63,990 nt of DNA, taken from NCBI RefSeq assembly GCF_001194135.2, contig NC_068991.1:75422625-75486614 (forward strand). Direction: 5' to 3'. Both the position numbers and the translations under genes were made by a program. Position 1 is the first letter of the stretch, and each line of letters opens with the position of its first letter. The DNA comes from Octopus bimaculoides. Taxonomy: Eukaryota. The notes beneath the pieces were generated by a model. That model made no database searches. It was given only the letters and a program-made list of their open reading frames with translations, and was not told where the DNA came from. This document shows, in pieces, positions 1 through 63,990 of the stretch.

Positions 1-902
1 TATATAAGTATATGCATATATATGTACATGTATGTACATACCTTCATCTACATGTACATATAAATACATAACTGGGTACATGGCGTGGCAAAAGAACATG
101 GACAAAATGATAAACAAGGTACAACAAACAAACAGGCCACATAGAGAACATATCCTTCATCAGCTGCCACCATAAAAACACCGGCGTTTCGAAGAATTAA
201 GGCAGTACGCATCGTTAAAATGGTTCTTCCCACGAACACAAATAAAAGTTTTTTCGTGGAGGATAGTGGCGGAATACTGTTTTGAAATACTGAAACCGGA
301 AGCAGATAAAGCTCTAAATAATAACGTATAAATATTAGGTTAAAAAATACTTTGGATAAATAAGTCGAAAGCAGATGACACTTTAGTTTCACTATAGTCA
401 AGTGTTCTGTATAAGCCAGTAAGAAGTTAATATCCTGTGAGACATCTCGTGGAGCTAGTTAAACAGAAGACATTTTCATCTTAGATTCTCCATCGCCATG
501 AGTAGGATTTTAGCCAATCAGCACCTGCGTTTGAGTAATTTTCTTGATATCAAAAAAGTGTAATTATTTTTATTTCCATGCTACATTAAATCGAGACCAG
601 ACACATCTTTCTATCTCGCACCGGTAGCTATGGCAAAGCCATCATATTCTTTTCCATTTGTCTAGCGGTTAGCTTTTTACTTTAACCTCGTTGAAATAAC
701 TTCTACTTGTCTCAAAACACATCCGCTGTCTGTTTTGCTTCTCTCTCTGGCTGTCTTATAAAATCTAGTCACCCACATTTGACTCTTCAACGCACATTCC
801 CCCACTCACACCAACAGTTCCTACACACATTGTAATGATCTTTTCCTTTTTTGACCATTTTATTTTGACTGTAATATTGATTTGTAATATTTTAGATGTA
901 AT

Positions 903-1210
903 ATTACATCGACCTAGTGCTCAACTGGTACTCATTTTACCGACCTCGAAAGGATGAAAGGCAAAGTCGACCTCGGCGGAATTTGAACTCTGTACGTAAA
1001 GATGAACGAAATGTCGCTAAGAATTTTTCCGGCGTGCTAATGATTCTTTTCTACTCTAGGCAAAAGACCCGAAATTTTGGGGGAGTGGGCCATTCGATTA
1101 GATTGACCCCAGTACGCAGCTGAAAGAACGAAAGGCAAAGTCAACCTCGGCAGAATTTGAACTCAGAACATAAAGACAGACGTGCTAACGTTTCTGCCAG
1201 CTCGCCGCCT
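903..1210 (-). mobile_element. Two fused copies of SINE family A (tRNA-like head GGCGGCGAGCTGGCAGAA, central GCCTTTCATCCTTTCGGGGTCGAT motif)
   Basis: Reverse complement matches about 20 other copies in the window; B-box-like GAGTTCAAATTC; tail-to-head junction near 1046. Confidence 0.85.
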
Positions 1211-1239
1211 AAAGAGACTAATTATATTATAGCATTATG

Positions 1240-1390
1240 TTCTCATTCCGGATTCAAATCCCGCTAACGTCAACTTTAAATTTCACCCTTCCGGGGTCAT
1301 TAAAGAAGTACCATTCAAATACTGGATCGATGGTAACGACTGAACCAACATCTAAACATTGCTGGCTTTTTGCCTAAATTCGAAGAATAA
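1240..1390 (+). mobile_element. Degenerate SINE family A fragment
   Basis: ggattcaaatcccgc...cacccttccggggtc...aagtacca...actggatcgat. Confidence 0.6.
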
Positions 1391-1844
1391 TCGAGTTATA
1401 AATTGTAATCTCAAAAACAGAATATAAACAAAATTGAACATTAAGAAAAAGTGTCAATATTACATTAAAACAACAAGTTTTAAACTTTTGTATTTCGTAT
1501 AAAATAATGGATGAGAAAAACAGAATTTTCTAATTCTATTTTACTAAAATTAAATAGAAAATACTTATCAATTAACGATAATTAAGTAATGAGGTGGGTA
1601 TTATGTAACGCGAGTTATTACTTAATGGAAGATAATAATGACAACAATAGCCCTCATGATGCAGAATAAATAGAAAACAATGTAAGTTAATTTTTTTAAT
1701 ATACAACCAATAATATAAACAGCCGTATGAAAAAGCACGTTCTAAAAGACGCTAAGAGTGGCTGGATAATGGAAGGCGAAGAAACGTTAATAAATGAATA
1801 CAATACGAAACGGATAAAACAATTTCACATACATACATACATGC

Positions 1845-1879
1845 ACACATGTGTATGTATGTAAGTGTGTGTGTATGTG

Positions 1880-1937
<58 letters not shown>

Positions 1938-2075
1938 TGTGTTTGTGGTGGATGTGTGTGCCTGTGTATAGCTGTATGGGGTGTATAGGTGCGTGACAAT
2001 TTGTATTTCCGTATTTACATTGCTGAGTATGTGTATGTATATGCATGTACGTAAGTATATATATATATATATATT

Positions 2076-2113
<38 letters not shown>

Positions 2114-2280
2114 TCATGCATATATACATACATACATGCGCATGCACACTTATACAAACACACATATGTATGCATACATGATTAGATACATAGCTACGTG
2201 TATATATATGCTAGTATATACATATACTCAGATACTCACGTGTGCGACTGCGTGTAGGCGCGAATTATAGACACGCACAA
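1845..2280. repeat. (TA)n/(TG)n/(CA)n compound microsatellite
   Basis: Seen directly; source of the YIYIYI-type ORFs. Confidence 0.95.
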
Positions 2281-3011
2281 ACACACATACATACACACAT
2301 ATAGATATACGCAGATGACAATCTTATGCACTATTCAGTATACACATTCTCAACAAAGCCGAAACGCGTCTGTCTCAGTTAGCAATTACTACGGCGACAA
2401 CGTTCGTCTTTATCCGACATACATTGTTTTCAACAAACATTTATGAAGAGATTTTATCTCACACAATTCCACAGCATCATGTTGTCTAACAGTGCGCATA
2501 CATTTCGTATGATACACAGATGCTGGTTATATGTGTGTGAGTATTGGTTCAAAATCAAGGACGACTTTTTAAATTCTAAATTTATTCGAAACTAAAACAC
2601 CGAATTACGATTAAAATGTGCTTAAATGATTATGACCATATTATACTGACGAGTAGAAGTTGTATAATACTGCAATAACTACAAAATCATGATCTATAAT
2701 TTAGTTTGTATTTAAGGAGCTAGCTTTGAGAGTTGCATTTCCTCGCGTTCGGTAAAAATGTGTTTATTATGGTAGTTTGACCTTAGAGTCCTTCTTAGCG
2801 TGAGGCATTCATGTATAGTAATGCCCTTATATAAATAAATATATTTTGGGGAATAAATGATGGATTTTTCCCTTATGAGGTTTTTTTCACGCTAGCTACT
2901 TGATAAATTCTTATAAAAGAATTCATCCTATTATTGAATTAATTAAACAAATATATGTTACTTTACATAAAATGTATGTGTTAATTCTATTTCCAAAAAG
3001 CATATTTTGCT

Positions 3012-3905
3012 TTAAAGTAGTATCTCTTTGTAGACACAATTTTCAGTAATCAAAGTTTTTTTCCATTTCTCACAGCCAAAATTTATTACATTAGCTTTAT
3101 TTCGAACTCTGGATAATGCAACATACAGCTGACCATGTGAGAAGAAATGTGTCGGAAGATATATTCCAATTTGTTCAAAAAGCTGTCCCTGTGTCTTGTT
3201 GCACGTCAAGGCAAAAGCTGGCTTCACAGGAAATGATTTGCATGTAAATGTAAATGCAAATTCCATTTCTTGAGATACATGTGGTATTTTTGGGAATAAC
3301 AGAGTTGATCCTGCATAAGGACCAGAAGCAACCTCAGTCTCAACGACATGATCATGGAAACTGACAATGATGTACTGTGTGCCATTCCAATGTCCATTAG
3401 TAGCATCTAAATATCTCAGGAGCATTATGCATCGTTTGTCCTACAGTTTGAGAATGTGTGGTGGAAACCCTGATGGTGTAAGTTTATTGATGAACTCAAT
3501 TGGGTACAGAGTTTCATTATCAACTGTATCTGAGCTTCTGTATATTTTTAGCTCACCAGGGATCCTGGTCAACAGGAAATCATTCACAAATTGTGCTGCT
3601 TCATTTGTTGGAGTAGCAATGGTTCTATTTGCAAGCCACAAAGGGTTTGTGGAAGTTATTTTTGAGGTCAGCATATACAAAATCACAAAGATCTGAAAGA
3701 GAACCACTTTCAAAGCAAGGATCGTTGGGTAATTCAACAGAAATGTTACCATTTCCTACATCAAGAGGGTAATTAGAAAACTCTCTTTCATCAAAATGAC
3801 CTTCTGTAAGAAGTCTTAGATTGGTTGTCAACTCCACTACCTCCACATGATCGCAAAGAAAAGATCTCTTTAATGTTGCCCGTGGGCATATGGCGCGAGC
3901 TACTA
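3012..3905 (-). pseudogene. Helitron RepHel C-terminal PIF1-like helicase fragment, with frameshifts and a stop
   Basis: Frames give LKRSFLCDHVEVVELTTNLR, TPTNEAAQFVND, YPIEFINKLTPSGFPPHILKL, NGTQYII and FPVKPAFALTCNKTQGQ...FSHGQLYVALSRV (helicase motifs IV-VI). Confidence 0.92.
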
Positions 3906-3959
3906 ACCCCAATATTCCGAGTTCGGTTCCAGGCAGTGACCTGGCTACTACTACTACTA

Positions 3960-4150
3960 CTACTAATAATAATAATAATAACATCGAAAAATACCTTAGG
4001 AATGAGTACCCAGGTTCGAAATTTCCCTTAGACACTTGATGAAGGCTGGAGGGTATATCAGCTGAAACGTTGTGTTAACAACAAACAAAAGAGGACAAAT
4101 ATCCATCAAAAGTAAATAATGTACATAATTCCTCATCTCTTAAATATAGA
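3960..4150 (+). mobile_element. Short Penelope-associated repeat carrying a minimal hammerhead-like motif (4031-4076)
   Basis: gacac-TTGATGA-a-ggctg/cagct stem II-GAAA-CGT-T-gtgtt; stem I pairs; AACGTT palindrome replaces stem III; preceded by (TAA)n. Confidence 0.65.
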
Positions 4151-4384
4151 ACTGTTTCTGTGTATATTCAAGCGTCTGTTTCAGTCACTTTGCCCTGGTT
4201 TCATGTGATTCAGTTGCCCATATTTCTCTCTGCCGTTGTGCTTTTGCTGCTAAAATTCTCTTTCAGTCACATATTATATATAAATGAAAGCTCATTAAAA
4301 ACTATGTTGTTTAGAGTGCTAAAAATAGCAGCGATTACATACCTATTATTGTAAGGCCTACCGTGCTCCAAGTAGCCATACCAA

Positions 4385-4681
4385 CAAAATCACTTCTACA
4401 TTAAAAAAAAAAAAAGATCATACTGGTATATTAAAGAATTTTCATTTTATCAAAATTATTCATTTAACAAACTCCAGAAACTGACAGTATTCTGGAAATT
4501 GTGCCTCGTATCAAAGTTATACAACAATTTTGTGTAATAGCATGCATTCATTCAACACAAAATCACTTAAAAATTATATCGGTATATCAAAAAATTTTCA
4601 TTTTATCAAAAATATTCATTCAGCAAACTCCGGAAACTGATAATATTCTTGAAATTGTGTCTCGTATCAAAGTTATATAGC
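4385..4681. repeat. Diverged tandem duplication, period about 173 bp
   Basis: caaaatcactt...ttttcattttatcaaaa...ctcgtatcaaagttata at 4385-4525 and 4558-4681. Confidence 0.9.
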
Positions 4682-4805
4682 TATTATTAAATTATCGTTA
4701 ATGAAAATAGAGGCGACCGAGAATGAGAGACTGTTGCAAATAAAAACGTAAAATGTTGCCTACAACGAATTAATAGTGTTTATTATCAAACATTAAAATC
4801 TACTC

Positions 4806-4885
4806 CGCAGTGAATGCAATGAATATTTAAATTTATGAAGAATTCAACGCGGTGAATACAATGAATATTTAAATTTATGAGAATT
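4806..4885. repeat. 42-bp tandem duplication
   Basis: cgc(a/g)gtgaat(g/a)caatgaatatttaaatttatga occurs twice. Confidence 0.9.
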
Positions 4886-5214
4886 TGGAGTTAGAAAAAT
4901 TCAATTAACTTCAGAAATCGAAATTATAGGCAATTTCTTAGAACATGAATTTATAAAACTATTTCCAGACGGTCAAGCTTTTAATATCGTCTGCTTTTAA
5001 TATTTTTAGTAATTGTTACATGCCTAATTTATAAGCAGCTTTCTCCATTAAAGTACAGATTCTTGCAATTTCGTCTTTTAGTACTCTGTACTTTTCAATC
5101 ATTTCTAGTTCTCTGCGTGCATCTCTAGGAAATGAAATATTTATGATTTTGGTTTCCTTTCCCCTTTATCTACCACAATAGTATCAGGTCTCTGACCCTC
5201 GATTAGGGAGCCAA

Positions 5215-5522
5215 TGGATGATATCAAATCATCACGAATTTTGAATAAAGAAAACAAGTGATCAAATGTTATATTTAATTGAAATTTAATCACCAATGTA
5301 CTTTCCCTGATTATCTATGACTACCTTCCATCTATTTACAAGCATTTTAATCACTTCAATGTAGAACTCTTTTGGTTTCAAAGCGAAGAACTCTGAAATG
5401 TCAGTTTCGACCTCCTCCTGGCTTGCGAAAGTTATGTCCCCTAAATGATTGTGTAAACTACGAAACAAATGGTAGTCTGGGGGAGTAAGGTCGGAAGTAT
5501 AAGGTGGATGAGGAATTTTTTG
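5215..5522 (-). mobile_element. Mariner transposase 3' fragment
   Basis: HPPYTSDLTPPDYHLFRSL...FY..IKMLVNRWKVVIDNQGKY matches the mariner HPPYSPDLAPSDYHLF C-terminus. Confidence 0.9.
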
Positions 5523-5573
5523 AGAAGGGGGCCAGGCGATTAAATCGACCCCAGTACGCAACTGGTACTTAAT
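5523..5573 (-). mobile_element. SINE family A 3' fragment joined to the mariner fragment
   Basis: gattaaatcgaccccagtacgcaactggtacttaatt. Confidence 0.75.
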
Positions 5574-5579
5574 TCAGCA

Positions 5580-5872
5580 CACATGTCTTTGGTTTCAACG
5601 GCTGCTGTGCGTTACTGGCTTTGAACTGGTTATCATCTGTTTCCCAACATAGAAAAACACTCAACTGGGCACCAGCATCACTTTGATGATGACGTCTTAT
5701 CTGCTGTTGATGACCATTTTGACCAACAGAATAGCTTCTTCACCAATGCGATCCAAGCACTGTAACTACTTATGGAAGGGTGTGGACAGGAAGCGGGAAA
5801 ATGAACTTCATTTGGTCACATTCCATGCGAGTGTCTTGCTAAGCCTATGAACATTTCAGTCGACCCTCATAA
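5580..5872 (+). mobile_element. Second mariner 3' fragment with right terminal inverted repeat
   Basis: GFELV / YHLFPNIEKH...DDDVLSAVDDHFDQQNSFFTNAIQAL; ends gaacatttcagtcgaccctcata. Confidence 0.8.
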
Positions 5873-6319
5873 TTATAAAAATTATTAATATACCTGCATT
5901 TGTTTAATGTTAACATTGAAAAAATCCACATTTTTTATTAAAAATTTGGACCTAGGTTTGCACCCCCTAAGCAAATTTTGTTACTGGGCCACTCTGTGTA
6001 TATACGTATGTATATCACCATCTGTTTATCCTGCACGCTTTTAGATGGCTTGATAGTGTAAAGCTGTCTGAGGTAAAGTCTTTTCAAACTGTTGTTGAAA
6101 ACACAATAAATTACCAATGGCAACTTATTGAGTTGAATGTTGAAGAGATGAAAATTTCGTTACAAAAGTAATATTCTTTATTTAGTGGCATTTAATAGTA
6201 ACAAGATGAAATATATACCAATATGTTCAATAGGTGGGAATTATATAAAGTACAAAGGGTATAGAAATTATATGAAGTATAGGGATGGATTTATCGACTT
6301 GTTTTGATAGCCATGAGTC

Positions 6320-6333
6320 ATGAATGCGAGACG

Positions 6334-6389
<56 letters not shown>

Positions 6390-6790
6390 ATATATATATA
6401 CATATACATATAGATGTATATATATGAATTAAAATATATGTGTATATCTATCTATCTATATGTATGTGTTTATATACATACATATATATGTATATATATA
6501 TGTATATGAATATACATATAAATATATATTTATGTATATATATTTATAAATATATATATGCATATATATATATATAATATGTATATATCTATATATGTAC
6601 ATGCATACATCCATATATATAATACATATACGTATATATATATATATATGAATATACATATAAATATATATTTATGTATACGTATATATATTTATAAATA
6701 TATATATGCACATATATATTATATGTATATATCTATATATGTACATGCATACATGCATACATACATTATATACATATATATATATATACG
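6320..6790. repeat. TA-rich microsatellite block with an internal duplication of about 140 bp
   Basis: tatgaatatacatataaatatatatttatg...gtacatgcatacat repeated at about 6503 and 6647. Confidence 0.85.
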
Positions 6791-7019
6791 AATATATCTG
6801 AAAAACTGCTGAAAAGAAAACTATAATTTAAACTAATAGGCTTACAGCTAACAAGATGATTAAAGATAAGGTAAAAGAAGAAATACAAATCGTAGACGAA
6901 TACATTAAAAGATTCAAGCAAATACATACACTCTCTCACACCTGACAGAAGGTGTCTATCCGTATCCTTATATATCTACGTACACACACCCACACATTCA
7001 CCCACAAACACCTAGATAC

Positions 7020-7025
7020 GCACAT

Positions 7026-7072
<47 letters not shown>

Positions 7073-7096
7073 GATAGAAAAATATATATATGAGTG

Positions 7097-7175
<79 letters not shown>

Positions 7176-7270
7176 GTGTGTGTATATATATGTACATATA
7201 TATGTATAAGCATCTGTTTGTATCTATACATCTATACACACACATGCTTACATATACACATACATACACA
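7020..7270. repeat. (CA)n/(TA)n microsatellites
   Basis: Seen directly. Confidence 0.95.
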
Positions 7271-7787
7271 TATATATTGCCAGATACAAATATACACATA
7301 TGATTGGTTCCATATATTTTACCTACATACTAGTACACACACACACACGCATGCATATACGCATATATACATAAACGCACTAGCACTTACACACCCACAC
7401 CTAAACACACTCGCACCCACACACCCGCAAACACCCAAACACATATGTATGTATACGAATCAGAGACGCACACAAAGCTCCCCAGAGATAAACTCATATA
7501 TAAATGTAAAAAATTTCTATTTATAGTTATATACACATATATAAATATGAGAATCAGAGGTAAGGGGAAAGTGTGTAGACTTACAAATAAAAAGAAAATA
7601 AATAATATAAATATTAGAAAAACTAATACAAAAAACACCCCAGAAGAAAATATTTGCAATACTTCTCATAAACAGACACATATGGCGATGCTCCGTATAT
7701 TTACATATATACACCCACACCAGCACCCACGCATAGACACGTAGATATATGGAAATGTAATCAACCATATATGAAAATCCATTGATA

Positions 7788-7996
7788 TTATGGTTTTAAA
7801 GTTTGGCAAAAGGCTAGCGATTTCAAGAGAGGGATTAAGTCGATTACATCGACCACAGTGCTCAACCAGGACTTATCTTATGGCCCCGAAAGAATGAAAA
7901 GCAAAGTGGACACGGCAGAATTTGAACTTAAAGGCGGACAAAATGTCGCTAAGCACTTTTGCCCGGTGTGCTAACGATTCTGCCAGCTCACCGCCT
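7788..7996 (-). mobile_element. SINE family A, near full length
   Basis: ends ...gctaacgattctgccagctcaccgcc; central motif present. Confidence 0.85.
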
Positions 7997-8003
7997 TCAA
8001 ATC

Positions 8004-8061
<58 letters not shown>

Positions 8062-8063
<2 letters not shown>

Positions 8064-8150
8064 GGCTCTAGCCTTTGAAATGTCATCCTCGCTGTATGCA
8101 GCCGTGCATTATCCTGATGGAAGAACGTCTTCCGTCTTGGGACCAAAGAC
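8062..8150 (-). mobile_element. Mariner transposase internal fragment (second catalytic Asp motif)
   Basis: RKTFFHQDNARLHTARMT resembles mariner HQDNARPHTA. Confidence 0.75.
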
Positions 8151-9446
8151 GAAATGGGTGTATCTATGTCAGTATTTTCGTCGGTCCAGTTAATTGTCGC
8201 ACACATCCTTATTTATTTTTATTGTTATGTTGTTCTCAAATATATGTAGGTATATATCAATTTATACACGTATTAATCAACAAAAGCATTATTTACACGA
8301 ATGGCTTTCATTAGCTTACGTAAGTCCTCAGTAGAAATGCGATCAAAATGCAAACTCGCATTGAAACTTATTAAAACGATTTCTCTTGGTCCACCTTAGC
8401 AGAATTACTGTAACAAACACTCTATCATGGCTCCCTTTCACTATGATTAACATTGTTTCATTTCAATTCCTTTATAATTTTGTATTATATATAATGGTGA
8501 CCGTTATTTTCCAGGAAATATATAAATGTCTGCTATTTCCCCTCTGTTATGCCTTCCTCACTCTCATGTTGCTTAGTTTCATTTCGTAGTTCATTGTTTT
8601 TCTACAAAAAATTAGCTCCTTGCTGGCACTTCTGTTTCGCTGTCCGTTTTCACTCACAAATGTGTTCCCCAAATTTTATTTTCTCATTTTCCATTTCATA
8701 TAGAATTTTGCCATCAGTATTTTCCATTTGATGTACAATTTTGTCATCTGTCTTCAAATACTGCATCCGATTTTTAACAATTTCAAAGGCTGCAAATTTT
8801 TTCATTCGTGTGTAATCCTCTTATCGAATCAAACATATGTCCGACTGTACCGAATCAATTTAATTTAATGAATTACATAAGACATAGTGTCTCTACGTGC
8901 GTTGTACATGTGGGCACATAGGTGAGTGTATATATTTGGATATATGTTTATGTATCAGTAAGACTGTGTACATATATACATGTATATAGTTTCATAGGTA
9001 TATATACCTGATTGTATAACTGCGTGTGCGTACGTATATTTATATAGGTGTATGTATGTGTGCCAAGATAAACGGATTTACATGTATGGACATAAGAGGT
9101 ATAAACATGCATTCTATACGCGCGTATGCATGAGTGAACGTATGCATACGTATACCATATCAGTAAAGAAAAACATTTCACACACTTTTGACCCTAGGGC
9201 ATACACGTCTCATGACAGGAGTCCATTAAAACAAAAAATTACCCAGTATACAATAAAACTGAACCTTCGAAAAAATATATATGTCGTAAAATATACACAA
9301 GTAGAATATACATACATATTATATATAAATATATACATATATGCCTATTTTATTTTATGCTTATGTATGTTAGTGAGGGTACAAACATGCATAAATACAT
9401 ATATGCATGCATACATTCACAAATACATACACACGTGTGTGTGTTC

Positions 9447-9483
<37 letters not shown>

Positions 9484-9854
9484 TAGATAGATATATGCAT
9501 CTATCTATCTTTACACGCCAGTATATATGCATCAATGTGTGATCAAACCTAAGTTTGTGCTCGTAGGCGTATATGTGCCTATCTTGTGCATAAACATATG
9601 TATATATAAACAAATATTTCTATATGCAATTGCAGGCAATATATGCATGTGTTGCCGTACACATACATACATCTATCTATCTATTTATATATACATATAT
9701 AAGAATAAAAATGTATAAATGAATATATTATATAAATATATATATGAGTATACATGTTTATATATCAACATATGAATCTATACATATATATATGTACACA
9801 GACATACATGCATGCATATATATATATATATATATATGCACNNNNNNNNNNACA

Positions 9855-9892
<38 letters not shown>

Positions 9893-10172
9893 CATACGTA
9901 CACACATATATGCGTCTGTACGTGTTTGCATCTAGGCATTTTTGGTTGATAAGCATGCATGTTCAGTGTTTTCATATTTTTCTATATATTTTTGCATGCT
10001 TGGTTTGATAGATTTTTGTATGTGTATAGCTGATAGTTTGTTTATAAGATGTGTTGCAACATTTTCTTTAGGTTATTTTATCAGTTTGTGCAATGGATTT
10101 TCATGTACTAAGAAAGCTACACAGTTTTCATCTTGTTTTACAGATAATTTTTATATCTTTCGCCAAGCGTTT

Positions 10173-10174
<2 letters not shown>

Positions 10175-10210
<36 letters not shown>

Positions 10211-10221
10211 ATATATATATA

Positions 10222-10278
<57 letters not shown>

Positions 10279-10558
10279 GTGTGTATATATATATATATAT
10301 ATNNNNNNNNNNNNNNNNNNNNNNNNNNNNNNNNNNNNNNNNNNNNNNNNNNNNNNNNNNNNNNNNNNNNNNNNNNNNNNNNNNNNNNNNNNNNNNNNNN
10401 NNNNNNNNNNNNNNNNNNNNNNNNNNNNNNNNNNNNNNNNNNNNNNNNNNNNNNNNNNNNNNNNNNNNNNNNNNNNNNNNNNNNNNNNNNNNNNNNNNNN
10501 NNNNNNNNNNNNNNNNNNNNNNNNNNNNNNNNNNNNNNNNNNNNNNNNNNNNNNNNNN

Positions 10559-10589
<31 letters not shown>

Positions 10590-10606
10590 ATATATATATA
10601 TATATA

Positions 10607-10645
<39 letters not shown>

Positions 10646-10688
10646 ATATATATATATATATATGTGTGTGTATATATATATATATATA

Positions 10689-10731
<43 letters not shown>

Positions 10732-10760
10732 GTGCGTGTATAATATAAACACACACACAT
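10175..10760. repeat. (TA)nTGTG minisatellite-like array spanning an assembly gap
   Basis: Repeated (ta)n-tgtgtg units on both sides of N 10303-10558. Confidence 0.9.
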
Positions 10761-11754
10761 ACGCATTGTAATGTCATATGTCTTCATATATTTGTTTGTG
10801 CAATTTTTTCTCCTATGTGCATCTATGATTCGTGTTTAGTCTTCTTTTCCCGTTTCTTCAATCGTTCGTCTACGTCACTAAGCGTATCAATTTACATTAT
10901 AGTCTTGTTTTTAACGGCTGTCTGGCGTATATTTTTTGTCTATACATTTAGTGTGTGGTAACCAACATTTGTGTTAAAGAAAATAATGCCAACGAACGCT
11001 TTCCATTAGTTTGACAAAGAACTATTTTGAAACCACAAATAAGTATAATAAAATAAGATATTAAAAACTAAGTGAACAAAAATTCACTTGGGCTCGCTTA
11101 AGCAAATTGACCGCCACTAAAGAAAATCTGTTTATTTATTCTTATACATAGACTGGGCACGTCAGAAATTAGTCTCTCAGTCTACAACACGTGTTTCCTG
11201 TGTGCAACATTATATGATTTGTTAGTTCATGTAAGGAGAAAAACAGAAATATTTTCTTCAAGGAAAAAAAATTCTCATGTAATGTAGTAGCGCTGTGGTT
11301 TATATATTGTTTATAGATAGAAAATATAAAACGCGATGAAAGCAAAGCTTGGACAAGTAAATACTATTGCGGAAAGGAAATAGAGAAGGAGACCATTTCT
11401 AAGAGAAAGTGGCGTCCATGGTTTGAGGAAATATGCAATGCGTATTATTTTGAAATAAAAAATTAAATTAAATTAAAAAAAGAAATGAATCAGTTTTTGA
11501 TCCATGGGCTGTAGCAGTGGTATTTGCTGGAAAGAAATGGAATTTTTACAAAAACAAACTTTTTATAACAATAGGTTTAAGAGGTTAGCAGGCTGTGCTG
11601 AAGCATTATCTATAACAGAAACAGTCTTCATTGGAAAACATTTTTCGTTGAATTCGTCACGTCCATTGGGGACGAATACATCAATGAACTACGCAATAAA
11701 TAAGTTCCTGAAACCCGAGGTACCACCATCATCATCATCATCATTATCATTAAG

Positions 11755-12550
11755 GTGGCAAGCTGGCAGAAACGTTAGCACGCCGGGCGAAATGCCTAGC
11801 GGCATTTCATCTATCTTTACGTTCTGAGTTCAAATTCCACCGAAGTCGACTTTGCCTTTCATCCTTTCAGGATAGATTAATTAAGTACCAATTGCGTGCT
11901 GGTGTCGATCTAATCGATTGGCCCACTCACCCAAAATTTCGGGTCCTGTGCCTAGAGTAGAAAAAAAAATTTATGAGTTCAAATTCTGCCGAGGTCGACT
12001 TTGCCTTTTATCCTTTCGGGATCGATAAATTAAGTACCAGTCGCGTACTTGGGTCGATCTAATCGACTGGACCCATCCAACAAAATTTCGGGTCTTGTGC
12101 CGAGAGTAGAAAAGAATCGTTAGCACGCCGGGTAAAATGTTTAGCTGTACTTTGCCTGTTACTACTTTCTGTGTCCAAATTCGGTTTTTACCTTTCATCC
12201 TTTCGGAGTGGATAAGGTAAGTACCAGTTGGACACTGGGGTCGATGTAATCGACTCATCCCCACATCCCCCAAGCTGTCCTGTGGCAAAAATTTGAAATA
12301 ATAATTATTATTATTGGTAAGGTGGTGAGCTGGCAGAGTCATTAGCACGCTGGACGAAATACTTAGTGATATTTCGCCTGTCACGATGTTCTGAGTTCAA
12401 ATTCTGCCGGGGTCGACTTTGCTTTTTATCCTCTCAGAATCGATAAAATAGATACCAGTTGAATACTGGATCGATGTAATCGATTTATCCCTTCCCTTCG
12501 AACTTACTGGCCTTGTGCCTTTTGTAGAAAGGATTATTATTATGATTATC
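11755..12550 (+). mobile_element. Four same-orientation tandem SINE family A copies
   Basis: Starts at about 11755, 11975, 12116 and 12320; two different 3' tails. Confidence 0.88.
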
Positions 12551-13099
12551 ACTAACATTATCCTCATTATTATTATCATATTGAAGTAGAAACGAAAAAT
12601 AAGCTCAAAAGTGCATCAGTACTTAAAGGTATATGTCGGTTCAATAATAATAATAATAATTCCCCGTTCATCAATGAGATGGAAAATCTCATTGTCAAGT
12701 AAATCATATATATACAATTTTTTATTGATTGTGTGAGTAAAGCTTTATTTATGAATGGTTTTATGAGCAACTTGAAAGGGAAACTTTTATTACCAGTACT
12801 GACGATGATGCAACACCAGGAGAATTTTAAAGCTGTCAAGAATTCGTTCGAGTGTTAGAATATAGAAAAAAAAAATAGAAAGAAAGGAAGAAAGAAAAAA
12901 TCGTTAGGCTACTTTCGGTTTTGTGATGCCTTGCGAAGTTGCCAGCTCTGGAACAATCGCTGCAGTAAAATACAGATTTTATGAGCTTGTAAAGCAGATT
13001 TTAAAGTGCAATAGAACAGTTTACTTTTGGGAGTAAAACATTTAATATAGGAGGAGACTAAACCAGTTATACATTGTCAATGAAGGATAAACTAATATT

Positions 13100-13318
13100 T
13101 ATTTATTTATTGCCCACAAGGGGCTAAACATAGAGGGGACAAACAAGGAAAAACAAAGGGATTAAGTCGATTACATCGACCCCAGACTGGTGCTTATTTA
13201 ATCGACCCTCAAAAGGCAAAGTCGACCTCGGAGGAATTTGAATTCAGAACGTAGCGGCAGACGAAATACCGCGAAGCATTTCACCCGGCGTGCTAACGTT
13301 TCTGACAACTCGCTGTCT
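13100..13318 (-). mobile_element. Full SINE family A copy with a 17-bp target-site duplication
   Basis: aaggataaactaatatt at 13083-13099 and 13319-13335. Confidence 0.92.
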
Positions 13319-13351
13319 AAGGATAAACTAATATTGTTCTATATTTAAGAG

Positions 13352-13565
13352 GGGTTACACACAGAGGGGACAAACAAGGACAGACAAACGGATTAAGTCG
13401 ATTATATCGACACCAGTGCGTAACTGGTACTTATTTGATCGACTCCGAAAGGATGAAAGGCAAAGTCGACCTCGGCGGAATGTGAACTCAGAAGGTAACG
13501 GCAGACGAAATATTACTAAGTATTTCGTCCGGCGTGCTAAAGATTTCTGCCAGCTCGCTGCCTTC
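13352..13565 (-). mobile_element. SINE family A copy
   Basis: Same head, central motif and gggacaaacaaggacagac tail as the neighbouring copy. Confidence 0.88.
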
Positions 13566-13599
13566 TAGAAACACTTGTATGTGTTTATAAAGCAACGGA

Positions 13600-13800
13600 T
13601 TGGTAAGTTCATTTGAACGTTAGAAAACGCTATGAAGTATTTCTTCCGGTTCTGTATGTTCTGCGTTCAAATTCCACCGAGATTATGTTCACGTTTTATC
13701 CTTACGAGGTTGTTAACAAAGTACCAATAAGTACTGGATCGATAGTATCGACTAACCCTCATTTCCCAAAGATATTCTTGTGTTTAAATTAGAAACAATT
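13600..13800 (+). mobile_element. Degenerate SINE family A
   Basis: gttctgcgttcaaattccaccgag...aaagtaccaataagtactggatcgat. Confidence 0.6.
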
Positions 13801-14093
13801 TTATGTACTTTAAAGGGCGCAGATTTGCAAAATCGTTAGGATGTCCACCAATATGCTTTGAAGCAGATATTTTGGTTCAGAGTCAAGTTTTGATAATACA
13901 AAGTACCGGTTAAGTAGTCTGGAGAGGAAGGAGTGATTTAAACCGATTAACATAATTCTTCAATTTGTAGACACGCATCTGTGTCAGAAACGACTATATT
14001 ATTGGTTTGTCTTCTATTAATAAATAAATATAATTTTTCGGGTGTAGACTTTCAGTCTAGGAACCCATTTTAGAACGAATTGTAAGCATTGTT

Positions 14094-14126
<33 letters not shown>

Positions 14127-14814
14127 TAATTAATGTGGGAACGAATTTTTATGGTAAGAAATAAAGATTCTGGAACAAATTAGATTCGTTAGCGCAAGAT
14201 AAAATGTACTTTGTTTACAAATTATTAATTCCACCAATCAAAGGACTGATCTGTCACCGCCTACCTCATAACTTCTATGCTCTTTGTCTCGTGTATATTT
14301 AATTACCATTCACTGAATACAGTAGTTTATAATCGTTCTCGTTGCTATCGAAAGGCACTAAAGAATATTGTTTTGGTATTGATTTCTTTCATCTAATCAC
14401 CTTTCAAATCAATAAGTCACCATTGCTAATGCACCATAATTTTCTTAGCATAACTATAATCTTTTGCTAACCTTATACGTGACACAGGGCTTCTGGGACA
14501 TGTAGAAAGGAGGGAAAATGGTATTCTCAAATCAGCGGTCAAACCAGAATCCTTGCAACAGTGGTCTCCTGTGACCTAAAGAAATCTTAGTGGACCCCTG
14601 TACGCTAGAGAAAGCTAAGATGCGGTAAAGATACCTAAGGCGGCAGTTGGTAGTGTGAAATCATCTCCAACTACAGCTGGTACCTAAGGTATGTATGAGT
14701 ATCTTCCACTCATGTAAACCATAGCAGGATTTAGAAATCAGAATACGAAGAGCTGGAAAAATGACAGTAAGGCAATCCGGTCTGGTGTTCTTACAGCACC
14801 GTTTTTAATACGTC

Positions 14815-14960
14815 TTGGGATGGTCGTTCTTGTTAGTTTTCATCAGTCTTGAAACAATGAAAGGCAAAGTTGACCTTGGCGAAATTCGAACACAAAGTGG
14901 AGACAGTCGGGAAGATACCGCCGGACATTCAGTTGGACGCTCTAACGACTCTATTAATTG
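14815..14960 (-). mobile_element. Degenerate SINE family A
   Basis: atgaaaggcaaagttgaccttggcgaaattcgaac. Confidence 0.6.
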
Positions 14961-15029
14961 ACCGCTTATAAATTTATTGGAATACATTTGACTTCATTTA
15001 AAACATTTTTTTAAATATCTTTTTTTTTT

Positions 15030-15405
15030 ATCTTGTACTTGTTTCAGTCATTGGACTGCAGCCATGATTAGACAACTCTTTCAAGGCTTTGGTCGAACAA
15101 ATCGACTGTAGTACTTCCTGCAAATCTGATACTTATTTTATTGGTTTCTTTGGCCGAACAGCCAAGTTACGGGAATATAAATAAACCAACACTGATTGTT
15201 AAGCGGTGAGGGTGGTGAACAATCATAAACTAAACAAAAATATAAAAGGCACATACTTAGGACACATACACGATGGGCTTCCTTTCATTTTCCGTCTACC
15301 AAATTCATTCATAAGGCAATGGATGGCGCGGGGCCATAGTCAACTGAATCCGAACTCACCTGGTAGCTAGCGAAGCGAGCTTTTTAACGACTAAACCAGG
15401 CTTCG
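15030..15405 (-). mobile_element. SINE family B (CORE-like domain), diverged
   Basis: tacttgtttcagtcattggactgcagccatg...ccgtctaccaaattcattcataaggc matches the 25453 copy. Confidence 0.8.
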
Positions 15406-15439
15406 CCAATAAAAGTTAAAGTTTGCTTTATTTAAATCT

Positions 15440-15482
<43 letters not shown>

Positions 15483-15494
15483 TTATATACACAC

Positions 15495-15525
<31 letters not shown>

Positions 15526-15780
15526 CACATACACACGCACACAAAGACACTATATACGAATTCATTTTTATAATACTTATATTTCATTGATTTCTAACTG
15601 TACCTTTCCATGTAAAAATGTGGCTCTTATTTATTATTATAAATAATAATTTGACTTTACACAGGTAGACCGGTTTATTATCATTATTGTAATGTCCTTT
15701 CATTTTTACCTCATATTGACTGTGTATTTATTTTTTCTTATTTAAAAATGCTTTTATACCTGTATGTGTATATGCATGCG

Positions 15781-15814
<34 letters not shown>

Positions 15815-16245
15815 GATGCGTACACATACACTTGTGTAGTACGCACATATACGATTACATAACGATAAAAACGCGCATGCGCATTTACGCTTATCTAAGT
15901 AATTTTGTGGTTGTGCGAGACGTGTGTGCATATATTCACCTATGTTTATTTTCGTATGTTTATAGTTCTTTCTTTCTGTTTATATATACATTTACATATA
16001 TATGCGTATATATGTATACACACATATATATACGTATATATATATATATGTATATATACATACACATACGTATATTTATATATATTCATACATATACCCC
16101 TACATGCATGCATGCACACATACACAAACATGTATAAAAATATGTTTATGCTTGTGTGTATGAAATATATATATATATATATATATGTCTGAACATTTTT
16201 TGTTCCCTTTTGTACCATTTCATGCAAGCAGTTTTATGTGTTTAC

Positions 16246-16298
<53 letters not shown>

Positions 16299-16380
16299 TG
16301 TGTAACGTATAAATGTGTACATATATGTAACGTATACATATGTGTATATGCGAATATATCTGTGTGTGAGTGCATTTGTC
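15440..16380. repeat. (CA)n/(TA)n microsatellite-rich block
   Basis: Seen directly. Confidence 0.85.
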
Positions 16381-17179
16381 TAAATGTTTGTATGCCTATA
16401 AATTTTTATTACCTTCTGTATCTACATTTTAGAATTGTTATGTCTCTGTATTACTGCATATATCAATTTAAACTCAGTTCCTCACCTTTCATTCCGTCAG
16501 TCAAATTAGTTCCTTTAAGCGCGCTTTTTCATACCTCTATATTTTCATATATTCACTATATACCAACAAAAGGTTTCTTGCAATAGTATCTTGTTTATTT
16601 TCTTTGCACATATACTCTTGACAAATTTATTACCTCCCATTAAGTAATACCCCCCGTTAAGTAACACCTTCAATAAGCTAATTGCCATCGATTTGTATAT
16701 GTTTTGTATTTAATAGTTCTATAACTCTATTTTTTTCACGCTCTCCTATTATTTTAGGTGAAATACTAAATTTGAAGTTTATTTCCAGTGTGTAATTTTA
16801 ACACATTTTATTAATGTACAATTTTATTTTTATATCTTTGTAGATATTGGAGTTTACAACAAAACTGATAATGCTATAATTTAATTAGACACTTCTTTTT
16901 CCTCCATAACTTTTTGTCGTATCTATTATTTTTTTTTATCTAAAGATCTATATAATTCATAACAATTTTTCTGTAATAGTGAATATAATGCTACAAGCAA
17001 TGGCTCATAATTCAAGTATGTTTACTGAAAAATTCCTTACTCTAAAAAATATTATTTCGTCGCTGACATAACAGCTCAAGATCAAATTCCTAAATGTTCA
17101 GGTTTTACTTTTTAAACCCTCTTCCTTTTAGAAATCCATTTTCTTTATAACGCTTCTATTTCTTAACATATAAAACTAC

Positions 17180-17340
17180 CATCTCTTATTCTTTCCTCGT
17201 CGAAGAACCAATGATAGGCGAAACTTTGAAGTAACAGTCAGTCAATGCTCGAAACGTAAAACTACCTTTCTTTCCTTCCTTGAGCGTCTGCTAATACTTT
17301 GCATGTACCTCGGCCTCACGTTATTGTTTTTTATTATTGT
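17180..17340 (+). mobile_element. Penelope-associated short repeat with a composite hammerhead-like motif
   Basis: tcgaagaacc...ggcGAAACTTTGAAGT...gctcGAAACGTA; downstream gagcgtctgctaatac...cctcacgtt is shared with the 28095 and 52200 copies. Confidence 0.5.
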
Positions 17341-18565
17341 GTTTGTTTGTTTTTATTTACTATATATATATAAATAGAGATTTTGTGGTGTTAATGTGTG
17401 AAGTCTCAAGCTGAATTCTGCGTGTACTGCATTTGACAAAGACAAAACAAAAAAGCATGAGACTTAATGTGAACAAATAGAAATCTATAGTGAATTTTTA
17501 AGTAATAAACTGTCACAGATTAAGTATTAAGACCATTTATAACTAACTGCATCTATTAGATCTGGTGGCTTTATTTTGTCACAGATTTACGATGCCAACA
17601 AAACTGGCTTGTTCTTCCGAACTGTTCCGTAAAATGCACTCTTCTACAATCATGAGAATAACACTCTTGGTCGCAAATTAAATTTGAAGCATTTACTGAT
17701 GGATAAAAATCGCACAAGCAACACGAATACATTATAAGACAAAACGGAGAAAAACAAGTGATACATGGAGTCAGACGTTTGAATATATATGACTGAAAAG
17801 GCGTAGAAATATAAAGAGGAAAAGTGAACAGTCAAAGAAGTGTACAATGATGCTAACTATTCCAGAGAAAACAGCAGAAATGAATATCGTTTCGAGTGAT
17901 AACCTTTACCGAAAAGAAGGAAAAGGATTAAGAGAAGTGGAAGGAAAAGAAACATATACGGCACCGAATTTAAGGTGCCTTTGTACATAGTGAGTCAAAG
18001 GTAAAATGGTAATGGATGGCTTGCATCGTATGAAGCCAAATATTGAACGGAAATAAAAAAATGCCCACAAACATTAAATGTTATGAATCAGGGATCCGTC
18101 ATATACAAAAGTTTAAAAACCCGTGGTTTACCTCAGATATTTTTCTATTTCTTAAAACATTTATTCTTTGATGTGAATGACTTCCAAACAGACGTTGCGA
18201 AGATTTCTAATAACGTAAAAACACTTTTACTTTTTGATAATACTATTTAATCATCCAAGCGTTGGGAACTTAGTAGAAATGGCAGAATTAAATCTCTCTT
18301 TTCCTTTTCTCATTAAAAAGTCATAAAAAAAAAAAAGGTTTCCCTGCGTGACCTTCGGTTTAATGGACTTTCGTCATCAGCTGAAACACTGTATTTGGCA
18401 GCTAACTGCATTCCGAAATGTAACATTATACTCACTGCAGCAGATCGCGCACCAGCAATAACGGTACGACGCAAGTGAGAACTGGAACTTCTGAAAGACG
18501 ATACTCCTGATAAAATCACCGCTCACAGTATTACATTCAACCGCATACGCGCGCTCATACGCACA

Positions 18566-18566
<1 letters not shown>

Positions 18567-18604
<38 letters not shown>
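18567..18604. repeat. (GA)n microsatellite
   Basis: Seen directly. Confidence 0.97.
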
Positions 18605-18606
<2 letters not shown>

Positions 18607-19822
18607 TGGCAGTTACTAGCGTAAGTTCTAGGTTAGAGAAATTGATGAAAAAGGTAATAAAAATGATAAATCTGATAAAAACCTATCCGTACGCAGTAAC
18701 GTCTTACGAATAGTTCTGTAAGAATATGAATGAATAACGTGAGATTGTTTCTCCGTATCATTGTATGATGGCTATCGAAAGGAAACTGTTTGAAAGGTTT
18801 ATTGCTCAATGTGATGTTCTAGTGTTCTTTGGTAAAGATCAATGAGATCTCAGTTCACATGATTCAACGACAGGACTTTGACTTCATATCTCGCTGAAGA
18901 TTTTCATAAATAAATGCATTAAATAACTTCAAGTCGACCAGAAAAAGTTTGGCGTCTGCAAAACTAAAATGGTTGCATTCAAAGCAGACTGGTTATTTAG
19001 AAAGTTCATGTTTTCAGAAACAACCTCTCTTTTGTTTCACACATTTTAGTAAATATGATGATACAAATTATATCAGAACATTTCTCTAATATTCATGATG
19101 ACATGAGCGACAAATTCATGGACCTTTAACAGATAAATTGCCTTTCTTCAATTGTTCAGCCATTTCTGTTTAACTGCAAAAATATTAGCTGTCTGGTTAA
19201 AATGGAAGCTGGTCAAATTAACGATCAAACAAAATAAGGCAAAATAAAGACAGTCATGATAGCACGAAACCGTTCGAGACTTCAAAAGATTTCATATGTG
19301 GGTGGATCCCAAACACGTTGTCAAATATAACGAAATTATTGCACATGTCATTCAGTAAGTGATTTTGGCTCCCTTCAACAACATATTTTGATGAATGTGT
19401 CTTCCGCCATAAAATCAAGGGCGTCTCGACATTTGCGGGGGTCGTGACCTTCGAGCATGAATAAGTTCGATGTTGTCATTCGGTTTTGTAGTTTAGTATC
19501 TCTGCTTGTAGTCTCAAGTGGGTATTAAATCAGATGGAAGTTTCGCGTTATGAGGATTTCATTATTGCTGTCTGTTGCTTTTGATGATATTCAATAAAGC
19601 GCTTTTGGCTTTCATAACAACATATTTGAACATTAAATCATATGGAAATTTTACGATCAATTGAAATAAGGACTTCTTTTTTTCATTTGATTGCAATTAA
19701 TATGAAAAAATCAATTTCATAAATTGTTTCAATAATTACCACTGTGAAAGAATAATTATGAAAAAATTATTGGATCGCAATTCAATATGGCGGGGGAGAA
19801 GGGAGGAAACACGAAGTAGTAA

Positions 19823-19824
<2 letters not shown>

Positions 19825-19882
<58 letters not shown>

Positions 19883-20080
19883 TGATATGGGACTGAGAAA
19901 TTCTGTTTTCAACGGAGCTCTGTAAATGCGTGTGTCAACAGTAAACAGCAGAAACAAAAACAGCCACAAAGCTCATCATCATCATCATCATCATCGTCAC
20001 TACCACTACCCTCCTGCGGCTCCTCCGCCTCCTCTTCCTCGTCCTGCTCCTCCACAACCTTCTCCTCCTCCTCTTTATTA
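19825..20080. repeat. (GT)n followed by a (CAT)n/(CCT)n low-complexity tract
   Basis: Seen directly; explains the His/Pro-rich ORF 19926-20228. Confidence 0.85.
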
Positions 20081-20571
20081 TTATCGCCATCTGAACAGTT
20101 CCCAAGGCTATATGATGGCGGCATACAATGCTCTAGTAATCAGACCAGAATCAACATCTGATTGGCTGCCACAGGGGAAAAACAATATTAATTTACTCAA
20201 ACAAAGATGGGCAACATTAACTCCTTAAAACAAAAATACCAGGGAACCCTAAAACTATAGTGCTATAACTTGATTGCTAACAATATATAAAACGCTTTCA
20301 GCTTTAGAGACCAATGGTATATTACTGGAAGAGAAAGAGGCCTACATGAAACGGATTTACGGCTGTAATGAGTAGCTAGTGGTTGTCGGAGTTATAGTAG
20401 GAAACAGCAAAATGAAAGGACCTAAAGAATGATGAATGTAAAATATTTTATAATAGTCCATACGTATGTATTCCGGAGACACACAACATAAATAAAGCAG
20501 CCTTAATGTTAACAGAATACATAAAGCAGAGTATGTCAAAGTGTAAAACAGCAATACCGCTATAAGGTCAT

Positions 20572-21110
20572 CATCAATCGTCAGCCAGGTCCAAATCTCT
20601 CTGGCCAAGAATCTCCCTTTGTCCAGGTCTCTCTTGTCAAGATTCTCCAGTTACCTCTGTGTTGTGCTGCATGCATGCAATCGTCCAAACATTTGTTTCC
20701 CATCCATTCTTTGATGTCGTCACTCCACAGACGTCTTTGATGACCCATGGCTCTCTTCCCTTCGACACTTCCTATCAGTATGGTCTCGGGTAGTGACATG
20801 TGCATTGCAGGTCCAAAATAGGAAAGCTTTGTGGATTTGACTCTCGAAAATAGGCGACATTTGACTTTCAGATTTTCTTGAACTGCATCATTTATTACCC
20901 TGTGTTTCCAGCTTATCCTGCCAAATCTGCAAAAGATCTACATTCCTAAGGCTTCTATCTTTTTCAACATAGCTGTGTGCATTGTTAAAGATTCTGCTCC
21001 ATAGAGAACAATTGACATAATGTACTGGTCTGCTAGCCTCAATTTAAGATACCATGCCTTTGAGGCTTAGATTTTATTAGAGAAAGAAAAGGTAATCAAA
21101 ATCAGCCCTT
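20572..21110 (-). mobile_element. RTE-clade LINE 3' fragment (decayed RT C-terminus) with a TGA-type tail
   Basis: LKLRL..YIMSIVLYGAES...LKKIEA...RISW...KLSYFG..M...SLPETILIGSVEGKR..G..RRLWSDDIKEW...R..W; tail gattgatgatga. Confidence 0.88.
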
Positions 21111-21981
21111 TTCCTATAAGAAGCAGCATCTTCCAGCGAAACACAGAACTTTCGTATTCTTTTGCTTAGTTCTGACTACATTAAAAATATTTTGAACGAA
21201 ACCACCAAAGGTTATAGATGTTACAGACAAACTATTAACCATCGAGATGGAGGACTAGGCATAATATACAACGGGAAATAAAATAGTTCATAATCTCAGT
21301 CAAGATAAGAATGATTGAAAGAGTAGATAAGTGTACCAAAATTGCTATAAGAATATTCAAATTAACTAAAACCGAGCATATTAAATTAGAGAAACGTAAA
21401 AACTAGAGAATTAATCTAGAGTTACTGAAACATTTTCTGCATTGGCCAATTCGGTTGACTGAGCTGTTGGAACATTAACCGGCGGGACCGCTTTTGCTGT
21501 TTATATCTCTGCTACTGCGACTGCCTGTTCTTCTCTAGTTCTTGAGGAAAGAAAGATATTAAGTGACCCCAATTTATGAGTGTAACAGCTGAGGTTTCTG
21601 TCCTGAACCTCACTGTGATCTCATTGCTTTTGGGTTTGCACCAACGAAGGGGCACAACTTCAGAATGACCTTGTGATTCGGAGGAGAATTAAGATTTTCA
21701 AGTTTATACGAAACTCTTTCGACCACATATACTTTTTTAATGCCGTCTGCTCTTACAATCTGTTCACACTGTGCTAAAAAGGTCCAGCGGGTAATGCTAC
21801 TACCATTGTACTGAATATGGTCCTTCAGTTGCCTTGTATAGTAATATGCGTCTCTGAGCTGGTATCTTTCGCATCAGTGTTGCCTGTCACTTTGTCTAGT
21901 TTCGTTTCTTGTTTGAAGAACAGGCAGGAACCCCGTAAATTAAGCTCCCTCTCTCTCTCTCACACACACACACATATACAC

Positions 21982-22037
<56 letters not shown>

Positions 22038-22166
22038 CGTGTATAAGGGATGACCACTAGGTGGACATCCAATATGCTAGAAAGAGGTCATCAACGACCC
22101 AACCAAAGAAAAATAATGTTCTCCAGAAAAACTTCGCAATTTATCACCCTATCTATATAAATAATT

Positions 22167-22205
<39 letters not shown>

Positions 22206-23903
22206 ATATATATATATATGTATATGTGTGTGTATATATATATATACATATATATATTGCATTTATAACACACATACACACATACGTATGCACGCATACG
22301 TATGTGTGCTAACTGTGTGGGCACAGTGCATAATTTGTAAGCTATGAACTATAGATTAAATACAGAAGAAGAGGCAGCGTTCAAATTACGTCATCAGGGT
22401 ATTGATGAAACGTGATATATACAAGAAAAATACAGAAAGCGGTTGTCAAAACATGTTAGAAGCAATTAGTTAATAGACAGATTTTATCAAAATGGAACAG
22501 AAGTTCTATGAAGCATGATTATATAAATCAGAGTGAAAACTATTTTAGTCAGATTAACAGTTATACATTTTAACTGAACGAGACGATGCCGAGTTGACCA
22601 AAATAGAATTGATAATATATTAGTGTATGGTTGTATTTATATATGTCTCGAGAAAGTGGTATACTGAAGAAAATATGAGGAACATCACGTTTGACAGATG
22701 ACAATTATAGCTTCATAGCAAATGTGTGTCTAACGGTGAAGTATTATTTGTTGCTCAAAGTCCGTATACGTTTGACGGTTTAATCACTTTCTTTTACTTT
22801 GATTTTTAATCTTTTAGCCAGGAAGGAAGGCGGTGTCTATAACAAAACCTCGGAGATTGGTGGGGGAAAAACGAGGAAGGTTTTCTAAAACTGGAAGCCT
22901 GTCCTGAATGCTTGCAATAGAATGGACTTCATTCAATGCTTTTAGTGCAGTTCAGTGTGCTATTATTAAATTGGAAACGATTGAATCTATCTCTGAAGCA
23001 GGCCACTGCAGGATTTGAACTTGGAACGCAAAGTTGGAACAAATATTGCAATGTATTCTGCATTTTTGCCAATCCACCACCCAAGATTGGTGCTTTGCTT
23101 ATCGATTTCTAACGAATGAACAGCTAAGTTTATCTCGGAATAATTTGAGTGCAGACCGCAGAGTAGGAAGAAATATAGAAATATAGTCTTCTATCAGAAA
23201 ATTCGATCTTGGTTCAGTAAAATCACCAAACTATATTCCTGTTGCAAATTTTACCGTAATTCATAATTCTATTCCTCCCCTCTAGTTGTTGCTGTTGTGG
23301 TGGTTACATAGCTCTTGGTAATTATTGATCCAATAGCCCTGTGCTCCATATCATTGCAGATACATCTAGCACTACATCATCTCATGTGTCCTTCTCTGTC
23401 ATTTGAAATGAGGTGATGACTGTTGTAAGATTTGAATGAAATTTGAATGAGATTTGACTGTTATTTCTAGCAAAAATCAAGAGAGCGCCTAATGATTCCG
23501 CCTTTCTAGTTGTTGCTTTCGTTATGGATTTTGAATTTAGGTAAAACGAAATGTGCTTATCCTACGCTTCATTGACCTACAGAATACAATTAATAATGAG
23601 TTTATCAAGTCATGCTGAGTTTCAAAATATGAAACAGAGAATGGATGTGATAAACTTCTCTATTATATTTATTAATAATCTAAATGTATATGGGGATGAG
23701 AAAAAAGAAAGAGAAAGAGAGGGAAAGAGAGAGACAGAAAACAGAGAGAGAGAAATATTTGTTTATATGCGACAAATAGAATCTCATAATTTATCAGAAT
23801 TTTATTGCTAATTTCCTAATGATTGCTTAGCCGCCGGTCAAAGGTATTTCAGCCACGACTATCCCATTCTTTTTCAAATATACTGTACCTAAATCTACAT
23901 TGT

Positions 23904-24215
23904 GGAGGCACAATGACCCAGTGGTTAGGGCAGCGGAATCGTGGTCGGAGGATCGCGGTTTCGATTCCCAGGCCGGGCGTTGTGTGTGTTTATTGAGCGA
24001 AAACACCTAAAAGCTCTACGTGGCTCCGGCAGGAGGTGGTGGTGACCCCTGTTGTACTCTTTTGCTCCAACATTCTCTCACTCTTTCTTCCTGTTTCTTG
24101 AGTAACGCTGCGATAGACTGGCGTCCCGTCCAGCTGGGGGGAACGCGTACGCCATAGAAACCGGAAAACTGGGCCCATGAGCCTGGATAGGCTTTAAAAG
24201 GGCGCATAATAAATA
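23904..24215 (+). mobile_element. SINE family C (tRNA-like head, CORE-like ttgagcgaaaacacctaaaagctc), tail variant 1
   Basis: ggaggcacaatgacccagtggttagggcagcgg...ggtttcgattccc (A- and B-box-like); ends (aaat)n. Confidence 0.88.
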
Positions 24216-25358
24216 ATAATAAATACGTATACACTATTCAATGGTTCATTTCCTTTTTAACCTTATAACGTTTAAAGGATGAATATGAAGAAAGTTTTTT
24301 ATTTATTTATTAGCCCATTTCAGTATCTGACGTAACAAAAGCTAACACACGAGCACGCGCATACATACGTACATATTTTCGGGCGATTACGGTCCCTGTC
24401 ATATGTATACAATAATGTGCTTTGCTAGAAATAAGAGCTGAAAAGCTCTAATGCTGTAGTCAATATCGGTTTTCTAACAACCTAGTTTTATTCAGTGACA
24501 GTTATAATTTTCCTTTTTAGTAAAACATTGCACACAGCTGTCTATATCAATATATATACAATGCGTTATAAAATGCTAAATTGTGGTAAAGATAGTGACC
24601 TGGTAGTATTAAGAGAAATCCAAAGACTAAATTCCAAATTCTTCATCAGAGCTAGGTAGTATGGATGTAGAAAGCCTTTTGTCGAGCGGGCATGGAAGCT
24701 GGAAAGACAGACAAGAAATTGCAACGTAAGAAATGTATTTAAAGTTGTGTGCACAATTACATCATGTAATCAAGTCATATTTATACCCGTTTCGGATAAT
24801 TGGTGATGTGTGCTATAGCCATTCATATTACGTTATGAAGTCCAGCAATATTGTAGGAGCATAAACACTCATAGAATTTGAACTTCATTGGATAATATGC
24901 ATGTTTGTAGCATTAGTCATCATTTATCTGAAACAGCAGTAAAGATAAGATTTGATTATACCATGTAACTGTATACGCAACTTTCCATAAAAATGCATAC
25001 ATTCTTTGCGCTGTTGTCGGTCTGTCTTTTCTTACACACCCACAAACACACATACACACACGCATATATATATATATATATATACTGGGGTATGCAAGTG
25101 AAACTACTTTAAATTAATAAAAGCATATTTCAACAGAAATATGATAATTAGATCGCTACAGATAATTAGTTTGCTACAGACAAGAATTGAGCTAGGAACA
25201 GTTCACAAACGAACGCATTCTGCATAAAGACGCTTATTGCATAGGGTTAGTAAAACTAATAAAGATCGCTTGATTAGCCAGAACTGGCAGCTAAGTATCC
25301 TGAATTCATATTGCCTCTTAAAACAGAGAATATTGGATATTAGAATCACTCATAAATA

Positions 25359-25659
25359 CGAGGGAGTGCTGAGAACTTCCTGGCTTCGGCTAAAACAAAA
25401 TACAGGAATATCAGTCAATTATGATTTTATTCAACATATTCGCTTCTCAGATTTTCTCTTTTACTTGTTTCAATCATTTGACTGTGGCCATGCTGGAGCA
25501 CCGCCTTTAGTCGAGCAAATTGACCCCACGACTTATTCTTTGTAAGCCGAATACTTATTCTATCGGCCTCTTTTTGCCGAACCGCTAAGTTACGGGGACG
25601 TAAACACACGAGCATCGGTTCTCAAGCGATGGTGGGAGGACAAACACACATACATACAT

Positions 25660-25699
<40 letters not shown>

Positions 25700-25960
25700 G
25701 ACGGGCTTCTTTCAGTTTCCGTCTAACAAATTCACACACAAGGCTTTGGTCGGTCTGAGGCTATAGCAGAAGACACTTGCTCAAGGTGCCACGCAGTGGG
25801 ACTGAACCCGGAACCATGTAGTTGGTAGGCAAGCTACTTACCACACAGCCACTCCGACTTACCACACAGCCATACACTTATTGCAGCGGTCCTTCAGTTT
25901 TTCTAAGCCCACTGAAAGAAATCGGAAAGGTGAAGCCAGGAAATTTTCAGCACCTACTCG
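25359..25960. mobile_element. Mariner-type MITE (about 180 bp of its own sequence) with TA duplication, split by a SINE
   Basis: TA-cgagggagtgctgagaacttcctggcttc ... gaagccaggaaattttcagcacctactcg-TA; interior matches the uninterrupted partial copy at 53186. Confidence 0.88.
25453..25855 (-). mobile_element. Full-length SINE family B with an internal (CA)/(TA) microsatellite
   Basis: Head ggagtggctgtgtggtaagtagc...ggttcagtccc; CORE-like gcaccttgagcaagtgtcttct; microsatellite 25641-25698; tail actgattgaaacaagtaaaaga-like. Confidence 0.92.
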
Positions 25961-27659
25961 TAAAAATATGAGACAATCATAGCTGGAACGCCTTTCGCAG
26001 TAGAACACTCGTCGAAGCTGATATTGGGTCAAACAGTAAGAACAAGACCCACAATATTAAGCGTATGACAGGAGAATTCTATACTTAGGTGTCGGAAAAC
26101 TTCAGCAGGAATCTATTGAATATTACAATGAAACAGTAGAATCTGAGAAAAACGTTGAGAATTTACAAATCGTAGATTACAAAGTAGAATAAATACTTTC
26201 GTGCAAAGAGGCACAGTGCCTTCTCGACTCCATCAGGGGCTGATAGTTCAACGATTAGTGACATTACTGAATGGACAAAAAGCAGCAATCCGTTGAAAGC
26301 TGCCCGCAGTCGAAGACTCAGCAATTCTTTCTTTTTTTTTTTGTGCTTCAATTTCAGACGAAGGCCCTAAGCGTTTGATTATTCAAACCACGCTGTTATT
26401 GAACTCAAATGAATTCTTCTGAAGACGGAGACAGTTTTCAGATTTCGAATTCTATTGTCTCACAAGTCATAAGTCCCTTCTTTCGCTTGCTATGTCCAAA
26501 CACACACAAATACACCCACCCACACACACACAAACACACGCATACACATATGAACATATGCATGTGTGTGTGGTGTGTGTTTGGTGGAACGGGCAGTTGT
26601 ATATACACACATACTTTCATGCATATATATATATGCGTAAATGTCGAAATACGTAAATGTCGAAAGCATTGGTGAATAGAACACCGCATCGGTGAATAGA
26701 ATTTATATATATTTATATTATGCATATATCTATATACGTGTATATATATATATATAGTATATATAATATATATATTTATACACATCCACTTTAGTACACT
26801 TATGTCTACATGTGATCAGTTACATGACATGCACACTCCATTTAGTCACACATTCACGCAAACATACACGTGTGTGTGTGTGTATGTGTGCGTGCGCTGT
26901 TTGCTTCTGTGTGCGTGTGTATTGTTTGTTTTTGCGTGCGTGTGTGCATTTACCTGTACATACAAATGTTCTGTTTATCAGCTATTACGATAGAACAACC
27001 TTCAACATGTCACAGACCAGATATAGTTATAATTTAAGCAGAAGGTGATTCATTGCGAAATAAATTCAAGGCTATTATCTCGTTACGAGGCAGCTTGAGT
27101 GGAGATTTTCTCAGCGTAACGAAAATACGAAGAGCTTTCTGATAAAGCCACGTTGATATATACACACGCACACACACATTATATATATATACATATGTAT
27201 GTATTACGTGTACATGATTGGCTACGGTTTATCATCTTGTAGTTGTCGTTATCAGATACCTCCTGCCAAGTCTAAGCTAAGCCTAATACCAAAATTTTCT
27301 TTATCTTAACGAGAGTAGAGTTGGTGAAGAACTTTGAAGAAAGTATAAAATAAAGATTGATAATATTATTACGTGTGGTGTGACATGTAATATGAAGGGG
27401 AAAAAAGTGTTCGAATCATGGGCAAAATATTCCACGTACACAAACACTGAGCTGAGCACTCTTGTTTTGGTCATTCAAATGTGAACGAAACATAGGAGTA
27501 GCAGTGAGATATACGGCGTATTTCGGGCATTTTGAGATCTGGCGGAATCTATCACTCACCAAGCTCTAAGTCTAACTACAGCAAATTTTGTTACTGAAAA
27601 AGAAATACAGGCAGAAAGAGAGGAAAGAAGAACTATTCTCACTAAAGGACTGGTAATTT

Positions 27660-27780
27660 GTTCATTGCCTCCAAAAGGATGAATGGCAAAATTTACCTCG
27701 GCGATGTTTGAACTCGGAAGGCGAAGAGCCAAAACGATTACCGCAAGGCATTCTAACCGGCGTCTTATCGCTAACCTGGT
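27660..27780 (-). mobile_element. Degenerate SINE family A
   Basis: aaaaggatgaatggcaaaatttacctcggcgatgtttgaactc. Confidence 0.6.
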
Positions 27781-28094
27781 TCATTGACCTGGCATAGAAA
27801 TCCATGGTATCTATATTTAGGTGAACAAACCTTCTTTGAAACATATACTGAAACATAACTGTTTTGGTTTCACATTTTATTCTGGGTATTTCATTTCATA
27901 TTTTTGAATGAATTTCTTACAGATTGTTTGAACTATGACCTTCATAAATCCATCTTCTTTGTTTTTAGACTGTGTCGGCCTCATTTTCTGATCCTGGTTG
28001 TTACTGCTGCTTTGTCGGTTGATAACATCGATGTTGCTGGTGTTGATGTTATAACCACATATTGATATTGCATTCGTTGGAATTATTTATATAT

Positions 28095-28310
28095 AAGTTC
28101 AAAAAAAGACAAAAAACAATAACAAAAAACAACAACGTGAGGACGTGATACGGATAGTGTTATTAGACGCTCGGGAAAGGAAAGAGAGAGAGAGTATGAC
28201 GTTTCGGGCGGAGCCCTTCGTCGGAAACAAGGAAGGTTCAAAGAATGGAAAAACGGAGGAAGAAAAAAAAAATCGGCACCGATGCCCACGAGGTTACATT
28301 GTATATATAT
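28095..28310 (-). mobile_element. Penelope-associated short repeat with a hammerhead-like motif (28193-28229)
   Basis: Minus strand CCGACGA-A-GGGC-tcc-GCCC-GAAAC-GTC; stem II perfect, stem I poor. Confidence 0.6.
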
Positions 28311-28611
28311 ATATATATATATCGGTATTCAGGGGGGAGTGTTTTTAGTTTAGATTGTGTACAGTTAAAAATCGAATGTTACAAGAAACATATTCTACAT
28401 GTATAGATATTGAAAATATCATATATATATACATACATTCATGTATGCATACATACATGCATGCAAGCACACATAGGCACATACATACATAAACACACAC
28501 ATACATACATGCATGCATGCATACATACATACATACACACTCACACAGGTGCGCGCTCATCCACACACAAACAAATTTTAACAGGGAAAGTTGACAGTGA
28601 CTTCGAAGTTT

Positions 28612-28885
28612 CAAGTTGCTCGCCTTCGTGTTTCGATTGCGGCCATGCTGGGGCATCGCCTTGAAGTATTTTTAGTCGAAAGAATCGACCGCGCTACTTA
28701 TTTAGTAAAGCCCGGTATTTATTCTATCCGGCATTTTGCCGGATCGGTAAGTTACGGTGACATAAACACACCGACACCGGTCGTCAAGTGTTGATGGGAG
28801 ACAATCACAAGCACAAACACATACACACACACACACACACATACGACGGGATTCTCTCAGTTATCTTCTACCAAATCCACTCTTA
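28612..28885 (-). mobile_element. SINE family B, partial
   Basis: gcggccatgctggggcatcgcc...gtaaacacaccg-like...(ca)n-acgacggg...ctaccaaatccactc. Confidence 0.8.
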
Positions 28886-29254
28886 CCATACATCCACATC
28901 TGCTCCTATATATGTGCGTGTATGCATGCGATAATGGTTTGTAAGCAGTGTCTTTCAATGTCAAATTGTAGCTCGGAGTAACACTGGAAAAATTTTCCAG
29001 GTTTGTCTTCTGAGTAAAGGACACATAGCCAAATGCAATCTACTATAATTGAGTTTGTAGGCAGAAAATAATTCTTAAGCATTTGAAATTTTCATTCTAA
29101 AACTAGCTTTTACATAACAAAACCAATGTAGCATTTACACACACGCAAACAGGCACACACTCGCACACACACACTCGCACACATACACACACACATATAT
29201 ACAGAATTCGATCAGTGTGATCTGAAAGGGGTCTAACAACGAGACCTAAATTCG

Positions 29255-29445
29255 CTGCTTTATTCTTTTCTACTCTTGGCACAAGGCCTGAAACTTTTGG
29301 GGCGTGGCGGGGGAAGGGGCAGTCGATTAGATCGAAACCAGTATACAACTGGTACTTAATCTATCGACCCCGAAATGATGAACGTAAAGAAAGACCTCTA
29401 AGCATTTCACCCGACGAGAAAACGGTTCTGCCAGCTCGCCGCCTT
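29255..29445 (-). mobile_element. SINE family A with an internal deletion
   Basis: ttttctactcttggcacaaggcc...ctgccagctcgccgcc. Confidence 0.85.
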
Positions 29446-31889
29446 AAATTCATTGCTTTATTGAATAGTCTGTATATGACTCAATGGTATGATAAAAAAA
29501 TGTATATTATAATAATGTATATGAATATAATAACAGCTCATAACGTGCCGATACTTAAGAAATAATGTCGAATAGGCAGAAAATTAATCATATTTTTAGA
29601 ACGTGAGATAGAATGTCAAGCAGCATTTAGTCCGGTCGTCTGTGCTCTGAGTTCAAATCCCATTGAGATCATCTTCACCCTTCATTCTATCTGGATCGAT
29701 AATTAGATTATTAGTCTAGTGCTTGGATCGATTTCTTTTTCTTTCATCCTGTCTTACGATCTTTATATCTAGGAGAATTTGACATGGTGAAACTTAGAAA
29801 AGACTAGACTGCGGTAGATTTTAAATTCCAAGACCTTCCAGATATACGGAAGGCACCTCTAGACTCCGATAAGAGTTGAGGAACCCAAAGTGAGGAAAGA
29901 TAAATAACTTCCAGCCGTTAACCTCGCACCTTTATGTAAACGAGTTACGATTGGTTCGGTCATGTTAGTATTTTCAAAAATAACTCTAGACTCCTTCAAC
30001 AGATCGGGAAGAAGAAATAAGTGAATATAGATATATGTATAAACAGCGAAGCTCGTCGTTTCGTTCCTCAATCCAAGATGCTGAGAAAAGAACTGTTGGT
30101 CAAACCGCAACACTTAAACGTGTAACGATATATCTCAGCATACACAGTTGCTTATAACAGAGAGTGCGGTAGTACTTAGTAACTTACGTTTAAATGTTGC
30201 TCTTATATCTTTAGTTTCTAAGAAACCGATCTTGTTCAAGTAAATCCAATGTAAATTTATGCATAAAATGGACTACAAGATGTATCTCTTGGGTTTTGAC
30301 AATAGTTGAAATGATTTTTGTTTTTAAAATAATTAGCATACAAAAACAATAAGAGATTAATCAACTATAATATGAACTTGAAATGGCAATAAATGTTTCG
30401 ACCCCAGCTGGGAATCGGAGTCTTTTTGCGCTTCCGCTTCATTCTTTTAGTTTTACTGAATTTATGTATTGTTTTGCATAACATATATCTTATTTCGGCG
30501 TCCGACGAAGCATCATGGCTTGCGAGAATTATTCATGTGACAAGGCGTAACTTGGGTTCATTTTATCGAACAAAATATTTTCGATGCTAATCATTACCTT
30601 TTCTTTTCCTTTTTTTTTAAAAATTTTTGATCTTGTTTGCTACAACCACTTGAATACCCAGCGCGTTGATGACAACAGAATGGTGAAATTGTAAATTTAA
30701 AATGTCTCTCTATCTGAAATGCAACGGTTAATACAATACAAATTATATTCAGTTCAAATACAAATAGTCTTTGAAAGAATTGGAAGGTTATTATGTCTGC
30801 CACTATTTTCAGTTCTTTTTTTAAGTAAATGTTACATTGGGCCGTTTTTAAATGAACGACTCATTAAAATTATCGTTTAATATTTTTTGACCAAAAAGTA
30901 TTTTAGAAATATTAATTTCAAATTCGGTATCTCAGTACATATATTGAACAATATTTGTATTTATTTACATGACTTTTCAAGAAGCAATCTTCTTAAACAC
31001 GATCTTATTTTCATCATGGTGAATTTGGCCACTTTGAAAGAGATTTGGCTGCTGCTATTTCTAGCAGGATGATAACTTTAGAGAAAGTCTTCACATTTTA
31101 AAATCTGTACGAGTATTCGTACTATTTTCGGCGGAGGATTATGTCAAAAAACATTATTTTACCATAATTTTCTCCACAATATTACTTAACATGTCTGAAA
31201 TTGCAATCTATGAGTGAAACAGTAAAAATATGCAAGACTTTTCTCAAGTTCCAAATGTGAATTTGTTAACTACAACTCAAAGATAGAGCCTGGTATCTTT
31301 GTTGGAAAGCGGCTCCCTCCTCAGTATAATATTTATAATAATTAAAAAATAGAACACACACACACACACACACACACATCCTATAAACATATATAATGTA
31401 AATCACAGAAATATGCTCGATACTTCATTTGCAATTATGTATAATTACGTATAATTATCAAGACTACACTTTCGAATTTCAGTTTGTATCTTTGACATAT
31501 TTTAAATATAGTTATAAAATTATTTTTCTGGTGCTGTAATCCTTACCACACAGCCCATCAGTGTAGTTTTCTAGAATATTCCGTTTAGAATTCATCCACT
31601 GTTCTATTTAACATACTTACAACGACCTCAAATGTGGGGAATAGTAAGTCGATAAAAGGTTTGGTGTACCGACTCGGAGAGATGAAAGGTAAACTTGATT
31701 TCGGCAGGATTTTAATTCAAAACATGGTACCAGCACAAATAAACCAACACCCCGTCGGTTAAAGCCACGAGGGTGTTGTATCGCACGTTCAACGTACGAT
31801 ATAACGGGATAATAACAAGATCCTCGCAAATCGTCTGCACAAGACACAGGTAATAACCCTCGACAATGCGCAACTCTCGGCTTTACATA

Positions 31890-31919
31890 GCTCCAAGGAC
31901 TCCCTTCTTTATTCGGCAC
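31890..31919 (-). terminator. Putative polyadenylation signal (AATAAA, 31908-31913) in the 3' copy of a 30-bp direct repeat
   Basis: Minus strand gtgccgAATAAAgaagggagtccttggagc, about 160 nt downstream of the ORF stop. Confidence 0.45.
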
Positions 31920-32069
31920 TACGGCCGTAACATAGAGGGGGACACTACAGGGATAGACAACACAAAACGTGGGGTATATAAAATGAATGATGAAATACGA
32001 GATGAAATATTTCACAATGAAAAGATGTAATGGCTTATGAGCCCCGCAGAGCTCATTATACATTAATTA

Positions 32070-33108
32070 TCAGTCTTTTTTGTCTGTTATGTATTCCATG
32101 AGGTTCTCTAGTTCCATTACATTGGATAAACTTTCATATTGTATATATATCCCGGTAGGTCTAATTCTGGTTCCGAATAACTCCATCAGTCTTTCCTTTC
32201 TCTCTTCCTCCAATAAAACCGCTCCTTCGTCGGGTTCGAACATCTCATCATTCAGTTTGACTCGTATTAGATTTTTCATTTTTGCTAGTTTTTTTTTCTA
32301 TCTCTACATCCTTATTGTATCCTAACACTGTTCTTCTATTTCGTCCAGCAATTTGTCTTGTTTGTGCTACATATTCCTCTCTCCTCCTCACTCTCTCCCT
32401 CTACTCATCATACTTCTTCTCTCTCGCTCTTTCCTCTTCAGTTTTCTTCCTCCTGCTTGTTGTTGGCTCTGGTTCCTGCGTTCGAATCTCCACACTCTTT
32501 TTCCATAGTAACTTGTTTCTTTGTCTCCGCGTTTCTTTTCTTTGGACTTTTTGGCGGAGACGCAACTCTCGTTCTTTTCCAATCTGTCGCAGATTCCTCC
32601 TCCTTTTCCTTCCCCGCTTCTACCACCATTGCTTCTACTACGTCCATCTTCCCCTGTTTCTGGGGACATCTTGCATGCATGTGTCCCCTTTCTCTGCAGT
32701 TATAGCATATTGGCGGTCTCCCCTCCACCACGACTTTCAGTCGGGTCGCATCGGGGAGCACCAACTCCTCAGCCATCTTATGTAGACCTGGCAGGGTTAT
32801 GCGTATAAACGCTTCGAGACTATAACTCCGGCTGATCTCCTTCGACCTCTCCGCCTCTATTATATCCACCTCCTCCTCGAAGTTGCAGATGTTGGCCGCC
32901 ACCAGCCATGCTTCATCAATCTCTGGGGACACCCTCGTTGATCTCGAAGGCCTCGTGGCGTGCCCCCTGCCTCTCCCTCGTTAACGAAGCGCACCTCCAC
33001 CGTGCCGCATTTCCCTCCTCTCGAGCAAAATGTTGAAACTTCTCCAATCTCTTGCAAACACTTCTCAACTTCTTCGACCTCCGCCTCCTCAATCTTCTTC
33101 GCTTCCAT
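32070..33108 (-). pseudogene. Decayed CCHC zinc-knuckle nucleic-acid-binding ORF (LINE ORF1p- or Gag-like) with a charged, coiled-coil-like C-terminus
   Basis: MEAKKIEEAEVEEVEKCLQE...GTVEVRFVNEGEA, frameshift, then SPEIDEAWL...VVVEGRPPI-CYNCRERGHMHARC (CX2CX4HX4C); later stops and frameshifts; ends MEYITDKKD*. Confidence 0.8.
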
Positions 33109-33236
33109 GTTAAATGTTCGGTATACCACTCTTTCTCCCTCTGCCCCCCTGCAACACGTCGGCTAGTGGTGTCAAGCGGAGGCAATCTCCCTAGTCCATT
33201 ATACCCCTTAAAATCTTTTCCCTCCGTCTCAATTTG

Positions 33237-33735
33237 CCCCAGCTGCAAAATGTTGGGCGCCGGGCCCCAGCTGCAAAATGTTGGGCGCCGGGCCCCAGCT
33301 GCAAAATGTTGGGCGCCGGGCCCCAGCTGCAAAANNNNNNNNNNNNNNNNNNNNNNNNNNNNNNNNNNNNNNNNNNNNNNNNNNNNNNNNNNNNNNNNNN
33401 NNNNNNNNNNNNNNNNNNNNNNNNNNNNNNNNNNNNNNNNNNNNNNNNNNNNNNNNNNNNNNNNNNNNNNNNNNNNNNNNNNNNNNNNNNNNNNNNNNNN
33501 NNNNNNNNNNNNNNNNNNNNNNNNNNNNNNNNNNNNNNNNNNNNNNNNNNNNNNNNNNNNNNNNNNNNNNNNNNNNNNNNNNNNNNNNNNNNNNNNNNNN
33601 NNNNNNNNNNNNNNNNNNNNNNNNNNNNNNNNNNNNNNNTTGGGCGCCGGGCCCCAGCTGCAAAATGTTGGGCGCCGGGCCCCAGCTGCAAAATGTTGGG
33701 CGCCGGGCCCCAGCTGCAAAATGTTGGGCGCCGGG
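33237..33735. repeat. 28-bp GC-rich minisatellite ccccagctgcaaaatgttgggcgccggg
   Basis: Six identical full units plus partial units flanking the N-gap 33335-33639. Confidence 0.97.
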
Positions 33736-33898
33736 CAACCGCTCGCCACCGCTGCACAGCTGCCGGCTCCCATTACCAACAGTGGGCAGAAAAAACAAAC
33801 TCAACAACAGTTCAATCAACAAATCCAACGACAATATCAACAATTTCAAAATCAATTTTCACAACTCACCACTCTGAAGACTAACACACGACTCCCAG

Positions 33899-33990
33899 GC
33901 TCCAATGACTGATTTCTTTACTCGGTACCTATACTCTCTGCGCATGTCCATTTATATTGTGGAACCGTCCACTAGGAACCAACCAATAGG
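33899..33990 (-). promoter_or_regulatory. Putative Pol II promoter of the insertion: CCAAT box, TATAAAT, TCAGT initiator
   Basis: CCAAT 33983-33987 (plus strand); TATAAAT 33956-33950; TCAGT 33912-33908; TATA-to-Inr spacing about 45 nt, longer than usual. Confidence 0.4.
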
Positions 33991-34119
33991 GGTGTTCTAT
34001 TTCCACGCAACAGAGGGTTTCTGTTTAAACGATCCCTGGAATAGCCTGCACGTGAAATTAACGTGCAAGTGACTGAGCATTCCACACGTACCCGTTACAT
34101 AGTGTGTGTGTAATTCGAC

Positions 34120-34900
34120 TGCGTCTGCAAAGAAGTGTGCCGTCTGGCATTATCGTAATGAAAGGCAATGTCCTTACCATTAATAAGTACTGGTCGGTTC
34201 TGGTGGATCGCTGCGCTTAATTTGTCTAGCTGGTTACAATACACTTCCGAGTTAATGGTCCTGTCTGTGAGAAAAAGCTTGTGAAAGACATCCTTACAAT
34301 CTCATCAAAATAAAAGCATAATCTTCTTCGCGTAAAGCCCTGCTTTGGAGGTTGTTAGTGATGATTCACCGCACTTCCTCCATCACCGTTAGCGCGTCAC
34401 ATTGCTGTAGACGGTCCATTTTTCGCTCCCTATCACTGTTCTATTAAAAAAGGATTCTTTTCTTCACGTTTCTGCTACGAATCGCAGATGGAAATCATTT
34501 GGATGAGGATAGCCTCATTCAAATGAGGTGGGGCCCTGCTGACGTAAGCAAATTGATGTAGATGGTTTTCAACAATCGATTTGAATAATGGGAGAATATC
34601 TACGATCATCCAGGTTGGAGTTGGTGTTGACTAGCTCTTTAATTTTGTCGCTGGTAATCTCAATCAACCAATGAGTGGTGCATCTTGAACGGAAAAATTT
34701 CTCGATCAAAATCTGGAGAATCACTTCCGACACAGAGGTTCCATAACAGTCTCCTTTTCGTACAGAACACATATCTTCCTGCAGATTTCCGGCGGTTTCT
34801 GTCCGTTTTTTAAATAGAAGAAAATGTGAGGTATCGATAAAGTTCGTTTCGGCTCTCCATTTTCAGAGCTATCTCAAGCACATAAATTTCATCAAAATAC
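34120..34900 (-). mobile_element. Decayed mariner transposase (N-terminal HTH to near the HHDNARPH motif)
   Basis: Fragments DKIKELVNTN, W-PHLNEA-LIQ-IS-CDS, TVIGSEKWTVYSNV, PKQGFTRRRLC, RTINSEVYCNQLDKLSAAIHQNRPVL in shifting frames. Confidence 0.8.
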
Positions 34901-35194
34901 GCAAATTCGCGTCAAACCATGTTGAAGTGTCAAATATCTCACGAATGTACCATGGGCAAAGGACAGACTAAAGTTTGTTACTTATTCGAGTCCTAGTTTA
35001 ATGTCGACAGAAACCAGTATGTGCATGTATATATGTATGTATGTATGTACACGCGTGTGTGCATGGATGTATGTAGGTTTATGTGTGTGTGTGTGCGAAT
35101 GTGCGTGTGTGTGTATGTTGGGGGGAGGGTGCTTACATGCATGTACGCCTGTATTTTTCAGCAATGTATATCAATGAAATGCATAAACACCAGC

Positions 35195-35305
35195 AAGAAT
35201 TGTATTAACAGTGACTTCAAAGTTTTGGCCAGCTAAGGCATCATTGAACTGCTCGATGATGGTTTAGCCGGCCGAAACTTCAAAGTCACTATCAACACTA
35301 TTCTT
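35195..35305. repeat. 53-bp-arm inverted repeat (5-nt loop) made of two divergent hammerhead-like motifs
   Basis: 35195-35247 pairs with 35253-35305 at about 80% identity. Confidence 0.88.
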
Positions 35306-35875
35306 GTTAAAAAATAATAATTTGTACTCTACCAAATGAATTGAGTAATTCTTCAGTTTAATGTAAAATTGTTTTTATTACATTAAAATAAACATTATAA
35401 TATATATACGTGAGGAAGTGTGTGTGTGTATATGTGTGTGTTCTGTATGTATATGAGTGCGTGTATCTATCTATCTATCTATCTATTTACCTACCTACCT
35501 GTCTGTTTGTCTGTCTATCTGTCCGCCTATCTATCTATCTATCTATTTATCAGTCTGTGTCAGTAAATATTGGTTTTAAATTTTGGCATAAGGCCATGTG
35601 TGAGTAAGTATTAAATATATATATATTTCTTTCGGCGATGCAAGTTAAGTTAGAATTATTGTGTCGGGGTAGAGGGAAAGGGGAGAAGTGTAGATAGAGG
35701 ACAAACAAGATATTGCATGTGATAGTTGATGGCGGCGGCAGTCAAAGCTAGTTTGATTCTATACTAGTCACGGTGAAGTAATCCACCGAACACTTCTATG
35801 AACATTTTATCCAGTGGAATTGAGCTCCAGGCGTTACAGGTTCAAATTTCAAAGTGTAGATAAGGTACCCAGTAT

Positions 35876-36301
35876 ATATTTATTTCTACTCTAGGCACAT
35901 GGCCTAAATTTTTTTGGGAAGGGACCAGTCGATCAGATCGACCACAGTACGCAACTGGTACTTAATTTTAATCGATCACGAAAGGATAAAAGCCAAATTC
36001 GACCTCAGCGAAATTTGAACTCAGAGCGTAACGACAGACGAAATACCGCTAAGCATTCCGCCCGGCGTGCTAACGTTTCTTATTTCTTTATTGCCCAGAA
36101 GGGGCTAAACATAGAGGGGACAAACAAAGAGATTAAGTCGATTATATCGACGCCAGTGCGTAACTAGTACCTATTTAATCGACCCCGAAAGGATGAAAGG
36201 TAATGTCAACCTCGGCGGAATTTGAACTCAGAACGTAACGATAGACGAAACACCGCTAAGCATTTCGCCCGGCGTGCTAACGTTTCTGTCAGCTCGCCGC
36301 C
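35876..36301 (-). mobile_element. SINE family A dimer
   Basis: Junction aagaaataAGAAacgttagc near 36078; the two copies have different tails. Confidence 0.9.
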
Positions 36302-37069
36302 TTGAGGTACCTAGCATATAAACGAAGTGAAGTATTTCTTCACTTCAAGAACTGAAACGCATTCTTCGAGAAGTTAGAGGCCCTAATGAGACGGGCATTG
36401 AAAATACGACTTACGACTTGGCTTGTCAGCAAAGAAATTCGTACATTACATGACTTGCCTGCAGTATGATACAATATAGGTTAATACAATGGTTTCTTTA
36501 TATTAAATTTTCTAATTGAGCACAAAATCGCTGGAAGGTCCCAGTTACTTCATTATGTTTCCATCATAGATTTCCGAAAGAGCACGTAACCGTTGCAAAA
36601 TCCAAAAGATAATTTCTCTTATAACTTTCTATAACTCTAATAATAAACACACCAGTAAATACATACATACATGCATATATATATATATATATATATGTTT
36701 ATATATATATATATATATATACATAGATACATATATACATACATAGATATATACATACATATATGTATGTATCTACGTATATAATTGTGTGTGTGTGCAA
36801 GTTTAAATGTATTTCTTTATTCTTGGTCTCACTAATGCTTCTTCACTAATATTTAATTATACGGCTTCTATTTGTAGTTGATACTTTTAATTTTGTTGGT
36901 AGGATTGTTGTTGTTGTTCTTCTTCTTCTTCTTGTCATTCTCTCTGGCCATTTACTGTTTAAGAATGTGCTAAGTGTAGTTCTATTTTTGTAGCTTTTGA
37001 CGCAGCTGTAATATTCTACAGGGCTTATTAACTGTCGTTTATTTCTCTGGCTCCAAATACAATAAAGGC

Positions 37070-37118
<49 letters not shown>

Positions 37119-37373
37119 AACAGACACACATACATTTATGCATTCATATTTCATATATATANNNNNNNNNNNNNNNNNNNNNNNNNNNNNNNNNNNNNNN
37201 NNNNNNNNNNNNNNNNNNNNNNNNNNNNNNNNNNNNNNNNNNNNNNNNNNNNNNNNNNNNNNNNNNNNNNNNNNNNNNNNNNNNNNNNNNNNNNNNNNNN
37301 NNNNNNNNNNNNNNNNNNNNNNNNNNNNNNNNNNNNNNNNNNNNNNNNNNNNNNNNNNNNNNNNNNNNNNNNN

Positions 37374-50410: not shown

Positions 50411-50884
50411 AAGCTTTGTGAGGTGTAAAAAGGTTGTGAAGTAAAACATTTGTGCGAATGTAAATAAAAATATTTCTAAAAATAAGATGACGGATGCTAT
50501 ATCGGATAAGAGAAAGGAATAAAGACTTAAAATTCAAGTTAAATCAAGTTAACCATTAAAAAATAACCATTTAGATAAACATTTGGATTCTTGATTATTA
50601 AAGATAGTTAAATAATTAAAAATAAGGTGAATCTATATATGTAGAACGTTAGTGGGAACAGTCTAAAAATTCACATGATATGTATAAATTATAATTTACA
50701 ATGATTGCTAACTTATAACTTATATATAGAAGATTAATAGGTTCGAATACGACGCCAAGCCCGTGAATTACTAAGATGTGAAAGTATAAATAATTTTACG
50801 CTTAAATTTTAAGTTGATCAAATCGAACTAAAGTGGAAAAATTTTTTAAAATATTTTATTAAGGCAAATCGATGTTCATAAGTT

Positions 50885-51480
50885 CAGATTCTATCCTATC
50901 AACTTTTTAAAAAGCTTAAACGTAACTAAATACTTATGCCTACATATAATTAAAACGTCCGAGATTTTATTAATTAAAATTTTCTTGTCTGTACGAAGCA
51001 TACCAATTGCTTCCTTTGTACATAACTTACATCTTCCCGTATACGTTCTATCTGGGTCGGTTTCCGATATGATTGACCATTCTAATCTAAATTCCTTATT
51101 CCGCATTTTTAGTTCATTCATATACGTAGCCAGCGTCGCTGCATTTTTTGTTCCTGGGATTGAGATTGAGCTGATGTGTCCTCTATATCTCGTTTTAAAG
51201 TCCCTAATACACCCTATGTATACTTTCTGAGGTTAATTGGAAGTTAAAACCTCAGTTTCGTATACCACGTTTTTCCTTAAGCAGGAACCCCTTAATGGAC
51301 ATAAATTGCGGTTCCGAAAATTTCAGGCTTTATTCGGGTTACTCATCCCTGTGCATTCTTTATATTATTATTAATAATACTAGTTAAGGGGCCGCCCATA
51401 TTCTCGTTATTCCCAAGCTTAGATTTATTATTCCCTGCGACTATCGATCCTAAATTTAGTGTTGCTGGGTATGAAAGTTT
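50885..51480 (-). mobile_element. Penelope-like element GIY-YIG endonuclease fragment, decayed
   Basis: KLSY...NLGSIVAGNNK; CPLRGSCLRKNVVYETEV...KVYIG...FKTRYRGH...LATYMNELK...F.LEWSI...CKLCTKE...LINKISD...CRH. Confidence 0.85.
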
Positions 51481-52134
51481 TACACGCAGACAGAGGAAAG
51501 TCTTATGATCCAACCCACGTTATAACATGAATGTAGCTAAAGAAAGATTTACTGAAAAGACAAATCCAAGAGAAACACTCTCCCAAAGATGCCAAGCTAG
51601 AGTAACATCCTTTGACTCATTCATTCATTATTTCAGTCACGCGAATTTACGAGAAATCCCATGAACGAAGCGAGACTGTTTTCCAACATGGAGGCGAACA
51701 CCTTTCCTCATGTGATCGCCTTGTTAAGACGCTAAGATATTTTCCTACTTTTCTGAACATGAAACCAATGGTAGCCTTAATTCACAAATAAAGAAATTAT
51801 ATATCCTCCAACGTGGATTTGAGTATATATATATCTATATATGTATGTGTGTGTATGTGTGTGCGTATATGTATCTACCCCACCCTCAGCCTAACCCACA
51901 CTCCACCCATGCCTTCCCCACCTCCCAACACCCTCACATCACACCACACCAATACCCTCGCATCACACCACGCACACACTACAACTGACCAACTACTTTC
52001 TCCCTTTCTCCCTTCCCCATTTTCACACTACATACGTCAAGATCACCAGCATTCTACCTCCCACACACAGCCCCTCGTTCCCGATCACCGTTTGTTATCT
52101 CCCCCTTTCTTAGCTCTCCTGAAAAAAGAATTTC

Positions 52135-52340
52135 TAACTTCCGGTCAGTCATTGTTATGATCGGCCATTATTATGATTGACCGTTGACTGAACACTATTC
52201 AATTTTTTTTCTCCGTGTTTTTCTCCTTGTCTCCGTATTCTTTCTGTTGAAGAGCGTAGCTCGAAACGTCAAAGACTTTCCGTATTCCCGAGCATCATAC
52301 TAATATATCCTTTTGTTATTTACACCACCTGTCCTCGTCT
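52135..52340 (+). mobile_element. Penelope-associated short repeat: hairpin plus hammerhead-like motif (52239-52275)
   Basis: ggtcagtcat...atgattgacc hairpin; tcttt-ctg-TTGAAGA-gcgtagctc-GAAAC-GTC-aaaga. Confidence 0.55.
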
Positions 52341-53125
52341 GTTGTTATTATTTGTATATTCTCCCATATATATACATATGTATATATATATATATATATT
52401 TATATATAAATAGCTGTGCATGTATGCGCGCGTGTGTGTATGTGTGTTTGTGTGCATGTGTGTGTATGTGTGTTTGTGTGCATTTAGATTTATCTAGATG
52501 TATACATACATACATATCTGTATATCTATCTATATATATTTTTATCTTTCTATATTTGTACGTGCATATGTCGATCGGTCTGATATTTTCGTCTCCGTCT
52601 GATAATTCGTCCGATTTTCTTTTTTATAAATATCAAGTTTTAAGTATTAGAGAAACAATACTTTAAAAATCTATGCGAAACAATATGTTCTATATTGAGA
52701 ATGACCAAATGACCTGGAGAAAGAGACACAGCAGAATTGAGAATGTGTTGGGGGAGGAAAAGAGAAGCGATAGAGACTGGAAAACTCGATTAGAGAGGAA
52801 GACTCGATTCTGGTGGCAGCAATTGGACATAAAAGATACACTCCTCTATTATAACATGTTCTCTTATTTCTAGATTAGTTGTATCAATAACATCAGATCA
52901 CCTCTTATTGTTGTTTTCACACTCCCATCTTATTGTTTGAAATATTGTATATTTAAGACTCCTCTACACAATGAATCAATTACTTTTAAAGGCTGTTTTT
53001 GTGGTTTGAGTAAGATTTTAGTGTCGCCTATTTCCAGTCAGGTCTGAACGAGCAGACATGTACGCACGCATACAGAAACACACGAGCACATAAATAAGAG
53101 ACACACAGACCATTCTATGTGTGTG

Positions 53126-53185
<60 letters not shown>

Positions 53186-53186
<1 letters not shown>

Positions 53187-53325
53187 GAGGGGGTGCTGAA
53201 AAGTCTCTGGCTTTGAGTAAAAAAAAATACAGGAGGATCTGTTAATTATGGTTTTACTCAACATATCGTCCTTTCACATTCACACACTTACTGCAGCAGT
53301 CCTTCAGTTTCTCCAAACTCTCTAA
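53186..53325 (+). mobile_element. Mariner-type MITE, left part
   Basis: cgagggggtgctgaaaagtctctggc; interior matches the 25359 MITE. Confidence 0.8.
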
Positions 53326-53477
53326 ACGAACTCCGCCCACGTTCCTAATACACAATCTATAATTACTACTTCTATCTATCTGTGATTGTTGCTATTTCAT
53401 CTTGGTTGTTATTACTGGACCATGAATGCAGACCCGAACAATAACATCGATCAGTTTCAAGAACAAGCATTATATTC

Positions 53478-53697
53478 TTTTCTACTTTAGTCACAAGGCC
53501 TGAAATTTTTTGGGGAGGGGGGCTAGTCGATCAGATTGAACCCTGCGCAACTGGTACTTAATTTATCGGCCCCGAAACGATAAAAGGCAAAGTCGATTTT
53601 CGACTGAATTTGAACTCAGAACGTAAAGATAGAGGAAATACCGGTAAGTATTTCGCCCGGTGTGCTAACGTTTCTGCCAGCTTCCCTCGCCGTTTTA
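53478..53697 (-). mobile_element. SINE family A
   Basis: ttttctactttagtcacaaggcc...gctaacgtttctgccagct. Confidence 0.85.
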
Positions 53698-53859
53698 AGC
53701 AAGGCCATTATATTACCATATCGACAATAACAACGCTACAGTTATACATTTTACTACTGTTCTTATTATCGTTATTACTATTATTATTATCATTTATAAC
53801 ATCATTAGCAGCATAGTCACATTACAGTTATCACATGAGTTGATTTATTAATGTAACTG

Positions 53860-53907
<48 letters not shown>

Positions 53908-54261
53908 AAAAACGAATAGAAATGTCTTTTATGATAATTTTTCCACTTTATTAATTAGATGTTTATAAGTTTACAAAAGTTAACTGTGATAGGAATTTCT
54001 CACTTAAAAGCGGATTTCAAACTGATATTTTCGAGTTTGTTCATTGTTTAAACAGGGAGTGCTTAATTACAAACACACATACCAACACTGCCCCCCCCCA
54101 CACATAAACACATATACAGGAACCCATACATAACCACATATATAGAGAGACGTACACACACATTCATATACACAGATAAACACATAAACACACACAAAAG
54201 CAGAGCACCTTACACATACATACACACAGAGACACAAACACACTTATATTTATACATATAT

Positions 54262-54299
<38 letters not shown>

Positions 54300-54502
54300 A
54301 CACACACACACAAAAGGAAGAAAGAAAGAGAGAAAGAGAAGTAAGTGGATGAAGAATAAAGAAATGGAATTTTTAGGTGTGGTCATTCTGGTGTGAAATG
54401 GTTCTGTAAAACTCTGTTAATGACAAAAGTACCTGCCAGCAAATCTATTTACCGATATGGTCACAAACATCTAATTCTCATAAATGGTGTACACATATAC
54501 GT

Positions 54503-54830
54503 GGAGGCGCAATGGTGGTCATAGGATAGCGGTTTCGATTCCCAGACCGGGTGTTGTGTGTGTTTATTGAGCGAAAACACTCAAAGCTCCACGAGGCTTC
54601 GATAGGGGCTGGTAGCGAACCATGCTGCAATTTTCTCTCACTTTTTCTTCCTGTTTCTGTTGCACCTGTATTTCAAAGGGCCAGCCTTTTCACGCTGAAT
54701 CTCCCAGAGAACTACATTAAGAGTACATGGGTCTGTGGAGTGTTCAGCCACTTGCACGTTAATTTCACGAGCAGGCTGTTCCGCTGATCGGATCAACTGG
54801 AACCCATGTCGTCGTAACCGACGAAGTGCC
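54503..54830 (+). mobile_element. SINE family C, tail variant 2
   Basis: ggaggcgcaatgg...ggtttcgattcccagaccggg...cacttgcacgttaatttcacgagcaggctgttcc...gtaaccgacgaagtgcc. Confidence 0.9.
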
Positions 54831-54834
54831 GTAG

Positions 54835-54874
<40 letters not shown>

Positions 54875-54951
54875 GCAAACACACACACACACGCACACAC
54901 ACAATTAAAACATCATAACACAATTAAAACATTATAATGGAGAATTACATA

Positions 54952-55150
54952 TTCTTATATCTTTACTTGTTTCCGTCATTTCACTGTGGCCATGCTGGAG
55001 CACCGCCTTTTGTCGAACAAATTGACCCCAGGACTTATTCTTTGTAAGCGTAGTACTTATTCTATCGGTCTCTTTAGCCGAACTGTTACGTTACGGGGAC
55101 GTAAACACACCAACATTGGTTGTCAAGTGATGGTGGGGGAAGATACACAA
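54952..55150 (-). mobile_element. SINE family B 3' half
   Basis: tctttacttgtttccgtcatt...ggacgtaaacacaccaacattggttgtcaag. Confidence 0.85.
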
Positions 55151-55555
55151 ATACATACATTCATACATATATATACATACATATCATCCAGAATAACTTC
55201 TAAAAAGATGAACTCTACTAATTGCTTCTATTGAAGCTGTTATAGCTCGTCTCTGGTGATGGGATATCATTTATTTCCCTGAAACAGCTGTAAGACCACT
55301 TTTCTACTTATAAATGTCCTAGGAATACTAAAATGGGATACGTTTATGAAAATGTTGCTTTAGCATCTTCTGGTGCTAAATTTTAATCAATCGATAATGA
55401 AGACACTAAAAATTAAAAAAATGTACGTGCAAGGTTTAAAAAGCAAAATATATCAACGCTTAGACGAATACAGAAGCCTTTCATAATCGCTTTCTCACGT
55501 CCACACTGTTTTAGTATTCTGTCTGTCTCTCTCTCACTATATATATCTCTGTCAG

Positions 55556-55587
<32 letters not shown>

Positions 55588-56849
55588 NNNNNNNNNNNNN
55601 NNNNNNNNNNNNNNNNNNNNNNNNNNNNNNNNNNNNNNNNNNNNNNNNNNNNNNNNNNNNNNNNNNNNNNNNNNNNNNNNNNNNNNNNNNNNNNNNNNNN
55701 NNNNNNNNNNNNNNNNNNNNNNNNNNNNNNNNNNNNNNNNNNNNNNNNNNNNNNNNNNNNNNNNNNNNNNNNNNNNNNNNNNNNNNNNNNNNNNNNNNNN
55801 NNNNNNNNNNNNNNNNATATATATATATATATATATATACCTATATAAGAAGACATAGAAAATCTCTAATGTTTAATTTTCTTTGTCTTATTATTTGGAT
55901 TATTTACTTTTCGCCAAAACCGCTTTACAGTGTAATTGTCGTGAAACTTGGATTTTCTAGCCCAGTATTTGGTTCAAGTACTTTTCTGGAAACACCCTAA
56001 ATATACACCCTACCTGACCCTAGACTTATACATGTGTATATGTGCATATATATATATTTATATATATTCTTTATTTTACAATATAAAAAACATGTTAGAG
56101 CTTAGCTCCTTTCCGTTTCAAGTTCCCAAAACCATCGGCATTTTTCAGTCTCATCTGACAAGTGATCTGTAATAGAAATAATGATAATGTTTGTAAGGAA
56201 AACTCTTGAAATCTTTGTTTATTCCTTTTGACTGTTCTGGGAGAAAAATCTTTTAAAATGTTGTTGATAATAATTGTGATCACAGACATAGCTCTACCCC
56301 CACCCACCCACACACAAAGTTCAAAGAACTGCAGCTTTTACGTTGGTATTTCTGAGCTTTTATAGATTAACAAAAACCATTAGTTTTCGATAAACGTTAA
56401 AACATTTGGATAAACGCAAAAGCATAATTTGATAATGAGCAGTGCCGTAACATTAACAATCATTTATCAATAAAATATAGTCTTCTATTTATTGCAAGAT
56501 TTTAATGTGATATGTAATCACGGCTTAGCAAAATACAACATAATATATCGTTAAATAACTTACATTCTTCTCGATGGAATTTTTCAAATTGCATATAATA
56601 TACTTGCTTTTGGACGTTCCAATTATTCTTTAGTTTTTCGTTCCTCTTGCAAAACCACACATAATTCTATACTATTAAAATTAGACATATTTTTTAAGAT
56701 ACCAATTCCAATTCTATCACTGATGATTGTTCATGTAGCATATGAAACATACAGATTATAAAGTCTCGCGTAAGGAATTCCTATTATAATATACGTACAT
56801 ATAGGTTATATGTTTTCTATATATATGTTTTCTACTATACTTAGATTTT

Positions 56850-57030
<181 letters not shown>

Positions 57031-57369
57031 ATAAAATAGGGAGAGAAATCTTCAGGCAGGTCTTACCAGGCCAGACAGGTCGAAGGATAAGAAACAGACA
57101 AGACCTTAACGACAATAAATCGAAGCGTCAGCAGCAGGGTGTGGATTTAGTTATCGGCAGGACCTAAAATATCAGATTCCTGGCTTTGAACTCACAGGAT
57201 GTCATGCAGAGGATCTTGAATATAAGACAATGGATGAGATCCTAATATTCCTAGTTAGATGGAAACCGCGGGACCACATGGAGCAGCGCCCCGTGTCTCC
57301 TATAGTATGCGCAACCGAAACCTCTAGGCAATAATATCGTTTAGGTTTAATCGCTTTGAATGGAACATA

Positions 57370-58195
57370 CAAGGTCTGATCAATAAGTATCCGGACTGTT
57401 GCCATAGTAACGAAGCTAAAGCACGCAGAATGAAGCCGCTTGGCACAGATTGACCTTGAACTCTGCTGTGCATGCGCACTAAGCTTTAACTTTCTGGTTC
57501 ATTTCTGTGCTTAGTGCTTAGCTGGAAGGTGTGTAGCGTGTGATCATCGCATTGACCACGATAGAGAAAGCTGTCATGGTAATACCTTCTCAGTGGTCTA
57601 CGCAAGATTGCAGAAAGTGTTTGGAGAGGAGTGTATGAGCCGCACATAAGTGTACGAGTGGTTCAGATGTTTCCAATATGGACGAAAAAATGTTGATATT
57701 AACGAACGTTCTGGGAGACCCGCAACCAGCAAAACTAAGAAAAAAGATCGTAGACATGTGTGTAGGTGTTAGGGGAAATCGTCGAATAACCATCTGTGAG
57801 TTATCAGAGGATTTGTAGATTAATCACGGTTCAGTTCTGTCCATTATATCTGAAGATTTGGGTATGAGACTTGTGTCAAAACTGCTTTCAGTTGCACGAA
57901 ATCTCCTTGTCTGTGTCGAGAACGATGAAAACCTTTTGCAAACTTTGCGTAGGACTCTGAGCAGGTATCGCTAAGCTTTTGGCAAAATTTGATGCAGATT
58001 TTCTGTTCAACTTTCTCTGTCATGGTCAATGCGACAATCACACGTTACACACTTTCCTTCCAAGCACTGCTGTAAAGAGCGGAAGTGAGTTAGAACGTTA
58101 AACGTTAGTGCGCTTGCACATCAGCGTTCATAGTCAATCTGTCCCAAGCGGTTTCACTCTGCGTGCTTTAGCTTCGTTACCATGGCAACAGTCCG
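57370..58195. mobile_element. Mariner derivative made of two inward-facing 5' ends
   Basis: Left TA-caaggtctgatcaataagtatccgg; arms about 57391-57570 and 58010-58195 are inverted; transposase N-terminus on + (LQKVFGEECMSR..VYEWF...ERSGRP) and on - (MTEKVEQKICIKFCQKL). Confidence 0.88.
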
Positions 58196-58769
58196 AGCAA
58201 TATACGTTATTATCAAAAGCGTATATTGCAAATAATACGTAATTATAGTTATTATTAAAAAGGACCCATGCATGTCGCTCTTATCCTTAATTTACAGCCT
58301 TCGGGTTCGTTTCTAAATTTACACACACAACACACGCACGCACACACACACATATATAAATGGTATATATTTGTATATATGCATAGACACGTTCATGCAT
58401 ACATGTTTATATCTGTGTGTACACATACATATTTATTTAAATAAGTACCTATGATTGATTCTATGCATAAATATATACTTCTAAGCCTACGTAATTACGT
58501 ATTGATTTACACGCACTTATGTCTTGATATGCAATCGCACTGTTCCCTTCTAAGTGAATAAGTGCACAGCCAATCACACACTGATGTATTTACATAGAAG
58601 TACAGACACACACTCAATCGAAGGTCAACAAGTACATATTTAATACATGCTTATCGAGTTACGGCTGCAGAGCTATATTCTACTTAAACATTTTAGCGCG
58701 AACATCCTTACACATATACACATGCACGCACGCTTATACATATTCCATCTCGCACATATATGTGTATAT

Positions 58770-58831
<62 letters not shown>

Positions 58832-59180
58832 GCGTGTGTGTGTGTACGTGCGTGTGTTCACGTATCTTCCTAAGATTGAATCTATGTATAAATGTATGCA
58901 TCCATACAGGTGTAAAGATGTATGGTTGCATGTTCTCGAGGATTTGCGTACGCTGTATACCTCTTCTGCAGGTCAATAAGTACAAATTTCACTCTCCGTG
59001 TGTGCATCTGTATATATATATATATATATATAAACACATACATACATTCATATATATATATATACATAAATATATATATATTCATATACATATATATGTG
59101 TCTGTATCAATATTTATATGTGTGTGTGTGTGCCTCTGTGTGTGTGTGTCTGTGTGTGTGTGTGTGTCTGTGTGTGCATA
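58770..59180. repeat. (TG)n/(TA)n microsatellites
   Basis: Seen directly. Confidence 0.92.
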
Positions 59181-59616
59181 GATATGCATATACATTTGTA
59201 GGCGCAAGGTGTGTATACGTTCATGTGAACCTGTGTCAGCGTGTGTCGTATGTTTGCGTTCCGAGATAAAAGCTCCTTCCAGACGAACGTCGAGGAAACC
59301 CAATTTAATTTCAATCACGTACATCTACAATATTTGCAGAAATTTCTCCAGAGGAATGTTATTTCTTTAATCAGTAACTCCCTTGATGATCGAAAAGAAC
59401 CTGTGACCTTCTTCATGGAATGCTTTTAGAATATTCTTAAGAAAAACTTCAGGTAAAGTATCGCTACTTTGAAAAGAAGTTTTTGAAGAAATGGTCAGTT
59501 TTACATCTTCCGTTCTTCTGTTTCTTAAAAGTATATTTGGCTCACCTTCCTCACAATAATGTCTAAGATGGCGACTAATGATTTTCTGCATGTGTGTATT
59601 CTTAGATTACAATATT

Positions 59617-59621
59617 GCTGC

Positions 59622-59697
<76 letters not shown>

Positions 59698-60411
59698 CTT
59701 CTTCTTCTTCTTCTTCTTCTTCTTCTTCTTCTTCTTCTTCTTCTTCTTCTTCTTCTTCTTCTTCTTCTTCTTCTTCTTCTTCNNNNNNNNNNNNNNNNNN
59801 NNNNNNNNNNNNNNNNNNNNNNNNNNNNNNNNNNNNNNNNNNNNNNNNNNNNNNNNNNNNNNNNNNNNNNNNNNNNNNNNNNNNNNNNNNNNNNNNNNNN
59901 NNNNNNNNNNNNNNNNNNNNNNNNNNNNNNNNNNNNNNNNNNNNNNNNNNNNNNNNNNNNNNNNNNNNNNNNNNNNNNNNNNNNNNNNNNNNNNNNNNNN
60001 NNNNNNNNNNNNNNNNNNNNNNNNNNNNNNNNNNNNNNNNNNNNNNNNNNNNNNNNNNNNNNNNNNNNNNNNNNNNNNNNNNNNNNNNNNNNNNNNNNNN
60101 NNNNNNNNNNNNNNNNNNNNNNNNNNNNNNNNNNNNNNNNNNNNNNNNNNNNNNNNNNNNNNNNNNNNNNNNNNNNNNNNNNNNNNNNNNNNNNNNNNNN
60201 NNNNNNNNNNNNNNNNNNCACCATCATGATCACCACCACCAACACCACCACCATAATCATCGATCATCACCATCACCACCAACAACAACAACAACACCAC
60301 CACCACCATCATCATCGACCACCACCACCAACACCAACAACAACAACAACACCACCACCATCATCATCGACCACCACCACCACCACCACCACCACCATCA
60401 TTCACTTGGCC
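59617..60411. repeat. (GTT)n to (CTT)n, gap, then (CAC/CAT/CAA)n trinucleotide block
   Basis: Seen directly; N-gap 59783-60218. Confidence 0.95.
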
Positions 60412-61200
60412 TTAGTTCATGCATTCATTGTGTTACCGAAGCAGCTCTCTCTACTTTGTTTTACGTCCTGTGTTTTTGCATTACTTCTGTGACATTTTGT
60501 TTATTGAAAGTGTTCTATATATTATGTATCCAGTGCCTGAAAGCGTTATGTTTTATAAGTTGTGTATATGTGCATAGGCTGGTGTTTTATTTACGTATTT
60601 GACGGAATTTTCTGTTATCATTGCCAAGGCAATAAATTATGGAGCCTTCATCTTTTCACTTCCAAAATTCCGGCCATCTCTATTTTTTGATGCTTATATC
60701 TGAATAATGTCTCGATTTCGTTTAGTGGCGCATTACCGTCAGTTGAAACTCATAAATCAATGATAAAGCATTTCGTTTCCTGATGTTCTTGATGACAATG
60801 TCCAGCCGATTAACCTTGATCTCCCGATCAATGTAGATTAGTATATTTGAGAGAATGGCACCGTTGAAATTTTCTGCGATCTTTTGTATACTTATCCCAA
60901 CTAGTTTTGCAGTGAGATTTTAAAATTTCTGGCATAATTTCCAGTGTATAAAACCCCCAGATACCTTCTTGTAGGTGTATCCTCCCTTCGCTGGTATTCA
61001 AATATTTAAAGGATCATAAATATTTCTTTTGCAATGATTGTCGTTGATGCAAGAATGATTTTGTTTAACCTCCTGGTGATATTGATCTTCATGCCTCTTT
61101 TAATTAAGATGTGAATGGCCAGCATTACGTTATTTTCCATATTTTGTTGCTATTTCACAATTGGCGTTCATCCTTGGAGGTTGCTTTTATTACGCTACAG
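60412..61200 (-). mobile_element. Decayed LINE 3' end with a restriction-like endonuclease (R4/Dong/NeSL-type)
   Basis: FIHWKLCQKF, IDREIKVNRLDIVIK (TDR..ANRPDIV motif), ending KYVNKTP...GT..I; 3' end runs into the trinucleotide block. Confidence 0.7.
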
Positions 61201-61517
61201 GCAACTCTTTTTGAATATTGTTTTAAAAATTATTTTCATGATTTTGTTATTGAAATAATCATTTCTATCTTCAGAATCGAATTTTCTTAAATATTCTTTA
61301 TGCTCCTTTCTATTCATATTCTCGTTTGTTTAGGTTCATTTTTTGTTGATTAGCATTCTGTAATTTGGTTTTCTGTTTTATTATTCACTTTGCTAGCTTT
61401 GCACGTGTTGGATCTATCTTCATACCTTCCGTTTTAAATATTTTCTATTTTCGTTGTTTATTACTGTTCGTTGTGTTTTGTTTTATATGCTTTCTTTTAG
61501 ATGTTATGTTTCGGTGT

Positions 61518-61882
61518 TGACCCAGTAGTTAGGGAGGCAGAATCGCAGTCGTGGGTCGCAGTTTCGATTCCCAGACCGGGCGTTGTGAGTGTTTATTGAG
61601 CAAAAACACCTAAAGCTCCACGAAGCTCCGGCAGGAGTGGGTGGCGAACCCTGCTTTACTATTTCATCACAACTTTCTCTCTTTCTTCCTGTTTCTGTTG
61701 TATATGTATTTCAAAGTGCCAGCCTTGTCATACTGTGTCACACTGAACTTCTCCGAGAACTACGTTAAGGGTACACGTGTCTGCGGAGTGCTCAGCTACT
61801 TGCACGTTAATTTCACCAGCAGGCTGTTCCGTTGATCGGATCAACTGGAACCCTTGTCGTCGTAACCGATGGAGTGCCACAA
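61518..61882 (+). mobile_element. SINE family C, tail variant 2
   Basis: cccagtagttaggg...gtttcgattcccagaccgggcg...gtaaccgatggagtgccacaa. Confidence 0.9.
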
Positions 61883-63704
61883 TGTTTCGGTGTGTTATTT
61901 TGTGTTATTTCATTTATTTTTTATGGGGTTGGGTGTGCTTTGACAATCTGTTATCTTAAGTGCGACTGTTCGAACTTTGTCTTACGTCTTAAAACAGGAT
62001 TATTTTAGCCCCCAATTTTAATCGAGAATATTGTCGTTCTTTGGATTAAATTGTTGCTGCAAAACATGTATATAAAATAGAAATGTATTCTGCGACCATT
62101 TATACCATTTCTGTTTTATAAACAGGGCTAAAGGATCGACATCTCACCATTCATATACGTTGCTAAGATATCCGTTGGATACCGGTTTACTAGTTTGTGG
62201 TGATGTGAAGTGTTTCACGTTACATTTTCAGTGCTATTTTTTATGCTTCCGATTAAAATCTCACATATCCCTCTTGGAATGAACAGTGAAAATTTTAATT
62301 GATTCATTTATCACTTTTGCATTTGAAGAAGATTGATTTGGTCGAACGCATCATTAGTTTGTTAAGACAGAAAACTGAATCAACCTGATGCTTCATCGGC
62401 TCGTTTACAAGTAGTATTCGAAAGTCGGCCAATACGAACATGTGTAATAGGTTATATGAAGTAAATAGTTTATTGCTTAATCAGTTTTCTCCGAGTCCAT
62501 TTGTTATTTCATTTTTTGGTTTGATTGGTTTATGTCTAATCGTTGATAGAGAATATAGTTGGTACTATTTGAATAACGGACTATGACAATCGCCCTCTAG
62601 TTTCTCGGTCTCTCGTTACGTAAGCGTCCCAGATGTTATCATTGTTGTTGTTGTCAGTGTTGTTGATAATTTTTATTGTTGCATTATGATTTTTTATCGC
62701 ACTATGAGTTTATGATATTTGCTTTCGACTTTACTCAAATGAACCGTTTATATCGCCTGTTAGTGTCTTGCTGTGGACGTGATGACACTGGTGAGTGCGG
62801 AGCCCAATAATTTCCTCATTTCGGCACACATATGGATTAAAAATGCTCTCAAATATACAAAGTCTAAATTCATCTTGTCATTCAACTAGGTTTTACTGAA
62901 TTTAAATAGCGATTGCCATCGGCTTCCCTTCGTATGTAGGAGAAATATTTATCCTCTAAAGAATAACAGATCAGCCATGAAACATTCCAGAACAATCTCT
63001 TCTACTTTTGCATGTGCAGAAAGAATAACAAGACATTAATTCAGTTAATTTCCACAGCGCAGTTGTCATAGCTGTAGGCTGACAACATTAAGTTAGTCTT
63101 ATACTTCCAATACACAGTCTTTGTGCATACATTTTTTTATCATTTATTTATGTTATATTTTGAGAAGTATAGTTTTTAAAATGTTAAAAATATTTACGAA
63201 AGCCTTAAACGTGATAAATAAGCAAATTACATTACACCTCAAATTTTCAACTTCAAAAAATGTTTTCAAAAGCATAATATTTTAATCAAATGTTTGTGTC
63301 TGTCCCCGAAGGGCAACTGAAAAATTTCTCTTTGAAAAGCAGTGAGGGTACTGATTTTTGTTGGCACCTGTCTAACGCTCGCCAGCCAACCTAAATTTTA
63401 AGAGCTATTTTTTGCAGAAATTTTACAAGTTTAATAACTATTTTCATTGTTATTCCACTTGTAGTATCAAAAGAAAAAAAAAAAGACAAACGAACAAACT
63501 AGGATTTGAAATTTTAATCAGCTGAGGGCGGAGAATTCCGCCACCACTTCTGGTTTTAGAGCAAGATATTTCTCGATTGCCCTTCGAGGCTAGACACGTA
63601 CTGATGACGTAAATAATAAAACTTTAGAAGAGGGTTTGTGAAGTCGGAAATTTAAAATATAAGAGTTATTTTTGCAGTATTAAGACTGTCTTACCCCTGT
63701 CTAC

Positions 63705-63710
63705 TTGTCT

Positions 63711-63742
<32 letters not shown>

Positions 63743-63947
63743 CTGTATCTCTCTCCCTCTATATCTCTCTCCCTCTCTATCTCTCTCCCTCTCTATCTCT
63801 CTCCTTCTCTATCTCTCTCCATCACTATCTCTCCCCTCTCTATCTCTCTCCCTCTCTATCTCTCTCCCTCTACATCTCTCTTCCCTTCTCTCTCTCTCTC
63901 TCTTTCCACACACACATATATAAATATATAGACATACACAAACACGC

Positions 63948-63990
<43 letters not shown>
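63705..63990. repeat. Cryptic (CT)n array and terminal (TA)n
   Basis: ctctctccctctat(a)t-like units. Confidence 0.92.

What the first reader, a model, noticed from the sequence alone, without database searches (positions are those of the whole stretch)
31774..34012. Element with integrase-type ends and a 5-bp TSD but no LTR pair, carrying only a zinc-knuckle ORF
Seen: TGTTG...CAACA termini, GAGGG on both flanks, and a gap-free SINE family C tail (one GAGGG) once the insertion is removed, which fixes the boundaries. On the minus strand the order is CCAAT, TATAAAT, TCAGT, a 28-bp array, a decayed ORF with CX2CX4HX4C, then AATAAA. There is no RT, integrase or transposase, and the two ends share only 30 bp. 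Established: TG..CA ends with a 4-6 bp TSD mark DDE integrases (LTR elements, Ginger). ORF1-only LINE derivatives (HAL1 type) insert by target-primed reverse transcription and lack such ends. Inference: the GRPPICYNC..GH...CP context and an upstream RRM-like segment look more like L1/Tx1 ORF1p than Gag. This could be an undescribed non-autonomous class: a self-contained transcription unit for an RNA-binding protein, mobilised in trans by an integrase.
Basis: partly seen in the sequence, partly recalled or inferred. Interest (0 to 1): 0.82.

Follow-up and report, generated by a model that had tools for sequence, protein, structure and literature searches.

The report
Nested repeats, not a new transposon
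The 2.2-kb insertion is real, but it is most likely two ordinary mobile elements stacked: an octopus LINE derivative that keeps only its first gene (ORF1), sitting inside a 230-bp piece with LTR-type ends, rather than a new class of transposon moved by an integrase.

Summary
TGTTG...CAACA ends, a GAGGG duplication and a gap-free empty site fix the insertion at 31774-34012. No reverse transcriptase, integrase or LTR pair is present. The assembly gap lies inside a perfect 28-bp array.

The interpretation mostly does not hold. The minus-strand ORF is a decayed but complete copy of a ~400-aa Octopus protein family: two RRM-like domains, a CCHC knuckle, a charged linker and a C-terminal domain. This is a Type I LINE ORF1p, not Gag. 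In one related contig the homolog is followed directly by an L1-type endonuclease ORF2.

The ORF unit's last 56 nt match the 3' tail of octopus SINEs and stop at AATAAAGAA (31905). That is 131 nt short of the CAACA end. Related ORF1-only units in O. bimaculoides, O. vulgaris and O. sinensis share the ORF and this tail but not the outer ends. The "30 bp shared by the ends" flanks the inner unit like a LINE target duplication, and a relative has a 20-nt one.

The parts
31769..31773 (.). Left copy of the 5-bp target-site duplication GAGGG of the outer element
   Evidence: The empty-site reconstruction aligns gap-free to two other repeat copies.
34013..34017 (.). Right copy of the 5-bp target-site duplication GAGGG
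33899..34012 (-). 5' part of the outer 'shell' (about 114 nt). It starts TGTTG and carries an inverted CCAAT box, TATAAAT (33956-33950) and AGTAAAGAAATC. It ends with the 5' copy of the 30-nt repeat (33928-33899). Probable U3/R part of a solo LTR.
   Evidence: Its first ~100 nt have no significant similarity to the 5' regions of related ORF1 units.
31774..31889 (-). 3' part of the outer shell (116 nt), ending CAACA. Probable U5 part of a solo LTR.
   Evidence: Similarity to L009 stops at AATAAAGA. The stretch after the tail (31904-31774, which contains this part) shows no significant similarity to post-tail sequence in L009, L001 or L010.
31902..33898 (-). Inner LINE-type unit, ORF1-only: TTG-rich 5'UTR, ORF1, about 160-nt 3'UTR, and tail ...GTGCCGAATAAAGAA(GGG). 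The 5' limit is uncertain by about 14 nt and could be 33912.
   Evidence: Protein family. 3'UTR about 75% identical to an O. bimaculoides unit. Tail shared with SINEs, about 13 sd above shuffles.
33899..33910 (-). AGTCATTGGAGC: 5' copy of the 12-nt core repeat, a candidate target-site duplication of the inner unit.
   Evidence: It matches 11 of 12 with 31890-31901, which begins 3 nt after the tail.
31890..31901 (-). AGTCCTTGGAGC: 3' copy of the 12-nt core repeat, directly after the tail plus GGG.
   Evidence: L001 has the analogous arrangement, a 20-nt repeat directly after AATAAAGAGAAA.
31905..31960 (-). LINE/SINE-type 3' tail: TTGTCTATCCCTGTAGTGTCCCCCTCTATGTTACGGCCGTAGTGCCGAATAAAGAA.
   Evidence: Aligns to SINE tails in the window (50367, 36121) and in L010. 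Score 43 against a shuffle mean of 13 (sd 2.3), 0 of 2000 shuffles reaching it. The alignment ends at AATAAAGAA.
33236..33736 (-). 28-bp tandem array (unit CCGGCGCCCAACATTTTGCAGCTGGGGC on the minus strand) around the assembly gap 33335-33639. It is a local amplification of a coding segment (..PAPNILQLG..) in the N-terminal part of ORF1.
   Evidence: The L009 homolog has no array at this place.
33771..33773 (-). Probable ORF1 start codon (MGAGSCAAVASG...). It corresponds to the family's N-terminal x(S/T)(Y/F)AxxAA motif.
32960..33129 (-). First RRM-like domain (VVYRT..KCGTVEVRFVNEGEA). It is followed by a deletion of about 20 aa and two frameshifts near 32930-32970.
   Evidence: Tandem RRM fold in the family model.
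32666..32707 (-). CCHC zinc knuckle CYNCRERGHMHARC, preceded by the family motif VVVEGRPP.
   Evidence: Pfam zf-CCHC E=9e-4, just under the cut-off. C, C and H are invariant or nearly invariant in the family alignment, and the last C is nearly invariant in A3.
32070..32279 (-). C-terminal domain of ORF1p (MKNLIRVKLNDEMF...ENLMEYITDKKD), in a third frame after stop codons in the charged linker.
   Evidence: Aligns with the C-termini of P0004, P0016, P0021 and P0017.

Best explanation
The 2239-bp insertion is a stack of ordinary repeats, not one element.

(1) A ~230-bp piece with TGTTG...CAACA ends integrated into an interspersed repeat and made the 5-bp duplication GAGGG. It is most likely an LTR retrotransposon later reduced to a solo LTR. 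Its TATA box and AGTAAA would be the LTR's own signals.

(2) An ORF1-only LINE derivative then inserted about 114 nt into that piece by target-primed reverse transcription. The reverse transcriptase and endonuclease would come in trans from an autonomous L1/Tx1-type LINE that recognises the unit's 3' tail. The octopus SINEs carry the same tail. The unit consists of a 5'UTR, a Type I ORF1p gene (two RRM-like domains, a CCHC knuckle and a C-terminal domain), a ~160-nt 3'UTR and a tail ending AATAAAGAA. It left a ~12-nt duplication, AGTC[A/C]TTGGAGC.

(3) Later decay: a 28-bp coding segment expanded into a tandem array, and the ORF picked up a deletion, frameshifts and stops.

Shown: the outer boundaries and duplication; the ORF1p family and its LINE context; the shared SINE/LINE tail and where homology to relatives ends; the inner repeat.

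Inferred: that the outer piece is a solo LTR; that the inner unit moved by target-primed reverse transcription in trans; the order of events.
For: Outer boundaries: gap-free empty site in two other repeat copies.

The ORF is a LINE ORF1p:
- HMMER finds about 100 hits at E<=0.001, most of them Octopus relatives with the same architecture.
- AlphaFold model of family member P0021: pLDDT is mostly above 80 for residues 30-260. Its best PDB matches are tandem-RRM proteins such as Pub1, Sxl and nucleolin. Against viral structures it matches RRM proteins and no capsid.
- In L008 a homolog is followed within about 10 nt by an ORF with endonuclease motifs. That ORF aligns to human L1 EN 7.6 sd above shuffles, with 0 of 1000 shuffles reaching the score.
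- Type I ORF1p (RRM + CCHC) is characteristic of Tx1-type LINEs in non-mammalian animals (PMC5203782). L1-Tx1 families are annotated in O. vulgaris (PMC13282606).

Inner 3' terminus:
- The 3'UTR is about 75% identical to the L009 unit from the stop codon to AATAAAGA and no further.
- The last 56 nt align to SINE tails about 13 sd above shuffles and end at AATAAAGAA.
- Sequence after the tail shows no similarity to post-tail sequence in L009, L001 or L010.

Relatives are ORF1-only and lack the shell: L001, three units in L009, L010 and L013. No endonuclease or RT is adjacent to them. No shell copy in 151 kb.

LINE-type insertion marks:
- A 12-nt repeat begins 3 nt after the tail in the window.
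- A 20-nt repeat begins directly after AATAAAGAGAAA in L001, and that unit is 5'-truncated relative to ours.
- L009 unit 1 and the L010 unit are 5'-truncated.
- A SINE in L010 has a 14-bp duplication.

HAL1 is the precedent for ORF1-only LINE derivatives (PMC5753468).
Against: - The solo-LTR identity of the shell rests only on TG..CA ends, a 5-bp duplication, its size and promoter-like motifs. No related LTR or autonomous element was seen.
- The 5' limit of the inner unit is not fixed by homologs. A soft alignment to the L013 5'UTR begins at TCAGTCATTG, inside the supposed duplication. A multiple alignment of the 5'UTRs was uninformative.
- The target next to the 5' repeat copy is 13 of 15 identical to the LINE tail. 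That is too good for chance and a plain target duplication does not explain it. The 30-nt repeat may be a tail/head junction copied twice from a tandem array (note 4).
- The inner unit has no poly(A), and GGG sits between the tail and the repeat.
Pfam and PDB sequence searches did not recognise the decayed L008 ORF2.
- Only six related units from four loci could be examined.
Confidence: 0.6

Rival explanations
1. The whole 2239 bp is one non-autonomous mobile unit: a promoter, an ORF1p gene and a poly(A) signal between TG..CA ends, cut and pasted or integrated in trans by a DDE integrase. The 30-nt repeat would act as an R-like terminal redundancy.
For: - Perfect 5-nt inverted termini of the canonical TGTNR type with a 5-bp duplication.
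- The 30-nt repeat sits just after TATA/Inr and at the poly(A) signal, as R does in an LTR.
- L001 has a short repeat in a comparable position.
- The shell was not seen without the ORF unit, though only 151 kb was searched.
Against: - Six related ORF1-only units lack these ends.
- The unit ends in a SINE/LINE tail 131 nt inside the CAACA end.
- The sequences between the repeats and the ends are not duplicated, so no LTR can be regenerated from an R-to-R transcript.
- No partner element with these ends is known.
- A solo LTR explains TG..CA plus a 5-bp duplication without anything new.
Confidence: 0.1
2. A single LINE-type insertion of the whole 2239 bp. The outer ~100 nt and ~130 nt would be upstream 5'UTR or 5' transduction and 3' read-through carried from the source locus. 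GAGGG would be a short LINE duplication, and TGTTG/CAACA a coincidence.
For: - The inner unit is clearly LINE-type.
- LINE duplications vary in length.
- The family forms head-to-tail arrays whose transcripts could carry neighbouring sequence.
- L013 has a longer upstream region of unknown status.
Against: - It needs both 5' and 3' transduction.
- It needs a 5-nt perfect inverted terminal match of TG..CA type by chance (about 1 in 1000).
- TATA and Inr would lie inside the transcript.
- The SINEs seen, and the ORF1-only units whose 3' ends could be read (L009 unit 1, L001, L010), all end at the tail.
- The inner 12-nt repeat would be left unexplained.
Confidence: 0.08
3. A variant of the best explanation. 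The insertion is nested, but the 230-bp shell is not a solo LTR. It would be another small element with a 5-bp duplication, such as a MITE-like non-autonomous DNA transposon or an unknown short repeat.
For: - The only LTR criteria met are the ends, the duplication and the size.
- No pol-bearing relative was seen.
Against: - The terminal inverted repeat is only 5 nt, and MITEs normally have longer ones.
- TGTTG..CAACA with a 5-bp duplication and an internal TATA followed by a poly(A)-signal variant is the classic LTR layout (established knowledge of Ty3/Gypsy, BEL/Pao and Copia integration).
Confidence: 0.15

Closest known systems
HAL1 ('half-L1'), the mammalian ORF1-only non-autonomous L1 derivatives (Smit 1999; Bao & Jurka 2010; summarised in PMC5753468)
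   Same: It encodes only ORF1p. It keeps a LINE-type 3' end. It has no endonuclease or RT, so it must be mobilised in trans. It persists as several diverged subfamilies: units 25-50% identical at protein level are all ORF1-only.
   Different: The ORF1p is Type I (RRMs + CCHC knuckle + extra C-terminal domain), not the mammalian Type II (coiled coil, RRM, CTD). The host is a cephalopod. The tail is AATAAAGAA(ATAA) shared with SINEs, not poly(A). Units are found head-to-tail (L009).
L1/Tx1-clade LINEs with Type I ORF1p (Khazina & Weichenrieder 2009 classification, as summarised in PMC5203782)
   Same: RRM + CCHC ORF1p. A homolog is directly followed by an L1-type APE ORF2 (L008). L1-Tx1 families are annotated in O. 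vulgaris.
   Different: The window unit and five of its relatives have no ORF2. Clade assignment by RT phylogeny was not possible.
Solo LTR of a Ty3/Gypsy, BEL/Pao or Copia retrotransposon
   Same: For the outer shell only: TG..CA (TGTTG..CAACA) ends, a 5-bp duplication, about 230 bp, and TATA followed by a poly(A)-signal variant.
   Different: No paired LTR, PBS/PPT or gag-pol relative was found. The identification is by form only.
SINE-LINE partnership through a shared 3' tail (e.g. PMC5786205)
   Same: The last ~56 nt of the ORF1-only unit and of the octopus SINEs are homologous and end at the same AATAAAGAA motif.
   Different: Here the partner seen is itself non-autonomous. The autonomous LINE with this tail was not identified.
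Ginger DNA transposons
   Same: TGTNR-type termini and a short duplication.
   Different: Ginger elements have long TIRs and encode an integrase-like transposase (own knowledge). Here the TIR is only 5 nt and no transposase is present.

Membership tests
LTR retrotransposon / solo LTR (outer shell) | Termini 5'-TG...CA-3' | tested here: met
   TGTTG at 31774-31778 and CAACA at 34008-34012.
LTR retrotransposon / solo LTR (outer shell) | 4-6-bp target-site duplication | tested here: met
   GAGGG on both sides. The empty site is confirmed in two paralogous repeat copies.
LTR retrotransposon / solo LTR (outer shell) | The same sequence occurs elsewhere as paired direct repeats around gag-pol with PBS and PPT | not testable with these tools
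   No Octopus genome can be searched by DNA. No copy in the 151 kb held. A metagenome scan gave only chance 19-mers.
Intact LTR element (whole 2239 bp) | A pair of long terminal repeats | tested here: not met
   No direct repeat at the ends except one internal 30-nt repeat.
LINE, autonomous (L1/Tx1) | ORF2 with AP endonuclease and reverse transcriptase | tested here: not met
   No such ORF in the element. tblastn with APE and RT probes found nothing in the window.
LINE ORF1p, Type I | RRM domain(s) followed by a CCHC zinc knuckle | tested here: met
   Knuckle at 32707-32666. The family model shows tandem RRM folds. The window copy aligns over the whole family architecture.
LINE ORF1p, Type I | The gene lies directly upstream of a LINE ORF2 in autonomous members | tested here: met
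   L008 has the ORF1 homolog at 850-2031 and the endonuclease-like ORF from about 2040. This is one locus, decayed, from an unidentified species. Pfam did not recognise the ORF2.
HAL1-like ORF1-only non-autonomous LINE derivative | ORF1 only, followed by the LINE 3'UTR and tail | tested here: met
   The stop at 32070 is followed by about 160 nt and then the tail at 31905. L009, L010 and L001 have the same layout.
HAL1-like ORF1-only non-autonomous LINE derivative | Insertion by target-primed reverse transcription: variable-length duplication abutting the 3' tail, and 5' truncation among copies | tested here: inconclusive
   A 12-nt repeat (11 of 12) begins 3 nt after the tail. L001 has a 20-nt repeat. 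Relatives are 5'-truncated. However, the repeat can also be read as a duplicated tail/head junction (note 4).
HAL1-like ORF1-only non-autonomous LINE derivative | An autonomous partner LINE with the same 3' tail | not testable with these tools
   Only SINEs with the same tail were seen. The L008 contig ends inside ORF2.
Retroviral/LTR-element Gag | Capsid-like helical domains upstream of the nucleocapsid knuckle | tested here: not met
   Foldseek against PDB and against viral structures returns RRM proteins and no capsid. The PDB sequence search matches only the knuckle, at E>0.3.
Ginger / DDE-integrase DNA transposon (non-autonomous) | Terminal inverted repeats of tens of bp shared with an autonomous element | tested here: not met
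   Only 5 nt are inverted at the termini.

The most novel reading that the evidence does not exclude
The composite is not a one-off. An LTR-type shell that captured an ORF1-only LINE unit might propagate as a family with TGTTG..CAACA ends and 5-bp duplications. The evidence here makes this unlikely but cannot exclude it, because no Octopus genome could be searched for the outer ends.
Probability: 0.08. Interest if true: 0.8.

Novelty: new member of a known kind. Interest (0 to 1): 0.27.

Why it matters
As proposed, a new transposon class, it would have mattered a good deal, but the evidence points to a routine nested insertion.

What remains of modest interest:
- Octopus genomes carry an apparently old and diversified lineage of ORF1-only LINE derivatives, a cephalopod counterpart of mammalian HAL1.
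- Their Type I ORF1p has two RRM-like domains, a knuckle and a conserved C-terminal domain.
- Their 3' tail is the same as that of the abundant octopus SINEs, which points to the still unidentified autonomous LINE that drives those SINEs.
- Their remnants are annotated in RefSeq as "uncharacterized protein" genes, which is worth knowing for annotation.
- The tail/head repeat and the head-to-tail arrays hint at tail-directed insertion or concatemer formation in this LINE/SINE system.

Tried and rejected
- Word-indexed protein searches with the stitched ORF and with two family alignments returned almost nothing. Only the exhaustive HMMER search found the family.
- Exact look-ups of the window's own ORFs, and of P0004 and P0016, found no contigs.
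- Pfam sees only a sub-threshold knuckle in the window ORF. It sees nothing in the L008 ORF2. The PDB sequence search was equally silent.
- Rfam found nothing relevant.
- A second match to the 5' terminus at 3622-3640 turned out to lie in a Helitron-type helicase remnant and is chance.
- A metagenome scan for the 5' terminus gave two chance 19-mers.
- I tested whether the ends could be diverged LTRs, or whether U3/U5-like segments recur next to the internal repeats, as a provirus would require. They do not.
- An apparent similarity between the 3' shell and the L009 inter-unit spacer (TTACCTGT..TGTTATTAT) is within shuffle expectation.
- A TG..CA plus duplication scan around the L001 unit gave only a low-information TATAT candidate in a TA microsatellite.
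- No duplication could be found for the L010 unit. The L013 unit's 3' end is lost in an assembly gap.
- A multiple alignment of the 5'UTRs was too diverged to fix the unit's 5' end.

Full report

Yes. TGTTG is at 31774-31778 and CAACA at 34008-34012, with GAGGG on both sides at 31769-31773 and 34013-34017. I joined the two flanks with a single GAGGG. The result aligns without a gap across the junction to two other copies of the same interspersed repeat in the window: 54734-54823 (79%) and 61759-61876 (75%). The 2239 bp is therefore an insertion with exactly these limits and a 5-bp target duplication.

There is no second copy of the element in the window. There is no LTR pair and no inverted repeat beyond the 5 terminal bases.

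- an inverted CCAAT box (about 33987-33983);
- TATAAAT (33956-33950);
- TCAGT (33912-33908);
- the 28-bp array (33736-33236);
- a broken ORF with CX2CX4HX4C (32707-32666);
- AATAAA (31913-31908).

The "30 bp shared by the ends" is a direct repeat: GTACCGAGTAAAGAAATCAGTCATTGGAGC (33928-33899) against GTGCCGAATAAAGAAGGGAGTCCTTGGAGC (31919-31890). It matches at 24 of 30 positions and scores about 5 sd above shuffles.

**2. The assembly gap**

The gap at 33335-33639 lies inside the array. On each side there are 3.5 perfect copies of the same 28-bp unit on the same strand, so the two sides belong together. The nominal 305 N does not keep the repeat in phase, so the copy number is unknown. The array sits in the N-terminal coding part of the ORF. 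Because 28 is not a multiple of three, the frame across it cannot be known. All conserved domains lie downstream of the gap, so the classification below does not depend on it.

**3. What the ORF is**

Pfam sees only a sub-threshold zinc knuckle, and the word-indexed protein search found nothing. An exhaustive HMMER search with the ORF stitched across its frameshifts found about 100 hits at E<=0.001. After setting aside unrelated multi-knuckle proteins, most are Octopus relatives, annotated mostly as uncharacterised O. bimaculoides, O. sinensis and O. vulgaris proteins.

Complete family members are about 400 aa and share one architecture:
- an N-terminal segment;
- RGxKYGTVEVRF;
- LLPTYxGRR...VPPEI..WLVAA;
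- VVVEGRxPxCxxCGxxGHxxxxCP;
- a K/E-rich linker with SPPKSPKK;
- a conserved C-terminal domain.

The window copy contains all of these in order, from an ATG at 33773 to a stop at 32070. It is damaged by the array, a deletion of about 20 aa, two frameshifts near 32950, and stops in the linker.

An AlphaFold model of a complete member, built from a 32-sequence family alignment, is confident over residues 30-260. Foldseek matches it to tandem-RRM proteins such as Pub1, Sxl and nucleolin. In the viral library it matches RRM proteins and no capsid. So this is not Gag.

It fits Type I LINE ORF1p (RRM plus CCHC), which is typical of Tx1-type LINEs in non-mammalian animals (PMC5203782). L1-Tx1 families are annotated in O. 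vulgaris (PMC13282606).

There is also direct context. In a 2.8-kb Logan contig (L008), a decayed homolog that includes the C-terminal domain is followed within about 10 nt by an ORF with the ordered endonuclease motifs (..N.CGL, D...IEN, TIYAS, GVFN, SDHKLV, YWKLNTSFL). That ORF aligns to the human L1 endonuclease 7.6 sd above shuffles.

**4. Where the ORF unit ends**

I fetched loci for four relatives:
- L001, O. vulgaris;
- L009 and L013, O. bimaculoides;
- L010, O. sinensis.

All carry ORF1 followed by a short 3'UTR and no ORF2. L009 holds three units head to tail. No endonuclease or RT lies next to any of them.

The window unit's 3'UTR is about 75% identical to that of L009 unit 1 from the stop codon to AATAAAGA, and the similarity stops there. 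The same ~56-nt block (TGTC..TGTCCCCTCTATGTT..GTG..AATAAAGAA) forms the 3' tail of the octopus SINEs, both in the window (13124, 36105, 50366) and in L010. The window 3'UTR aligns to these tails about 13 sd above shuffles, and the alignment ends at AATAAAGAA. SINE copies end a few bases later (..AAATAA), and one has a 14-bp duplication.

So the ORF unit is a LINE-type retroposon whose 3' terminus is at 31905. That is 131 nt inside the CAACA end. The sequence beyond it has no counterpart after the tails of L009, L001 or L010.

On the 5' side, similarity to the L013 5'UTR covers positions about 101-240 of the element. The first 100 nt have none. This limit is softer, because the 5'UTRs are very diverged.

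**5. The internal repeat**

The 3' copy of the repeat begins with the genuine tail (GTGCCGAATAAAGAA), followed by GGG and then AGTCCTTGGAGC. The 5' copy ends with AGTCATTGGAGC, immediately before the unit's 5'UTR.

The simplest reading is a 12-nt target duplication (11 of 12) made when the unit inserted. L001 shows the same arrangement. There, a 20-nt repeat (one mismatch and one 1-nt gap) begins directly after AATAAAGAGAAA and also abuts a start that is 5'-truncated relative to ours. Other relatives are 5'-truncated too.

Two things do not fit a plain duplication:
- The target next to the 5' copy (GTACCGAGTAAAGAAATC) is 13 of 15 identical to the tail.
- The soft L013 alignment starts at TCAGTCATTG, inside the supposed duplication.

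The repeat may therefore be a tail/head junction present twice. That would arise if slightly more than one unit were copied from a head-to-tail array. Such arrays exist (L009), and SINEs also sit head to tail (window 36105 region). It could also arise by template jumping. I could not resolve this (note 4). Either way the repeat belongs to the LINE-type unit and not to an LTR-like replication cycle. The segments between the repeats and the ends are not duplicated, so an R-to-R transcript could not regenerate the ends.

**6. Best explanation, rivals and comparison with known elements**

The best explanation, at about 0.6, is a stack of insertions:
1. an interspersed repeat;
2. into it, an element with TGTTG..CAACA ends and a 5-bp duplication, now ~230 bp and most likely a solo LTR whose TATA and AGTAAA are its own signals;
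3. into that, an ORF1-only L1/Tx1-type derivative, placed by target-primed reverse transcription using enzymes supplied in trans;
4. then decay.

The solo-LTR label rests on form only.

Rivals:
- A single LINE event carrying flanks from its source, with TG..CA by chance (about 0.08).
- A nested insertion into a non-LTR small element (about 0.15).

The closest known analogue of the inner unit is mammalian HAL1 (PMC5753468). The differences are a Type I ORF1p, a non-poly(A) tail shared with SINEs, and tandem arrangement.

**7. Verdict**

The ORF1p inference is supported. The proposed new class is not supported. What is left is a new (cephalopod) member of a known kind, with a small unexplained detail in the tail/head repeat. 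The decisive step is a copy census of the shell and of the unit in Octopus assemblies, which these tools could not do.

Noticed in passing
window 3012-3660 (minus strand): Remnant of a Helitron/Pif1-type helicase C-terminus (..FPPHILKL..NGTQYII..QGQ..). Pfam gives a weak UvrD_C_2 hit. A 3-mismatch match to the element's 5' terminus here is chance.
   Followed up: partly
window 34095-34244 (minus strand): A short ORF with ..FHYDNARRHTS.. just right of the insertion looks like a mariner-type transposase fragment. This is by eye only; Pfam was silent.
   Followed up: partly
window 13124-13141(-), 13355-13372(-), 36105-36122(-), 50366-50383(+): SINE 3' tails (TGTCCCCTCTATGTTTAGCCCCTTGTGGGCAATAAAGAAATAA) homologous to the 3'UTR of the ORF1-only units. 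The copy at 36105 is followed directly by the 5'-truncated head of another SINE, which suggests tail-directed insertion.
   Followed up: partly
L009 9929-14588 (O. bimaculoides CM046605.1): Three ORF1-only units of two subfamilies lie head to tail, separated by assembly gaps. Between units 1 and 2 the tail AATAAAGA is followed after 17 nt by the next unit's TTG-rich 5'UTR and ATG.
   Followed up: partly
L008 850-2788 (Logan SRR11869391 contig): A decayed ORF1 homolog is immediately followed by an L1-type endonuclease ORF2. This is the only autonomous-type context seen for this protein family. The species is not identified and the contig ends inside ORF2.
   Followed up: partly
L001, L009, L010, L013 gene models: Decayed ORF1 remnants are annotated as protein-coding genes: XP_052823997 and XP_014783152 (uncharacterized LOC..., O. 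bimaculoides), XP_036360159 (O. sinensis) and A0AA36BNH3 (O. vulgaris). P0013, P0030 and P0038 look like chimeric models that join such remnants to neighbouring sequence.
   Followed up: no
L002-L007 (Logan SRR11869384-94): Contigs of about 1.7 kb that match closely in length and in gene position, carrying a distant family member (P0070), recur in six sequencing runs. All but the shortest have the gene at the same coordinates. This may be an expressed copy or a single-copy locus.
   Followed up: no
L001 9640-9830: A ~190-bp palindromic (MITE-like) sequence lies just upstream of the O. vulgaris ORF1-only unit, and TA microsatellites lie on both sides of that unit.
   Followed up: no
window, ten N runs (9842-9851 ... 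59783-60218): The window has ten assembly gaps. Most long 'ORFs' listed mechanically are runs of X across them.
   Followed up: no
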